Below, piece after piece: positions 1 through 64,000 of a stretch of DNA of 64,000 nt (the stretch's first letter is position 1; every line of letters starts with the position of its first letter). This DNA comes from an uncultured Candidatus Saccharibacteria bacterium (GTDB lineage: Bacteria; Patescibacteriota; CAZHWT01): positions 113,889 through 177,888 of the forward strand of contig CAZKPX010000002.1 of the NCBI GenBank assembly GCA_964554805.1. Direction: 5' to 3'. The notes beneath the pieces were generated by a model. The model ran no database searches, had not been told where the DNA came from, and was given only the letters and a program-made list of their open reading frames with translations. The position numbers and the translations under genes were made by a program.

Positions 1-10
1 TCTGGTTCCT

Positions 11-301
11 ATGGTATTGAGCGGAGAAAAGTATTCTACGTGGCGATTGTGGGATGATAAGAATATTGAAGTCGGCGATGAATTAAAATTATTGGGTTGG
101 CCTGATTTGGAGGAGTTTGGTGAGGCTAAGGTTGTGAAAATAATCGTTAAGCCATTGGGCCAGCTAACTGAAGAGGATAGGCTGGGTCATGAAGGTTTTG
201 CAAGCGACGAGCAGATGTATGAGACATATACCAACTACTATGGCCGGCCAGTTGATCCCCTGACTACTGTAAAGATTATTTGGTTTGAACTGCTTAAGTA
301 G
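11..301 (+). CDS. ASCH-domain-like small protein (hypothetical); frame is open to the window start, so possibly 5'-truncated
   Basis: 96-aa ORF; G-E-K-x-x-T-W-R resembles the ASCH GxKxxExR motif; no stop upstream within the window. Confidence 0.35.
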   Translation: MVLSGEKYSTWRLWDDKNIEVGDELKLLGWPDLEEFGEAKVVKIIVKPLGQLTEEDRLGHEGFASDEQMYETYTNYYGRPVDPLTTVKIIWFELLK

Positions 302-304
302 ATT

Positions 305-395
305 AACGGCCTAAGTTGGTGAAGATGCCGACGCCTAGTTCGGCCCAGACATACAGGGCTACAAGTAAGAAGCCCAATGCCGATTGCTTATTTAA
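305..395 (-). pseudogene. Duplicated 3'-terminal fragment (about 30 codons) of the adjacent small membrane-protein gene
   Basis: Minus-strand translation LNKQSALGFLLVALYVWAELGVGIFTNLGR* parallels the C-terminus SFLLVALYIWAELAVGIFTHLGS* of ORF 473..751; about 80% nucleotide identity between 305-395 and 478-575. Confidence 0.5.
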
Positions 396-434
396 GATTT
401 AATCCCGCCTAGGCGGCTGGGATTAAATCTTAAA
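392..434. terminator. Near-perfect hairpin (ttaagatttaatccc...gggattaaatcttaa) between convergent genes; likely bidirectional terminator
   Basis: 15-bp inverted-repeat arms read directly; lies downstream of both 11..301(+) and 473..751(-). Confidence 0.5.
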
Positions 435-472
435 TTATGGGTATAGTAGGTTAGGGGTTTACGGTTGTGCTT

Positions 473-751
473 TTAGCTGCCTAGGTGGGTGAAGATGCCG
501 ACGGCTAGTTCGGCCCAGATATATAGAGCAACGAGCAAGAAGCTGATGCCGATAACAATCCTATCAGAAGTAGATCTGGATTTTCTGGTGAATATGACAA
601 ACAGACTGGCCATGGCAAGTATCAAGCCACCCATAATCAGGAAGTCGAATAGTTTCCAATCAACCTCAGAGGTGAATTGCATGGCGATGAGAGGGATAGC
701 TAAGATTGCAACGGTGACGGCAGCTAGCCAGAGGAGGATTTTGTTATCCAT
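473..751 (-). CDS. Small integral membrane protein (hypothetical, 3-4 TM)
   Basis: 92-aa ORF with hydrophobic segments. Confidence 0.45.
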   Translation of the reverse strand: MDNKILLWLAAVTVAILAIPLIAMQFTSEVDWKLFDFLIMGGLILAMASLFVIFTRKSRSTSDRIVIGISFLLVALYIWAELAVGIFTHLGS

Positions 752-801
752 TATGAGATCATTGGTGGTGTTTTGCCTGGTTGGTCTTCTTGCAAATAAG
801 A

Positions 802-1017
802 TTAATTACTTGTATCGTTTTGGTATTCAAGGATATCTCCAGGTTGGCAGTCTAGCGCTTTGCAGATCGCTTCTAGCGTTGAGAAACGAATGGCTTTGGC
901 TTTGCCGTTTTTGAGGATTGATAAATTAGCCATGGTGATGCCAACTCGTTCGGATAGCTCGGTAACGCTCATTTTTCGTTTTGCTAGCATAACATCGATA
1001 TTAATAATAATTGCCAT
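802..1017 (-). CDS. XRE-family HTH transcriptional regulator (YozG-like)
   Basis: 71 aa; MSVTELSERVGITMANLSILKNGKAKAIRFSTLEAICKALDCQPGDIL is a Cro/C1-type HTH signature. Confidence 0.8.
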   Translation of the reverse strand: MAIIINIDVMLAKRKMSVTELSERVGITMANLSILKNGKAKAIRFSTLEAICKALDCQPGDILEYQNDTSN

Positions 1018-1028
1018 GGTAAATCCTT

Positions 1029-1523
1029 TTAAACTGTCAGGTCGTTTTCAGACTTTATATCGGCAGCATTTTGAAGCAACCTCTGTAGCAGAGCAGCTAC
1101 TGAAGCGACTATGAATGAACCACCGATTATGAGCAGGGCAGCCAACAGTACGCCAGGAGCATCGTCTTGGCCTGCCGCATAGAATATGTACGGTAAAGCT
1201 GTCGCAAACAAGCCGCTAATTATCAGGCCGCAGATTTTGGTGTTTTTGAGTCTCAATACCGAATCGGCTGAAAATGTTTGACTTTGGTCAATATTGTTTA
1301 ATAGCTTAAATAACTGAAAAATTGCAATAAAGAATGGGATGGCTGTGACATACAGACCAAATAGTATTGGTCGGTAGTAACCGGTTTGATCTGCCATTAT
1401 GCCGAAAGGTATGACAAATACCAAAATAGACAGAATAGCTAAGCTAAATATGCCGATAATTGATTTTAAAAACAAAGTAGAAGACAGACTCATCAGAGAC
1501 CTCATTGAAGTGTAATAGAACAA
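1029..1523 (-). CDS. DUF2975-like membrane protein, typical partner of YozG-type regulators
   Basis: 164-aa multi-TM ORF directly upstream of and co-oriented with the small XRE regulator. Confidence 0.55.
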   Translation of the reverse strand: MFYYTSMRSLMSLSSTLFLKSIIGIFSLAILSILVFVIPFGIMADQTGYYRPILFGLYVTAIPFFIAIFQLFKLLNNIDQSQTFSADSVLRLKNTKICGLIISGLFATALPYIFYAAGQDDAPGVLLAALLIIGGSFIVASVAALLQRLLQNAADIKSENDLTV

Positions 1524-1576
1524 ATTATATCATAGTGTTTATCGAATAACAATATATAGATATTGTTTAATAAAAA

Positions 1577-1607
1577 ATAACCTCAGCATAACTGTGGTTA
1601 TTTTTTG
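1577..1607. terminator. Hairpin (aataacc...ggttatt) flanked by A/T runs on both sides; bidirectional terminator candidate
   Basis: Inverted repeat followed by tttttt on the plus strand and its equivalent on the minus strand. Confidence 0.4.
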
Positions 1608-2271
1608 ATAATTTGATTTACTTCGTAGAGATCTATTGCTGGTCGAGCATTTTTTCTAGAGCTTTGATAGACTGACGCCAACTTTGCTCCGCTTTAGTTG
1701 ACAGTGCCGCTGGTGATTATGCTATCGCGGTCAGTCAGACTTTGATAGGTGCTAGTAGTATGAATCTTGGCTGGTTGGTCATCAGCGGCGCTAGGCACCA
1801 TTTTTTCTAGTGCGACATGTCTACGCTTAGGCATATCGAGGAATCTAAAGGTCCAAATAATGGGCTGCTTATCGGCCGCTTCGTGGAAGCAGCCTATGAA
1901 TTCATAGGCTGCCCGGTTCGCGACTTCAACTACGTGAAATGGCCGAGGACTTTTGTTGGGAATTGGTTTGGAGCGTGAACTGGTTGTGTATATACGGTGG
2001 GCCTGGCACTTGGGGTGTGGCTGGCGCTGGTTTTTGTCAAAGTTTGTATTCTTGGTGGTACTTGATGTGTTATTTGGATCGGCTGTTGAAGTTAGTAACT
2101 TTGTTGGCTCGATGCTGATTATTTTGGCGATGGCTTTGCTTCAAAAAGCTATAGAAACTGGGCATAGCGTTGGCATAACCTGCCTATATAGCGTGCATGT
2201 TTGGCAGAATATGTGATGGATGATAGACTATAACCGTGCATACATGTTATCACTATTTAGGAGATATATAT

Positions 2272-2688
2272 ATGGCAGAACCTATTGTAATTCAAGCTAC
2301 TGTTCGTGCATCTTTGGATAAAGTATGGAAATATTGGAATAGCGCTGAAGATATCCCCTTCTGGGCATTTGCCTCGGATGATTGGGGTGCTGAGTCCAAA
2401 ACGAATGACATAGTTGTAGGTGGCCGTTTTGTGACTCGGATGTATTCAAAGAATAGTGGCCAAGGTTTTGATTTTAGTGGAGCATATGACGAAGTGGTGC
2501 CAAATCACGTGCTGGCCTATACATTGGATGACGGCCGTAAAGTGAGGGTGGAATTTACCGAAACAGCTGATGGTGTAGAAATTGTTCAAAGTTTTGAGCC
2601 GGAGTCAGAGAATGACCTAGAGTTTCAGCGAGCTGGCTGGCAGGCTTTTTTGGATAATTTTAAGAAGTATGCCGAAATCAAGGGATAG
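2272..2688 (+). CDS. SRPBCC (Aha1/START-like) family protein
   Basis: MAEPIVIQATVRASLDKVWKYW... pattern; aggag RBS precedes the ATG at 2272; the track ORF starts earlier at 2236. Confidence 0.55.
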   Translation: MAEPIVIQATVRASLDKVWKYWNSAEDIPFWAFASDDWGAESKTNDIVVGGRFVTRMYSKNSGQGFDFSGAYDEVVPNHVLAYTLDDGRKVRVEFTETADGVEIVQSFEPESENDLEFQRAGWQAFLDNFKKYAEIKG

Positions 2689-2780
2689 TAAAGTATCCGG
2701 GCGTTTGCACTCCTGTAATTTATGAGTAGATGTTGATGTATCTAGTCGGTTAGTTTAATTATCTAGAGGGTACTTTCTAT

Positions 2781-4394
2781 TTAGGCTTCAGTTGTTGCGA
2801 CCTGTTTGGCAGGTAAGGAGCGAGACAGTATGAACATAACCAGTGCGGCGAAAGCTACTGCCAGCATCGTGATACGGAAAGCATTGGTGCGAGCCGTGTC
2901 GTACATCTGCAAGAGTTGATCGGCATTATCCGGAGTTAGTTCTGTCACAGCGGATCTTATTTGTTGATCGGAAACTACCTCTACGCCCTGCTCTATCTTC
3001 TGTTGGGCGCGTTGAGCAATGTCGGCAGGGATGTCCGTCTGCTGATTAAATTGTTGGGTTAAGCCAAGCGAAAGAGATAGCGTCAAGACAGTTCCCAGGA
3101 TGGCCACACCGACCGAGTTGCCAACCTGTTCGAGGGTGCTGGTTAGGCCAGAAGCTTCGGCTGTCTGATCCTGCCTGACGCTTGAGAGAATTAGGTTGAC
3201 AATCTGAGAGCCTATTAATCCGCTACCCAGACCCAAGATGCCTAAGCCCCAGCTTAGCTCAAAGGCTTTGGTGCTGGTGTTCATGGTCGACACCAAAACT
3301 AGGGCGCCCAATATCATAATGGATGATCCTACTTGAATAATGGTTTTGGGTAGGTACTTCTTGCCCGCTTTTACGCCAATCACAGCTCCTATAATTAGGA
3401 ATATGGACAACGGCAATAAGGCGATACCGGTATTGAAAGCGCTGATACCAAATGACACCTGCATAAATAAGGGAGCGGTGAAGAGGATGCCCGCTAGTAG
3501 TGACACCTGGATGGCTCTAACTTTAAGGCCATTAACGAAATCTCCGATTTTAAATAAAGCTAAGTGAATCAGAGTTGGGCGATTGTTGTGTACATTGCGA
3601 TTTTCAAGTCGTATAAATAGCATTAATAAAATAACTCCTAGGGCCAGCAACCAAACCGTTGGTGATAGGCCCAGGTTGAAGGGTGAGATTTCTACGCCAT
3701 TTATTTCAAACGGTTTCTTGGCAAAAAATAAGCCATAGTCAGAAATTAGTAATATACCGAGAACTAATGACATCATAGCGCTGGCTTGCAGGCCAGTACC
3801 GAGCATATCAATGTTAGTGCGCTGGGTGATGGTTTTGTCGCGAGGAATGAGGCCATGAAAAGCTAGGATGACTACAAGTGCAATAACCTCTAAGCGAAAA
3901 GCCCAGCGCCAGGAAAAGTAGGTGGTTAAAAAGCCGCCAATAATCGGGCCCATGGCAGCGCCGAGTGCATTGACACCGGCCATGGCTCCGTAGGCTTTGA
4001 CCCGGTCATTGCCTCCTAAATTGGCTCGAATAATGGTCTGAACATTTGGCAACATCAGAGCTGCTCCTAAGCCTTGGATGAGGCACCAACCTAGAATAAA
4101 GACGGTCAAGTTATTGCTTAAGGAAGCCAAGAGACTGCCCGAAATATATAACAAGACTCCTGTAATAAATGTTCTTTTCATGCCGATGATGTCGGCCAGT
4201 TTGCCACCAAACAACACAAAGGCGGCCATCATCAAGGCGTTGAGGGCGATAGCGCTCTGAACTCCTGATACGTTTGTGCCCAGATCCTCGACCAAGGCTT
4301 GAATGGACACATTCATAATGGTGTTATCCATCACCACCACGAAAGTGCCTAAGGCCATTATCAAGGTGAAGTAGGTTATTTTCTTCTTGTCCAT
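2781..4394 (-). CDS. MFS transporter, DHA2 (EmrB/QacA-like, 14 TM) drug:H+ antiporter family
   Basis: 537 aa; repeated hydrophobic helices; conserved GxLaDxxGrkr-type and LxxGxGxGxxxP motifs. Confidence 0.85.
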   Translation of the reverse strand: MDKKKITYFTLIMALGTFVVVMDNTIMNVSIQALVEDLGTNVSGVQSAIALNALMMAAFVLFGGKLADIIGMKRTFITGVLLYISGSLLASLSNNLTVFILGWCLIQGLGAALMLPNVQTIIRANLGGNDRVKAYGAMAGVNALGAAMGPIIGGFLTTYFSWRWAFRLEVIALVVILAFHGLIPRDKTITQRTNIDMLGTGLQASAMMSLVLGILLISDYGLFFAKKPFEINGVEISPFNLGLSPTVWLLALGVILLMLFIRLENRNVHNNRPTLIHLALFKIGDFVNGLKVRAIQVSLLAGILFTAPLFMQVSFGISAFNTGIALLPLSIFLIIGAVIGVKAGKKYLPKTIIQVGSSIMILGALVLVSTMNTSTKAFELSWGLGILGLGSGLIGSQIVNLILSSVRQDQTAEASGLTSTLEQVGNSVGVAILGTVLTLSLSLGLTQQFNQQTDIPADIAQRAQQKIEQGVEVVSDQQIRSAVTELTPDNADQLLQMYDTARTNAFRITMLAVAFAALVMFILSRSLPAKQVATTEA

Positions 4395-4497
4395 GCTATG
4401 CTCCTTTATTTATTTGGTGTGCAATTGATTGATTGCGTAAGCTATGCAGACGCGGATGTCCATTTAAATAATAGAGCACAGCCTAGTCAAGATGTTC

Positions 4498-4749
4498 CTA
4501 GATGCCTAGAATTTGTTTCTTCTTGGCGCCGAATTCTTCTTCACTGAGGATTCCTTGGTTTCTTAACTGAGCCAATTCCTGTAACTGCGCGGTCGTGTCG
4601 TCAACTGGTGCCGCCTGAGCTTGCTCTGCTTCGGCTTGCTGATTGTCGTTGGACCATCGGTTTTGTTGTCGTCGGCTAACTCGGTTTGATACCGCAGTGG
4701 CTGTGCCAGCGACTACTGCCGTTTTAGCCATTCCTCTTATAAGTCCCAT
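4498..4749 (-). CDS. SHOCT-domain protein
   Basis: C-terminal LRNQGILSEEEFGAKKKQILGI matches the SHOCT motif; aaggagg RBS. Confidence 0.6.
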   Translation of the reverse strand: MGLIRGMAKTAVVAGTATAVSNRVSRRQQNRWSNDNQQAEAEQAQAAPVDDTTAQLQELAQLRNQGILSEEEFGAKKKQILGI

Positions 4750-4786
4750 ATTATTACCTCCTTGCTATACTAATTAATTAGTGGTT

Positions 4787-5203
4787 CTATGCTTCTAATT
4801 CTGCGGCGGCTTCTGGATGAATTCTGCCTTCAGCTACTAATACACCATTGGCATCAATCAAAGCTTGTTTGAGGGGTTTAGCCCATAACTGCTCAATTAC
4901 GAGCAGTCCGGCTGCTGTATTGTTCTCCAGTAAGTCCGCCATTTCAGCGACATCGTCTTCATCTATTGGTTGGTCGTCGGATTGTGGGTATTTTTGAATA
5001 AATTCAATAGTTGGCCCATCTCCCAGATCCTCTATATCCATGGTTGTGGTTATACCCTGGTCATCTTTAGTGATTACTGTCAGTGCAATTAAGCCAATCA
5101 CCCCCTGGTCGAGAGCATCGCTTAATGTTTGCAGAATGCTGCCGTTAAATTTCTGACCTTCAAAACCGACTATAATGTAGTCTATTGGTCCTCTCATAGT
5201 CAC
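4787..5203 (-). CDS. Hypothetical acidic protein (DUF), co-transcribed with the SHOCT gene
   Basis: 138-aa ORF with strong RBS (aaggagg); no recognisable catalytic motif. Confidence 0.4.
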   Translation of the reverse strand: MTMRGPIDYIIVGFEGQKFNGSILQTLSDALDQGVIGLIALTVITKDDQGITTTMDIEDLGDGPTIEFIQKYPQSDDQPIDEDDVAEMADLLENNTAAGLLVIEQLWAKPLKQALIDANGVLVAEGRIHPEAAAELEA

Positions 5204-5460
5204 CTCCTTTATTTATATATATTGATACAATCATATTGTCATCTCATAGAAATTGTCAAGACTCAGTTTTTTTGCTGCTACTGTGAGGCAAGGCTGACTT
5301 GGCGGTATTGGTTGACTCCCGTGTGTGCGCAAGTTAGCGCTGTGCAAAATATATGAATCATTAATGATTATGGTTCAGACCCAATCAATCCGAATGCTCA
5401 GTATCGGAATCCAGCCCTGTACTGCTTGGCTGTTGAAGTGTTACAGGTTATACTGAATAT

Positions 5461-7074
5461 ATGAAAAATAAATGGTGGCAGGATCGGGTAGTCTATCAAA
5501 TTTACCCAAGAAGCTTTTGCGATTCTAATAATGATGGCGTTGGCGACATAGCAGGCATAATCTCTAAGCTTGATTATCTAAAGAGTTTAGGCGTTGGAGC
5601 AGTGTGGTTGTCTCCTGTTTATAAATCCCCTAATCGAGATTTTGGCTATGATATCTCTGATTATTGTGATGTTAATCCTGAATTCGGTAGCTTGAAGGAT
5701 ATGAAAAAGTTGTTTGCCGAGTCGGCCAAGAGAGATATTAAAGTCATTATGGATTTGGTGGTAAATCATACTTCTGATCAGCATCCTTGGTTTCAGTCAG
5801 CTCTTAAAGATCCCACATCTCCCTATCGAGATTATTATATTTGGCAACCACCTAAAGTTGGTGATGGCGACTATGCGCTGCCTAACAACTGGTCGTCTGT
5901 TTTTACCGGTCCAGCTTGGACTCTGGATGAGGCATCGGATGAGTTTTATCTACATCTGTTTACAAAGCATCAACCTGATTTGAATTTTGACAATCCTAAG
6001 GTGGTCGAAGAAGTAAAGAATATTATGAAGTTTTGGCTGGACATGGGGGCCGCTGGGTTCCGGTGTGATGTTATTAATTTAATTCACAAGCAATCATTTG
6101 AAAACGGCCGAAGACGGATATTGTCGACTGGTAGCGAGCATTATGTATCGGCTCCCGGCAGCCATGCGTTGCTCAGACAGTTTAATAGCGAGGTCTGGCA
6201 GCCATATGGTGCTTTTACGGTGGGCGAGGCTCATCAGGCAACTATCGAAGATATTAAGTCTTTTACTAAGGGTGATGAGCTGACCACGGCATTTTCATTT
6301 GAGCATATGATCCCGAAAGTGGGTTATCAGGCGGATAAGGTAAAGCGTCAATTGATTCGACAGCAAACTCAACTAGATTGGCCGACGGTATTTTTTGAGA
6401 ACCATGATGGCTTGCGATCGGTGTCTCGGTTTGGCAATGACTCAAAGTTTCATTATGAGTCAGCCACCATGATTGCCACTTTAAATCTGACTCTGCGGGG
6501 AACAGCCTTTATCTACCAAGGACAAGAAATAGCCATGACAAATGCGCCCTTTCGCAATATTGGGCAAATTCAAGACATAATTACGCTATCGATCTATAAA
6601 ATTATGTTACGATATGGTATTCCCAGTCGGCTAGCATTTAAGTTGGTTATGTTCGTATGTCGCGATCATTCTCGGACACCGGTTCAGTGGACTGATGAGG
6701 CCAATGGTGGTTTTAGTCAATGCGAGCCATGGTTAATGGCAAATCCCAACTATCCTTTGATTAACGTGGCTCAGCAGATGACTGATCCTCAATCGGTGTG
6801 GCATTTCTATCAACATTTGCTGGCTGTTCGTCAACAGACTGCAGCTTGGCGCACCGGCTCAATCAATTTTTTGCCCTCACCTAAAGGAGTGATGATATAC
6901 GATCGACAGGAGAAATCTAATCATTATCGAATAGTGGTTAACATGGAGGGCAGGGCTAGAAAGCTGGATCTGAGCCTGAAAGGTTTGGTAGTTAGCTCGA
7001 ATTACCAACGCAAGAGTTGCAGTCGAGTAGATCGTCTGCAGCCGTTTGAAGCTCTGGTCGTTGAGTTGGCTTAG
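5461..7074 (+). CDS. Glycoside hydrolase family 13 alpha-glucosidase / oligo-1,6-glucosidase-like
   Basis: VVYQIYPRSFCDSNNDGVGDIAGI...AVWLSPVYKSPNRDFGYDISDY...DLVVNHTSDQHPWF: classic GH13 subfamily motifs. Confidence 0.85.
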   Translation: MKNKWWQDRVVYQIYPRSFCDSNNDGVGDIAGIISKLDYLKSLGVGAVWLSPVYKSPNRDFGYDISDYCDVNPEFGSLKDMKKLFAESAKRDIKVIMDLVVNHTSDQHPWFQSALKDPTSPYRDYYIWQPPKVGDGDYALPNNWSSVFTGPAWTLDEASDEFYLHLFTKHQPDLNFDNPKVVEEVKNIMKFWLDMGAAGFRCDVINLIHKQSFENGRRRILSTGSEHYVSAPGSHALLRQFNSEVWQPYGAFTVGEAHQATIEDIKSFTKGDELTTAFSFEHMIPKVGYQADKVKRQLIRQQTQLDWPTVFFENHDGLRSVSRFGNDSKFHYESATMIATLNLTLRGTAFIYQGQEIAMTNAPFRNIGQIQDIITLSIYKIMLRYGIPSRLAFKLVMFVCRDHSRTPVQWTDEANGGFSQCEPWLMANPNYPLINVAQQMTDPQSVWHFYQHLLAVRQQTAAWRTGSINFLPSPKGVMIYDRQEKSNHYRIVVNMEGRARKLDLSLKGLVVSSNYQRKSCSRVDRLQPFEALVVELA

Positions 7075-7101
7075 CATAGCTTGCCTGGTATACTTGGACA
7101 T

Positions 7102-7314
7102 ATGGCTACTACTTCTCGATCTCTGACCAAAGCAATTACCTATCGCGTTTTGGTGGTTATTGCCAATGCGGTCGTTGTCTACACGTATACTAAGAGCTTC
7201 TCGACTGCTATTGATATTGCCATAGCTATGGCAATTGTAGGCACGTTAATTTACTTTTTCCATGAGCGACTTTGGAGTAGAGTTATGTGGGGCAAACAAC
7301 TAGCAAAACGATAG
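7102..7314 (+). CDS. DUF2061 family membrane protein
   Basis: MATTSRSLTKAITYRVLVVIANAVVVY... resembles DUF2061 (RSLxKAITWRxI); inner Met preferred over the track start at 7081. Confidence 0.55.
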   Translation: MATTSRSLTKAITYRVLVVIANAVVVYTYTKSFSTAIDIAIAMAIVGTLIYFFHERLWSRVMWGKQLAKR

Positions 7315-7324
7315 GGGTAAATCT

Positions 7325-7855
7325 ATGACAAAGCTAATCTTTGAAGCACACTCAACGACATTTGATAATGAGGCCAAAATAAGTTCAGGTTGGAATGATG
7401 TTGACTTGTCGGAGTTGGGTCATCGTCAGTCTGTTGAATTAGGCGAAAGGTACAAGAATGTACTGCCTGATGCAATATATTGTTCGGATTTGCAGCGAAG
7501 TTACAAATCAGCTGCTATAGCTTTTAAAAATACTGGTGTGCCAATATTCATTGACAAACGCTTGCGTGAATGCGATTATGGCGAATTAACTCAAGCACCC
7601 AAGGAGCAGGTAGATGGTCAAAAGTTGCAACGAGTAAATACGCCTTTCCCTGGTGGCGAAAGCTACAATGACACATTAACTAGGATGGAGTCATTCTTGA
7701 AAGATGTAAAAGCAAGGCATGATGGACAAACAGTTGCGGTTATTGGGCATCGGGCAACTCAGTATGGTCTGGAAGTTCACATTCTAGGTAAGGGTGTCGA
7801 AGATGTAGTGACTGCGCATTGGTCGTGGCAACCTGGTTGGGAATACGAGTTTTAA
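7325..7855 (+). CDS. Histidine phosphatase family protein (phosphoglycerate-mutase-like)
   Basis: 176 aa; EAHSTTFDNEAKISSGW...LSELGHRQ matches the RHG-type phosphatase fold signature. Confidence 0.65.
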   Translation: MTKLIFEAHSTTFDNEAKISSGWNDVDLSELGHRQSVELGERYKNVLPDAIYCSDLQRSYKSAAIAFKNTGVPIFIDKRLRECDYGELTQAPKEQVDGQKLQRVNTPFPGGESYNDTLTRMESFLKDVKARHDGQTVAVIGHRATQYGLEVHILGKGVEDVVTAHWSWQPGWEYEF

Positions 7856-8029
7856 AGATAATAAAGTTATTGGCTTTTGGTTGCCATTAAATTAATAATA
7901 AATTCAAACTATGGCTACTATACGGGCGGTCCTTTAGCGGTTGGTATCTTTTATTTTACCAATACTTTCCATATTGAACAAACCATGTACTCAATATCTG
8001 AGATACAGGACTTATTGCGAGAGTGCTAA

Positions 8030-8518
8030 TTAATTTTCCACGGCTTTTTGGACGGTGCGCTTGTAGTCATTTATTACAGGTTTAACCTCTTGGTATTGAT
8101 GGGGAAAGACTAAATATTGATGCAGTTCATCAATTGGCACCCATTTATATTGGCGGACTTCTCCCGGGTCAGCATTAATTGAGTTTTTGTCTCCTGTCAA
8201 TGTGAACATGACATGATCTTTATGTTGTCCGCGGAACATCTTGGTTATAGGCGCTTCTTTATCAATCATGGTTTGAGGGAATTCGTAGGTATTGGCATGG
8301 TTAGAAACACCAATAATCTTTAGATCATCTGGGGTCAATCCTAGCTCTTCGCCGACTTCTCGCAGGGCATTTTCGATAGCTGTTTCATTCGCTTCTCTGC
8401 CTCCTCCGGGAAAGTTCCACTGATTGTCATGGTAGCTTTGATGTTGGATGAGCAAGAGCCGATGATCCTGATCAAAGATGAGAGCGTGCGCTCCGAGACG
8501 ATATGGTTTTTCTGACAT
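8030..8518 (-). CDS. NUDIX hydrolase
   Basis: Nudix box GGGREANETAIENALREVGEELGL. Confidence 0.8.
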   Translation of the reverse strand: MSEKPYRLGAHALIFDQDHRLLLIQHQSYHDNQWNFPGGGREANETAIENALREVGEELGLTPDDLKIIGVSNHANTYEFPQTMIDKEAPITKMFRGQHKDHVMFTLTGDKNSINADPGEVRQYKWVPIDELHQYLVFPHQYQEVKPVINDYKRTVQKAVEN

Positions 8519-8709
8519 GTTGAAACCCTTTCACTTACATACTCTAGCGCAGATAGGTGCTGAATCGCTTTTAAGATAAAACGAGTGTCGTATCGATTAT
8601 TGGACAGCAATTGTACAGCAATTGTACGGCAGAAAGCAATTCTTAAGTGGTTTATTTTGTGTATAAGAACACAGTTCCAGATGTGAGTACGGGCTGTGTT
8701 GGGGATGAC

Positions 8710-9068
8710 TTAGCTTTGCCAGGGAGACATGAGTTGAAAGTAATTACCGTCGGGGTCGGCAAAGGTGGCTATCCACATGGTGGCCATTTCATACGGCTCT
8801 TTGATGACTGTGACACCATCGATGTTTTTAATACGGTCGAATTCTTGTTGAACCTCGGAGGTTTCAAGAGAAAATATCATGCGGGCTGGGTCTTGAGCCT
8901 GTCCGGATGTTTCTGAATGCTCCATAATACCAAAGAAGCAACTGCCTGCCTGCCAGCCGCGGCCTCCTTCATCAACCATATCGGGCTTTTATCAAAAACC
9001 TTATCATAGAAATCCGCCATGATTGGCATTCGCATTGTCCCTACCATTATTGAGTTAAGATTTAACAT
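8710..9068 (-). pseudogene. VOC (glyoxalase/bleomycin-resistance) family gene split by a frameshift
   Basis: Two overlapping minus ORFs (8877..9068 and 8710..8979) together encode one VOC-like protein; frame change near an A5 run around 8990. Confidence 0.5.
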
Positions 9069-9348
9069 ATCCCCTCCTTTTGTTATATTGTGATTGTATA
9101 GTTATTCATGATAATCCGTGTATAATCTAAGGTATCAAAAGTACTGGCTTGATGACTAATTAATTTTTATAAAAATATTCTATCCCGCGAGCCTGCTGAA
9201 CATAACAGGTGGCGATTGATGGCTAGGACGGCCATCACGATGCTGAGAGATGTTTGGGTACGTTTTAAATGAAGAGACGCTTTGTTTTAGTCGACGTAGA
9301 TTGGATGATCGCTGTGCTTTCAAGGGCAGGACAGGTTTTATAGCATAA

Positions 9349-9377
9349 CAAAATAGCCAAGATCCTTGGCTATTTTG
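9349..9377. terminator. Perfect 12-bp-stem hairpin aaaatagccaag-gatc-cttggctatttt followed by T-rich tract
   Basis: Inverted repeat read directly, downstream of minus gene 9390..10127. Confidence 0.5.
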
Positions 9378-9389
9378 TTATGGTTGTAT

Positions 9390-10127
9390 TTATGTTTCTA
9401 CGTGTTCGGCAGACTCAGTTTCTGTGCTGGGCGTAGCTGGGGTTTTATCAACCTGACCACCCTTCGCCCCGGCCATCATGGGCACGATTGTAACATCATA
9501 GCCACCATAGTCTAATTGTTGCGACTCGCTAATCTTTTGGCTAAATGCGTACTGAGCGACAATGCCGGCTATAACCAAACCAACCCAAATTGCTGACCAC
9601 CATATCGACTGTCCGATGATGCTAGGCACGATACTGATGTTATTGCCAAAGAATGCGGCTTGATTTGTTATCAGCATTATACCTGTGATGATGGTAGTCG
9701 CTCCTGCCAGTGAGGTGAAGAATACCACCAAGGCTTTGGCAGCTTTGACAAAAAAGCTGGCAGCAGCTAGGGCTAGGCCGACGGCGATAGCAGTTAAGTT
9801 GACTATTACGCCATCCGGCAAACCAACAGCCAAGAATAAACCAAGTGTAATTGCATAGGTCATAGTTCCGACCAATATAGCCACTGCTAGCTCGTAAAGA
9901 GCGTATGACGCCAAGGCTAAGGCAAAACCTGTGATAATGCCGAATACCCAACCAGTAGTAGTAGCTAAGAAGCCTTGTCCTAGCAGACTGGCAACGATGC
10001 TAGCCGCAAGTCCGAAACCTGCTAGAAATCCCCAAACTGTCAGTAGAACACGATAAAACTGATAGCCAGCTACGGTTAAGGCTGTGCCGAAGAGAGCTAT
10101 TAATATACCGACGATAAAAAACTCCAT
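9390..10127 (-). CDS. Polytopic membrane protein (hypothetical; DUF4203-like)
   Basis: 245 aa, 7-8 hydrophobic helices, hydrophilic Thr/Ser-rich C-terminus. Confidence 0.45.
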   Translation of the reverse strand: MEFFIVGILIALFGTALTVAGYQFYRVLLTVWGFLAGFGLAASIVASLLGQGFLATTTGWVFGIITGFALALASYALYELAVAILVGTMTYAITLGLFLAVGLPDGVIVNLTAIAVGLALAAASFFVKAAKALVVFFTSLAGATTIITGIMLITNQAAFFGNNISIVPSIIGQSIWWSAIWVGLVIAGIVAQYAFSQKISESQQLDYGGYDVTIVPMMAGAKGGQVDKTPATPSTETESAEHVET

Positions 10128-10379
10128 GGTCCCCTCCTTTATATGTTATATTATGTAATCCCCCCTCCTTTTATATAATGTAATAGTTGTTAAATGTTAT
10201 ACCAATGCATACATATTATTAATAGTAAACCAAGCAGACGAATAGTCAACAGGCAGCCATTATTATTTATTAATTATCGAAACATTACAGATTGCAGGTA
10301 GAAACTGAGCGGATAGGATAGCCTGTATTAAAGGCTTGGTTTCTGCGATCTGATGAACTGTCAGTTCAATTTTCAGGAT

Positions 10380-11106
10380 TTAGTCTACCTCTCTCGCCTC
10401 CTGAATGTGATCATCCCCTACACTGGCTGCTGCATCAAGGACCGCATTAATTTCTCTCGGTTCAAATACCTCCAAGTGGTTGACAGAATTTGCCCAAACA
10501 CCTGCCAAGCAGTCGGCCTGTAGTTCAAGTTCGATTGATTGCTGGTTCGTAGCCGAGCTCATAGCAAGTTCGAGTTGATGCTGTATGTGGTGCCCAACTT
10601 CATGGGCAATAACATAGACTTCAGCAACATCCCCTCCGCTAGCCCCATACTGCTGTTGCAGAACATCAAAGAAGGTTTTATCGATATATATTGTTTGATC
10701 AGCCGGGCAATAGTGCGGGCCGGTACTGGACGTAGCGCTGCCGCATGCAGAGGAGGTAGTTTGTCGAAATAGAACTGGTTTCGGCTCAACATAGGGCCGG
10801 TTATTGGCCTGAAAGGTTTTTTGCCAAAGATCGTTGTTGGATCCTAAGCCGGTTGAGGTAAAGATCTTGTAATTGTCCGCTCCAGCAAGGGCTTCAGGCT
10901 GAAGATTTGACTGATAGGTGGGGTTGATTTGGAGTTGGCTTCAGGCATCATTTATAATCGCCGGATTGCCGCCCATCAAGCTGATAGCAATATAGGCAAT
11001 CAAGCCAATAATGCCTAGACCTCCGGCACCACCGATCATAGGCGCCATGCCACGCCTATCTTCAACATTGCCTCGTGATACTATTTTCCCAATCCGCCAT
11101 ACCGCC
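10380..11106 (-). pseudogene. YpfJ-family neutral zinc metallopeptidase gene, disrupted
   Basis: A single minus frame reads RGNVEDRRG...GGAGGLGIIGLIAYIA...*...PKPVLFRQTTSSACGSATSSTGPHYCPADQTIYIDKTFF...AEVYVIAHEVGHHIQHQLELA...ELQADCLAGVWANS...GDDHIQ; there is an in-frame TGA (plus 10941-10943) and no ATG at the N-terminus (a 1-nt lesion at atggcgg). Confidence 0.55.
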
Positions 11107-11265
11107 TCCGCAATAAAAGTACTAGCTGGTTTGATTAGTTTTAGATAAAGTCAAGCAGCTTGTTGAAAGACTTGTGCTAGCTTGGCGATGTCAAATTACT
11201 TCATTTGTAGAAAATCCTTAGTGACAGCTTTGATTTGTTGGGGGTTGCCTTGTTACAGCATTTGA

Positions 11266-11670
11266 TCAAGGCGCACTGGACTGAATTTGCCAACTAACAC
11301 CGAACTTATCACTGAGCCAGCCATAGCGGGGTGCAAAATCGTATGGGCCTACATCCATCAGCGATTTACCATCTTCAATTAACTTATTCCATAATTGATC
11401 GACCTGATCTGGGGTGTCGCAGAAGACGCTGAATGAGACGGATTCATTGGGTTTAAAGTGTTGACCGCCATTTAGAGCGATAAACCGAAAACCATCTATT
11501 GAGAATTCAATGGTTAGAACATCTCCTGCTTGATGACCATGAATTTCTTGTCCTGCATCAGGGTAATAATCGGTACGAATAATAGTGAAATTGTTAAAGA
11601 CTGTCTTATAAAAATCGGTAAGTTGTTCAGTGGTATCATTGAGCCAAATGTTTGGAATGATATGCTGCAT
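11266..11670 (-). CDS. VOC-superfamily protein (PhnB-like / 3-demethylubiquinone-9 3-methyltransferase-domain)
   Basis: MQHIIPNIWLNDTTEQLTDFYKTVF...GWLSDKFGVSWQI pattern; start moved to the Met with an upstream gagga RBS. Confidence 0.55.
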   Translation of the reverse strand: MQHIIPNIWLNDTTEQLTDFYKTVFNNFTIIRTDYYPDAGQEIHGHQAGDVLTIEFSIDGFRFIALNGGQHFKPNESVSFSVFCDTPDQVDQLWNKLIEDGKSLMDVGPYDFAPRYGWLSDKFGVSWQIQSSAP

Positions 11671-11767
11671 AGGTGATCCTCTCGTAGCTGTATTCTTATT
11701 AAATATGATAGTCACATTATAACCTTTAGTGCATTATATCAATATAATATTATAAAGCGGAGGTGAT

Positions 11768-12096
11768 ATGAAGAAACTTTGGCAGAATTATAATCTTAGT
11801 ATTGTGCTGGCAAGTCTTTTCTTATTGAGTTGGGTAGGTCAGGCAGTATTTTAGTGGCAGGAGTTTGCTTCTAATCAAGCGATGCATCAGCAAGCGGCAC
11901 AGATAACTGATTTTATTCCTGAATTTTCAGTGCCACATTTGAGAATTGGCAATCAGAATTTTTGCAATTGTTAACTATGGTTGTGCTGACTTCATTTTTG
12001 ATTCACAAAGGCAGTCCTGAATCTCGCGATGAGGATGACGAGATGAAGGCTACCTTGGCTAGAATTGAATCGAAATTGGATAAAATATACTACTAG
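11768..12096 (+). pseudogene. DUF6766-like small membrane protein gene broken by stops and a frameshift
   Basis: MKKLWQNYNLSIVLASLFLLSWVGQAVF*WQEFASNQAMHQQAAQITDF...; the C-terminal part ...LIHKGSPESRDEDDEMKATLARIESKLDKIYY is in another frame. Confidence 0.4.
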
Positions 12097-12893
12097 TGGC
12101 GGTTGTCTTTGGCTTGACTGGCTAACCAATAGCCAAAGTCATTCAGGTGTAAGCGAAGCGCTTGCTTATCAGTTATGGGATTGATTGCTAGGTTAAGTGT
12201 TGCCCACATAGTTGATTGCTTGCCAGGGTAGTATTTGCTAAAACCTGCATAACATGGATACAGATCTCTGGTGTAGGCCTGTTCCCTTTCCATAACAATT
12301 TCATAACCAGAACGCAGGATGCGTTTCATAATCCAGGTGCAGCGGGCAGCAATAGTTTTGTTCGGCCAAGTATCTAGATTATTTAGGAATGTTGCAATGT
12401 CTTTGTCTAAGTTGAATATATGTCCAAAGATTATTGGCCCTGGTTTGACTGGAGGAAGTTGATCGGTACTATCGCGACCGTAAACATGAGCGGTTTGGGT
12501 CTTTATTATGCTGCGGCGCCAGTTTAGCTTTGGGTCTGCACCAAGGATGCCTTTTAGACCGCTAAAAGAGAATTCCACGCCTTGAATGAACTTAAATTTG
12601 TCTATAACCTCCTTCTCCATTTTATTTAAATCATCGGGACTTATATTGTGTCTACTGTCAGTTACTATTAGTAGATCTATATCAGAAATCTGGTCAATTG
12701 CTTGCCCTCTCGCAACCGAGCCTCGAACATATACAGAAACTATATTTTCACCCTCTAGAGTAACAAGTTTGCTAATTGCCTCATCGACCGGTTTGCGCCA
12801 TTTTGGTTGTATCTTATCTGATGATGACTGGCTGACGATGTAGCCCTGATTGTCAGTTTGTAATATTGAGCCGAGGTTTTGAATAGACGACAT
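12093..12893 (-). CDS. Nucleotidyltransferase-domain protein (Pol-beta-like; ANT/AadA-like architecture)
   Basis: VSVYVRGSVARGQAIDQISDIDLLIVTD is the GS-x(n)-DxD NTase motif; 266-aa size is similar to aminoglycoside adenylyltransferases; substrate unknown. Confidence 0.55.
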   Translation of the reverse strand: MSSIQNLGSILQTDNQGYIVSQSSSDKIQPKWRKPVDEAISKLVTLEGENIVSVYVRGSVARGQAIDQISDIDLLIVTDSRHNISPDDLNKMEKEVIDKFKFIQGVEFSFSGLKGILGADPKLNWRRSIIKTQTAHVYGRDSTDQLPPVKPGPIIFGHIFNLDKDIATFLNNLDTWPNKTIAARCTWIMKRILRSGYEIVMEREQAYTRDLYPCYAGFSKYYPGKQSTMWATLNLAINPITDKQALRLHLNDFGYWLASQAKDNRH

Positions 12894-13154
12894 GGCAGCA
12901 TTATATCACTGAGCAATATATCCTATAATATTTACTTTTTATGATTATCTGCTCTAATTATAAGTGATCGAGAATTGGTCTCGATTGTATCATTGGAGTT
13001 GTCTTATGGCTTCATCTGACGGTATCGACATACCCGCCCAGTTTATGGAACGAGGAGTACCTTCGGTATTGAACGGGGGACTTGGCTTCGGGGAGGGTCA
13101 GTTTGAGGATTGGGGCAATCTGTCTGATATGCCCCCGATGATCCGCTGTGTGAC

Positions 13155-13478
13155 GTGGATCTAGTTTTGGAATTCGTGAATGAGCCAACCGAGGGAATAC
13201 ACGATGCTGTATGGGATCTAGCCTACAACTCGCTCGACGTTCCGAATGCCGGAGACGATGATGGGGATATGCTGGAGCTGTACAATGCGCCAGACGATGA
13301 CCCTCGCGAAACCGCAGCTCACATCTATGACATGGGCGTCGACGTCAACGATAGGCAACTATTGCTCTCAATCGACGGCCAAAACTTGTCCCGGCAGGAG
13401 CTGGCAGATCGCCTCAAACCCTTAGTCTTAGCTTGCCACGAACTGTGGCCGCTGCTAAGGGTCTACAGTGTGATGTAG
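13155..13478 (+). CDS. Hypothetical acidic protein in a G+C-rich insert (possibly one gene with 12964..13164, frameshifted)
   Basis: ORFs with markedly G/C-rich codons compared with neighbours; no recognisable motif. Confidence 0.3.
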   Translation: MDLVLEFVNEPTEGIHDAVWDLAYNSLDVPNAGDDDGDMLELYNAPDDDPRETAAHIYDMGVDVNDRQLLLSIDGQNLSRQELADRLKPLVLACHELWPLLRVYSVM

Positions 13479-13575
13479 CGGGAGTGGGACGGAATGACTT
13501 TTGTAGGGGTGCTGGTAATTTACCGGCACCCTCCGTTTTATTTATAGGATAAGAATATATGAGAATACCACAACT

Positions 13576-13601
13576 ACCTCAAGACGAATCTTGAGGTAGT
13601 T
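13576..13601. terminator. Perfect 11-bp-stem hairpin ctacctcaaga-cgaa-tcttgaggtag; bidirectional terminator
   Basis: Read directly; lies immediately downstream of the nrdA stop (minus) and of the plus-strand ORFs. Confidence 0.55.
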
Positions 13602-13631
13602 TGTTGATGCGTTTGGTGAGCAATTTACCAA

Positions 13632-15329
13632 CTAGGCTTCGCAAGCGCCGATGCACATTTTGGAGCGGTTGAAGTCTTGGGCAGCACTGGTGCTGTGTTG
13701 GTAGTAGAGAGACTTGACGCCGGATTCCCAGGCAAAGATCAGGAAGGCATTGACATCTTTGGCGGGAGTCTTGGGGTTGATCATTAAGTTTAATGACTGG
13801 GCCTGGTCAATGTAATTTTGACGCATTCCAGCCTGATCAATGATAGCAATCTGGTCTATTTCGCTAAAGGTCTTAAAGACTTCCTTCTCGTGGTCGGATA
13901 AGAAGTCGAGGTGTTGAACGCTACCATCTCGATCTCGGATAGAGTTCCATGTTTCTCGATCATTCTTGCCTTTTTCTTCAAGCAGCTTCTCAAGGTTTGG
14001 ATTCTTGATTGTCACTTTTACCTTGGCTAAATCTTTAACATAGCAGTTAGACCAAATAGGCTCAATGCTTTGAGATGTCTGGCCGATAATGAAGGCTGAT
14101 GAAGTGGTTGGTGCAACTGCTGTCAGTGTAGTATTGCGACGACCATAGCCTTTCAGCAAGCTTGGCTCACCGAATAGTTTGGCCAATTCTTTGGAAGCAT
14201 TCCAGGCGCGCTCGTTAATGGTCTTGAAGATTTTGCCGTTGAGGCTCTTGGCTTCTTTGCTATCAAAGGGCAGCATTTTTGACTGCAGATAAGAGTGCCA
14301 GCCAAGAACACCTAACCCTAAAGCTCGGTTTGAGACTGCAAAGTCATAGGCTCGCTTCATAAAGTAAAAGGCCCGAGTATATTCTGAGCTTTCACCGTCA
14401 CGCAGTTTTTCTAGCTTTTCGATGAAGTCAGTCATAACAGCATCTAGGAAATAAACCATGGTTTCAACGGCATCGGTATCTTTCCATTGGTCGAAATAAA
14501 GGACGTTCATTGAGGATAGATCGCAGACAAATGACCATTCGTCATTGGTTGGCAGCATGATCTCTGAGCAGAGATTGCTATGGCGGATTGTTAGATTATT
14601 ATCCTTATAGACATCAACCGTATTAGTGTTGACCGTGTCGGTAAACATAATGTACGGATAACCCATTTCTCCGCGACGCTGGATAACCTTGGCCCACGTA
14701 GCGCGCTTATCTTTGTCGCCTGCTACCATGGCTTTCATAAATTCGTCGGAAACGGTCACAGCGGTGGTCATGATTTGAATCTCATTACCTTCCGTGCCGA
14801 TTTCGAGGAATTCATGAATATCCGGATGATCAATTGGCAAGTAGGAAGCAAATGATCCTCGTCGGGTGGAGCCTTGACTGACTACGTTCAAGAGTGATTC
14901 AAACAATTGCATAAAATGAACTGAGCCAGAGGAAGTGCCATTGTCAGTAATTGGCGTACCACGACCACGAAGGTGGCCGAAGAACGCTCCGGTGCCGCCA
15001 CCATACTTACTCATCATGCCGACTTCTGATTGTGCATAAAGGATCTGAGCCATGCTATCGCCGATGTCGACAGAGAAGCAGCTGATTGGTAGCCCCCGAC
15101 CTAGGCCGTAGTTGGTCCAAATTGGAGTTGATAGCGAGTAAAAGCCTTTGGAGAGATAGGTGTAGAATTTTTCAGCAAAGCCTTCCATCTTCAATTTCTT
15201 TTCTGCTTCAACTGCAATCTCCCACATGCGTTCTTCAGGCGTGGTGTCGCCAACTAAGTAGCCGCGATTGAGAAATTTGCGACTATTGTCATTGAGCCAA
15301 TTAAAAGTAAGTTCGGGGCGGTCGTTCAT
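13632..15329 (-). CDS. nrdA: Ribonucleoside-diphosphate reductase alpha subunit (class I), short form without ATP-cone
   Basis: 565 aa; NLCSEI active-site motif, C-terminal ...CIGACEA redox tail; aaggag RBS; immediately downstream of nrdB. Confidence 0.85.
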   Translation of the reverse strand: MNDRPELTFNWLNDNSRKFLNRGYLVGDTTPEERMWEIAVEAEKKLKMEGFAEKFYTYLSKGFYSLSTPIWTNYGLGRGLPISCFSVDIGDSMAQILYAQSEVGMMSKYGGGTGAFFGHLRGRGTPITDNGTSSGSVHFMQLFESLLNVVSQGSTRRGSFASYLPIDHPDIHEFLEIGTEGNEIQIMTTAVTVSDEFMKAMVAGDKDKRATWAKVIQRRGEMGYPYIMFTDTVNTNTVDVYKDNNLTIRHSNLCSEIMLPTNDEWSFVCDLSSMNVLYFDQWKDTDAVETMVYFLDAVMTDFIEKLEKLRDGESSEYTRAFYFMKRAYDFAVSNRALGLGVLGWHSYLQSKMLPFDSKEAKSLNGKIFKTINERAWNASKELAKLFGEPSLLKGYGRRNTTLTAVAPTTSSAFIIGQTSQSIEPIWSNCYVKDLAKVKVTIKNPNLEKLLEEKGKNDRETWNSIRDRDGSVQHLDFLSDHEKEVFKTFSEIDQIAIIDQAGMRQNYIDQAQSLNLMINPKTPAKDVNAFLIFAWESGVKSLYYQHSTSAAQDFNRSKMCIGACEA

Positions 15330-15362
15330 GATACTCCTTGTAGTAGATTAATTAGGTGTCTC

Positions 15363-16654
15363 TTAGAAGAGATCTTCTTCGGTAATGCTTTTGCTGCGTT
15401 TGTTGTAATTGGTTGATCGTTTGACAAAGAAGTCGCCGTGTTTGGTGGTGATAACTTCGTCGTCGAACCAGTCGGTTTGAGCCAGTAGCTTTTGGTCAAC
15501 TGGCATGATGCGTTTGTAACCAATGCTATGCAAGGAATTGTTAAGGCGATTTTTAACGAATTCTTTCACTACAGCTTTGGGCATAAAGTCCAAGTCGCCT
15601 TTTTCGTAGATCCAATCGATGACCTGCTCCTCACCTTCATAGGCTAGCCTGCATGCGTCGTAGATCTCATCAGCCAGCTCATTATCAAACCAGTCTGGCT
15701 CTTCTTGGCGCAAGATGTTTACCAAATCGATGCCGAATAAGCCATGGATTTGCTCTTCTTTGGAGGTTGCTTCAATGGCATTGGAAATACCTTTAAATAT
15801 ATTTCTATGCTTATTAAAGGACATAATGATCAAAAACTGAGAGAAAAGTGATACGTGCTCAATAAATAGAGAGAATAAAATAATAGCTTTGGTGTAATCT
15901 CTATTTTCGCCAGAAGCAATCAGCTCAGTATGCATGGTTAAATAACGGATGCGATCTTTAATAACTGGCACTTCGACAACTTTTTCGAAGCCTTTGTTGA
16001 GGCCTAGAATCTCAATAAGATGTGAATAGGCATCGTGATGGCGAACTTCGCTTTCAGCAAAGGTATAACCAACTGCTCCGACCTCTGGCTTGGGCATTCT
16101 CTTAAAAATTTCACCCCAAAAGGTTTTAACGGCAACTTCTACCTGAGCGATGGCCAGCATGGCATTTTCAATAACTTGACGCTCAGCCTCATTGACATTA
16201 ACCTTAAAATCTTGAACGTCACTGGCGTAGTTGAATTCGGTATGAACCCAATAGGAGTGTCTAATGGCATCGACGTAGTCATTTAATTCGGGATATTCGT
16301 GAGGTTTGAGGTTGATGCGTTTTTTGAACAGGCTTCGCCGTCGTTCTTGATTTTTGTGTTCGCGATAAAGAATGTAGGCCTTGGCAACGCTGGTGAAGTC
16401 GCTGGTCATTAACACTTCTTCAACTATATCCTGAATTTCTTCTACAGTTGGGGTGTAAATCTCGCCTTTTTTCTTGGCACTGAATTTGATTTGACGATTG
16501 TCTAAAATTCTTTCAACTTTTTCTGCTATTTTGTCTGCGTCTTCCCGCTGGCCATGCTTAGTAGCCTTCATGGATTTGTAGACAGCATTGGCGATCTTTT
16601 TCTGACTATACTTAACGGTGGTGCCGTCTCGCTTTATAATATGGGCAAGAGCCA
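15363..16654 (-). CDS. nrdB: Ribonucleotide reductase beta (radical-generating) subunit with N-terminal ATP-cone domain
   Basis: N-terminus MALAHIIKRDGTTVKYSQKKIANAVYKSM...VEEIQDIVEEVL...VAKAYILYREHKNQ is an ATP-cone; ferritin-like core with ExxH motifs; C-terminal ...EEDLF tail; aggagg RBS before the ATG at 16654 (track ORF starts further upstream). Confidence 0.85.
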
Positions 16655-16690
16655 TGATGGTAGAATATCCTCCTATATATATTGTGTTCG

Positions 16691-16741
16691 ATGTACTGCA
16701 CTGTGTATTGCCAAGTTGGCGCAACTGCCCCTGCAGTACAT
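16691..16741. promoter_or_regulatory. Inverted repeat atgtactgcaC...(29 bp)...Gtgcagtacat in the nrdBA leader; candidate operator
   Basis: 10/11-bp inverted-repeat arms read directly, 40-90 bp upstream of the nrdB start. Confidence 0.25.
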
Positions 16742-17304
16742 GATTTGTCGTATGGCACTGTGTTAACTAGTCGCAATTTTTGACTAGTGCGGTGTGAGGT
16801 TTTGCTGGTGATCTAAATTCGGATTATGAGTAGTAGATTTGGATGGTTTTTGTAGTTTTAGGTACGTTATGAAACTTGTTGCTAAGTGATACAAAAACAC
16901 TATATATGGTGTGTAATATCCATGGTAGACCCAATATGTAGATGTGTCAATGCTTGCTTTTTGTGCAAAACCTGGATCATTTTGTGTCATAAAGACTGCC
17001 AAAAATGTTTATTTTTATATAAGCAAAAATCAAGACTGTTGTCTAAAATCAACATCATCTAATGGTTAGTTTTTAACTATTTTTTGATAGTCATAGTGTT
17101 ATGCAATACAATATTATATTATTGAGATGGTGCTGCGGCATGGTTCACATTTGCGTAATGATTGTTGATCCTGTGTGGGTGTTTAACGGTCTCGCAGGAG
17201 TAGCTGCAGTCAAAAAAATACAAGGTTTTAATAGGCGGTGAGCTACATACCAGCACAATCACTTTTAGGTATATACTAGGTTTAGTAAGGAATTAAACTC
17301 AAAG

Positions 17305-17646
17305 TTGGTAGTTATGACTTATATGACTCAGAAAGAAGCCAAAACTTACTCGATACTGGCGTCCTTGGCCATAGGGCTTTTGGTTTTGGGAACAATTTTC
17401 TATCACCTTATTGAGGGCTTCTCATGGGTTGATGCCTTTTACTTTAGTGTCATAACACTGACAACGGTTGGCTATGGAGACTTGTCGCCTCATACGGATG
17501 CAGGTAAATTATTTACATCAGGCTATGTGTTGTTTGGTGTCGGCATTATAACGACTTTTATCTCGGTCTTTTTAAAAAAAGAACGGCACAAGTTCCATGA
17601 GCGACATCTGAAGAAGCAGCAAGAAGAACCTAAAAGTAAGCGTTAG
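17305..17646 (+). CDS. Minimal 2-TM potassium channel (KcsA-like pore protein)
   Basis: Selectivity filter TTVGYGD between two hydrophobic helices; 113 aa. Confidence 0.75.
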   Translation: MVVMTYMTQKEAKTYSILASLAIGLLVLGTIFYHLIEGFSWVDAFYFSVITLTTVGYGDLSPHTDAGKLFTSGYVLFGVGIITTFISVFLKKERHKFHERHLKKQQEEPKSKR

Positions 17647-18104
17647 CTAGAAGCTTTCGGTTGAACGGGTTGAGCCATCTTGGCATATGCTTTGCGTATA
17701 AGTAGGGCAATAAACGGTAGCGGGCAATAGATTAAGGCTAGGGCGATCATTGGGCCAAGAAGGTTATAGACAATGTGAGTATCTATCAGGTAGCTTACGG
17801 CGGTGGTGGAGGTTTGTGAATAAAGAAGTAGTATGACACGTTATAGATCAAGGGCACTGGAATAGGACAGATTGCTGGTGAAGTCTTTGACAGATGGAAG
17901 ATCTATTTTTATAAAAAAAGAAGGCAGTGGTTGTCTATCGTGCGTGACTGCATGATCATTCCTCATCTTGCAGGAATCAAGTAAATTATCATAGAAATAG
18001 CAGGGCATAAATAATTGACTATTGATTTTGACAAAAAGCGGATATAGTATTGCTTTATAAACAAACTAACAAGCCTTGAAATAATTATTTATTACCTATA
18101 AGGA

Positions 18105-18845
18105 GTGTCCTGTATGTCTAAGCTAGATTCAGTAACCGCTAGTTCTGTGCCGGCAGATAATTATGTGACTCCATCACCGTTAACTCAGAAGATCGCCTGG
18201 GTATTGCGGACATTAATATTGGCTTCTGGTATTTATCAAATGTTTTGGGGTGAGCCCGTGGCTAGTGTCTTGATTTTGGCCTGTCTGGCCGGTATTTTAG
18301 TTCCGCAGATTGTATCTTTTGGCAAGGTCAAGTCTTTGCCGATTGAATTTGAAATAGTGTTGTTTATTATGGTGCTGCTGCAGTTTGTGATTGGCGAAGC
18401 GCGAGATTTTTATACTGAAGTCCCGTATTTTGATAAGCTGGTTCATTTTATCTTGCCGATGTTAACAGCTTTTATCGGATTTTTGATTGTCTATTCGATG
18501 TACTATCACGGGAAATTGAAAGCATCGCTGAGCGTCATGTTTTGGCTGATTGTATTTGTAGCATTGGGTGTAGGTGCGCTATGGGAGATTGGCGAATATC
18601 TATCTGATGAGATTCTGCTAGCCAGAGACCCTAATTTTCATCAGTTTCAAGGCTCTATGATGGAAGATCCCCTTCATGACACTATGAACGATTTGATTTT
18701 TGATATGGTTGGAGGGATTGCTGGAGCAGCACTCGGCGTTTGGTATATTCGTCGAGGGCAGAAGCAACTGGCCGAAACGGGTCGTTTGCACAGTTTTATG
18801 GATGATATTGAAACAATGTGGGCAGGCAAGGCTATTCAGAAGTAG
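18105..18845 (+). CDS. Polytopic membrane protein (hypothetical)
   Basis: 246 aa, about 6 TM helices; no catalytic motif recognised. Confidence 0.4.
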   Translation: MSCMSKLDSVTASSVPADNYVTPSPLTQKIAWVLRTLILASGIYQMFWGEPVASVLILACLAGILVPQIVSFGKVKSLPIEFEIVLFIMVLLQFVIGEARDFYTEVPYFDKLVHFILPMLTAFIGFLIVYSMYYHGKLKASLSVMFWLIVFVALGVGALWEIGEYLSDEILLARDPNFHQFQGSMMEDPLHDTMNDLIFDMVGGIAGAALGVWYIRRGQKQLAETGRLHSFMDDIETMWAGKAIQK

Positions 18846-19449
18846 CTTGTGGCCGTTGTTGATAGGCAACGGTGGTATGCTTGCCAAATAACAAAAGGTC
18901 CATATCTTTCTTAAAACCCTGGCCAAGTAGAAAGCGCAAGATGCCAGCACATAAACTGTATATACCAAATACTCTGCCTACATTGCTAAAGGTTGGATCA
19001 GATATGCCAAGCATCAAGATGCCAAAGACTAGACTGAGGAGAGCAATACCGAATAGCAAGATTCTTTCTCGGGAACGAATTAGCTTGTCGGTCATTAAGA
19101 ATAGGCTGGTGAGTCCACGCAAGGCTATTATAATAATTAAGATTGACACCATGCTCGCATCGGCTCGCTCAAGGTTCATGAGGAAAAAGATACCGCTACT
19201 TATTTCGATAAGACCGCTAAAAACAAGAACTGGCCAACTGCTTGCCTGATTGCGCCAGAGTCTGATAGCTGCAATAATTTGGATGAGTCCATCGGCGAAC
19301 AGAAACAACCAGAAGATCATTAGCAACAGGCCTAGACTTATTTTAGGCCAGATTAATAAAACTATGCCTAGGAAAACTTGGCTAAGTCCTCTGATAGTAT
19401 AAGCCATTCTTAGGAGTTTATATGCGTTAATATCTGAAGTAGGTGCCAT
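18832..19449 (-). CDS. HdeD/DUF308-like membrane protein
   Basis: 205 aa; repeated short TM pairs typical of DUF308. Confidence 0.45.
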   Translation of the reverse strand: MAPTSDINAYKLLRMAYTIRGLSQVFLGIVLLIWPKISLGLLLMIFWLFLFADGLIQIIAAIRLWRNQASSWPVLVFSGLIEISSGIFFLMNLERADASMVSILIIIIALRGLTSLFLMTDKLIRSRERILLFGIALLSLVFGILMLGISDPTFSNVGRVFGIYSLCAGILRFLLGQGFKKDMDLLLFGKHTTVAYQQRPQATSE

Positions 19450-19552
19450 AGGTGCGAAGAGTTATTTGCCAATACAGACTAGAAGTAGTAGCATCATATT
19501 GGACATTATATGTTATATAAGCAAATTAATCTGCCTTTAGATTGAAGCGTGT

Positions 19553-20635
19553 ATGAATAATTTCGCCAGAAGTGTCGCACAAAATAAATTACTGTCAGGT
19601 TTGATCGTGACAGTGTTGATACTATTGCTCATCCAAGGGCTGATGCTCATTGGTCCATTCTTTGCCCCACTGTTCTTCGCTTTTACAATCACCTTGCTTA
19701 TCTACCCTGGGGTGCAATGGTTGATCAATAAGGGCTATTCGCATAACAAGTCAGTATTCTTATTCGTCTTAGCTATAGTCGCAACCTTTGCGGCTGTTTT
19801 TATGATCTTTTATGTATCAATAGGGCAGTTAGCCAATAACCTCCCTGAGTACGCCATTAAATTTGAACAACAAATCCAACCTTTCGTAGACTTTTTAGCC
19901 CAGTATAATCTTTCGATTGGCTTCTCGACTGCAGAAGGCGGAAGCTGGCCCAATATGCAGTCATTTGTGGCAGGCTTGACGAGCTTCCTGTCCGGCTTAA
20001 TGCAATCAATGGTGTTTGCCTTCTTTTTCTTAGCAGCCCTGTTGATGATGGTGATTGGTTCCAATGATGTGGTTGATAAGTTTAAAAAACAGCTGGGCGC
20101 AGGGCATAGATTTGTGGTCGGTTTTAGTATGTATGCTTCTTACATTCAGAAACAGTACGCAATTCAGACCTTTAGCAACTTTATTAGTGCAGTGGCGGTG
20201 ACTGTAGAGTTGATGCTCTTTAGAATCGATTTGGCGCTGTTATGGGGATTGCTAACCTTCTTGTTTGGATATATCCCTAATGTCGGCATGGTGTTGGCTA
20301 TAATTCCTGCCGCATTATTGGCATTTATTGAATACGGTCCATGGGTGGCCATATTGTTGGTAGTAATTGCGGCTATACTAAATCAGATCATGGATAACGT
20401 GGTAACGCCACGATTTATGGGCAAGGGTTTGGAGCTGCCCGTGCCATTTGTCTTCCTGTCGTTCCTATTCTGGACATGGTTATTTGGTCCGTTTGGCACC
20501 TTGATTTCATTGCCATTAACTTTGGCTTTGCGCGCTATCTTCGCTAATTTTAGCCAAACTAAGCTGGCTTCGCAGTTGTTGAGTGGTTATATGGATGAGG
20601 TCAAGACGGAGACTGCTGTCAACAAGACACATTAA
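19553..20635 (+). CDS. AI-2E family transporter (UPF0118/PerM-like)
   Basis: 360 aa, 8 TM; conserved C-terminal ...FGxxGxLxxxPL... region. Confidence 0.75.
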   Translation: MNNFARSVAQNKLLSGLIVTVLILLLIQGLMLIGPFFAPLFFAFTITLLIYPGVQWLINKGYSHNKSVFLFVLAIVATFAAVFMIFYVSIGQLANNLPEYAIKFEQQIQPFVDFLAQYNLSIGFSTAEGGSWPNMQSFVAGLTSFLSGLMQSMVFAFFFLAALLMMVIGSNDVVDKFKKQLGAGHRFVVGFSMYASYIQKQYAIQTFSNFISAVAVTVELMLFRIDLALLWGLLTFLFGYIPNVGMVLAIIPAALLAFIEYGPWVAILLVVIAAILNQIMDNVVTPRFMGKGLELPVPFVFLSFLFWTWLFGPFGTLISLPLTLALRAIFANFSQTKLASQLLSGYMDEVKTETAVNKTH

Positions 20636-20890
20636 TAACCAAAATCAAATAGATCGCCGAGGAAGAACTCTTTTGTCTGGGGAGGTTTTCGGTGTTGTTG
20701 AGCGACAATGAGACAGATAGACTCCCGACAACTTGATGTGGGCCGACTTTGAAGAAGCAAAACTACGCCTGAGACTGGTGCCGCGAGCAAATGATCGTCT
20801 GATCTTGGATCGATTCTCAAAAGCTTTATGGAGAGGAATTTGGGTATTTCCATCTTATCGCTCAATGATCTATACCTTCGTCTTAGACGT

Positions 20891-21556
20891 TCAGTGCCAG
20901 TCAATCGGTGTTTGGTTGGTTTGTTCGAGGTATTTATTGCACTGACTAAAATGGTGATTGCCGTAGAATTTGGTGGCTGATAATGGTGAGGGATGAGCGG
21001 ATTTGAGGACTAAATTATGGTCATGATCAATCCCCTGCCCCTTTTTTTGAGCATAAGCGCCCCACAGAATATAAACAATATGATGGCGATTTTGGCTGAG
21101 GGCTTGGATGGTGGCGGTGGTGAATGCTTCCCAGCCCATATTGGCGTGTGAAGCAGCTTGATGAGCCTTGACCGTTAAGACGCTATTGAGCAGTAGGACA
21201 CCCTGTTTGGCCCAGCGAGATAAATCTCCGGAAGGATTTGGCTCAATGCCCAGATCATTGCGAATTTCTTTATAAATATTACGGAGAGAGGGCGGTATCT
21301 GAATATCATCATTGACGGCAAAACATAAGCCATTAGCCTGACCTGGGCCATGATACGGATCTTGCCCCAGTATAACTACTTTGACTTGATCAAAGGGGCA
21401 CATATCATAGGCACGAAAAACATTGACAGGTTCTGGGTAGACGGTCGTTGACAGGTAGTCCTGACGAACTTTGGCGGCTAGTGGTTGCCAATATGGCTGG
21501 TTAAATTCTTGGGACAGAGCTTGCTTCCAGGATGACTCGAGATGTATGTCTGGCAT
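20891..21556 (-). CDS. ung: Uracil-DNA glycosylase (family 1)
   Basis: VKVVILGQDPYHGPGQANGLCFAV and HPSPLSA motifs. Confidence 0.85.
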   Translation of the reverse strand: MPDIHLESSWKQALSQEFNQPYWQPLAAKVRQDYLSTTVYPEPVNVFRAYDMCPFDQVKVVILGQDPYHGPGQANGLCFAVNDDIQIPPSLRNIYKEIRNDLGIEPNPSGDLSRWAKQGVLLLNSVLTVKAHQAASHANMGWEAFTTATIQALSQNRHHIVYILWGAYAQKKGQGIDHDHNLVLKSAHPSPLSATKFYGNHHFSQCNKYLEQTNQTPIDWH

Positions 21557-21593
21557 ATGTTTAAGTATATAGTATTTGTATTCTCAGGCAAAA

Positions 21594-22271
21594 TTACTTC
21601 GCTGCAGGGAAGTTTGGAATAGTAACTGGTGTGTGTTGTGGGAGAATTTGCTCAGGATTAGTCGACAGACTCGGATTGGCGGCTCTTAACAAATCCACAT
21701 AATCTGAGTCACCAAAGAATAATAGGGAGAGATTTAGCAGATTCTTTGGTGTAGTGGTGTTATGAACAGTGTAGGTGAAATGTGATTGCCAACGATCAAT
21801 TGATTGGTTAAAATTTGGTTCAAAAACCATCGCAGGTAAGGTGGTTTGACTTAAATCTCGTAGTTCGAAATGTAGATGAGGCTGGAAGGTTGCTTGCCCC
21901 GTATTGCCTGACATGCCAATCAAATGCTCAGCACCTACTACGCTTCCTATAGTTGTGTCGATAGTTGATAAATGCGCATAGAGAGCTACGATGCTGCCAT
22001 TCCGAATACCGACAGTATTGCCCATGCCTCGATGGTTTTCTTGCCTGACAATTATGCCATCAAATGAAGCATTGACTGGAGTGCCTTCCGGAAGATTAAA
22101 ATCTACTCCCGGGTGCTTGTTTTCAAACAACTCATAAAATGTATGTTGACCTGTGGCATCGTTACCGAATGGCTGACTAATGGCAGCTTGCACTGGGTAT
22201 CTTAAAACTGGTGCAGAATCCAGCTCCGGCGAATGTTGAATTTCTTGATTAAAGTCTGGTTTCTCTGACAT
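21594..22271 (-). CDS. M23 family metallopeptidase
   Basis: HxxxD...HLHFEL zinc-binding signature (GNTGQATFQPHLHFELR). Confidence 0.75.
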   Translation of the reverse strand: MSEKPDFNQEIQHSPELDSAPVLRYPVQAAISQPFGNDATGQHTFYELFENKHPGVDFNLPEGTPVNASFDGIIVRQENHRGMGNTVGIRNGSIVALYAHLSTIDTTIGSVVGAEHLIGMSGNTGQATFQPHLHFELRDLSQTTLPAMVFEPNFNQSIDRWQSHFTYTVHNTTTPKNLLNLSLLFFGDSDYVDLLRAANPSLSTNPEQILPQHTPVTIPNFPAAK

Positions 22272-22388
22272 ATGGTCAAAGTATACTACAATGTCGATAA
22301 ATTATTGTCGCAGGCCACTTTCCATGAGTGCTAATGTATTTTCCATATTGAGTATATAACTTATTCAGTATCTGAGATGTGTGGCACA

Positions 22389-22976
22389 TTATTTTGGTAC
22401 AATATCAGTTAGCAGTCTGGTATGGCGTAGTTGATATGGTTGGTTGTAGGCAGGGTCTTTGGACCACAGAGCTAAACGGTCAAACATTGTCAGTTGAGGT
22501 AATTTTGCAATGGCTTGGCGGAGGTGTTGCCTGGCTTTTTGTTGCTGATTTGGTTGGATATGCTGAGCTAAGGTGACATGAAACCAGTGCTCCTGGCTGA
22601 CGGCAATGGCAACATCATTGCCGGCTTGCTTAAATACTGGCTGTAAATGTTGACGGAGCTGTGACATTAGAATATGCAGCTGGTCGGCTGGTTGAACATC
22701 AAGAGATAGGTGCGTGTCAGTGCGATCAATGAGTGCGACTTGACTCTCAATGGCGGGCTTTATTCGAAGGCATTGAAATGTCTTGAAGGCTTGAATCAGC
22801 TGATGTCTGTCGATGGTTTGATTTGGTTGATCTTGAATATTGGACAGTATTGTAATGTGCGGAAGCGGGTAATCAAGAGCCTTGTTTTGGCCGACAATTT
22901 GTGCTGCATCGAGTCTAAGCTGGTTAAGAAGCTGGCTGTGTTGGTCCTTGGCTAATAGTTGGATTACATATCTCAT
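22389..22976 (-). CDS. 2H phosphoesterase superfamily protein (LigT/2'-5' RNA ligase-like)
   Basis: Two H-x-T/S-x motifs (HITILS and HVTLAQ) at the spacing expected for the 2H fold. Confidence 0.5.
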   Translation of the reverse strand: MRYVIQLLAKDQHSQLLNQLRLDAAQIVGQNKALDYPLPHITILSNIQDQPNQTIDRHQLIQAFKTFQCLRIKPAIESQVALIDRTDTHLSLDVQPADQLHILMSQLRQHLQPVFKQAGNDVAIAVSQEHWFHVTLAQHIQPNQQQKARQHLRQAIAKLPQLTMFDRLALWSKDPAYNQPYQLRHTRLLTDIVPK

Positions 22977-23038
22977 GCCGATTTATTTTGATAGCAGTAT
23001 TATATCGTAATTAGATTATTATGATACACTGATAAAAT

Positions 23039-23869
23039 ATGAGCCATGTCTTGAAAATAGTCAGCCAAAACATGTCAATCAATAATGGAGATGTGACTCA
23101 ACGGTATAAGGATTTTTGCAATTGCATCCTTACTATTGAGCCGGATATTGTTGTTGTGCAAGAAGTTTCATCAGATGTGGGCAGGTCAGCACTTGATGCC
23201 TTGGCCGTTCGGCTTGGTAGTAATTATAGGCATATATACGACAAGGCCTACGCAGGTCAAGAACATGAACAGGGCTTGTCCATCATAAGTCGTCTTCCGG
23301 TAGTCAAGAATGAGTTGGTGGGCAGTAAAATCCCTGGAAGTAAAATGCAACTGGTTGAGTTGAGTTGGTATGGCCGTGCACTTGCTGTGGTCAACATACA
23401 TTTAGAAGCAGCGCCTATTTTAGAAAGACGCAGAATTCGAAAGTTCCGTTATCTGGCTCACTATCTTCGTACCAACTATGGCAATGCGGATTATATTGTT
23501 GCTGGTGATGCCAACTCTGTGCCGTATAGTCTAGGTATATTGCTCTTTAAAGGACGGTATGGATTTAAATCTGCCTTTGAGCGAGTGCATGGCAAGGAGC
23601 CTGATTATACTTTTCCTGCTTTGAGTGGGGCGGAATTAGTTGATGGTCTTTATATCAAGCATAACCAGCTGCGAATGCTTCAACACCTAGCTAAAGTGCC
23701 TACATTTATGTCAAAGACTCATGACGGTTTGCCTCGATACACGACTGATTACATTTTTACTAATATAGGACTCAGTACGGTTTCTGCTAGAGAAATAGGG
23801 CTAAGTGAAAAACACAAAGCATTTTCTGACCATTTAGGTCTGCATGTTTCATTGACACGACGAGATTAA
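23039..23869 (+). CDS. Endonuclease/exonuclease/phosphatase (EEP) family protein
   Basis: VVVQEV, NIHLEA, GDANS and SDH motifs of the EEP fold. Confidence 0.6.
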   Translation: MSHVLKIVSQNMSINNGDVTQRYKDFCNCILTIEPDIVVVQEVSSDVGRSALDALAVRLGSNYRHIYDKAYAGQEHEQGLSIISRLPVVKNELVGSKIPGSKMQLVELSWYGRALAVVNIHLEAAPILERRRIRKFRYLAHYLRTNYGNADYIVAGDANSVPYSLGILLFKGRYGFKSAFERVHGKEPDYTFPALSGAELVDGLYIKHNQLRMLQHLAKVPTFMSKTHDGLPRYTTDYIFTNIGLSTVSAREIGLSEKHKAFSDHLGLHVSLTRRD

Positions 23870-24298
23870 TTAATCAAGGCTCTGGGTGGAGAGAAAGTCT
23901 TCTTGGGTAAGCTTGCCGGCTAGAAATTGTTTAACCTTGTCGAGCACTTGATGAGGCAGGAGGTCGGCTTTCAGGATGTAGCCGTTGGCGCCTATTTTAA
24001 AGGCTTCTCTAATGATTGACTCTTGGCCAAGATTGGTCAGGAGGATAATTGGCGTATTAATTGCGCGCGAATCAGGAAGACGCAGCTGCCGAAGAACATC
24101 AATGCCTGTTTTCTTGGGCAGCATGATATCTAGCAGGATAAGCTGAACATTGGTTGACTCGGCTACTTCAATGCCTTGTTCACCATCTTCGGCTTGAATC
24201 ATAGAAAAGCCGTCTTTGGCAAAGACATGGACATACATTTCTCTCAGAAACGTATCGTCTTCAACAATGAGTATTGGTAGTTGGCTCGTATTGTTCAT
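23870..24298 (-). CDS. Stand-alone response-regulator receiver domain protein (CheY-like, no DNA-binding domain)
   Basis: ILIVEDD...LILLDIMLPKKTGIDVLRQLR receiver motifs; 142 aa. Confidence 0.8.
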   Translation of the reverse strand: MNNTSQLPILIVEDDTFLREMYVHVFAKDGFSMIQAEDGEQGIEVAESTNVQLILLDIMLPKKTGIDVLRQLRLPDSRAINTPIILLTNLGQESIIREAFKIGANGYILKADLLPHQVLDKVKQFLAGKLTQEDFLSTQSLD

Positions 24299-24343
24299 AT
24301 GACTTAATGCCTAAGCGGGGTAATTAAACGTGGGGCTTACTGT

Positions 24344-26542
24344 TTATTTCTGAGGGCGGCCGAAGATTGGCACTTTGGCACCTTTGGGGGCAAGCGGGAC
24401 AGTGAAGGTAAAGGTCGATCCTTTGCCGACTTCTGACTCAACCCAGATTTTGCCATGGTGTGCATCGACGACAGCTTTGGAAATAAACAGGCCTAGGCCA
24501 GTACCTTTCGAGCCCATAGCCAGGCTACTTTGGACCCGATAGAACTTGGTGAACATGCGCGGAATAGATGAGGATGGGATGCCTTGGCCATTGTCTGAGA
24601 CAGAGATGGCTACACCATGAACGGTTTTTTTGGCTTCAATGCGAACCCAACCATTCTCTGGCTTAGAGTAGTTGATAGCATTGGCGGTTAAGTTGGTGAG
24701 CACTTCGGCGATGCGGAAATTATCTGCCAGGATAAGGGGCAATGGCCTGTCTGGCTGGATGAATTCTAGTTTTATTAAACGCTGCTTGGCCACTTCTTGC
24801 AAGTTGGTCAGAGCGTTGGTTATCATTGTTTCTGGTTGGAGTGGGGCGAGGTCGAGCTTGAGTGATCCCCGTTCAATGCGTGACAGGTTGAGCAGGTTTT
24901 CAACAAGTGAACTCAGTTGGCTACTGCTGATAACTGATCTTTCCAGGTAGGTTTGTTCATCCTTGTTTAGCTTGGACATGGATTCAAACTCCAGAATAGA
25001 TAGGTATCCGCGCAGGGCTGTTAAGGGGGTGCGGAGTTCGTGGGCAGCCATCGATACAAAGTCCAGCTTCATGGCTTCTAGCTCTTTTTCTTGAGTCATA
25101 TCGTGGAAGCTAACTACCCAGCCTTGCTGCTTATCATTGTCTTCCGTGATTGGCGCAACTGATATGGATAGCAACCGTACGCCCTGGTCAGTGTTGAACT
25201 GCAGGCCTTCGTTTCTGAGGCGATTTTTGTATCGGGTTGATTGATTGCTGTACTCTTCTAAAGATACTAGTTGGTCATTATTATAGAATTGTAGGGCTGC
25301 ATCAGCTGGACGATCAATGATGGCATCGGCTTTGATATCGGTGATTCGTTCAGCGGCTTTGTTGAATAAGATGATATTGCCAAGACTATCTGTCGCAAAA
25401 ACGCCACTCGTTAACGACTGCAACAGCGTAGAATGGCGGTCCTTCTCTAAGCTGAGCGTGGCATTTGTTTGCTCGAGCGTTCTCTGTCGCTCCTTTAGTT
25501 GCAGAGCCATAGTGTTAAAGGCCTGAGACAAATCTTGCAGCTCATCGCCAGTTGTAATATCCGTTCGGTGGTTAAACTGACCTTTCTGAAAGTGTCTAGC
25601 TTGGGTTGTTAATTGAGCAATTGGCTTGGCGATCTTGTTGCTTAATATTAGTGCAATGGCTAATAGTATGAGGATGGCTAGTCCCAGTCCGACTAACAAG
25701 ATATTGTTGGTCAGCGTGATGCGGCCAAAAGCTTGGTTTTGTGGTTGCTCCAAGGCAACAACCCAGTCTAAGCCAGGTAGGATGGCGCTGGCTGCTACTA
25801 CTTCGGTATTGCTTGGATTGACATAATAATGCTGACGATCATCTAGATTATTGACAGCCAAGGCTATGATGGGTGATTGGCTGAAATCTTGATACTGGAC
25901 CTGTGATTTATTTGGGTGGTAGATGACTGATCCGTCTTTGGCAATAATGTAGAAGACACTAGAATTTTGAAGGTGATGCCGACTGTCAGTCTGCAATGAA
26001 GACAGGATGGACAATTCGACTTGCCCCTTAACGATTGTATTTATTTGGCCTTGAGCGTTGCGTGCCGGGGTATATATATCGACATAGTACGTGCTTTGAT
26101 CTTGGTATATGGGCGAGACGGCGCGAGAGCCATTTTGGGCACTGGCAAGCGAAGTGGATGTTTGCTCGGTTGATAGAGGAGCTATTGAGCCTTGGCCTCT
26201 CTGGTACTTATGCTGCTGGCGACCTTGGGCGTCCAGTATGGTGATGGCGTTGGTGTGCGGTGAGCTATGCATGGCTGCTTCTGATAACCGCAGATGGTCA
26301 GTCGGACCAGAGGCTGCTAGCTGATTGGCTAGGCTGGTATGAGTTTGATATATCGTTTGCAGGTAGTCATTTAAACGCTGGGTGTTATTGTCGACCTGGA
26401 TTTGCAAGGCTCTGACCTGCTGTTGTCGCAGGTATTGATCATTTAGTTGCATAATGACTAGTATCAGTCCTGCCGAAATGATGATAATCGACAAAAAGCT
26501 GACTAGTATTTTGCTACGGAGGTTGAGTGGTAAGCGATTCAT
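24344..26542 (-). CDS. Sensor histidine kinase (TM - periplasmic region - HAMP - PAS - HisKA - HATPase)
   Basis: H-box AAHELRTPL; N, G1 and G2 boxes (DNGQGIP, GTGLGLFISK); start MNRLPL overlaps the stop of the upstream SBP gene (ATGA). Confidence 0.85.
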   Translation of the reverse strand: MNRLPLNLRSKILVSFLSIIIISAGLILVIMQLNDQYLRQQQVRALQIQVDNNTQRLNDYLQTIYQTHTSLANQLAASGPTDHLRLSEAAMHSSPHTNAITILDAQGRQQHKYQRGQGSIAPLSTEQTSTSLASAQNGSRAVSPIYQDQSTYYVDIYTPARNAQGQINTIVKGQVELSILSSLQTDSRHHLQNSSVFYIIAKDGSVIYHPNKSQVQYQDFSQSPIIALAVNNLDDRQHYYVNPSNTEVVAASAILPGLDWVVALEQPQNQAFGRITLTNNILLVGLGLAILILLAIALILSNKIAKPIAQLTTQARHFQKGQFNHRTDITTGDELQDLSQAFNTMALQLKERQRTLEQTNATLSLEKDRHSTLLQSLTSGVFATDSLGNIILFNKAAERITDIKADAIIDRPADAALQFYNNDQLVSLEEYSNQSTRYKNRLRNEGLQFNTDQGVRLLSISVAPITEDNDKQQGWVVSFHDMTQEKELEAMKLDFVSMAAHELRTPLTALRGYLSILEFESMSKLNKDEQTYLERSVISSSQLSSLVENLLNLSRIERGSLKLDLAPLQPETMITNALTNLQEVAKQRLIKLEFIQPDRPLPLILADNFRIAEVLTNLTANAINYSKPENGWVRIEAKKTVHGVAISVSDNGQGIPSSSIPRMFTKFYRVQSSLAMGSKGTGLGLFISKAVVDAHHGKIWVESEVGKGSTFTFTVPLAPKGAKVPIFGRPQK

Positions 26543-27417
26543 AGTTGATGGAGCCATTTTTGCTGCAAGCTCTGCAGAACGCCTTTTCGGTGCAGGGAGG
26601 TTATAGCACTGTTCACTATGTCCGCCAGTTGCCACTGACTTTTAGCTGTGGCAATGACGTATGATTCTTCCACAAGTGCTGGTGAAGCGACCCGAAGCTG
26701 TTCATTGGCGGCTACCAGTTGATTGGCTGTATAGAGATCTATTAAAGCCAAATCGGTTTGAGCGTTGGTGAGTAGACTGGTGAGCTGGTCTGTGTCGGTG
26801 GAAGTTTTTACTTTGGATGAGGCAGTGATGGTTTTTGCAAATTCATGATTGATACTGTCTTTCACAACAGCCACGACTTTATCTTTGATATCACTAGCGG
26901 AGTCGATATTCGGGGCATTCTTGAGTGTTATGGCAACCTGGCTAACTGAAACATATGGTTGTGATAGGTTGAGCATTTCTTGACGATATGCGGTGGGAGA
27001 TAAGCCAGCTATTAAGAGGTTGACCTGGCCTTGATCCAAAATATTGGTTGCACCAGAATCGCCAGGGCTGACCGCTTGGGAGGGCTTTATCTTTTTGAAT
27101 GTAATTGGAGTGCCTATCTCTACCGCGAGTGCTTTGGCTAGGTCTATTTCGTAGCCGCTCAGTTGGCCGCTTTTTTCAAGGGTAAATGGTGGTCTGTCCG
27201 CCACAATACCGACTATCAGCTGACCTTGTTGGCGGATAAGAGCAATCTCCTGGCTGGCATGATTGGGCTCTTGGGGTAAGCTAGAGGTTAGCCGATTGGC
27301 CACTAGGGCACTGGTGCTGGCCAGCAGTAGCACAATTAAGACAATTGTTAGTAATGTTAGTCGTTTGCTGCTGGAAGTGATTGATTTGACTGGCTTAGTC
27401 AGAGTGCGAAAAGGCAT
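26539..27417 (-). CDS. Membrane-anchored family-3 substrate-binding (SBP_bac_3-like) protein; likely periplasmic sensing partner of the kinase
   Basis: 292 aa, N-terminal TM, ...GQLIVGIVADRPPFTLEKSGQLSGYEIDLAKALA... typical of family 3 solute-binding domains; translationally coupled to the HK. Confidence 0.65.
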   Translation of the reverse strand: MPFRTLTKPVKSITSSSKRLTLLTIVLIVLLLASTSALVANRLTSSLPQEPNHASQEIALIRQQGQLIVGIVADRPPFTLEKSGQLSGYEIDLAKALAVEIGTPITFKKIKPSQAVSPGDSGATNILDQGQVNLLIAGLSPTAYRQEMLNLSQPYVSVSQVAITLKNAPNIDSASDIKDKVVAVVKDSINHEFAKTITASSKVKTSTDTDQLTSLLTNAQTDLALIDLYTANQLVAANEQLRVASPALVEESYVIATAKSQWQLADIVNSAITSLHRKGVLQSLQQKWLHQL

Positions 27418-27473
27418 AGTTGGGGCATTTTGTTAGTCTATGTCATTTTCACTGTTAGATGCTTGGTTGTCAA

Positions 27474-27867
27474 CCTGTCCGCCCACAGGGCGGAACCAGG
27501 GCAGGTTGGATGCGATGGTTGCGCGCCACCGCGCGCGATCTATATTACGCATGCAACTTACCATGCCACAGGGCGGAACCAGGCAGGTTGGATGCGATGG
27601 TTGCGCGCCACCGCGCGCGAATTTATACTACGCATGCAATCTGTCCGCCCAAGGGCGGAACCGGGCAGGTTGGATGCGATGGTTGCGCGCCGCCGCGCGC
27701 GATCTATATTGCGCATGCAACTTACCACGCCATAGGGCGGAACCAGGGCAGGTTGGATGCGATTATTGTTTGCCGCCGCAAACTATTGTTACTATTTTCC
27801 AGCTAAGGCTGGAAAACGCATGCAATCTATCATGCCGTTGGCGGAACTAGGGCGGGTGGGGTGTGAG
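27474..27867. repeat. Tandem array (about 4.7 copies) of an ~82-bp G+C-rich, hairpin-dense unit; the 4th copy carries an internal substitution/insertion
   Basis: Units ...gggcggaaccagggcaggttggatgcgatggttgcgcgccaccgcgcgcgatctatattacgcatgcaa... repeat head-to-tail; each has tccgccc/gggcgga and gcgcgc/gcgcgc hairpins. Confidence 0.85.
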
Positions 27868-28031
27868 ATTTTGGACCTTGATAGTAACATACACATTTCC
27901 AAGGAGCGTATCTTTTGGTTGGGTGTAGTTTGCCAGCGATTGTGCTCGCCAAGTCTGTGCTCTAAGTTGCTGGTACTGCCTATATGGTAGTTATCATTTA
28001 GTTCGCTTGGTAGGATATAAAAATAAGCCAT
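27792..28031 (-). pseudogene. Small GIY-YIG nuclease-family gene, frameshifted and 3'-truncated where it runs into the tandem repeat array
   Basis: N-terminus MAYFYILPSELNDNYHIGSTSNLEHRLGEHN matches GIY-YIG; an alternate frame gives KRYAPWKCVCYYQGPKSH (compare RRPWKLVYYEEF...), then the sequence is repeat-derived. Confidence 0.5.
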
Positions 28032-28070
28032 CCAAGTATTTGGACGGCTTATTTATGATTAAAGTCTATA

Positions 28071-28145
28071 TGGAGCGAGTGAGGGGACTTGAACCCCTGA
28101 CCTCTTCCTTGGCAAGGAAGCGCACTACCACTGTGCTACACTCGC
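28071..28145 (-). tRNA. tRNA-Gly (GCC), CCA encoded
   Basis: Manual fold: acceptor GCGAGTG/CACTCGC, D-stem GCAC/GTGC, anticodon loop TTGCCAA, T-arm AGGGG-TTCAAGT-CCCCT. Confidence 0.8.
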
Positions 28146-28160
28146 TTGATGTAAAGTTAT

Positions 28161-28236
28161 ATGGTGCCAAGGGTCGGTCTCGAACCGACGACACCGGGTT
28201 CTTCAGACCCGTGCTCTACCAACTGAGCTACCTTGG
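28161..28236 (-). tRNA. tRNA-Phe (GAA), CCA encoded
   Basis: Manual fold: GCCAAGGTAGCTCAGTTGGTAGAGC...CGGGT-CTGAAGA-ACCCG...GGTTCGAGACC... Confidence 0.85.
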
Positions 28237-28330
28237 CCAACAACTGGCTTGGCAGGGTGTAAGTTATAAGAGTGAGCTGTGGCGCTCATTTGGCTCTTAC
28301 CACTTACACGCTGCCAATCAGTTTTCAATT
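28237..28330. other. Long imperfect hairpin (about 66 nt; arms ggcagggtgtaagt...acttacacgctgcc) between tRNA genes
   Basis: Inverted-repeat arms read directly; does not fold as a tRNA. Confidence 0.3.
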
Positions 28331-28337
28331 TAAGAAC

Positions 28338-28480
28338 TATTTGGTGGAGCTAGAAGGACAACTCTCCGCCGGCTGGCGGATCGTGACGGTAGTGCCAGTT
28401 ATTAAAATCGATGTTTTAACAACTTCTTCCTACCTTCGACCTTAATCGCTGGCAGCGATAGGTTCTCGATATCTGGCTAC
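28338..28480 (-). other. tRNA 3'-half-like duplicate (…GTCCTTCTAGCTCCACCA) fused to a structured ~120-nt segment; 30-bp direct repeat with the tRNA-Val 3' flank
   Basis: ttaagaactatttggtggagc[t/c]agaaggac occurs at 28328-28357 and 28488-28517; no matching 5' acceptor strand, so it is not an intact tRNA. Confidence 0.35.
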
Positions 28481-28500
28481 ACAAAATAATTAAGAACTAT

Positions 28501-28576
<76 letters not shown>

Positions 28577-28654
28577 CAAATAATTATCTTTGCTAGATTA
28601 CCATATTCGATTGTTTTTGACCATACTGGTCTGTGCTTGATGTCTATGATACCG

Positions 28655-28799
28655 CGGTAGTTTTAATCTTCGGCTAAGGGCAGTACACATCGAAGAGAGC
28701 AATGTTCGCTTGGCTCTCGGACTATAGATGCCCCTTGGTGTTTAGGACCACCCTGTGTTACCAGGCGTACACAACCATCAAATGATAGTCACGTGCACC
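28655..28799. repeat. Degenerate third copy of the tRNA-Leu downstream repeat; lacks the 38-bp palindromic insert
   Basis: ...gttcgcttggctctcggactatagatgcccc...taccaggcgtacac... is alignable to 28935-29100 and 40091-40256 with substitutions. Confidence 0.5.
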
Positions 28800-28885
28800 T
28801 GGTGCCGAAGAGAGGATTTGAACCTCCACGCTTTTTACAGCACTACGACCTGAACGTAGCGTGTCTACCGTTCCACCACTTCGGC
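28800..28885 (-). tRNA. tRNA-Leu (CAG), long variable arm, CCA encoded
   Basis: GCCGAAGTGGTGGAACGGTAGACAC-CTACG-TTCAGGT-CGTAG-variable arm-GGAGGTTCAAATCCTCT-CTTCGGCACCA. Confidence 0.8.
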
Positions 28886-28920
28886 CCACATAGGTTTATC
28901 GATTGTTAACAATGCTAATC

Positions 28921-29100
28921 TTCTGGTGCCGAGGAAAGTAACGTTCGCTTTGCTCTCGGGCTATAGTCACCTTCTATTCGGCTCGTTGGCCGAATAGAAG
29001 GTGACTATAGATGCCCCTACAGCTTGAAGCTGTTGAAGGTTATTACCTGCCCTGACTACCAGGTGTATGTTACCCACCAAGTGAGTAAAATACACCTGGT
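28921..29100. repeat. Left copy of a 180-bp perfect direct repeat (begins tggtgccgaggaaag, mimicking a tRNA-Leu 3' end); contains a 22-bp-stem hairpin
   Basis: Identical by eye, base for base, to 40077-40256. Confidence 0.85.
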
Positions 29101-29196
29101 GCCCTAGATGACTCATCACCATTCGAACACTTTATGGAGTGGCTTAATAGTTTATACCAAGCTTTTCAAAGTGAGGATGATCACTAGAGTCTAAAT

Positions 29197-29406
29197 TCAC
29201 CGGGGTATTATATCATGAAAATCCAGATTCAGTGCATTTAGAATCTTGATGAAATTCTGAAGCGAAACATTAACTTCACCACGTTCAATAAGGGCGTAGG
29301 AGGACACGTTTATGCCCACTATTTGTGCTAACTGTGCTTGGCTAAGGTCTTTTGCCCTGCGGGCCGTTCTTATTTTTTGTCCAATTTCTTTAGCGGTGGC
29401 GTTCAT
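29197..29406 (-). CDS. XRE-family HTH transcriptional regulator (Cro/CI-like)
   Basis: IGQKIRTARRAKDLSQAQLAQIVGINVSSYALIERGEVNVSLQNFIKIL. Confidence 0.8.
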   Translation of the reverse strand: MNATAKEIGQKIRTARRAKDLSQAQLAQIVGINVSSYALIERGEVNVSLQNFIKILNALNLDFHDIIPR

Positions 29407-29462
29407 ATGCTTCGGATTATATCACAGAGACTCCAGAGCGACTGCAATTTATGGAGAGTGTC

Positions 29463-29750
29463 TCAAGGTAAATCCCTGCTATGCGCCTCTATCAGAATAT
29501 CCTCCAGTAAGAGTAATGACCACTGGACTCGGTTAGCCTGCAGGTGTGCATTTACTTCCTTGACCATTCCAGGAAAGCCTTTGTCATTGATCATTTTCTG
29601 AACCGTATCCGGGGAGAACTTGCCCTCCAGCATGTGGAACGTGGCGCGTACTTCAATTTTGTGGTCTGGATCATGGATATCAGACCACCTAAGGCCTTTT
29701 TCATCTGTGATATCCTCTGATGCCGATGCTTCTTGAGTGTCGATATTCAT
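29463..29750 (-). CDS. Hypothetical 95-aa protein immediately upstream of the XRE gene (possible toxin- or regulator-like partner)
   Basis: ORF only; co-oriented with the XRE gene, 56-bp gap. Confidence 0.35.
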   Translation of the reverse strand: MNIDTQEASASEDITDEKGLRWSDIHDPDHKIEVRATFHMLEGKFSPDTVQKMINDKGFPGMVKEVNAHLQANRVQWSLLLLEDILIEAHSRDLP

Positions 29751-29780
29751 ATGGTGGGATTATAACACAGGTCTTTTCAC

Positions 29781-30623
29781 TTAAAACTCTTGATAAAGAT
29801 CACTATCTTCCATCCAGTTTTGAGCACTTGTCTCTCCCCGAGTAGTAGTCCACCCGCTTGATTTTTGTGATGGGTAGCGGCTGGGTGGCACCTCACCATC
29901 ATATAGCCACATATCATCAGTCCCATCTTTGCCGCCCACAGCAAAGGTCCATCCTGAGGGAGTTGTACGCCAAGCGTACCAAGAACGGCCGTCTTGAGAT
30001 ACCTTAACAGTAGTGCTTGCTTCAAGTGGCTGATCTTTAACAGAGCCATTGAATAAAAGTATCGGATCATCTCTATATCCCGGCGGATGGCCGTTTCTAT
30101 AGTAGCCCCGTTGGGTAGAAAAAAGACGTATGAATAGTTGTTGTGTTCGCTTAAACTCTCTTTGGTCTAACTGCTTTCCGTCGCAATCTACCTCCTTAAC
30201 ATCAGCATACCTTTTTAGCCGCAGTGCTTGGGCTTTGGCTCTATGCTCAGTTTCTTGAACGCTTAAGCGAAACCGCCACATTACTTTTCGCGCTCCCATG
30301 AAAGTTCTTTCCTTCTGTATGTCTGTGTACCATGTCCCACTAAACGCGCTTGCATACCTTAAGCTACCATGTAGCCCTAGCACTACAGCTAATTTTACTG
30401 TGCATTTTATGCTACTTCCCTTCCTGGCTGTAGCTGAAAGCCCTTTTGAAACCACTTCAATCCTCATAGCTAGGCTGAGTATATAAATAAATGGGATAAG
30501 AGATAGTGGAAACCAGATAGACAGAATAAGAGGCGCAAGCACTCCTTCGCTGCCCTGACTAATCCATATTTCACGAAAATCGAGAGTTGTCTTGGTGAAC
30601 AAGATAGCCGTTACAATTATCAA
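29781..30623 (-). CDS. Hypothetical membrane-anchored protein (N-terminal 2 TM, C-terminal Gly/Trp/Thr-rich soluble domain); 4th gene of island operon
   Basis: 280 aa; ATGA start/stop overlap with the upstream gene. Confidence 0.45.
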   Translation of the reverse strand: MIIVTAILFTKTTLDFREIWISQGSEGVLAPLILSIWFPLSLIPFIYILSLAMRIEVVSKGLSATARKGSSIKCTVKLAVVLGLHGSLRYASAFSGTWYTDIQKERTFMGARKVMWRFRLSVQETEHRAKAQALRLKRYADVKEVDCDGKQLDQREFKRTQQLFIRLFSTQRGYYRNGHPPGYRDDPILLFNGSVKDQPLEASTTVKVSQDGRSWYAWRTTPSGWTFAVGGKDGTDDMWLYDGEVPPSRYPSQKSSGWTTTRGETSAQNWMEDSDLYQEF

Positions 30624-31105
30624 GACCGTCTGAAGAAAATTATAGTCGATTTTGGTGTTTCTTGCCGATGTGGCGCTATTGCCAGCATCACAACTGTGCA
30701 GATTAGAATCAGTTGAATTACTATTTCTGCCAGGATATTAAATGAACTTAGATTGACATAAAAGGCTAAAAATGCCGAGAGGCCAAGGGTATCTTTGAGC
30801 GTTTTTCTTGTTATGTCGCTGGACCTTCTGTTGGTGTGAGCGCTAAATACCATTCCCATGCCGATTAAAAGAACCATGACAAAGGTGTCCTTTAAAAGGC
30901 TTGTATCCCACCAGCCCTTTGCCCAGGCAAGCCATAAAAGAAGTCCTGCGTAGCACAGGTAAAAAGCAATTACAGAAAGAATCGGTTTGCTGCAGAACGT
31001 TTTCAGGATATCTGCAAAGCTTTTTCGTACCTCAGCTCGAAAAAAGGCGAAGGCCAGGAATGTACCTACTATGATCAATGTTGCGACTTCACGGTTTGTT
31101 AGCAT
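30620..31105 (-). CDS. Hypothetical 4-TM membrane protein; 3rd gene of island operon
   Basis: 161 aa; overlaps both neighbours (17 nt upstream, 4 nt downstream). Confidence 0.45.
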   Translation of the reverse strand: MLTNREVATLIIVGTFLAFAFFRAEVRKSFADILKTFCSKPILSVIAFYLCYAGLLLWLAWAKGWWDTSLLKDTFVMVLLIGMGMVFSAHTNRRSSDITRKTLKDTLGLSAFLAFYVNLSSFNILAEIVIQLILICTVVMLAIAPHRQETPKSTIIFFRRS

Positions 31106-32231
31106 GCGTTCTACCTTTAGACTTAACCAGCTTGAGAAGATCTTCCTCTATCTCATAGACTCTTAGCCTGCCTGTGAGTACACCTAGCCTGTAATTGACG
31201 CCTTCGCTCATCAGTTGCCAGTTGGTGTCCTTTAATTCTTGCTTTATCAGCCTTTCCAAATTCTTTGTACTCCTATATTTGTCTCTATCCGGTTCAGTGT
31301 CCCGGACTGAAAAAGCGGCAGCGCTATAGCGGTCATCGGTTGGGTTTTCAAGGCTGAATTTTGCATATCCCTTGGCTTCAGTGCGCTTAGTCAGCCTTCG
31401 CTCTACTTCGTGGACAGTAGGTTTTTGGATATTGGCGACGTTCTCATATAGGTCTTTGTTGTCTATGCGCTCTTTCATTTCGCGCATAAAGGAGGCCATC
31501 TGCAATGTCTGCTGCTTGGCTTTGAGGAACTCTTGGCCTTGTTTATCGTCAAAGCAGAACAGGACCTTATCTTTTTCAAAGTCTGGATCAGGCACTTTTT
31601 CAGGTTCTTCCTTTAGGTCTAAAACATCTTGGTAGCCATGCTCACAGCTTGAACAAGTATAGGTAGTAATAATACGGCCATCTTCCCGCTTATTAGAGTC
31701 TTCCATGACCTGACTACAGACTGGACAAGACGCTTTAGGTTTCTCCCATAATATGCCGTCATGCCACACAGCCGTTCGCTTACTGCAATCAAGGCAGTCA
31801 AAAAGAAAGACGACCTCTTCCTTTCTCTCTGGCCTAGGGACTAAATCCTTGGAAATAAGCTGAAGATTGTGTGAGCGGCAGTGCTTGCAAGGAGATGACT
31901 TTTTAAGCTGAGCAGACTCAACCTCGTTATCTCTAGCCCTATCTTGCTCCATCCACTCATCTATTGTTGCTTGGCGCTCTTCCCAGCGTTCACCAGCCAC
32001 CCACTCAGTAGCAAACCAATAGTGCAAGCTAAATACTTTGCGAAGCTCAAACTCCGGGTCTTCAATCTCTGGATCTACTTTAGAGAGGTCGTTTTGCTTT
32101 AATTTATTGCACGCCTCAATAATCGTTGCTTCACTTCTGCGACACTTTTCTACAGTAAACCGATCGTATAGGTCTTGGTAATAGGAGGCGTCTTTAAGGT
32201 AGCGCGGTACTGTTTTATTCTTCTGAGTCAT
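31089..32231 (-). CDS. Hypothetical charged protein with two CxxC...CxxC zinc-ribbon modules; 2nd gene of island operon
   Basis: CKHC-(27)-CLDC and CPVC-(19)-CSSC motifs; 380 aa; 17-nt overlaps with neighbours. Confidence 0.45.
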   Translation of the reverse strand: MTQKNKTVPRYLKDASYYQDLYDRFTVEKCRRSEATIIEACNKLKQNDLSKVDPEIEDPEFELRKVFSLHYWFATEWVAGERWEERQATIDEWMEQDRARDNEVESAQLKKSSPCKHCRSHNLQLISKDLVPRPERKEEVVFLFDCLDCSKRTAVWHDGILWEKPKASCPVCSQVMEDSNKREDGRIITTYTCSSCEHGYQDVLDLKEEPEKVPDPDFEKDKVLFCFDDKQGQEFLKAKQQTLQMASFMREMKERIDNKDLYENVANIQKPTVHEVERRLTKRTEAKGYAKFSLENPTDDRYSAAAFSVRDTEPDRDKYRSTKNLERLIKQELKDTNWQLMSEGVNYRLGVLTGRLRVYEIEEDLLKLVKSKGRTHANKP

Positions 32232-33012
32232 TCATCTTATCAACCGCCTGGTTAAACTCGTTAACCAGTTGATTTAATTTGGCCTCATAATCTAAGTCCA
32301 ACTCATCATGGACTATACTTAAGATTAAGTGCATATAATCAAAGGCTATAATTAAACTTTCACTTACCCAATTGTCACTTTCTCCAGCATCAACGAAAAA
32401 GCCATCTTCAGACTCTTTGTAGTAGTTGCTAAAAGACAATGAATCTGAGTGGGTTAAACCTGAAAGCATGGGATACATAGTATCGTAAAAATGTTGTCGC
32501 CCAATAGTCCTGGCCATCTCCCATAGTTTTTTATCAGACCAGCCGAATGCATTATAGTCTTGTCGCCCAAGTATCTCATCTGCAGCAGCATGAATCTCTG
32601 CTACTATTGACTGCCCTGGCCTTGGATTTTCTTCCCTTCTCTTTAACTCTTCAAGAAGCGATTCATGTTTCTCAGCATGCTTGATACTTTGCGAAGCTTT
32701 GACAGGGGCATATTCTATAAATCTAGTTAGCAAGTCATCAGTCTTATCGTTAAAAATGTATTTCATCACCACTGCAAGCTCAAATAGAGATCGTGAAATA
32801 ATTGCAGCATCTTCTCCATTGCCATTGGCGCACAGAGACATGATCGCTATGTGAGACTTAGAGGCCTTAGCTAGCGCAATAGCGGCCACTAACGACCTCC
32901 GGGTGCTCTCGCTCTGCCCGTTGGTCATAATCTCTTCTACTATCTCGTGCATTCTTAAGTGCAGCGAATAAAGCTTTTCGTTTGGATCAGAAGGCGATAT
33001 CTCAATTGGCAT
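32215..33012 (-). CDS. Hypothetical soluble protein with an R-x5-H (HEPN-like) motif; 1st gene of island operon
   Basis: 265 aa; ...EMARTIGRQHFYD... contains R-x5-H; own 5' region of about 260 bp. Confidence 0.4.
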   Translation of the reverse strand: MPIEISPSDPNEKLYSLHLRMHEIVEEIMTNGQSESTRRSLVAAIALAKASKSHIAIMSLCANGNGEDAAIISRSLFELAVVMKYIFNDKTDDLLTRFIEYAPVKASQSIKHAEKHESLLEELKRREENPRPGQSIVAEIHAAADEILGRQDYNAFGWSDKKLWEMARTIGRQHFYDTMYPMLSGLTHSDSLSFSNYYKESEDGFFVDAGESDNWVSESLIIAFDYMHLILSIVHDELDLDYEAKLNQLVNEFNQAVDKMNDSEE

Positions 33013-33273
33013 TTTGTTGTTCTGCGCTTTCAGTACTAGTAACTATTTCCGGGATATAACCATAATATTGTTCGTCATCTCTTCGATTAAACCTGAGGTT
33101 TATGACAAATTCTTCTGGCTTTAGCAAAGAACTCGAATACAAGTTAAATGTTAGCTGGTATAATCCTTTGTCATTTATTGGAATCGTGTAGAGACTTTGT
33201 CCAAATACAAGATCATCGTTGTTGGTTTTGAACTTATATTCTCCCTTAGATATAATTCGAATGTGGCTAGAGG

Positions 33274-33900
33274 CTAAGTGCAGGGTATTATTCTGAGATA
33301 CGCTAAAAAACCAACATCCTCGCCTGAGGGTTTTTCCTTGTAGTTGTGAGGATACCTCTTGAGCAAGTATTCATCTCGCTCTTTTTGGATTGTTTTTGTC
33401 TGCCTTGAGAATATAGAAATAAATACGGGATAACTCGCATCCCGGATGGGCAGGAAATCATGTGCTGTGTTTTTCTCGTAATTGGATATTATGACAGGGG
33501 ATTGAAGTAGGTTCTTCCCTATCGAGTTCGAAAATTTCTCCAACCTTAATTCCGCATTAGGTAATACATCACCAGCAACGGCAATATTTATGGTTAATAA
33601 ATTCCCTTCAATTTGGCCTAACGGGAATTTTTCACCTAGTCCTTCTTCCGCAGCTTTCTCGTGTTGGCTATCGTATCCAATTACCCTAACCCACCAGAAG
33701 TAATCCCAACCAAGCTTTGATTCAATCTTGTCTATGCTGGCCACGAAGATTACTTTTGGCCGAGAAAACCTTTTTCTAAATACATCTGCTTTAAAACCTA
33801 CCCAAAAACCAGTAAGGGCAAGGAATACTGGTACAAAAATTTGCAATCCTGCTACGAGGTAATCAAATCCATCTGGAATAATATTTACATCAATTAACAT
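33274..33900 (-). CDS. Hypothetical protein with N-terminal TM segment
   Basis: 208-aa ORF upstream of the operon. Confidence 0.4.
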   Translation of the reverse strand: MLIDVNIIPDGFDYLVAGLQIFVPVFLALTGFWVGFKADVFRKRFSRPKVIFVASIDKIESKLGWDYFWWVRVIGYDSQHEKAAEEGLGEKFPLGQIEGNLLTINIAVAGDVLPNAELRLEKFSNSIGKNLLQSPVIISNYEKNTAHDFLPIRDASYPVFISIFSRQTKTIQKERDEYLLKRYPHNYKEKPSGEDVGFLAYLRIIPCT

Positions 33901-34213
33901 TTAGTTGGCTTCCACCTTCCCAGAGAATCATTTGTTTTGTCATAGACATAAATGCTTGCAATCTCGCCCTTTGACATTATTAATTAAATACTAATTATTT
34001 TTGCTAAAGATGCGCTTGGATCATTTTATTACCTATCTCTGTACACTCTGTATATAGGATATCATATTGGTCGTCAGAAAGAGACCTAACAACGTCTCTG
34101 CCTATTCTTCATCCATTTTTTATATGAGGAGCAAGCGACAACCCTGTAACATCTCTGAGTTTGTGCCTGCTTGATATTATCAGGTATACTGGAATCTGCA
34201 GAGAACTTTTCGC

Positions 34214-37200
34214 GTGCTGTGCACAACCTCTTTACTTGACCGCATGATTAAAAAACTCGTTGTCTTTACTCTAGCAACTACTGCACTGCTCCTAACTATC
34301 ACCTTCTGGCCAGGCAACAATCTGGTCAAGGACTTCTTTGGCTTCAATCAGCAAGCCAACCCTCAGGATGTGACGGGGGGGCAATTTGATGCCAAACAGC
34401 CTTTAGACGCTACTACTCTGCTCGGTCAAGATGGTCTTTACTACCTTCAAGCAGGCAATCTGGTTGGCACCATCGCCACTGACCGTTTCTCAGCCTATGA
34501 TGACCTGATCGACGAGGGACGCATCCCTGCAAACTCCCGCCTGCTTACTGATCAAGACTTACCACTATCCACTCCCCCAGCTCCTCAGTCTGTTCTGCAA
34601 ACCCAGCCCAACACGCCCAATCTACCCAATCAATCCAGCCTTCAAACCCTGTCATCCTCTACTCTCAACTTAACCCTTCACCATGGCACTCTCACCGGCT
34701 CAGTTATCCAAAATGGCCTCCAAACCAGCCTGATAACCAATGACGCTGGTTTCCTAACTTCTCTACTTAACTTCACCACCGACGACCTGACTCAAGGCAG
34801 CACTAACCGCTACACTCAGTGGCAAACGGTCTTAGGTGGTATTTCCTATACTCAATCCGTTACTATTAGTGGCAATGTAACTTTAACTCAATTCACCTCT
34901 CCCTCTGGTCTCCTCTACACTACCAACACTGGTCTTGTCTCTCAGCTTCCCCTCGGCACCTCTGGCCAGTGCCTCCAGTCCGACACTACTGCTCTGGTTT
35001 GGGGATCGTGCGCTACTGGCACGCTAACTGGCACCGGAACCACGGGACAATTGGCCCTTTTTAGTAGTTCCAGCAGTTTGAGCGGCAGCAATGGCTTGGT
35101 CTGGAATGTCCTAGATGGAGCTTTTGAAATTGACGGTGATGTGGATGTAACTGGCGGCTTCTTGGTGGACGGCAACCCGTTGAGTACGACTCATGTGATT
35201 GAAGGGACTAATCTTTACTGGACCAATGGCCGATTTGATACCCGCTTCGGTACTGCCTTTGGCCCGGCCTTTGATAGCGCCTTTGGTGGCAAGACAACTA
35301 ATGACCTGACTGAGGGCGGTAGCGCTTTGTATTGGACTAATAATCGGTTTGATCTGCGTCTGGCCACTAAGGATACTGATGACTTGACTGAAGGCGAAGA
35401 CAACTTGTACTTTACTCAGCTGCGGGTGTCGGCTAATGCTGATGTAGCCGCTAACACTGCCGCCCGGCATGCGGAGGCGACCGTAGGAGATACGGGAACC
35501 CTGGATCTAACTATTGTGGGACAACACATCACAGGTACAGTTATTCAGTCGGGCATTCAGACGACCTTGATTACCAACGACGCGGCCTTTATTTCTAATC
35601 TAACTGACTTTGATACGGATAACCTAGGTGAGGGAGATGTAAATTTGTATTGGACTAATGATCGGTTCGATACCCGCTTCGGCACCGCCTTCAGTTCGGC
35701 CTTTGGTTCAGCTTTTGACAGCGCTTTCGGTGGCAAGAATACTGATGATCTGGATGAGGGTGAAACGAATCTTTATAGTCAATGGGCCTACAATTCGACT
35801 GCCATTACTTTCGGTGACAGTGTCGGTATTGGGGCTTCATCGGCACCGACAGCTACCTTGGATGTGACGGGTACTTTCAGGGTTAGTGGGGCAGTGACTT
35901 TGGCTAACTACACTACCAACGGTGGTATTTTGTACACCAATGGGTCAGGAGCCTTGTCTCAGCTAGGAGTTGGATCTTCCGGGCAATGTCTGGTGTCGAC
36001 CGGCGGTGTGCCGACTTGGGGGTCGTGCGCTGAGGCGGGAACCATTACTGGCTCTGGCACTGCAGGGCAGTTAACCTTCTTTAGCAGTGGGGACACTATT
36101 ACGGGTAGCGCAGCCTTGGTTTGGGATGGGGTGGAGGAGGCATTGGCCATTGGTGGGGATGTGGATGTGACCGGGGTTATTTCAGGTGATGGATCGGGGT
36201 TGACCGATTTGAGCGGTACAGCCATTACTTCAGGAACGATTCTTAATGCTTGGTTAGTTAACTCCGGCGCTCTGACGGTTAGCGCCGGTACTGGCTTGAG
36301 TGGTGGTGGCAGCACGGCACTGGGTGGGTCGACTACTATTAACTTGGCCAACACGGCAGTTGAAGCTGGTTCGTATGGTTCAGCTACCCATGTAGCCCAC
36401 TTTACGGTTGATGCTCAGGGTCGGTTGACGGCTGCTGGTACCACGGCTATTGCCATCGCCGGTGAAGCTATTTCTTCCGGCACTGTGGCTAATGCTCGGT
36501 TAGTTAATGGCGGTGCTTTGAGCGTTAGTGCCGGTACCGGTTTATCTGGCGGTGGTAGTGTGGCTTTGGGTGGGTCAACAACCATTGATTTGGCTAATAC
36601 GGCAGTTGATGCCGATGACTATGGTTCTGCCTCACAAGTGACCACCTTTACCGTTGATGCCCAAGGCCGATTGACGGCGGCTAACAGCGTCAATATTTCT
36701 ATTAATGCCTCAGCCATTAGCGCTGGTACTGTGGCTATTAACCGCGGCGGCACTAACTCAACTGCTACCCCAACCGCTGGCGGGATTGCTTACGGTACCG
36801 GTAGCGCTTATGCCTTTACTGCGGTTGGCACGGAAGGTCAGTGTTTGATGTCTGATGGTAGCAGTGCTCCAACCTGGGGAACTTGCGGCGAGGCTTTGCC
36901 GTCAGATAACCTTACTGGTTCAGGTGCCAATGGCCAACTGGCCTTCTTTGACGGCACTCACACCCAAACCTCCTCTGCCAGTCTGACTTGGAACGGTTCT
37001 CTGTTGAGTATCACTGGCGGGCTTAGTGTCTCTGGTAGTATCACTTTTGCTAACTTTGCTACAAACTACGGCTTGCTCTACACCAACGCCTCTGGTTTGC
37101 TTCATCAACTAACAACTGGATCGGCGGGTCAATGTCTCAAATCGGGAGTTGGCGGGTCGCTCCTTTGGGATGACTGTGGCGGCGGTGGCCTAGCCGGCGG

Positions 37201-38164
37201 TAGCAATCCTGGAGACATGATCTACTGGAGTGGTAGTGCCTGGGTGCAGCTGGCTGCTGGCCTCGATGGTCAGTCAATGGTCTTTTGTCAGGGCCAGCCT
37301 CGATGGGGCGGGGCTATTCCTGTACTTACCACCAAAGCTGGTACTAATACTACTTGGGAGCAAACAGAGACCGGTGGTATTATCAGCGACAATGGTTGTG
37401 CTGAGATTATTGAGCGGGGAGTGGTTTTCTCTACCTCTCCTAATCCCACCTTGGCTAACGGCGTATCTGTCTCCTCCGACACCACTGATAATTTTGATGT
37501 AGTGGCTCATCCCTTGCCCTCGGATACCACTGTCTACATCCGCGCCTATGCTACCAACGCTGGCGGTACTGGATACGGTAACCAGATCACCGTCAATACT
37601 CCTGAACCTCCGGCCTTTAGTATTGGTGATCCTGGTCCGGCTGGGGGAGTTATCTTCTATGTTAAGCCTAGTTACTCTGACGGTTGGCGCTACCTAGAGG
37701 CTGCCACCGCCGATTACGGCTCCCCTACCACCGTCCAATGGGGTTGTCGTGGCACCTCAGTCCCTGGTTCTGGAGGTACGGCCATTGGCACAGGTAAAGC
37801 CAATACTCTCGCTATTGTGGCTTTCCATGACAATCCAGCCAACTTTGGTGGCAATAATTACTACTCCTTTGGTGGTGATTATGGAACCATAGGTTGTAAC
37901 TCGGCCAACAACGGGGTCGTAGCTGCCAAGCTAGCGACGCAGTTTGTTCAAAACGGCTATGACGACTGGTTCTTGCCTAGCTCAGGTGAACTCAATGAAC
38001 TGTATGACCAGCAAGCAACCGTCGGTGGCTTCGGCGCTACCGATTACTGGAGTAGTTCGGAGTACACGGTGACTACCGCCCGCTACCAGAAGTTCTTTAG
38101 TGGTAACGAGAATGGCGGTAGTAAGAGCAATAGCCTCCGGGTCAGGTTCGTCAGGGCTTTTTAG
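34214..38164 (+). CDS. Giant secreted/surface repeat protein with phage-tail-fibre-like repeats and a C-terminal DUF1566 (Lcl C-terminal)-like domain; putative adhesin
   Basis: 1316 aa; N-terminal signal/TM; 4x [TDDLTEG..NLYWTNxRFDxR..AFDSAFGGK], 4x [SGQCLxS....WGSC], 2x [LVNGGALSVSAGTGLSGGGS...FTVDAQGRLTAA]; C-terminus ...GWRYLEAA...DDWFLPSSGELNELY...DYWSSSEY...SLRVRFVRAF. Confidence 0.7.
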   Translation: MLCTTSLLDRMIKKLVVFTLATTALLLTITFWPGNNLVKDFFGFNQQANPQDVTGGQFDAKQPLDATTLLGQDGLYYLQAGNLVGTIATDRFSAYDDLIDEGRIPANSRLLTDQDLPLSTPPAPQSVLQTQPNTPNLPNQSSLQTLSSSTLNLTLHHGTLTGSVIQNGLQTSLITNDAGFLTSLLNFTTDDLTQGSTNRYTQWQTVLGGISYTQSVTISGNVTLTQFTSPSGLLYTTNTGLVSQLPLGTSGQCLQSDTTALVWGSCATGTLTGTGTTGQLALFSSSSSLSGSNGLVWNVLDGAFEIDGDVDVTGGFLVDGNPLSTTHVIEGTNLYWTNGRFDTRFGTAFGPAFDSAFGGKTTNDLTEGGSALYWTNNRFDLRLATKDTDDLTEGEDNLYFTQLRVSANADVAANTAARHAEATVGDTGTLDLTIVGQHITGTVIQSGIQTTLITNDAAFISNLTDFDTDNLGEGDVNLYWTNDRFDTRFGTAFSSAFGSAFDSAFGGKNTDDLDEGETNLYSQWAYNSTAITFGDSVGIGASSAPTATLDVTGTFRVSGAVTLANYTTNGGILYTNGSGALSQLGVGSSGQCLVSTGGVPTWGSCAEAGTITGSGTAGQLTFFSSGDTITGSAALVWDGVEEALAIGGDVDVTGVISGDGSGLTDLSGTAITSGTILNAWLVNSGALTVSAGTGLSGGGSTALGGSTTINLANTAVEAGSYGSATHVAHFTVDAQGRLTAAGTTAIAIAGEAISSGTVANARLVNGGALSVSAGTGLSGGGSVALGGSTTIDLANTAVDADDYGSASQVTTFTVDAQGRLTAANSVNISINASAISAGTVAINRGGTNSTATPTAGGIAYGTGSAYAFTAVGTEGQCLMSDGSSAPTWGTCGEALPSDNLTGSGANGQLAFFDGTHTQTSSASLTWNGSLLSITGGLSVSGSITFANFATNYGLLYTNASGLLHQLTTGSAGQCLKSGVGGSLLWDDCGGGGLAGGSNPGDMIYWSGSAWVQLAAGLDGQSMVFCQGQPRWGGAIPVLTTKAGTNTTWEQTETGGIISDNGCAEIIERGVVFSTSPNPTLANGVSVSSDTTDNFDVVAHPLPSDTTVYIRAYATNAGGTGYGNQITVNTPEPPAFSIGDPGPAGGVIFYVKPSYSDGWRYLEAATADYGSPTTVQWGCRGTSVPGSGGTAIGTGKANTLAIVAFHDNPANFGGNNYYSFGGDYGTIGCNSANNGVVAAKLATQFVQNGYDDWFLPSSGELNELYDQQATVGGFGATDYWSSSEYTVTTARYQKFFSGNENGGSKSNSLRVRFVRAF

Positions 38165-38204
38165 CTATTTATCTATTTAACTATTTAAACGAAAAAATTT
38201 GACT

Positions 38205-38549
38205 ATGGCCCTTTATTACGATCTTCCTGTTTTCCGTGATACCTACCAACTTTCCCTTCTCATTTTTTCCTACACTCAAGAATTTCCCAGAGAATATAAA
38301 TTCACCCTCGGTCAAGACATGAAGCGAGACACCATTCAGCTGATGCGCAGCATCTACCGGGCCAATAAAACTAAAGACAAAACCGAGTATCTCAACGACT
38401 TTTTGGACGACTTTGAGCTGCTTAAGCTCCAAATTCGCCTAGCTACTGATCTTAAAATCTTGCCGGTAAAGAATCAGGCCCAGCTGGCGCTTCACTTGGA
38501 ATCCATCGGCAAGCAGGTCACCGCCTGGCGCAACGCTGCGACCCACTAG
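38205..38549 (+). CDS. Four-helix-bundle protein (Avd / 23S-rRNA-IVS-protein-like)
   Basis: About 114 aa, predicted all-helical; MALYYDLPVFRDTYQLSLLIF... resembles the TIGR02436 family. Confidence 0.45.
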   Translation: MALYYDLPVFRDTYQLSLLIFSYTQEFPREYKFTLGQDMKRDTIQLMRSIYRANKTKDKTEYLNDFLDDFELLKLQIRLATDLKILPVKNQAQLALHLESIGKQVTAWRNAATH

Positions 38550-38685
38550 TCACCCCTTTTCCTTTGCTTGGTTGATGGGATATACTGAAGTAGCCAGAAT
38601 CTGCTGGGTCATGGCCTAGTAGAGTGAGCGTTCGTATTAGTCTAAAAGCGGCATAGGGACTGTCCCTCGTCATGCCTTTTAAAGG

Positions 38686-40119
38686 TTGGACGAATCAGTT
38701 GATTCTGATTGTATATTTAGGGAAGAAGGACGCTCAGCCAAGACAATTGCTGGTCGGCCGAAGCTGCTTGATTTACTCAATTACTGCCGGAAGAATAAGA
38801 AGATTATTGATAGTGTTATTGTTTATCGCTTGGATCGCATCTCCAGACAAACGGCAGACTATCTCACAATTAGAACTAAATTAGCCGAGAGCGGTATTAA
38901 TCTCATATCTGCCACCGAGCCGACAGGTAACAGCCCTGCTGAAAAGATGATTGAGACAATCTTGGCCAGCTTTGCTCAGTTGGATAATGACGTAAAGAGC
39001 GAGCGGTCTAAAAACGGCCTTCAGGCTCGCTTCAAAGCTGGCTTGAAGTCTTCTTCTGTGCCGATTGGATACCTGGCTAAAAATGGTTTTGCCATCAAAG
39101 ACCCTGATACTTTTGAATATATAAAGCATGGTTGGGAAATGTTAGCCACAGGTAAAGACAGTCTGCAGGATGTGATGCACTATCTTAATGAGAATGGTGT
39201 TCGGATGCGGCAAAAAGGTAAAGCAAACCTCATCAGCAAGCAATCTGTGTCAAGAATCTACAGAAACAAATTTTACTGCGGCATATTGGTATCTAAAAAG
39301 TATGGCATGGAAGTTAGCGGGCAGCATCAGCCGATGATCAATGAAAGTATGTTTTATGCGGTGCAGGCCATGATAGATAATCGCGGTCCAAATAGGTCAG
39401 GACACAAGCTTAGATATATTCTGGATCACCCTGAATTCCCCTTGCGGCGCTTTATGATGTGCGGTATATGCGATAAGCCTATGACAGGTGGATTTAGCAA
39501 GGGTAAAAACCAGCGATATGGCTATTATTTCTGCGCTAATCGTTGTGGTGCACCATCATCAATCAATATAAACAATATGGAAGTGTCGGTTATAAGTAAT
39601 CTCAAAGACCTTGAACCAACCGCTCGGTTGTTTGAGAAGGTTTCAAAAAGCCTGCGCCAAAAATACATCTCACGAATGGGCAAATTTCAAACAGCGGCTC
39701 AGGACAAGGTAGCAGTCATTGAAGCAGTTAAAGAAACACGACAATCACTTATCGAAAAGAACCTAGCTGGTTTATATTCTGATGAGTTATTCAGGGAGCA
39801 ACTAGCGGTTCTAGACCAAAAACTAGCTGATGCGTACGCGGCACAATCACGAGCCAATCTGGCAAATTACAATTATGAGGTGTTATTTAAGTTTATAGAA
39901 GAAAAATTGGCACATATTGCCAAGACATACGAGGAATCAACGCTATCTCAGAAAAAAGCATTGCTGTGTTCGATATTCCCTTCTGGTATGCGCTGGATGT
40001 ACCCAGGCATTTCGAACACTGAGATTTCACCGTGGTATCAAGTAATTCAAGGTGTTAATAAGCTTGATGTCACACTTGGTGCCGAGGAAAGTAACGTTCG
40101 CTTTGCTCTCGGGCTATAG
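38686..40119 (+). CDS. Large serine recombinase (resolvase/recombinase domain + zinc-ribbon); N-terminal catalytic motif missing or degraded
   Basis: ...IFREEGRSAKTIAGRPKLLDLL...VIVYRLDRISRQ... (resolvase core), recombinase domain, C..C...C..C ribbon, coiled-coil tail; called ORF begins with TTG; upstream frames carry only a corrupted RVS-like remnant with stop and frameshift. Confidence 0.7.
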   Translation: MDESVDSDCIFREEGRSAKTIAGRPKLLDLLNYCRKNKKIIDSVIVYRLDRISRQTADYLTIRTKLAESGINLISATEPTGNSPAEKMIETILASFAQLDNDVKSERSKNGLQARFKAGLKSSSVPIGYLAKNGFAIKDPDTFEYIKHGWEMLATGKDSLQDVMHYLNENGVRMRQKGKANLISKQSVSRIYRNKFYCGILVSKKYGMEVSGQHQPMINESMFYAVQAMIDNRGPNRSGHKLRYILDHPEFPLRRFMMCGICDKPMTGGFSKGKNQRYGYYFCANRCGAPSSININNMEVSVISNLKDLEPTARLFEKVSKSLRQKYISRMGKFQTAAQDKVAVIEAVKETRQSLIEKNLAGLYSDELFREQLAVLDQKLADAYAAQSRANLANYNYEVLFKFIEEKLAHIAKTYEESTLSQKKALLCSIFPSGMRWMYPGISNTEISPWYQVIQGVNKLDVTLGAEESNVRFALGL

Positions 40120-40256
40120 TCACCTTCTATTCGGCTCGTTGGCCGAATAGAAGGTGACTATAGATGCCCCTACAGCTTGAAGCTGTTGAAGGTTATTACC
40201 TGCCCTGACTACCAGGTGTATGTTACCCACCAAGTGAGTAAAATACACCTGGTGCC
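40077..40256. repeat. Right copy of the 180-bp direct repeat; overlaps the recombinase 3' end and abuts tRNA-Leu(GAG)
   Basis: Identical to 28921-29100. Confidence 0.85.
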
Positions 40257-40335
40257 GAGGAAAGGAGTTGAACCTTCACGCTTTTTACGGCACTACCACC
40301 TCAAGGTAGCGTGTCTACCATTCCACCACCTCGGC
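40250..40335 (-). tRNA. tRNA-Leu (GAG), long variable arm, CCA encoded
   Basis: GCCGAGGTGGTGGAATGGTAGACAC-CTACC-TTGAGGT-GGTAG-variable arm-GAAGGTTCAACTCCTTT-CCTCGGCACCA. Confidence 0.8.
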
Positions 40336-40345
40336 TTATGTAATT

Positions 40346-40422
40346 GTAAAAATACTGGTCGGGGTAAGAGGACTTGAACCTCTGACCTCACGCTCCCAAA
40401 GCGCGCGCTCTAGCCAACTGAG
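40346..40422 (-). tRNA. tRNA-Pro (TGG), CCA encoded
   Basis: CGGGGTGTAGCTCAGTTGGCTAGAGC-CGCGC-TTTGGGA-GCGTG...AGAGGTTCAAGTCCTCT-TACCCCGACCA. Confidence 0.8.
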
Positions 40423-40563
40423 CTACACCCCGTAAATTAAATCAAAACTTAAAAGTCAAGATTCAAAAATTATCATAGAACTAATCTGGGATATGCATGA
40501 TTTTTAACTAATGGATTATAGCACAATCTTGCCTGTTAGCAAAGATAGCTTAGGTGAGCAAGC

Positions 40564-42213
40564 TTAGTTCTGTCTTTGCAGGTTGAGATACCACTTATCA
40601 ATATTAGCAAAGCGATCCGATTCGGTCCACAAGCCTGGCATTTCCAGACCATACACCTTATTGCTCCAGGTGTATACATAACTGGGCTGGTACAGCCAGA
40701 TGACCGGCAGTTCTTGGTTCAGTAGGTTTTGGAAGGTTGTGTATTTTACCTTCCGTTCATCTTCTTTGATAAGCCGACGACCGTCTTCCAAAGCGCGGTC
40801 AATTCGTTGGTTATTTAGTCCGGCGACATTCAGTCCGGTTGGGGGTGTTTGAGTTGAGTGCCAGTTAGTGTACCGGTCAGGATCCTGCCTGGTCTTTTCA
40901 CCCAGCAGAATCACATCATAGCCCGTTCGATTGGTAATTAGCTGGTTTAATTCATCCCCTTCCTTGACTAATACGGTTACAGACACTCCCAATTGCTGCC
41001 AGGCTTTGACAATACTGTTGGCCACTGAGGTGTGGGTGTCTTTATCAGGGATAACAAGGGTGATCTTGGGCGGCTTATTGGACAACGTTTGCCAGGTTTC
41101 CTTGGCTTTATTTAAGTCGTATTCAAGTGGCTTGATTGTGTCGCTGTTAGCCCAGTTTGTAGGAGAGAAAACGTTGTTGACTGCTTGCCAATTATTGCCC
41201 AAGGCTTGATTAAGCAGAGATGATTTATCAATGGACTGGCTTAGAGCCTGCCTGACAGCTACATCTTTGACAGTAGCGCTGTTTAAATTGAAATATAGGC
41301 CATACGTCTGACCTTGAAGCGCCTGGCTTTGCTGTTGTTTGTCAAAATCATTTAACTGAGATAGCTTGGTAGTATAGTGGCTGCCAAAGGATTGAATCTT
41401 GCCTAATTTGAAGTCGGTGATGACTTCATCTAAGGTGTCATAGAAATGAAAGTTAATAGCTTCGAGATAGCCGTTTTGTAGCTCAAACTGCATGGTAGAA
41501 ACATCTTTGTTGATTGAGTCTGCCTCGGTGGATTTATATTTTAGTGGACCATTGCCCATGGGTTTTGCATTGAAAGCACTGCTGGCTAATTGGGCAGCGG
41601 TCATATCTTTTAAGACGTGATGTGGGAGTAGTCCGATAGTTAAGTACTGAGCAAAAGGCCCAGAGGTTTGATTTAAAGTAAGTGTTAGGTTTTTGCTATC
41701 AAGAACTTTGACTGACACATCAGTAAAGCTATGACTCCAGCTGCCATTATAATTATCGTCTTGGGCTTGAGCTATGGTAAAAGCTACGTCTTGACTTGTA
41801 ACTGGTTGACCATCGTGCCATTTATTATCAGCCAGAGTAATGGTATAGACTTTGCCGTCGTCGCTTAGCTTCCATGATTGGGCAAGGTCGCCAACCAGTC
41901 GTTGATTTTGATCGTACTTCAATAAACCGCGGAAGATAAGTGGCGTTATTTCGGCATCGACAGGATTGAGATTGCTATAGAGCGGATTGAGGCGTTGTGG
42001 TTGACCTACAATACCTTCTTCCAGTACTCCGCCAGCTGCTGGTTGTTGTTGAGCCTGCCAGACCCACCAGCCTCCCGCGGCTGTAGCGGATATGATAACT
42101 ACAGCTATTGTTGAGTACAAAGCTAGCTTGTGCTTTTTGTACCAGCGGGTCCAAGGTTTTTGGCGCGAGGTAACATCTCCAAATTTTCCAATTGTTGGCG
42201 AGAATGAGGCCAT
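40564..42213 (-). CDS. ABC transporter substrate-binding protein, family 5 (oligopeptide/nickel-type), N-terminally membrane anchored
   Basis: 549 aa; N-terminal TM; SBP_bac_5-like length and motifs. Confidence 0.7.
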   Translation of the reverse strand: MASFSPTIGKFGDVTSRQKPWTRWYKKHKLALYSTIAVVIISATAAGGWWVWQAQQQPAAGGVLEEGIVGQPQRLNPLYSNLNPVDAEITPLIFRGLLKYDQNQRLVGDLAQSWKLSDDGKVYTITLADNKWHDGQPVTSQDVAFTIAQAQDDNYNGSWSHSFTDVSVKVLDSKNLTLTLNQTSGPFAQYLTIGLLPHHVLKDMTAAQLASSAFNAKPMGNGPLKYKSTEADSINKDVSTMQFELQNGYLEAINFHFYDTLDEVITDFKLGKIQSFGSHYTTKLSQLNDFDKQQQSQALQGQTYGLYFNLNSATVKDVAVRQALSQSIDKSSLLNQALGNNWQAVNNVFSPTNWANSDTIKPLEYDLNKAKETWQTLSNKPPKITLVIPDKDTHTSVANSIVKAWQQLGVSVTVLVKEGDELNQLITNRTGYDVILLGEKTRQDPDRYTNWHSTQTPPTGLNVAGLNNQRIDRALEDGRRLIKEDERKVKYTTFQNLLNQELPVIWLYQPSYVYTWSNKVYGLEMPGLWTESDRFANIDKWYLNLQRQN

Positions 42214-42233
42214 AAATTATGATTTAGGAGGGA

Positions 42234-42458
42234 TTACTGTGACAGAATCACTAACACTAATGAAGATAACCCAAATAGGATACCAAGGGCAATGGTGGCG
42301 TTGAATATGAGTTTTTCTGCTCCGCGCCGGGTGCGAAATCCGGTGGCAGTGCCACCAAAGCTCATGTTAAAGCCTTGGCCTTTTGACTGAAGTAAAACGC
42401 AGATAATAAGTAGTACAGCAATGACTGTCTGGGCGACCCATAAAATGTTTGTAAGCAT
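42234..42458 (-). CDS. secG: Preprotein translocase subunit SecG
   Basis: MLTNILWVAQTVIAVLLIICVLLQSKGQGFNMSFGG... matches the SecG pattern (LLQxxKG...G); ATG at the 7th codon of the track ORF. Confidence 0.65.
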   Translation of the reverse strand: MLTNILWVAQTVIAVLLIICVLLQSKGQGFNMSFGGTATGFRTRRGAEKLIFNATIALGILFGLSSLVLVILSQ

Positions 42459-42596
42459 AGGGGGATTATACCACAAAATAGCTTTTAAGCTATTTTGTGG
42501 AGGATATAGGATTTAAGGATTTAGAAAATTAGCAACTAAGATACATTAGATCCATATCCTATATTCAATATCCGATATTCGTCTCAATCAGTTTGC

Positions 42597-43013
42597 TTAT
42601 TTAGACTTGGTTAGCCAGTAGAGGAAGCTGGTGATCAAGCCGATGACAATAGAGGCTAACAGGGCGGTGCCCCAGGCAGGCAGCATAAAAGGTGGGATGA
42701 TGAAGGAGTTGAGGCTTAATCCTGGGAAAGCGAAGCCGATAATTTGGAATTCAGGTAGCAGATGATCGACGATCAGCAGCATGGCCGTATTTATAGCGAC
42801 CGTGCAGATGCCGATGGTGGCTATCTCTATGGGGAGTGAGAGTAATTTTAAAATAGGCTTAATCAGAATATTGACTGCGCCTAAGACAATAGAAATGGTT
42901 AGTAGCCCCTGAAGACCATAGTCATAGGTAATACCTGGAATAATTGAAGCAGTCACAGCGACGGCGAAAACGTTAATGAGAAGGGTGAGGATGATCTGAC
43001 GAATGAGGCGCAT
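42597..43013 (-). CDS. DUF360/YvlD (phage-holin-4-like) family membrane protein
   Basis: 138 aa, 4 TM with pGi...GllN..l.Pil motif-like segments. Confidence 0.5.
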   Translation of the reverse strand: MRLIRQIILTLLINVFAVAVTASIIPGITYDYGLQGLLTISIVLGAVNILIKPILKLLSLPIEIATIGICTVAINTAMLLIVDHLLPEFQIIGFAFPGLSLNSFIIPPFMLPAWGTALLASIVIGLITSFLYWLTKSK

Positions 43014-43144
43014 GCTTTATATAGTATACACATTTGGAGCTTCTGATTGGAGGTTGGAGTCGAGAGATTGGCTTGATTGGAGAGCGTATAGTTCTTGTAT
43101 GACGGGACCCTCGAGCTTGAAGCCCCAGGGGTCTTTGTACCTTA

Positions 43145-44185
43145 TCATGTATTTTTCGGTGCAATACCGAGGAAGAACAGCTTAAGATCGGTGGCCAGGT
43201 TTTCGCCATGGCGAGCGACCTTAGAGCTGCGCCTAATTTTGTCACCCGGCTGAGGCTCGATGATGGTTTCGTCGAGATAATCTCCTTGGTATAGATCGAT
43301 ACCGGCCGGCGGATTGTTCTTGTCAAGCAAAACCTGGCTTTCCTTCTCCATAGCGTAGAGCTCGGCAATAGGAGCCGAGGCGAGACGCATATTGATGAAA
43401 GCAGCCGACACCTTGGCGGGATTCATCTGTTCAGCGTAGAAGTCGATGTGACGATTTGCTGACCAGTCAGTGGACTGACCATAGCGGTTGAATAGCGGGA
43501 CGATGATGCCCACTTTTGCCTGGCTGCCACAAATAGCTTCAGGCATACCCTTGACCATTGTGCAAGCAGCAATTGATCCATAGGGATCTCCAGCGCTGCC
43601 AATGATGAAGTCGGAATCCAGGATGGCTTGGAAAGCCTCCGGGTTGAGCTCAACCTTTGGTTCAAGCCAAGCCTTGATGATCTGAATGGCGCCATCATGC
43701 TTAGGCTCGTCGATTTGATGTTCGCCGCAAATAACGCGACCATCCTCCAGTTTGACACAGAGAGTAGGACTTTCAAGTGTCGATGGGAAGACGTTGGCTT
43801 GGGTCTGCATGGCTCTAGCCAAAGACGGAATAGCCTGAGGTAGTCCTCCTGGCGAATTTTTAATCAGGCGCTGAAAGAGCAAGCTTCCCGCTTTTAGTCC
43901 TGACAATTCCCCGAGGTCATCCTCATAGCGATCAAGCATGGTGTTGACCCAGGCCAGGTCTTCGCCAGTAGCCGCCATGACATTGATAATATCACCCAGA
44001 GCCGGTCCACCGAAAAGTGCCCGGATTCGACCGGCAGCTCCACCATCATCGGCTACAGCAACAATGGAATTGATGTGCAATTCAATGTCTTGCAACCTCA
44101 ACAAAGCTCTGACAACCAGAAGAATTTTGAGTAGGCGCGCTTGGGCGCTCCCTCCTCCAATGGCCGTTACGCGTATGTGTTTCAA
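43145..44185 (-). CDS. yvcK: YvcK / CofD-like (UPF0052) gluconeogenesis-factor family protein
   Basis: AIGGGSAQ...IVAVADDGGAAGRIRALFGGPALGDIINVMAA matches the YvcK signature; TTG start. Confidence 0.75.
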   Translation of the reverse strand: MKHIRVTAIGGGSAQARLLKILLVVRALLRLQDIELHINSIVAVADDGGAAGRIRALFGGPALGDIINVMAATGEDLAWVNTMLDRYEDDLGELSGLKAGSLLFQRLIKNSPGGLPQAIPSLARAMQTQANVFPSTLESPTLCVKLEDGRVICGEHQIDEPKHDGAIQIIKAWLEPKVELNPEAFQAILDSDFIIGSAGDPYGSIAACTMVKGMPEAICGSQAKVGIIVPLFNRYGQSTDWSANRHIDFYAEQMNPAKVSAAFINMRLASAPIAELYAMEKESQVLLDKNNPPAGIDLYQGDYLDETIIEPQPGDKIRRSSKVARHGENLATDLKLFFLGIAPKNT

Positions 44186-44260
44186 AGTGATTCCTTTCTT
44201 TCGCTGATAAAGTACCCGTGTATTCTAAATAATCAAAGCATTTTTTGTCAATGCTATAAG

Positions 44261-45892
44261 CTACTTCTGTGATGGTTTTTGCTTGCCTGGTAGGAAAGCT
44301 TTTTTGCGTAAGTTTTTGTGATAGGTAATGGCGAAGCGGTGGGCTTCGTCGCGGAGGCGTTGGATCATGAATAGGGCCTGACTACCTCGGGCTAGGCGGA
44401 TGGTTGTGTATTCAGCTTGGGTGATGGTTTGTGTTTCTAAGTCAGTATCTGATTTAGCTATGGCTCCATGAGCTCCGGAACGCTTAGGGGAGCCGAGTTC
44501 ATGCGACGAGCGACGGGCGACGGGCGACGAGTTTAGACCAGAACCATTAGTGTCCTGCCTCCCTGAGCCTGTCTTGAGCATTAGTTCCTCCTCTCTTTTG
44601 GTCATTCCTGCAACTGGAATATTCAGACCAAGCTGACCCATGACTTCAATTGCTCCGCTTAGCTGGCCCTTGCCGCCGTCGATAATTATGAGATTTGGTG
44701 AATCAGAAAACGATATATCATTACTTCGGAGAGAATCCTGGATTCTAGATGCTGGGGTCTTTGGCTCATTTTTGTCGCCCGTCGCCCGTCGCTCGTCACT
44801 GGAAGTGACCTTTAGTCTCTTGAATCGACGCGTCAACACCTCTTTGATCATGGCCACATCATTGGGAACATTTTCCTGTTTGATGCGGAATTTACGATAA
44901 TTGGACTTGGCGGCCTCCCCTTCGATGAAAACTACCATTGAGCCGACTGAATATTCGCCCATGGTGTTGGAGATGTCGTAGCACTCGATGCGATGCAGGG
45001 GGGAAAGAACCTCGGAGGTTGGAGGTTGGAGGTTGTTGAAATATGGACTTAGTGACTGAGAGAGTTCTTCTAGGCCTTGTTGACGTCGGTCGGCCATGAG
45101 CTCCGGGTTCTGAAGGTAGTCGTCTGGAGCGATTGATTGATTGGCTAGATAGATGAGGTTGTCTAGTTGCTGCTTGAGTTCGGCTGCTTTTTCGAAGTTT
45201 AACTGTTTGGCTTGAGCTTGCATGTCTTTTTGGATTTCCTCCATTAAGCCCAAGCGCTTACCTTCAAAAAAATGCACTAATTGGAATACCTGTCGTCGGT
45301 ACTCTTTTTTATCCCAAACCTCATCCTTATTGACTTGGCCAAGATTTAAATTGTAGTAAAAAAATGACTGACCAGTTCGCCGTCTACCTTGAGGCACGGG
45401 AGGTCTATGGGCTAAGTAGGGAAAAACTTTGCGAAGATAGCGCAGAGTTTGACGGACTACTCTTCCCGACGGATAAGGGCCAAAATAGGTAGCTTTGGTA
45501 TCGAGGGGCAAATCAGTTTGTCGGCAGGTAGAGATGGTTGGATACTCCTGATAGGTAGTAATCTTGACATAGACGTGCGACTTGTCGTCTTTGAGGATAA
45601 TGTTATACGGTGGTTGATGCTGCTTAATGAGGTTGGCTTCTAAAATCAGAGCGTCTATCTCGCTGGCTACAATGATTGTTTCAAGCCGGTCTATTTGACT
45701 GACCAAGGCCTTTGTTTTTGGTGAAGTGTGCTTATCGGCGAAATAAGACTTGACCCGATTTTTTAAATTCTTAGCTTTGCCAACATATAACAATTGCCCC
45801 TGCTGATCGTAGTAGCGATAAATGCCGGGGTCTGTGGGTAGATTGGTCAGTTGTTTGGCAAGCTGATCGTTCATGGTTTTCATGTAACTCAA
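44261..45892 (-). CDS. uvrC: Excinuclease ABC subunit C (short form, no C-terminal HhH region) with low-complexity insertions
   Basis: N-terminal GIY-YIG (GIYRYYDQQGQLLYVGKAKNLKNRVKSYF), LIIIDGGKGQL...IPVAGMTKREEEL, C-terminal QRLRDEAHRFAITYHKNLRKK; start codon uncertain (TTG in the track, ATG at 45883 or 45874). Confidence 0.8.
   Translation of the reverse strand: MSYMKTMNDQLAKQLTNLPTDPGIYRYYDQQGQLLYVGKAKNLKNRVKSYFADKHTSPKTKALVSQIDRLETIIVASEIDALILEANLIKQHQPPYNIILKDDKSHVYVKITTYQEYPTISTCRQTDLPLDTKATYFGPYPSGRVVRQTLRYLRKVFPYLAHRPPVPQGRRRTGQSFFYYNLNLGQVNKDEVWDKKEYRRQVFQLVHFFEGKRLGLMEEIQKDMQAQAKQLNFEKAAELKQQLDNLIYLANQSIAPDDYLQNPELMADRRQQGLEELSQSLSPYFNNLQPPTSEVLSPLHRIECYDISNTMGEYSVGSMVVFIEGEAAKSNYRKFRIKQENVPNDVAMIKEVLTRRFKRLKVTSSDERRATGDKNEPKTPASRIQDSLRSNDISFSDSPNLIIIDGGKGQLSGAIEVMGQLGLNIPVAGMTKREEELMLKTGSGRQDTNGSGLNSSPVARRSSHELGSPKRSGAHGAIAKSDTDLETQTITQAEYTTIRLARGSQALFMIQRLRDEAHRFAITYHKNLRKKAFLPGKQKPSQK
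44507..44530. repeat. 24-bp repeat (gacgagcgacgggcgacgggcgac) inside uvrC; inverted partner at 44770-44795
   Basis: Exact reverse-complement copies read directly; both translate in-frame (SSDERRATGDKNE and SSPVARRSSHE). Confidence 0.7.
44770..44795. repeat. Inverted partner of the 24-bp uvrC-internal repeat
   Basis: tcgcccgtcgcccgtcgctcgtcact is the reverse complement of 44507-44530. Confidence 0.7.
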
Positions 45893-45958
45893 ATTCTACA
45901 AGTTAGTGTACACTACTCATTCAAGTGGCATTGAATAGTGCGCTGTCTTGCAGTATGA

Positions 45959-47956
45959 CTAGCTATGGTGCTGTAGCTTTGGATCTTGGACTAGTTGTGG
46001 TTTATCGGGTTGCGATAATTGTTTTTCACGTCGATCGTGAAGCCAATGCAAACCGTACCACACTCCACCGATAGTAATCAGAATGACAGTCATCACAACT
46101 AAAATAGGCGCGATAGTGGACTTGAATATAGATGCCACCTCGATGTCAAAAGACTGCTGGTCAGTTATATCCTGCTGATAAAAGTCTGTGGCAGTAGTAG
46201 TGGTAATTACCTTTATTTGCTGATCGGCAAAAAGGGAGTTATTTATATTTTTGATTGAGACGGTTATTGTCTCGCCTGGCAAAAGTCGAGATTGTTGATG
46301 GTCGATTGGCTGGCTTGTATTGCCCTGACTGGCCGTCTTGAGATGAACATTATAGGCAGTGGTGTTGCCAGTATTTGTAACTGCTAGGTTGGGCGCTTGG
46401 CCAAAGCTGGCAGATAATACCGGGTTATTTAAGGCGGTGGTTAGTTTGGGTAGACCTGTTTGATCGGTATCGCTAAAGGCAACTGTAACATCCCCGTCTT
46501 GTTCGGCTGATGTCTTATAGGCTCCAGCCGCGTACGGTGTTTGAGATGATAGTCCTTTGATGGCGAAGGCCACCCGGTTGAGATCGATCTGACCAAAAAA
46601 GTCTATGCCGTCGGTGGTTGATCCCCAGGTTGGATCGACCATAACCCAGCCATCCCCCGGCAGATAAATTTGAGCCCAGGCATGCAGTATATCGCTACCG
46701 ATCTCTGGGTAGTAAATTGGTTGGGCGTCCTTGCCAGTTGTATAAGCGTAACCATCTATTTCTCGAGCAGGTATGCCAGCAATGCGAGCCATGGTAATAA
46801 ATAAGTCGGTAAATTCCATGCAGACCGCATTGTCTGGTTCATTCATGGCGGCAGCGGCGCCCATGCGGGCTAAATTTTCATCTATTCTGGCGGTGTTATA
46901 ATTGAGCGTCTGAGTTACGTAATCATAAATGGCTCTGGCATTTTCAATGACGGGCTTATTGGGATCAGTAATTTCATCAACCTTACTTTTTAAAGTGTCA
47001 TTATCGGTTTCCCAATATTTTTGATATACGGTGTAATTTTTGACTAACTCTGGAGGCAAACTGCTAGCCAATTCAGTGCTATCGAGGGCAACTTTTTTCT
47101 GGTCAATGCGAGCCCAGCCGGTAAATGCTACATCAAGGTTTGCAGATGGACCAAGATAATAAGTGGCTAATGTATTGCCATCTTGATCGGTTCGCATCTT
47201 AACTGGCTGAGGATCTAGCTGGTCGTAAATAATCTGCTGGTAGCCAGGAATATCGGGAGGTAGGGCTATTTCAGTTGAGGCTTGACCAATATTTGGATTA
47301 TTGAGGTGGTATAAGAGGGTAAATTTGAAGACCTGAGCTTGGCCAAAGGCGGCAATAATGCCTGCGGGCATTATTTGATCTTTGGTAAAGGCGTAGATTC
47401 GATTGCTGCCGCTTGTGGTAACACTGTTTGTCCCCGGTGTCATATAATGAGCCTCTTCCAAATCGACAGGAGTGATTAGATTGGCTTTGTAGCTGGCGAT
47501 ATCATATGAGTCGTGAGGTTTGATGCGAGGAATAGAGATGTCCCACATCTGGCCATTTTTTTTGGCTAGACTGGTTGAATCGTATTCGATGGTCCACTGC
47601 AATTTATTGCCTGCTCCGACAACCTTGTCGTTGAAGGTGAAAGTAATTGTCGGCGCGCCATTGGCATCTTTTTCGGTAAAGGCTAGAGCCCCGCGCGAGT
47701 CGTAAGCCTTAAGGTTTTTGTAACTATTACTTTCTAGTGTTAATGAGTAGCTGCTGGCTCGCAAATTTGGCTGCTTGTTGGTTAAGCTAATTTGCTGCTT
47801 AACTTTCATAACCTGATTCGTAGTATCCAGTGTGTAATCTACTACATAATCGGCTTGAAAGTCTTTGGCCCAGGCTGGCTGAACAAGTATGACAAAAAAG
47901 GCTATAGCCAGCAGACCAGCAGCAAGGCTTTTGTAAAGATGAGGCAGTGAAAACAT
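45959..47956 (-). CDS. Transglutaminase-like domain membrane protein (signal peptide, C-terminal TM)
   Basis: Cys-protease-like core ...VCMEFTDLFITMARIAGIPAREIDGYAY... with downstream His/Asp; N-terminal signal, C-terminal hydrophobic anchor. Confidence 0.65.
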   Translation of the reverse strand: MFSLPHLYKSLAAGLLAIAFFVILVQPAWAKDFQADYVVDYTLDTTNQVMKVKQQISLTNKQPNLRASSYSLTLESNSYKNLKAYDSRGALAFTEKDANGAPTITFTFNDKVVGAGNKLQWTIEYDSTSLAKKNGQMWDISIPRIKPHDSYDIASYKANLITPVDLEEAHYMTPGTNSVTTSGSNRIYAFTKDQIMPAGIIAAFGQAQVFKFTLLYHLNNPNIGQASTEIALPPDIPGYQQIIYDQLDPQPVKMRTDQDGNTLATYYLGPSANLDVAFTGWARIDQKKVALDSTELASSLPPELVKNYTVYQKYWETDNDTLKSKVDEITDPNKPVIENARAIYDYVTQTLNYNTARIDENLARMGAAAAMNEPDNAVCMEFTDLFITMARIAGIPAREIDGYAYTTGKDAQPIYYPEIGSDILHAWAQIYLPGDGWVMVDPTWGSTTDGIDFFGQIDLNRVAFAIKGLSSQTPYAAGAYKTSAEQDGDVTVAFSDTDQTGLPKLTTALNNPVLSASFGQAPNLAVTNTGNTTAYNVHLKTASQGNTSQPIDHQQSRLLPGETITVSIKNINNSLFADQQIKVITTTTATDFYQQDITDQQSFDIEVASIFKSTIAPILVVMTVILITIGGVWYGLHWLHDRREKQLSQPDKPQLVQDPKLQHHS

Positions 47957-48105
47957 AACGCGTATATCATATCATGACGATTGGGTTGACGTCATGATTT
48001 GAACTTTGAATCACCCCGGAAAGTGGAGGCAGGCCCTAGCACGAGTGACGAGCACGGGTTTGCTGCAGTATTGAGTTGCCTTGTGTTGGTGCTGGTACTC
48101 TCGTG

Positions 48106-51057
48106 TTATGCGGTGAGTTTCTTTAGGTAGAATCCAGTGGCCGAACCCTCTACTTGAGCTACTTCGGCGGGTGTGCCAGTTGCTACAATAGTCCCGCCAT
48201 TATCCCCGCCACGAGGGCCGAGATCAATGAGCCAGTCAGCGGTCTTGATTACATCAAGATTATGTTCAATGACGACGATAGAGTTGCCATTGGCCACTAA
48301 TCGATGCAGCACTTGAAGCAGATTGTCTATATCTGCGAAGTGTAGTCCGGTGGTTGGCTCATCCAGGATGTAGAGCGTTTTGCCCGTAGCTCGCTTGGAT
48401 AGTTCTGCCGCTAGCTTGATACGCTGGGCTTCTCCGCCTGACAGAGTTGGCGCTGGCTGACCAAGCTTGATATAGCCTAATCCGACATCAACAAGTGTCT
48501 GCATTTTATTGGCTATGCTTGGAATGTTGATGAAGAAATTTAAGCTCTGTTCGACGGTCATGTCTAAGACGTCAGAAATAGTCTTATCTTTAAAACGAAT
48601 TTCCAGGGCTTCTCTGTTGTAGCGGGCACCATGACAGACTTCGCACTCGACATAGACGTCTGGCAAGAATTGCATTTCTATCTTGATTTGGCCATCGCCC
48701 TGGCAGTTTTCACAGCGACCGCCTTTAACATTAAAACTAAATCGACCTGGCGTATAACCACGAGCTCTCGACTCAGGGGTTTGGGCGAAGATTTCGCGAA
48801 TGGTGGTAAATGCTCCAGTATAGGTGGCAGGGTTGGAACGCGGGGTGCGTCCGATGGGACTTTGGTCAATATCGATAACCTTATCTAGATGAGACAAGCC
48901 TTCTATTCGGTCATGTCGACCGGGGATCTCTTTGGCATGCATTAGTCGAGAAGCGAGTGATTTGTACAAGACATCCATGACGACAGTAGATTTGCCAGAA
49001 CCTGAAACTCCGGTTATGCAGACGAACTTGCCCAACGGTATGGATATATCGATGTTTTTAACGTTATGTTCTTGGATGCCATAGATGGTTAAGAAGGCTG
49101 GTTCTTTGTCTTTTATTTCGATTTTCTTTTTTAGATTAGGTAGCTGGTTGCCAACTTTTTTCTTGCCGGACAGATATTGACCGGTAATTGACTGGGGGTC
49201 TTTGACTATTTGTTCAGGGGTGCCATGAGCAATTATTTTTCCACCGTGAATACCTGCTCCTGGGCCAAAGTCGACCATATAATCGCAAGCCATCATGGTC
49301 TCATCGTCATGCTCTACCACAATCACCGTGTTGCCAAGATCGCGCAGTTCATGAAGAGTGGTAATCAGTTTGGCATTGTCGCTTTGATGCAAGCCGATAG
49401 ATGGCTCATCTAGCACATATAGTACGCCTGACAATCCAGATCCAATTTGGCTGGCTAGGCGGATACGTTGGGCCTCGCCGCCAGATAAGGTGGCAGCACT
49501 TCTTTGGAGAGTCAGGTAGTCCAGGCCGACGTCAAGCAGGAACTTTAATCGTGCTTGCAGCTCTTTGACTATCTGATTGGCGATCATGGTTTCACGGTCA
49601 GATAACTTACCCTGCTTAATCAAGTCAAGAATCCAAGAGCTGGCTTTGTGAATCGATAGGTCGGTGATCTGAATGATTGATTTGTTGTCGATTACGACAG
49701 ACAAGGCTTCTGGCTTTAGTCTTTTGCCGAGACAAGATGGGCAAAGTCTGGCAACCATATATCGCTCTATTTCACCGCGAATATAGTCCGACTCTGTCTC
49801 TTTGTAGCGACGAGTCAGGTTGGGCACGATTCCTTCGAAGGTGGTGTCGAACTGAGTCATGCGACCCTGACGATTTGACCCTTTAACTGTCATCAATTCT
49901 TCGCTACCGAATAATAGCAGCAATTTCACGTCATCTGGTAAGGTTTTGATTGGTACATCAAGGCTAAAACCGTGCTCGGCGGCCACTTCGGCTAACATGC
50001 GATTGTGCCAGGTGTCGGCATTGGCCGTTCTGGACCAAGGCAGGATGCCGCCTTCATTGATGGTCAAGTTAGGGTTTAGAACTAAATCCGGCTCGACTTC
50101 AAGAATGGTGCCAAGGCCGGTACAGGTTGGGCAGGCGCCGTGGGGTGAGTTAAAGGAGAACAATCGAGGTTCAATATCAGGTAGAGAAATATTATCTACG
50201 GGACAGGCAAACTTTTCGCTATAGAGATGATCCTTCATCTTAGTTGGACTAACTGGGAAATCAAAATCCTTATCCAACACTTCAGCGACAATCAGCGAAC
50301 CTGTTCCGAGGCGCAAGGCTGTTTCGACTGAGTCGGCTAGGCGACGTTGCAATTCGTCTTTGTCGGTCACATCTTCTGGTACGATTACACGATCGATTAT
50401 GGCTTCGATAGTGTGCTTATTGGTTTTGATAAGAGTAATATCGTCATCAATCGAATAGACTCGTCCATCTATGCGCAATCGGCTGAAGCCTTGCTTGCGA
50501 AGATCCATGAAAACCTGAGCGTGTTCACCTTTGCGATCTTTAATAACCGGGCCAAGGATCATTAATTTTGTACGAACTGGGAATTTTAGAATCTGGTCAA
50601 CGATTTGCTGAGGAGTTTGTTGGGAGATTTCTCGACCACAGATAGGGCAATGGGGGTGACCGATGCGGGCATATAGTAAACGGAGGTAGTCATAAATCTC
50701 AGTGACTGTGCCGACGGTTGAACGGGGGTTACGAGAGGCTGTTTTTTGATCGATTGAGATGGCGGGACTGAGTCCGGTGATTTGATCTACGTCGGGTTTT
50801 TCCATGAGACCAAGGAATTGGCGCGCGTAGGCGGATAGGCTTTCTACATAGCGGCGCTGTCCTTCGGCATAGATGGTGTCAAAAGCAAGGCTCGATTTGC
50901 CCGAACCTGAAATACCGGTAAATACGACAAATTTATTTTTGGGGATATCCAGGTCGACGTTTTTTAAATTATGTTCTCTCGCTCCGCGCACCGACAGCAT
51001 GGAAGTGCCGGTTTCAATAATTTTGGTGGTTGCTGTTGGGTTGGTTGAATCTGCCAT
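48106..51057 (-). CDS. uvrA: Excinuclease ABC subunit A
   Basis: 983 aa; duplicated ABC ATPase ([10 protein letters not shown]; GVSGSGKST), zinc-finger CxxC pairs, LSGGE signature motifs. Confidence 0.9.
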
Positions 51058-51206
51058 AAGTACAATGTCTCTCTTCGTCTTTTCTTTGGGTAATATTAAC
51101 CGTTAAAGTATAGTGGAAATGTCAAGATTGTTCAAGTGTCTAATGGGCTGGAAGTGAGGGCGGATGGAATTGTAGTTTCATCCGCCCATGAACAGTGAGG
51201 ATTAAC

Positions 51207-52391
51207 TCACTTGCTAGGAAGGTTGTAGCCAAGCTTTTGCTTGTGTCTGGTTAGTTCAAGCACCCGCTCTTTGGGCCAAAGATTGATAATCGACTCAGGG
51301 AAGATATGATAGTCAGCGCATGTTTGGCTGACAAAATCTTCCATTGTTTCGACCATGTACATGTGTCTGGCTGGCACTGCATCGCCTCTCGGCACTTGGG
51401 GAGCATCGATATTGATACTGATCAGACCTCCCCGGGCAGTGAACTGACTCAATTGTGGCATCAGGCGAGAATCGCTAAGATATGGTGTGTCGCACTTGAG
51501 TCCGGACTTGAATTCATCAAGCCATTGAGTGGTACCGCTAGGGTATTTGGCCGGATCCAAGAATGTCTGAGCTGCTTGGTGCCAGGCTCGCGACAGATTG
51601 ATCTCGAGGGCAATGTTGTGCTTGATGAGGGTATCGGCAAATGGCAAGCCTAGGCGGAAGCGAAAATTCGTTTCAGCGTCTGGTTGGCCGCTTTTAACAG
51701 TTGTGCTGCATTTGTAGCCAGGATGAGCAAAAATGAGCGCATCGGGATGTCTGTTTAAGACTTCCTGTGCAAATCGACCGTATAAAACAGGGTCTGACCT
51801 GATTTGCTCAAAACCGACTGGGTCAATGTTGGGATGTATGGACAGGATCCAGTACTGACACCGCGCTTGACGCATAGAATAGGCATCCATGCTACCGTCT
51901 GGCAGAGTGTTGCATTCTGCTGCTCTGAGCAACGTGTTTGGCTCGAGATGATAGGTGTCATGCGCTTGAGTTATATCATGCCAGGTTTGAATAATGCGCC
52001 GATCATCGTAATGCGCCACCGCATCAGCTGCTTGACTGCAATACTGATAGAGTCTTAGATGGTCTGCGTCATCAAATGACTTAAGACTGACTCTATCTAT
52101 ATTGGCATAGCGCCACCACTCCGGATGTCGGTGCATTTCAATCATGAAAGCATTCAAGATGCCTTCCTTAACCTGCGGACCATCAGCTTCACGGATGTGG
52201 TTGGAAAAGCCAAAAAATTCGACATTCCTGGACTTCAGGTAGGTTATAAATTGATCGAGTGGCGCTGGAGAACAATTACTGCCTCGGCGTTTCTCAGCAA
52301 GCTCATGTGGAGGTACTAGTAGGCCAGCTTCATTCCAAAGCTGAAGCCCGAAATGATTATGCAGTGAATATGCTGTCAGATTGCTAGACAT
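51207..52391 (-). CDS. Hypothetical metal-dependent hydrolase (PHP-domain-like?)
   Basis: ORF 51207..52463; start placed at the internal Met with a ggag RBS (MSSNLTAYSLHNHFG...); His-rich N-terminal motif is suggestive only. Confidence 0.3.
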   Translation of the reverse strand: MSSNLTAYSLHNHFGLQLWNEAGLLVPPHELAEKRRGSNCSPAPLDQFITYLKSRNVEFFGFSNHIREADGPQVKEGILNAFMIEMHRHPEWWRYANIDRVSLKSFDDADHLRLYQYCSQAADAVAHYDDRRIIQTWHDITQAHDTYHLEPNTLLRAAECNTLPDGSMDAYSMRQARCQYWILSIHPNIDPVGFEQIRSDPVLYGRFAQEVLNRHPDALIFAHPGYKCSTTVKSGQPDAETNFRFRLGLPFADTLIKHNIALEINLSRAWHQAAQTFLDPAKYPSGTTQWLDEFKSGLKCDTPYLSDSRLMPQLSQFTARGGLISINIDAPQVPRGDAVPARHMYMVETMEDFVSQTCADYHIFPESIINLWPKERVLELTRHKQKLGYNLPSK

Positions 52392-52483
52392 CTGCAAGGC
52401 TCCATTGTTTAGGTGCGAATGAGTGTCAGGTGACAGCTCGGCAGGATTATAGCATACTGTCATAAGTATGAGGGACTATAGAT

Positions 52484-53110
52484 TTACATGAGATGGTATT
52501 TTTTGAGGATTGAATCAATGGATTCCGGATTGCCAAGTTGGCCGTATTGCTCGGCGTAAATGCCTAAACGTTGAGCGCCTTCTATGTTTTTCATCATATC
52601 GTCGATGAATAGTGTCTGGGTAGGCTTGGCCCCTTGATCGTTAAGAATATATTTAAAAAAGTCAGCATTTGGTTTGGTGTGACCGATGGTGCTGGAGACA
52701 TATATTTGATCGAAGTGATTAAGCATGCCTCGGTTGACTAAATTTTGATGATGATCGCTGGCAGCATTGCTGGAGATAGCTACTTTGATTCCTTTGTCGC
52801 GTAGCTGTTTAATGCGTTTTAATAGGTATGGGTCGGGATTAATGTGCTGTTCTAGCCAAGCATGAGCATCCTGAGGAGTGTGCGGCTGACCGGTGCTGAT
52901 GGTCATTAGTTGGGCTTGAACGGCATAAATATCCTTAACTTCCACATACTTGTGGTCCGCTAAAAAGTTAATAGCAGCTAGCGCTTGTTGCTGATCTTCA
53001 TTGAGCTTAAAGGTTTTAATTAACTCCTTGGTTAATTCAACGACCATAACGCCAAACCAGTCGAATAAAACTAGCTTGATATCAAATTGGTGGGATTGTG
53101 GTTGTCTCAT
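52484..53110 (-). CDS. HAD-superfamily hydrolase
   Basis: Motif I LVLFDWFGVM, motif III/IV ...ISSNAASDHH...FIDDMMKNIEGA. Confidence 0.6.
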   Translation of the reverse strand: MRQPQSHQFDIKLVLFDWFGVMVVELTKELIKTFKLNEDQQQALAAINFLADHKYVEVKDIYAVQAQLMTISTGQPHTPQDAHAWLEQHINPDPYLLKRIKQLRDKGIKVAISSNAASDHHQNLVNRGMLNHFDQIYVSSTIGHTKPNADFFKYILNDQGAKPTQTLFIDDMMKNIEGAQRLGIYAEQYGQLGNPESIDSILKKYHLM

Positions 53111-53215
53111 GAGTTTAGACCTTTAATTATTGTTTGAAGCCATTTTAACAGATTTTATCTGTAGTTACGGAAAACCCGGGCACGCGTAATATCGCGGCCC
53201 GGGCGGATTGTTTGA

Positions 53216-53506
53216 CTAGTCTAGTAGCACAACATCAAATTCTTGTTGAGCAATCAAGCTGTTTTTGAAGGTTAAATCCCTCGGTTTTGTAAGGAAGCAT
53301 TCGAACACCTGATCGAAGGTAGTGGTGGCATTTGTCGCGAAGCTGAGGCAGATATACTCTCCATCTCGAATCTCATATCGTGACTCTGCTTCAGTACCGT
53401 TTTGTTGGACTCGGTGCAGTGTGCAGCCATTTGGCAATTGCCTGAAATTGGCGGCATCTATCGGGTTCGCAGTTGCCTGCGATGCTATGTTCTGCGGTTC
53501 AAGCAT
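53216..53506 (-). CDS. Hypothetical protein
   Basis: 96-aa ORF only. Confidence 0.3.
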   Translation of the reverse strand: MLEPQNIASQATANPIDAANFRQLPNGCTLHRVQQNGTEAESRYEIRDGEYICLSFATNATTTFDQVFECFLTKPRDLTFKNSLIAQQEFDVVLLD

Positions 53507-53672
53507 TTGACGCTTTTTCTCCCTAGTTCAGAACTAATCAAACGAATCAATTTTAGCAGCTTTTAGTGTAAAAGTCAAAATGCTATAGGCATTTTGTTGT
53601 AATTTAAGTCTTGAAATAGTGTGGTTATCAAACCGGATACTGGGTAGTATCCGGTTTGAAATGAATCGGAAG

Positions 53673-54122
53673 CTAAATCGGTAGCGGTGGAGCTCCCATC
53701 ACATGTCGAGCTTGCTCTGCAAGCAGTCTCAGTACTTGACGCATCGAATCCCGGTAAGCTTCAGGCACCTGAGGGTTCTGTAGCAGGCCAAGCACTTCTG
53801 TGAGTTCTGGTTCGCCAGACAGTAGGCTTGAGATTTCTCCTGGGAGGAATCCTGCTGAGGCAAGCAGCTCGTCCCGGTTGACTTGATCAAGATCCATGGC
53901 CTCGGCGAGCTGCTCCACTGCGAAACGAGTTGGGGTGCGTGCCCCTGACTCAAGTCGACTGACATACGAGTGATCGAAGCCTGCACGCTCGGCAAGCTTC
54001 GATTGCGAGACGCGTCGCGCTCCTCGAAAACGTTTGAGCGTGGTGCCAAAACCAAAATCGCCCCTGATATACAGATGAATTGGTTTCTGAGTGGGCGGCT
54101 GGTTTGCAGCAACAGTACCCAT
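53673..54122 (-). CDS. XRE-family HTH regulator encoded by a conspicuously G+C-rich gene (probable horizontal acquisition)
   Basis: ...LKRFRGARRVSQSKLAERAGFDHSYVSRLESGARTPT...; G/C-rich codons (gcc, ggc, ctg) unlike neighbouring genes. Confidence 0.6.
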   Translation of the reverse strand: MGTVAANQPPTQKPIHLYIRGDFGFGTTLKRFRGARRVSQSKLAERAGFDHSYVSRLESGARTPTRFAVEQLAEAMDLDQVNRDELLASAGFLPGEISSLLSGEPELTEVLGLLQNPQVPEAYRDSMRQVLRLLAEQARHVMGAPPLPI

Positions 54123-54208
54123 CGTGCTTCTCCTTACTACATCTACATGACGACTCTCCAGCCTTAGCCGGATTTTAGTTTAGCGAGGCGATGTTGTCAA
54201 TGCCAAAG

Positions 54209-56197
54209 CTAGGATTGACGCTTGGCTTCGGTTAGTTTGTCGCGGACTTGGGCGGCGTATTCGAAATCTAGGTTCTCGGCGGCGGTTTTCATTTCGTCTT
54301 CTAGGCGGCGAATGACACGCTTGAGCTCGTCTTTGGGTATGGATGCTACATTCAGTTGCTGGAGTACATCTTCGGTAATGTCATTTTCCAGGACGTCAGC
54401 TTTTTGGTGAGGCAGCTGGTCTTTGATGGTTTTGCTAATTGTAGTCGGGGTTATGCCGTGCTTGGTGTTGTACTCAATTTGGACTGCGCGCCGACGCTGA
54501 GTCTCTTCGATGGCGATACGCATGCTTTCGGTCTGCCTATCGGCATACATAATGACATGACCTTCTTGGTGACGAGCACCTCGGCCCATGGTCTGAATAA
54601 GGGCAGTTTTGCCCCTGAGGAAGCCTTCTTTATCGGCATCGAGGATAGCAATGAGTGACACTTCGGGCAGATCCAAGCCTTCGCGAAGCAGGTTGATGCC
54701 GACGATTACGTCGTAGACACCCAGTCTCAGATCCCTCAGAATATCAATACGATCCAGTGTTTCTATATCGGAGTGAAGATATTTGGCTTTGATACCAGCT
54801 TCTTCTAGGTATTCGGATAAATCTTCAGCCATGCGTTTAGTCAATGTGGTAACGAGTACTCGCTGGCCTTTTTTAACCGTTTTACTTATTTCGACTAATA
54901 GGTCGTCTATTTGGCCTTCGGTTGGCTTGACCTCGATGGTTGGATCCAGTAAGCCTGTTGGTCGAATCAGTTGTTCGACAACTTGCTTTGATTGTTGGAC
55001 TTCATAATCTCCAGGTGTGGCAGATACAAAGATTGTTTGATTGATGCGTCGTAAATATTCTTCAAACTTAAGAGGGCGGTTGTCTTTGGCGGCCTGCATG
55101 CGAAAACCATACTCGACCAGTACATCTTTTCTGGCTTTGTCTCCAAAGTACATGCCTCGGATTTGAGGAATGCTGATATGCGATTCATCAACGAATAGCA
55201 AAAAATCGTCCGGGAAGTAATCGAGCAGACTTGAAGGGGCGCTGCCTGGTGGGCGGCCATCAAAATAACGGGAATAGTTTTCAATACCGTTGCAAAACCC
55301 AATCTCGCGAATCATTTCCAGGTCATAGCGGACTCGTTGCTCTAGGCGTTGAGCCTCAATTAATTTATTGCGATCCTTGAAGGCTTTGACTTCGGCTTCT
55401 AGATCGGCTTCTATTTCAGCCAGGGCGCCTTGGAGTTTATCCTGTGGGGTGACATAGTGCTTGGCTGGGAAGATGATGGTTTCATCGATAATGCCAATTA
55501 TTTCTCCGGTTAAGGCGTCAAGTTCGACTAATCGCTCGATGGTGTCGCCTAATAGCTCAATCCGAATAGCTTTGTCTTCGTAGGAAGGTATAATCTCGAT
55601 GCGCTCGCCTCGGACGCGGAACTTGCCTCGAACAAAATTGACATCATTTCGCTCATACTGCAAGTCTGCTAATCGACGCAAGAGCTTCTCGCGCTTAAAG
55701 GTTTCACCGGCTTTGAGTGCCAGAGTCATCTCAGAGTAATCACCTGGATCTCCAAGACCATAGATGGCCGAGACGGAGGCGACGATCAGGACATCCTGAC
55801 GAGTCAATAATGATCTGGTGGCTGAGTTTCTGAGCTTTTCGATTTCTTCGTTGACCTGACTTTCCTTTTCGATATAGGTATCAGTTCGGGCAATATAGGC
55901 TTCCGGTTGGTAATAATCGTAGTATGAAACGAAATACTCGACGGCGTTATGAGGGAAGAATTCACGGAACTCGGCGGCGAGTTGGGCCGCTAAAGTTTTA
56001 TTGTGGCACATGACCAAGGTGGGGCGTTGGACTTGAGCTACGATATTGGCCATGGTGAAGGTTTTACCTGAGCCGGTTACACCAAGCAGGGTTTGGAAAT
56101 CATGGCCTAATACCAGGCCGTCTGATAAATCGGCGATGGCTTTGGGCTGGTCGCCTTTGGGTTGAAAGTTGTGATCAAGTCTAAATTGGTTGGCCAT
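54209..56197 (-). CDS. uvrB: Excinuclease ABC subunit B
   Basis: 662 aa; helicase motifs (GVTGSGKT, DESH), beta-hairpin region, C-terminal UVR coiled-coil. Confidence 0.9.
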   Translation of the reverse strand: MANQFRLDHNFQPKGDQPKAIADLSDGLVLGHDFQTLLGVTGSGKTFTMANIVAQVQRPTLVMCHNKTLAAQLAAEFREFFPHNAVEYFVSYYDYYQPEAYIARTDTYIEKESQVNEEIEKLRNSATRSLLTRQDVLIVASVSAIYGLGDPGDYSEMTLALKAGETFKREKLLRRLADLQYERNDVNFVRGKFRVRGERIEIIPSYEDKAIRIELLGDTIERLVELDALTGEIIGIIDETIIFPAKHYVTPQDKLQGALAEIEADLEAEVKAFKDRNKLIEAQRLEQRVRYDLEMIREIGFCNGIENYSRYFDGRPPGSAPSSLLDYFPDDFLLFVDESHISIPQIRGMYFGDKARKDVLVEYGFRMQAAKDNRPLKFEEYLRRINQTIFVSATPGDYEVQQSKQVVEQLIRPTGLLDPTIEVKPTEGQIDDLLVEISKTVKKGQRVLVTTLTKRMAEDLSEYLEEAGIKAKYLHSDIETLDRIDILRDLRLGVYDVIVGINLLREGLDLPEVSLIAILDADKEGFLRGKTALIQTMGRGARHQEGHVIMYADRQTESMRIAIEETQRRRAVQIEYNTKHGITPTTISKTIKDQLPHQKADVLENDITEDVLQQLNVASIPKDELKRVIRRLEDEMKTAAENLDFEYAAQVRDKLTEAKRQS

Positions 56198-56425
56198 ATA
56201 TTATTGCCTAAGAAGCTAGAAGAGAGAAGCGAAAAGTTTGTTTTTGCAATTATAATAATACCGAAAGTAACCCAAAAGGTCTATCTATTATTATACTATG
56301 AATGGATTGGATTGTCAATTACTATGGGTTTTATGTGTAGAGATTTTTAACTCTGGCACAACTTGGAATGAACGCGCCGCATCTTTTTGGGAGAGATGCG
56401 GCGCTTAGTTGGCTTGACGATGCTG

Positions 56426-57061
56426 TTAAACGAGTCGGAAATAATCGAGTTCGTCGAGCCAGCTATCAGCCTGCTCGGCAAAGTCCGGATTCGACTCAGC
56501 AAATATTCGATAGGCGTCGATGACCTGTTGCCGGTACTGAGATGGGATGCCGACAGTAACTAACCCTCGACCAGCCATTTCGACCACATAATGGTGCGGG
56601 TCGTAGAGCAGGCCTGTCAGGACTTGATACTGCAGCTGGCGGAGTTTGCGTGGGACTGGCCAGTCGCCAAGACGAGCTGCGATAAAGGCTCTGACCATGG
56701 AGAGATGGTGCTGAGTCAGCTTCTGAGCTAGCCACTCAAACTCCTTATCAGATGGTTCTGGCACATTCCAGCCAATGTCAAGCCTAAACATGTCGCGATA
56801 GTCTTGATCCTCTTGGGAGGTCGTCCGATCTGTGGTTGAGATGAGGTGATTGTGAACCCCATCGATGCGACAGTTAGGGCAGGTGGAGGCATGGAGGAAG
56901 CATTCTTCGACTAGGCCGCGATGACGGTTGATGTTGAGCCCTCGCGCCATCTTGCAGCATAGCGCTAGGTCCTGGCAAGTGATAGCCGAGATAGCTTGAG
57001 ACGGTGAAGGGTGATTTAGCAAGCTGTCCATTGTGCTCTCTTCTTTCACTATGTCATCCAA
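56426..57061 (-). CDS. Hypothetical protein with CxxC (CPNCR) motif
   Basis: 211-aa ORF only. Confidence 0.3.
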   Translation of the reverse strand: MDDIVKEESTMDSLLNHPSPSQAISAITCQDLALCCKMARGLNINRHRGLVEECFLHASTCPNCRIDGVHNHLISTTDRTTSQEDQDYRDMFRLDIGWNVPEPSDKEFEWLAQKLTQHHLSMVRAFIAARLGDWPVPRKLRQLQYQVLTGLLYDPHHYVVEMAGRGLVTVGIPSQYRQQVIDAYRIFAESNPDFAEQADSWLDELDYFRLV

Positions 57062-57157
57062 CAGTGTCGACGGGCTGATTATAGCACTCCGGTTTGAGTT
57101 GGCAATATATGGTCGGTGCTAAATCTAAAAACTACTAGTAATGCTATAGTTAGTAAT

Positions 57158-57775
57158 ATGAATTCAGTTATTGATGATCTTGAGCAGGTCGACCTGGGCC
57201 TGTTTAAGGCTGAGTCAGAATTGAGTGGCGTTTTAATACGTGGCGGTGCGATGCAGGACGCTGTGCTGGATCGTGCTGAAATTAAGGAGTGTTGTTTCGA
57301 TAAAGTTCGATTGACATCGTGTGATGCTTCTAAAATTTATCTGAAGAAAAGCTCTTTTATAGGATGTGATTTGAGCAATACTCGGCTTAATGATGGAAAA
57401 CTGACCGAGGTTGTCTTTGAGGATTGTAAATTGGTGGGAGTTGGGTTTAACGAGTGCGCCTTGGATACTATAGTATTCAAAAACTGCCTGATGAATTTGA
57501 GCCAGTTTAGTGCTGTTACGGCTAAGAAGTTGACCTTTATTAATTGTCAGCTAGAACAGGCTTATTTTGATCAAGCCAAGATGCCTGGCTCGAAGCTACT
57601 TGATTGTAACTTGAATAAGGCAGACTTCTCTCAGGCAGTGATTATAAAATCGGACATGCGCCGCAGTACCATTGAAGGCATCCGAGTATCTCCGAGTCAG
57701 CTGGGAAATGTGATTGTTAACCCCGATCAAGCCTTGTATCTGGCTAGGCTGATGGGCTTACAGATTGAGTTCTAG
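57158..57775 (+). CDS. Pentapeptide-repeat protein
   Basis: Tandem A(D/N)LxX-type pentapeptides (...CDLSNTRLNDGKLTEVVFEDCKLVGVGFNECALDTIVFKNC...); internal Met start preferred over the track start at 57116. Confidence 0.7.
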   Translation: MNSVIDDLEQVDLGLFKAESELSGVLIRGGAMQDAVLDRAEIKECCFDKVRLTSCDASKIYLKKSSFIGCDLSNTRLNDGKLTEVVFEDCKLVGVGFNECALDTIVFKNCLMNLSQFSAVTAKKLTFINCQLEQAYFDQAKMPGSKLLDCNLNKADFSQAVIIKSDMRRSTIEGIRVSPSQLGNVIVNPDQALYLARLMGLQIEF

Positions 57776-57968
57776 ATTGGGCCTTTGGTTGAGTTTTGGC
57801 TAGACGCTTGGAGCGCAATTTGTGGCTGGTATAGTACATTTGGTGGCTGAAACATAAAACCTGGCCATCGCATCGCTGCTTAGACTTCTGAGCTAAGTCA
57901 GGCGAAATGGTTTTGAAACACTGTTTGCAATGATATATGTTTGTCACTGGAGTAATATATTGCTTCAT
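57744..57968 (-). CDS. Small Cys-rich (zinc-ribbon-like) hypothetical protein
   Basis: 74 aa; CKQC...C..C; overlaps the 3' end of the pentapeptide gene, so may be spurious. Confidence 0.2.
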   Translation of the reverse strand: MKQYITPVTNIYHCKQCFKTISPDLAQKSKQRCDGQVLCFSHQMYYTSHKLRSKRLAKTQPKAQSRTQSVSPSA

Positions 57969-58192
57969 ATCTTAAGGGGAACTCTCGTCGTTGCCCGCCT
58001 CTTTCTTGATAGCACTAATGTATACATAAGTGATAGTTCATTGCAACAGACAAGCTCAGCTATCTCAGATATTCGCGATGCCTCATGCCCTTGACTTGCA
58101 CGCGTAAAGCCAAGCATGATTGTTTTTTATGCCGCTGTAGCGCGGCGAAAATCGCATCCAACATGTCCAGTCCGAAACATAGTTTTGGCATG

Positions 58193-58250
58193 TTGACATT
58201 CGGGTAATTTATGGGTAAAGTAATTATACGAACAAAATACGAAGCACATA
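58193..58250 (+). promoter_or_regulatory. Putative lexA promoter (ttgaca-17 bp-taaagt) with candidate operators: GAAC-N7-GAAG direct repeat and a 12-bp palindrome ATTAGTACTAAT
   Basis: Sequence read directly 45-105 bp upstream of the lexA ATG; operator identity is inference. Confidence 0.3.
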
Positions 58251-58296
58251 GACATTAGTACTAATAAAACATTGCCCTAGGCAGGAGGAGGTCGAA

Positions 58297-58914
58297 ATGG
58301 CCGTTACTTTATACAAAAAACAACGACAGATTGTTGACTATATTGAATCTTTTATTCGAACCAATGGCTACTCCCCTACTCTGCAGGAGATAGCTGATTC
58401 TATCGGTGTCAAAAGCCTAGCTACAGTCCACGAGCATCTCAGTGCTTTGGCTAAGAAGGGTGTTATTCGTAAAGTGGCTGGCGAGGTGCGTGGCATTGAG
58501 TTGGCGGAGCAAAGAATGGGCCATGTTATGGATGGTGTGGAAGTGCCTTTGTTTGGCTATATTGCAGCTGGCTCACCTATTGAAGCCATTGAGAGTCAGA
58601 GCGAGACGGTGACCATACCGGGAGATATGGTCGGCCGTAAGCGCACGTATGTGTTGCAAGTACGTGGCAAGAGTATGATTGAGGCCTGTATTGATGACGG
58701 GGATCACGTGGTGATTGAAGAAGCTAATACTGCTAACAACGGTGATATTGTGGTAGCCTTGCTTGATAACGAGTTTGCTACGCTCAAGAGATACTTTAAG
58801 GAAAAAGATCATATTCGCTTAGAGCCAGCTAATAGTACTATGAGTCCGATTCGAGCTAAGAATGTGACCGTTCAAGGTAAAGTGGTGGGTGTTATCCGTC
58901 GGTATACTCACTAG
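58297..58914 (+). CDS. lexA: LexA repressor (S24 peptidase family)
   Basis: N-terminal wHTH (LTLYKKQRQIVDYI...GYSPTLQEIAD), Ala-Gly cleavage site region, Ser...Lys dyad (VRGKSM ... KRY). Confidence 0.85.
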   Translation: MAVTLYKKQRQIVDYIESFIRTNGYSPTLQEIADSIGVKSLATVHEHLSALAKKGVIRKVAGEVRGIELAEQRMGHVMDGVEVPLFGYIAAGSPIEAIESQSETVTIPGDMVGRKRTYVLQVRGKSMIEACIDDGDHVVIEEANTANNGDIVVALLDNEFATLKRYFKEKDHIRLEPANSTMSPIRAKNVTVQGKVVGVIRRYTH

Positions 58915-58941
58915 AGAGGGTAAATATATGTGATAAGGAGC

Positions 58942-58985
58942 GGCTAGTCGATTGGGACTAGTCGCTCCTTTGTGTTTGCACAATA
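58942..58985 (+). terminator. Rho-independent terminator (ggagcggctagtc...gactagtcgctcc + tttgtgtttg)
   Basis: 13-bp stem with one mismatch followed by T-run, 30 bp after the lexA stop. Confidence 0.55.
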
Positions 58986-59017
58986 TACGCGCTTGCGCTT
59001 TGCTTGTTGTCAGTCGA

Positions 59018-59431
59018 TCATGCTCCTGTTGCTACCAGGATATCGGGTATGCCTGGCTTCATGAGATGAGAGTGCTGAACTAGCTCTGCTTCAAATTTGT
59101 CAACTGACTTTTGAGAAGCAACTGCTAGTGACTGGCTTAACAGAACAACAATCTGTGCTGAGATCCAGCTTGGGCTGACACCGAATGCATTTAGATTCTC
59201 TGCTCCCCGCAGGAAATGATAGGTCTGCTTGCGTTCACCGACTGGTCGTCTAGAAAACGCTATAGTAGACTCCAAATCCACGTCGTGTCTTACTTGTCGG
59301 GTATGAGTTGGTAGTCTCATGGCGATTTTAACACGATGCCGGGGAGAGTCTGCGGTTGGGCTATACCCGAGATCGTAGCCTGAATGCTGATGATGATTGA
59401 CATCGCTAAAGAAGAACATATAGCGATGCAT
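59018..59431 (-). CDS. Hypothetical protein (frame stays open further upstream without an ATG; true start uncertain)
   Basis: 137-aa ORF; the same frame continues N-terminally ...FYPHDEVCLKSAQICKLALECLDESNP... Confidence 0.3.
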   Translation of the reverse strand: MHRYMFFFSDVNHHQHSGYDLGYSPTADSPRHRVKIAMRLPTHTRQVRHDVDLESTIAFSRRPVGERKQTYHFLRGAENLNAFGVSPSWISAQIVVLLSQSLAVASQKSVDKFEAELVQHSHLMKPGIPDILVATGA

Positions 59432-59675
59432 TGGGTTCGACTCATCTAAGCATTCTAAGGCTAACTTACAAATCTGAGCCGACTTGAGACAAACTTCATC
59501 ATGAGGATAAAAGTTGCTGATTCCAGAGAAGCTCGACAGAAACTCATCTAGTTGCCTTCATCTCTATCTCCTCTTGCTTTAAGAGCGACTTCCAGAGTTC
59601 ACAAGATATTAATATTTGTTCTGGCATAAGTCAAGATGCTAGTTGTATCCCCTATTTGTTGTATACTAGTACTCT

Positions 59676-60350
59676 ATGGCTGGAATTTTATATATAGTAC
59701 CAACTCCGATTGGTAACCTTGATGACATTACTTTGCGGGCATTGCGAGTTCTTAATCAGGTTGCCGTAATTGCTGCTGAAGACACTCGCCACAGCGGCTT
59801 GCTCCTTCAGCATTTTAAAATAAAAAAGCAGCTTGTATCGTACCAGGAGCATAATGAGCAGCAACGGATTCCGCAGATTATATCGGCACTACATGACGAA
59901 CAGTCTGTAGCATTGATAAGCGATGCCGGTACGCCTGGTTTGTCTGACCCTGGTTTTAAGTTGATTCGCCAAGCAATTGCTGAAAATATAACCGTTGAGG
60001 TGTTGCCGGGAGCGTCTTCGATTGTGGTTGGTTTGGTTGGGTCGGGCTTAGCGACTGACGCTTTTTATTTTGGTGGATTTTTGGCTAGAACTACTATCAA
60101 AAGACAAAAGCAGCTTCAAGATTTGTCTGCTATAGAGGCTACGATTGTATTGTTTGAGTCACCCTATCGCACAGCAGCTTTGCTGATTGATGCCCTGGAG
60201 GTGATGGGAGATAGGCAGGTGGTGGTGTGTCGTGAACTGACCAAGCTACATGAAGAGTATTGGCGAGGCAGTTTGTCGGAAGCAGCGGCTCACTTTTCTA
60301 AAAAGGCAACCCGCGGAGAGATTGTAGTGGTTATTGATCGAGAGCGCTAG
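59676..60350 (+). CDS. rsmI: 16S rRNA (cytidine1402-2'-O)-methyltransferase
   Basis: MAGILYIVPTPIGNLDDITLRALRVLNQVAVIAAEDTRHSGLLL: tetrapyrrole-methylase-like RsmI signature. Confidence 0.85.
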   Translation: MAGILYIVPTPIGNLDDITLRALRVLNQVAVIAAEDTRHSGLLLQHFKIKKQLVSYQEHNEQQRIPQIISALHDEQSVALISDAGTPGLSDPGFKLIRQAIAENITVEVLPGASSIVVGLVGSGLATDAFYFGGFLARTTIKRQKQLQDLSAIEATIVLFESPYRTAALLIDALEVMGDRQVVVCRELTKLHEEYWRGSLSEAAAHFSKKATRGEIVVVIDRER

Positions 60351-60406
60351 CTTGGCGGCAAATACTCGTTGGTCTGTAATGCCTACTGACCGGCAGAATT
60401 TCTAGG

Positions 60407-61624
60407 TTACAATTTTTGGATGGGTAGAGTGAAGGTAAAAGTTGAACCTTTGCCCATTTCGCTTTTTAGATCAATATTCCCGCCCATTAATTCAATAAAT
60501 TCTTTAGTAATGTATAGGCCTAGCCCCACACCTTGCTTGCTTTCAGTCAGAACACCTTCTCCGCGCTTAAACTTGGCGAAGAGTTTTGGTTGAACTTCTG
60601 GATCAATGCCTGGGCCGTTATCGACGACGCTTACAGCAACCATGCTATCCTTGCTGGACACCTCAATCTTGACCCATCCTTTTTCTGTGTACTTCAGGCC
60701 ATTGGTGCATAGGTTGACCAGTGCTTCACGAGCTCTGGCAGGGTCTGCCCAGACCTTGGGTAGTGCAAAACGTGGGTAGTCAAATTTTAATTCTAAACCT
60801 TTAGCTCTGGCTTGTGGCTCTAGTTCGTTAACGACTTGGCCGACCAATTCTTCCATCTGGAAGGCTTGAGGCCTAATTGGAATAGTTCCCCGCTCTAAGC
60901 GAGATAGATTGAGTAGTGATTCGACTGTTTCAAGCTGACGCTCGTTAGACACATAGACGCGTCGGAGCATCTCAGCATGTTCTGGATCAAGCTTGGTTTC
61001 TCGCAACAGGATGTCAATATATCCCTTGATGGCGGTAATGGGTGTGCGCATCTCGTGAGACACAATAGACACAAAGTCAACTTTCATCTCTTCAAGGGCT
61101 TTTTGCTTGGAAGAATCTTGGAGCAATATGACTGCCCCCATAATCTCGTTGCGGGAGTTAGTAATGGGTAGCCAACTAATATCTAGAGGTCGGCTGACAT
61201 TGTTGTGAATAACTTGGAACACTTGACGTTCCATCGGCTGTCGAGTCTGAAATACATGGAGAATAGGATCTTTGTCCTCGGTTAAGGCTTTGCCGTCTTG
61301 ACGCAAAATCCCTAAGCTAGTCTGATAGCTACGTCCTTTAACTTGGGCTAAGGTAACGCCAAGAATTTGTTCGGCGGCCTCATTGATGAAAGAGACATTG
61401 AGCGACGGGTCAACCAAGGCTGATCCGATAGTTAGGCTGCTGAAAGATCGTTCCAAAAATGATGCCCAGCGCTCAAGAGGCAGGTGATCTCTTTGCCATT
61501 GTTGAAGTTCAGTTACTTCGTTATCTAATTTGCCGGTGGTGGTTGATAGTTTTTGCCAAAGAAAAACCATCACAACTAGAGTGAAGAAGATAATGGCGAT
61601 TAAGGCGTAGGCGAATATTTCCAT
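60407..61624 (-). CDS. Sensor histidine kinase (TM, PAS, HisKA, HATPase)
   Basis: H-box VSHEMRTPITAI; N and G boxes (NGLKYT; DNGPGI; GVGLGLYI). Confidence 0.8.
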   Translation of the reverse strand: MEIFAYALIAIIFFTLVVMVFLWQKLSTTTGKLDNEVTELQQWQRDHLPLERWASFLERSFSSLTIGSALVDPSLNVSFINEAAEQILGVTLAQVKGRSYQTSLGILRQDGKALTEDKDPILHVFQTRQPMERQVFQVIHNNVSRPLDISWLPITNSRNEIMGAVILLQDSSKQKALEEMKVDFVSIVSHEMRTPITAIKGYIDILLRETKLDPEHAEMLRRVYVSNERQLETVESLLNLSRLERGTIPIRPQAFQMEELVGQVVNELEPQARAKGLELKFDYPRFALPKVWADPARAREALVNLCTNGLKYTEKGWVKIEVSSKDSMVAVSVVDNGPGIDPEVQPKLFAKFKRGEGVLTESKQGVGLGLYITKEFIELMGGNIDLKSEMGKGSTFTFTLPIQKL

Positions 61625-61763
61625 AATGATAGTTCTCCGACAGACTACTGATTATGGCGTTATTGGCACAATAATGCTTGTCTGTTACACTGGTATTGTA
61701 GTGGATTGTGGTAAGTGGATGCAAGCACTTGGTTGTTACTGTGTTGAGGAGATTTAGTTATAT

Positions 61764-63296
61764 ATGAAAACTGGTCATCGTCCCGTTGTTTTAGCAATAT
61801 TGGATGGTTGGGGTATCGCTCGGCCCGATCACGGCAATGCTATAGCCATGGCTTCTACGCCACATATGGATAGTTGGATGAAACGCTATCCTCATAGCAA
61901 ATTGACTGCATATGGTCAAGCTGTGGGTTTGATGGCTGATACGACTGGCAATAGTGAGGTTGGTCATATTAATCTGGGAGCCGGCTTTGTGGTGTCTCAG
62001 GATGAAGTAAGAATTAATCATGATATTGAAGTTGGAACGTTTTTTGCCAATACGACTTTAATTGAAGCCTTTCAATCGGCCAAGAGACGCGGTAGCTGTT
62101 TGCACTTGGTTGGCTTGGTTGGTCCAGGAGAGGTTCATAGCCGCATCGATCATCTGTGGTCGCTGCTGGATATGGCAGGTAGGCAGAAATCAGAGCGTGT
62201 GTATGTTCATTTGTTTTCTGATGGTAGAGATGCCCCGCCTACTTGGTTAGGAAAGAATGCTGAGGCAATTCAGATTAAGGTGGAGACTTTTGGTGCTACC
62301 GTGGCTAGCCTGTGTGGGCGTTATTTTGCAATGGATAGGAATAACCACTGGCCGAGAACTGAAGCTGCTTATCGACTGCTGACGGAACGTCGAGGTAAAC
62401 GGGTAGCCACGCTCAAAGGGGCCGTGCAAGCCAGCTATGACGAAGGTAAGACCGATGAATTTATCTTGCCAACGGTTATTGCTAACGGTAAGGCAATTGA
62501 TAAAAATGATGTCGTTATATTTTTTAATTTCCGCACCGATCGGCCACGACAGTTAACTGAAGCTTTTGTCGAGCCAAAGTTGGCCGGTTTTCGTCGCCCT
62601 GACTACTTAGAAGGCTTGGCTTTTTATAGTATGACGCAGTATAAGGAAGGATTGCCGGTAACAGGCGTGGTCTACCCCCCGATACAGGTTAAGCATCCAT
62701 TGGCAGAGGTTGTGTCTAAAGCTGGCATGCGACAACTCCATGCGTCAGAGACTGAGAAATACGCACATGTCACATTTTTTATCAATGGCGGTCGGGAAAA
62801 ACCTTTCCCAGGAGAAGATCGATTGCTGATACCCTCTCCTGAGGTAGCCACCTATGACCTGCAACCAGAAATGTCTGCTCAGGCGCTAACTGAGTCGGTC
62901 ATATCAGCAACGGCTAAAACTACCTATGATCTTGTCATCATGAACTACCCAAATGCCGATATGGTTGGTCATAGTGGTAATCTGGAAGCTACTATTGCAG
63001 CCGTTGAGTCAATTGACAGCAATTTAGGCACATTGGCAGAGCATGTTGCAAGTATGGGCGGGGTGTTGCTGATTACCGCTGATCATGGCAATGCTGAGGC
63101 GATGTTGACTCTCGATCGCCAAATGAATACCCAGCATCACTCCGCCGATGTGCCATTTATGGCTATAGGCAATGATTTACCCGGCAATCTGCACAATGGG
63201 GTGTTGGCGAATGTAGCGCCAACCATCTTAGATTTGATGGGTCTCAAACATCCTGCAGAAATGACTGCCAGCAGTTTATGGGAAAAGAAGTCATGA
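61764..63296 (+). CDS. gpmI: 2,3-bisphosphoglycerate-independent phosphoglycerate mutase
   Basis: 510 aa; ...VLAILDGWG...NSEVGHINLGAG... and ...TADHGNAE... metalloenzyme motifs. Confidence 0.9.
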   Translation: MKTGHRPVVLAILDGWGIARPDHGNAIAMASTPHMDSWMKRYPHSKLTAYGQAVGLMADTTGNSEVGHINLGAGFVVSQDEVRINHDIEVGTFFANTTLIEAFQSAKRRGSCLHLVGLVGPGEVHSRIDHLWSLLDMAGRQKSERVYVHLFSDGRDAPPTWLGKNAEAIQIKVETFGATVASLCGRYFAMDRNNHWPRTEAAYRLLTERRGKRVATLKGAVQASYDEGKTDEFILPTVIANGKAIDKNDVVIFFNFRTDRPRQLTEAFVEPKLAGFRRPDYLEGLAFYSMTQYKEGLPVTGVVYPPIQVKHPLAEVVSKAGMRQLHASETEKYAHVTFFINGGREKPFPGEDRLLIPSPEVATYDLQPEMSAQALTESVISATAKTTYDLVIMNYPNADMVGHSGNLEATIAAVESIDSNLGTLAEHVASMGGVLLITADHGNAEAMLTLDRQMNTQHHSADVPFMAIGNDLPGNLHNGVLANVAPTILDLMGLKHPAEMTASSLWEKKS

Positions 63297-64000
63297 GCTA
63301 CTTACATATAAAATGGCCTAGACAAGTTGATTTGGTGAGGCATGCTCAGTCGACGTACAACTTAAGCAAAGACTTTCAGAACTCTCAACCTCTCTACAAA
63401 GCATTTTTGGCTGAATACTCCAAAGACTCTCATGGCAAGCATGCCCGCCAACTTGCCGAGCAGCTAGTGTCTGAGTATGCCGAGATAGCTAGTGATACTA
63501 CTACCGGCATTACCGAGGAGGGCAAGGTTGATATTATTCGTACCGGAACGTATATGGCAGAACACCATGCCTTGCCGGATGTTATTTATGTGTCACCGTA
63601 TGATCGAACCAAGCAAACTCTGCAGGTGTTGTTAAAAGCCTGGCCGGAATTGCATAAGGTGAGAATTATAGAGGAGGAGCGAATCAGAGAGAAAGAATTT
63701 GGTTTACGATTGCTGTATGGTGATCACAAAATCTTTTATTGTCTTCATCCTGATCAAAAAAGGCTCTATGATATTCAAGGTCGCTACTGGTATCGACAAC
63801 CTCAGGGCGAGAATATTGCCGATATGAGGCTGCGACTGAGAAGTTGGACTAACACTTTGACGCGTGATTATGCTGGCAAGCGAGTTCTGGCTGTAACCCA
63901 TCATCTGACAATATTGGCTTTTCGAGCCAATATTGAGCGGTTAACAGCCGAACAATTTATACAGTTGGACAAGACAGCTCAGCCTGGCAATGCCAGTCTC
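63293..64000 (+). CDS. Histidine phosphatase family protein (RHG motif), 3'-partial at the window edge; start overlaps the gpmI stop (ATGA)
   Basis: Manual translation MSYLHIKWPRQVDLVRHAQSTYN... is open to the end of the window; not in the ORF track because no stop is reached. Confidence 0.55.
   Translation, partial: MSYLHIKWPRQVDLVRHAQSTYNLSKDFQNSQPLYKAFLAEYSKDSHGKHARQLAEQLVSEYAEIASDTTTGITEEGKVDIIRTGTYMAEHHALPDVIYVSPYDRTKQTLQVLLKAWPELHKVRIIEEERIREKEFGLRLLYGDHKIFYCLHPDQKRLYDIQGRYWYRQPQGENIADMRLRLRSWTNTLTRDYAGKRVLAVTHHLTILAFRANIERLTAEQFIQLDKTAQPGNASL

Follow-up and report, generated by a model that had tools for sequence, protein, structure and literature searches.

A gene in the window, the 64-kb stretch analysed here out of a 270,561-bp contig, encodes a predicted surface fibre protein that ends in a DUF1566 head, and the locus is a decayed cassette of a known target type of diversity-generating retroelements (DGRs). 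The explanation that we consider probable is that this surface fibre, with its DGR-type head, lost the template repeat (TR) and RT of its cassette to a deletion, leaving a tip that is most likely frozen. The fibre gene lies inside a tRNA-Leu island of ~11.15 kb between perfect 180-bp direct repeats. Its parts and neighbours, in window coordinates, are as follows.

28924..29103, no strand: left 180-bp direct repeat, 38 nt from tRNA-Leu(cag) at 28800-28885
34214..38164, + strand: open reading frame of the predicted surface fibre protein/DGR-type variable protein, 1316 aa from GTG
34244..34312, + strand: N-terminal signal peptide or signal anchor (predicted), aa 11-33, MIKKLVVFTLATTALLLTITFWP
34655..36193, + strand: stalk part 1, two super-repeats, aa 148-320 and 427-660 (self-comparison)
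36209..36703, + strand: stalk part 2, tandem 83-aa Gly/Ser/Thr-rich repeat, aa 666-748/748-830
36725..37264, + strand: stalk part 3, GQCL...W..C modules 3 and 4, aa 838-928 and 931-1017
37277..37600, + strand: FN3-like beta-sandwich, aa ~1022-1129 (AF2 and Foldseek)
37613..38161, + strand: DUF1566/Lcl_C C-type-lectin-like head, aa 1134-1316, the last 183 residues
38020..38164, + strand: VR-equivalent segment, matching in register the TRs from 21 related DGRs
38154..38187, + strand: VR-type 3' flank, 34 nt, IMH-like GGGCTTTTTA then ATTTATCTATTTAACnATTTA
38188..38198, + strand: position of the relatives' GC hairpin, occupied here by AACGAAAAAAT
38205..38549, + strand: avd (accessory variability determinant), intact, 114 aa from ATG
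38579..38699, + strand: 5' part of the DGR RNA spacer, the avd-to-TR region (covariance model)
38686..40119, + strand: large serine recombinase, 5'-truncated (profile and PDB alignment)
40077..40256, no strand: right 180-bp direct repeat, running into tRNA-Leu(gag) at 40250-40335

The 1316-aa frame proposed by the first-pass annotation was confirmed and its N-terminal signal or anchor is supported as a prediction; an identical protein (P0001) is recorded on the 270,561-bp NCBI contig. Translation probably starts at the in-frame ATG at 34244 (MIKKLVVF..., 1306 aa) rather than at the GTG. Residues 11-33 form the sole strongly hydrophobic segment of the protein (Kyte-Doolittle maximum 1.85) and are preceded by KK, as would suit a signal peptide or signal anchor. 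A clear cleavage site was not seen. The closest homologues share this anchor, since their alignments begin at aa 12-18.

At the other end, an AF2 model of aa 1005-1316, covering the FN3-like domain and the head, reached a mean pLDDT of 91.3. The FN3-like domain matched many FN3 domains in Foldseek (E 1e-4 to 1e-3), and fn3-type Pfam domains are carried by homologues of the last 312 aa. The DUF1566-like C terminus that had been read from the sequence alone is borne out, and the strings quoted for it are present in the protein: Pfam Lcl_C/DUF1566 (PF07603) matches aa 1240-1314 at 35.1 bits, barely above its cutoff of 34.9; phrog_4245 matches the head at E 2e-21; and the last 312 aa as query drew 2333 homologues with E values as low as 4e-60, the majority of them DUF1566 proteins. 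In sequence and in fold, the best PDB match of the head is the C-terminal domain of Legionella Lcl, 8q4e (labelled HbP1 in the sequence file), with E 4e-4 by sequence and, in the fold library, Foldseek E 5e-6 and a target-normalised TM of 0.74. The gene probably encodes a membrane-anchored fibre with a terminal lectin-like binding domain, presumably an adhesin.

Loci related to this one have the order DUF1566 target, Avd, structured spacer, TR, and RT. For 55 related loci, 2 kb or more of sequence is available downstream; RT follows within 3 kb after Avd in 46 of them, and 9 show target + avd with no RT, as does a Spirochaetaceae locus (L002). In 21/21 tested relatives, nearly all differences between TR and VR sit at adenines of the TR (e.g., 16/16, 27/27, and 25/25). 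The window locus has the same gene order, spacing, and strand as dozens of active cassettes.

The 3' end of the fibre gene aligns codon for codon with the relatives' TRs, with varied codons at aa 1284-1309 (nt 38063-38140). At 15 AAY codons of the TRs, the window encodes residues other than Asn in 11/15 (Y, T, V, T, T, K, S, G, G, S, S, L) and still encodes Asn in 3/15, and the scaffold W-S-S-S-E, A, Q, F, G, K, V-R-x-V-R-x-F is mostly retained. Measured against a consensus TR that is not its cognate, the window mismatches at 24/48 A and 25/64 non-A positions (p = 0.26, not significant); a third-position pyrimidine is kept at 12/15 AAY sites (p = 0.28, not significant). Past adenine-specific mutagenesis of this allele, whose cognate TR is missing from the window, is inferred. 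Residues invariant in all active relatives are changed in the window (AW to AR, GxQ to GxE, VRAVRAF to VRFVRAF), and scaffold codons that stay unchanged in active relatives are altered here at non-adenine bases (e.g., TGG to CGC, CAG to GAG); these alterations may reflect drift or a different TR, since lost. The AAY-aligned positions vary in non-DGR DUF1566 proteins as well.

Of the target-recognition elements 3' of the VR, the IMH-like flank is kept and the GC hairpin is absent. The 34-nt flank is invariant or near-invariant in the window and 11 relatives, whose TR copies read GGGATTTT... in its place. All 11 aligned relatives carry a GC hairpin (CCGC-GAA-GCGG or GGGGC-GAA-GCCCC) after the flank, and the aligned window sequence has none. 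In phage BPP-1, a hairpin/cruciform is required for efficient retrohoming (PMC3240598).

The avd gene lies 40 nt downstream of the fibre gene on the same strand. Its product matches Pfam bAvd (E 4e-20) and phrog_3206, "Avd protein of DGR" (E 2e-22), scores 67.9 bits with NCBIfam DivGenRetAVD, under that model's 80-bit cutoff, and is ~70% identical to Avd genes in 80 metagenome loci; annotated Avd genes of Bacteroides and Burkholderia phages also match it. Beyond avd, a spacer covariance model made from 15 relatives only, with the window excluded, matches at 49.8 bits (E 3.5e-10). Its hairpin is conserved at 38593-38629, with compensatory changes in 10/14 pairs, and single-stranded blocks are conserved up to ~38665. 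Positions 1-38 of Rfam RT-7 (RF03028) match the same hairpin interval (E 6e-4, 23-25 bits vs. a gathering score of 116.8); an RT-7 search of one relative (L024) gave no match. The first-pass annotation had mentioned DUF1566 as a recurrent DGR target, and this proved to be the key point, with avd, the spacer RNA element, and the VR-type flank directly downstream. Those downstream elements had themselves gone unnoticed.

Within the 64-kb window, neither a TR paired with the VR nor an RT of the DGR clade was found: No second copy of 37600-38200 occurs anywhere in it, a six-frame YxDD scan yielded no candidate ORF, and tblastn with five related DGR RTs gave chance-level matches only. Homology to the related cassettes ends ~165 nt past Avd, where the sequence is fused to the serine recombinase. 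Recombinase homology starts at nt ~38713, equivalent to Resolvase profile position 34 and to residue 46 of PDB 3guv; the enzyme is without ~35-45 N-terminal residues, including the catalytic-Ser segment. No remnant of this missing N-terminal stretch, which would hold the nucleophilic Ser of the catalytic domain, was found in any frame, the upstream frames holding stops and the DGR spacer. The junction is real, because the same Avd–recombinase fusion is present in two independent assemblies, which are 100% identical across VR and junction; both are consensus sequences of sister runs, in which minority VR variants would be hidden.

Continued diversification in trans, by a complete DGR outside the window with the local cassette as its duplicated or decayed copy, is in our judgment improbable. 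DGRs with remote or multiple targets exist, avd is intact, the VR-type IMH-like flank is perfectly conserved, and the inspected 64 kb are part of a far longer contig; but the hairpin whose BPP-1 counterpart is needed for efficient retrohoming is gone, the VR is identical in assemblies of two separate runs, and scaffold codons fixed in active relatives have changed at non-adenine bases.

The stalk bears on a second alternative, implied by the first-pass annotation, in which a (defective) prophage would be the source of the protein, as its tail fibre or receptor-binding protein. In self-comparison its internal repeats stand far above chance. The two super-repeats share 38% identity (E 3e-47) and stalk part 1 contains six (T/D)xDLxEGxxNLY(W/F)T units and two GQCL...W..C modules. 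All four SGQCL...W..C modules claimed earlier were recovered, as ~90-110-aa units with GQCLxS...W..C (aa 210-320, 549-660, 838-928, and 931-1017; E 1e-15 to 1e-37). The two long Gly/Ser/Thr-rich repeats are likewise present, as a tandem 83-aa pair at aa 666-830 with 72% identity (E 1e-40), both copies ending in ...FTVDAQGRLTAA and visible in the DNA as the 223-nt repeat D1 at 36214/36460. The TDDLTEG...AFGGK repeat is real, its reported count of four being approximate only: The EGxxNLY core occurs 6 times (aa 194, 331, 367, 393, 473, and 515), NLYWTNxRFDxR 3 times, and AFDSAFGGK twice. An AF2 monomer model of stalk part 1 was uninformative (pLDDT 50.5). The stalk as a whole, ~1000 residues, Gly/Thr/Ser-rich and repetitive, is probably oligomeric.

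The proposed tail-fibre character of this stalk stands indirectly, through homologues with the same repeats that carry the fibre-associated domains Peptidase_S74, Mtd_N, BppL_N, or YadA_stalk. The repeats also weakly match T4-like cyanophage structural proteins (27-30% identity, E about 1e-6). The specific profile named for it, Phage_fiber_2 (PF03406), found no match even at E<=10, so that of the two profile types put forward, tail-fibre repeat and DUF1566, only the latter is present. The phage collection holds no record matching the locus at the DNA level and none matching the head domain.

The fibre gene is chromosomal, in surroundings that include uvrA/B/C and RNR genes, and does not sit in a phage or prophage structural module. 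None of the five other island ORFs, all upstream of the fibre gene, has a PHROG match of assigned function; one, a DUF5677 ORF, has two weak matches, both to families of unknown function. Of the ORFs compared with Pfam, none was recognised as a capsid, tail, or terminase gene. The first 15 nt of the right 180-bp repeat duplicate the 3' end of tRNA-Leu(gag). The chromosome that hosts the island resembles Chloroflexota most.

A prophage origin of the fibre is very unlikely in our estimation. The shared stalk repeats and cyanophage likeness speak for it, as do the direct repeats, the phage-type large serine recombinase (it matches phrog_95) of an integrated island, and the fact that DGRs are often phage-borne; yet an N-terminal hydrophobic anchor or signal is atypical of tail fibres, the island is just ~11 kb, the tail-fibre profile, phage-collection, and structural-gene searches came back empty, and the closest full-length relatives, which have the same anchor and bear different C-terminal heads, are chromosomal, adjoining nusA/infB-type housekeeping or metabolic genes. 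Close to refuted is the reading as an ordinary DUF1566 adhesin, never a DGR target, beside an avd fragment present by chance: DGR targets probably make up a minority of the 2333 DUF1566 homologues and the window has no demonstrable TR/VR pair, but the cassette-like order, spacing, and strand, the 34-nt flank conserved with the relatives' VRs and not their TRs, the codon-level register with TRs, and the surviving spacer element all contradict it.

The favored explanation, a DGR-type fibre whose cassette suffered a deletion, would run as follows. The protein would be a cell-surface fibre in which an N-terminal anchor or signal, a repetitive stalk, and an FN3-like domain present a ligand-binding DUF1566 head at the tip, a head of the kind diversified by DGRs (CLec2/DUF1566 target class). 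In intact relatives, RT and Avd copy the template repeat into cDNA with adenines randomised, and the product overwrites ~140 nt at the 3' end of the target gene, varying about 15-20 surface residues. Here, a deletion would have taken out TR and RT along with the 5' end of the serine recombinase gene on the island. The target, avd in intact form, and ~120 nt from the start of the DGR RNA spacer remain, and the post-VR GC hairpin is missing as well. With TR and RT deleted and the hairpin gone, the tip would therefore most likely be an allele that was once diversified and is now frozen, on a tRNA-Leu island that can no longer move.

A fuller history is conceivable, though we hold it to be doubtful: A cellular, membrane-anchored, tail-fibre-like adhesin gained a DGR-diversified lectin tip on the small tRNA-Leu island, and one deletion then took TR and RT together with the active site of the recombinase, at once locking a selected binding variant and immobilising the island. 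If true, the locus would illustrate in nature the sequence "diversify, select, then switch off," and RT-less target + avd loci would be remnants that evolution reaches repeatedly, and no artefact of assembly.

Among DGRs, those with DUF1566 targets form a recognised class, category "d" or CLec2, making up 14% of the total (PMC5758913), with Legionella LdtA as prototype (Wu et al. 2018, PMC5758913). Like this class, the fibre protein has a C-terminal DUF1566-type domain whose variable part occupies the last ~45 residues and ends in ...VRxVRAF, avd directly downstream, and a predicted N-terminal export signal and surface exposure. Adhesion-type domains are appended in about half of CLec2-class targets. 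Unlike the class, the window has no TR, RT, or post-VR hairpin. At 1316 aa, the protein is 2-4x the length of the targets of its closest Avd relatives (300-610 aa), and its stalk is found in 0/92 related loci.

RT motifs, including RT-7, have been described as adjoining RT genes, possibly inside DGRs (Weinberg et al. 2017, PMC5737381). The window resembles RT-7 over the first 38 positions, with the hairpin GCCAGA...GUCAaGGC...AGaGUGC; the other ~150 model positions have no counterpart, which we attribute to deletion of the region.

The Bordetella phage BPP-1 DGR (Mtd, Avd, TR, Brt) differs in having the Mtd fold instead of a DUF1566 (CLec2) head, a phage rather than cellular context, and a complete cassette. 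Shared with it are an Avd homologue, an IMH-like flank, and a variable segment at the C terminus of a lectin-fold receptor-binding tip on a fibre; some stalk homologues carry Mtd_N, recalling BPP-1 Mtd.

Lcl, the collagen-like adhesin of Legionella pneumophila, has a fibrous stalk topped by its C-terminal domain, a trimeric, C-type-lectin-like head that binds glycosaminoglycans (8q4e, PMC11162425). Lcl itself is no DGR target, its head is 24% identical to the one described here, and its collagen-like GXY repeats are absent from our stalk; the head is present without the collagen repeats of an Lcl-type adhesin. The two proteins share a "lollipop" design, in which a long, repetitive stalk with an N-terminal anchor, predicted for the fibre protein, carries a DUF1566 head.

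The 1316-aa fibre protein is a DUF1566-class variable protein of a diversity-generating retroelement (DGR), carried inside a decayed cassette. The locus comprises the following features:

34214-38164, forward strand: open reading frame of the fibre protein, 1316 aa from a GTG
38154-38187: the 34 nt that follow the variable repeat (VR), GGGCTTTTTAGCTATTTATCTATTTAACTATTTA
38205-38549: intact accessory gene avd, 40 nt past the fibre gene's stop codon
38579-38699: conserved 5' part of the spacer, the structured DGR RNA region that runs from avd to the template repeat (TR)
38686-40119: serine recombinase ORF
28924-29103 and 40077-40256: perfect 180-bp direct repeat, bounding a ~11.15-kb segment (the island) with the whole locus
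40250-40335: tRNA-Leu(gag)

The C-terminal DUF1566 domain proposed in the first-pass annotation is recovered by profile and by fold. Pfam places Lcl_C/DUF1566 at aa 1240-1314 with 35.1 bits, the cutoff being 34.9, and PHROG 4245 spans aa 1134-1316 (E 2e-21). A query with the last 312 aa returned 2333 homologues (best E 4e-60), the majority being DUF1566 proteins with an FN3-type domain ahead, and many coming from Bacteroidota. The AlphaFold2 model of the C-terminal region, based on an alignment of 94 homologues, is confident (pLDDT 91.3). Foldseek divides it into an FN3-like sandwich (aa ~1022-1129) and the head, whose top PDB fold match is the C-terminal domain of Legionella Lcl (8q4e; E 5e-6, target-normalised TM 0.74). 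The same entry is the single match of a PDB sequence search with the whole protein, again confined to the head. In Lcl, this trimeric, C-type-lectin-like domain forms the head of a fibrous stalk and binds glycosaminoglycans (PMC11162425). The GC profile along the window gene has no step marking a stalk–head fusion point.

An aside in the same annotation, that DUF1566 is a recurrent DGR target, proved the correct lead: avd, the spacer element, and a VR-type flank all lie downstream. The avd product matches bAvd (Pfam, E 4e-20) and phrog_3206, "Avd protein of DGR" (E 2e-22), and reaches 67.9 bits against NCBIfam DivGenRetAVD, under the cutoff of 80; annotated Avd genes of Bacteroides and Burkholderia phages match it as well. 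A metagenome scan yielded 80 loci whose Avd is 54-75% identical, mostly 63-71%. In these relatives, a DUF1566 gene ends ~50 nt ahead of avd, which is followed by a spacer of ~190 nt, a TR of ~140 nt, and a reverse transcriptase (RT) of 399-417 aa; the RT lies at most 3 kb from avd in 46 of the 55 loci that extend 2 kb or more past avd. The TR lies in the spacer region and is 76-89% identical to the target's 3' end in all 21 loci tested, and TR/VR mismatches are nearly confined to TR adenines in every one (e.g., 16/16, 27/27, 25/25). Judged from these sequences, the related cassettes look like active DGRs of the DUF1566/CLec2 class, whose targets form category "d" of DGRs (PMC5758913).

The last ~145 nt of the window gene stand in register with the TRs of 21/21 relatives. 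Of the 15 AAY (Asn) codons in the TR consensus, 3 are still Asn in the window and 11 encode another residue (Y,T,V,T,T,K,S,G,G,S,S,L); the scaffold W-S-S-S-E, A, Q, F, G, K, V-R-x-V-R-x-F is largely retained. The pattern of the relatives' VR proteins, YWSSSE-5x-AW-x-Q-x-F-xx-G-x-Q-4x-K-5x-VRAVRAF, recurs in the window with departures at three scaffold positions (AW to AR, GxQ to GxE, and VRAVRAF to VRFVRAF). All three are invariant in all active relatives, and the window changes fall at non-adenine bases. The 34 nt after the VR are invariant or near-invariant relative to the relatives' VR flanks, unlike the TR version of the flank, which reads GGGATTTT... Adenine-specific mutagenesis of the window allele is something we can only infer, because the 64 kb contain no cognate TR: Against the non-cognate TR consensus, the excess of mismatches at A over non-A positions (24/48 vs. 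25/64, p = 0.26) is not significant, nor is retention of the third-position pyrimidine at 12/15 AAY sites (p = 0.28).

Beyond the VR, an AT-rich 30-nt motif (TTTTTAACnATTTATCTATTTAACnATTTA) is strictly conserved in this DGR clade (e.g., L024 3360-3415 and L034 4790-4855, two related loci), followed in the relatives by a GC hairpin whose stems covary and whose loop contains GAA; together they form a candidate target-recognition module. The hairpin (CCGC-GAA-GCGG or GGGGC-GAA-GCCCC) is found in 11/11 aligned relatives, and the window has AACGAAAAAAT instead. Efficient retrohoming in phage BPP-1 depends on a hairpin/cruciform of this kind (PMC3240598).

The spacer element was identified with a covariance model built from 15 relatives only, the window sequence being excluded, and scores 49.8 bits (E 3.5e-10). 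Its hairpin (window 38593-38629; in relatives, e.g., L020 1110-1146) has compensatory changes in 10/14 pairs and matches positions 1-38 of Rfam RT-7 (RF03028) at E 6e-4, a score far under the gathering score. RT-7 is among the RT-associated RNA motifs (PMC5737381), and the match suggests that it corresponds to the 5' portion of a DGR RNA. At the gathering threshold, Rfam returned tRNAs only, and the relative L024 has no RT-7 match even at E ≤ 10.

Searches for the rest of the cassette were negative. Across the 64 kb, blastn (word size 7) found no second copy of the VR region; a repeat search of 33-45 kb returned intragenic repeats only and no TR; and neither a motif scan nor tblastn using five related RTs revealed an RT in the window. 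Likeness to the relatives' spacer weakens past ~38665, serine recombinase sequence runs from nt ~38713, and the breakpoint lies ~165 nt past avd. Recombinase homology begins at Resolvase profile position 34 (residue 46 of PDB 3guv), and the catalytic-serine segment is therefore missing. The recombinase ORF is short by roughly the first 35-45 residues of the catalytic domain, and no N-terminal remnant was found upstream in any frame. The DGR spacer supplies the first 9 codons of this ORF, and the 180-bp repeat contains the last 14; no relatives of the recombinase were found in viral contigs. Most simply, one deletion would have taken the TR, the RT, and the recombinase 5' end. Assembly error does not account for the junction, since contigs of two runs, SRR16798008 and SRR16798009, match window 37706-40256 and 37753-40106 across it at 100% identity, VR included.

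The window target might instead be diversified in trans, by an engine elsewhere; the missing post-VR GC hairpin and the scaffold positions altered at non-adenine bases speak against this. Taken with the junction and the lack of a TR or RT in 64 kb, they lead us to favour a tip that is probably a frozen allele.

A second RT-less remnant lies on a Spirochaetaceae MAG chromosome (OZ246985.1; L002 8711-10923). Its target is a 603-aa DUF1566 protein with a head 47% identical, and its avd (47% identity) is interrupted, the ORF ending after 83 aa, with an IS-transposase-like fragment next to it; TR, RT, and spacer element are all absent there. Among the 55 loci with at least 2 kb past avd, the RT is missing in 9 (L002, L019, L029, L050, L078, L084, L085, L095, and L096), several of which also have a truncated avd. 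Decayed cassettes therefore seem common in this DGR clade.

The window is chromosomal, with uvrA, uvrB, uvrC, class I RNR genes, an amylase, iPGM, and histidine kinases. Its UvrB shares 62-65% identity with proteins of Chloroflexota/Dehalococcoidia and 81-90% with other relatives; a Chloroflexota-like host was preferred to Patescibacteria, which matches of the stalk repeats to CPR genomes had initially suggested. The first 15 nt of the 180-bp repeat duplicate the 3' end of tRNA-Leu(gag), the repeat abuts that tRNA, and its left copy stands 38 nt from tRNA-Leu(cag). Such repeats at tRNA-Leu are the signature of a putative integrative island and look like its attL/attR, or those of two tandem integrations. 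Each repeat holds a 50-nt near-perfect palindrome (28961-29010 and 40114-40163; CTATAGTCACCTTCTATTCGGC...GCCGAATAGAAGGTGACTATAG), which might act as a terminator or as a site of recombination. Integration and deletion both look recent, judging from the perfect repeats and the intact avd. The island's five other ORFs have no assigned function in PHROGs, with just two weak matches to unknown-function families, and nothing significant in PADLOC. One of the five, a DUF5677 protein (32215-33012, reverse strand; E 3e-27), sits amid the other four, which have no family match, and weakly resembles the PADLOC candidate PDC-S52 (E 0.004). Immediately upstream of the tRNA cluster, an 82-nt GC-rich unit occurs in three tandem copies (27500-27747; 69-95% identical), overlapping small ORFs at 27430-27850.

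The long reading frame and its repeats, as first described, are real. An ATG at 34244 (MIKKLVVF...) is a likelier start than the GTG, and the sole hydrophobic segment (aa 11-33, with KK ahead) fits a predicted signal peptide or signal anchor. Self-comparison gives a super-repeat (aa 148-320 vs. 427-660, E 3e-47), the four GQCLxS...W..C modules already noticed (~100 aa each, E 1e-15 to 1e-37), and, for the two long repeats, an 83-aa unit repeated in tandem at aa 666-830 (72% identity, E 1e-40) and visible in the DNA too. A fourfold count for the tail-fibre-like repeat was approximate: The (T/D)xDLxEGxxNLY(W/F)T core has six copies, the NLYWTNxRFDxR long form three, and AFDSAFGGK two.

At E ≤ 10, Pfam found no family besides Lcl_C in the window protein, and Phage_fiber_2 (PF03406), which had been named as a check, was absent along with other fibre domains. 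The full-length query found 130 further homologues at E ≤ 0.001, all aligned within aa 1-1000 only; several contain Peptidase_S74, Mtd_N, BppL_N, or YadA_stalk, domains that typify phage fibres or trimeric adhesins. Searched with the repeat region, GenBank phages gave only "structural proteins" of T4-like cyanophages (27-30% identity, E about 1e-6); the stalk repeats also match CPR genomes, and one locus in viral contigs. The N-terminal anchor is also present in the closest full-length relatives, which align from aa 12-63 onward at 38-47% identity; none of them has DUF1566, two have EPTP matches, and the rest have no Pfam domain. The genes of two stalk relatives, P0008 and P0009, are chromosomal, with nusA/infB, rpsO/pnp, or metabolic genes as neighbours. 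P0008 has EPTP-type repeats where the window protein has DUF1566, and the C-terminal domain of P0009 is not recognisable. These chromosomal genes, at L112 4747-9822 and L113 8001-11459, are the closest full-length stalk relatives; a second giant ORF (1046 aa) lies immediately downstream at L113. Given fibre-repeat kinship and chromosomal relatives with other tips, we assign the stalk to a family of cellular surface fibres whose tips can be exchanged. The earlier tail-fibre reading is thus loosely supported: The repeats are related to those of phage fibres, but the gene is chromosomal. Its assignment to a phage was rejected, the closest full-length relatives being chromosomal and neither the locus (megablast) nor the head (tblastn) matching anything in the phage collection. 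An AF2 monomer of stalk aa 150-660 was uninformative (mean pLDDT 50.5).

An unannotated giant "hypothetical protein" can thus be read as a probable surface fibre with a ligand-binding tip of the DUF1566 DGR-target class, in a locus that gives a precise picture of cassette death: a break ~165 nt past avd, with TR, RT, and post-VR hairpin gone. Standard DGR finders need an RT and a TR/VR pair, so such remnants are missed. RT-less remnants flag proteins with tips on which diversifying pressure recently acted, and so point to good candidates for adhesins that recognise a host or partner in little-studied lineages. The spacer hairpin, with its match to the RT-7 5' end, and the 34-nt VR flank motif may aid DGR RNA annotation. 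These findings do not overturn current understanding. Targets beside the closest Avd relatives are 300-610 aa long and have none of the window stalk, whereas the window protein carries its head on a fibre stalk of ~1000 residues.
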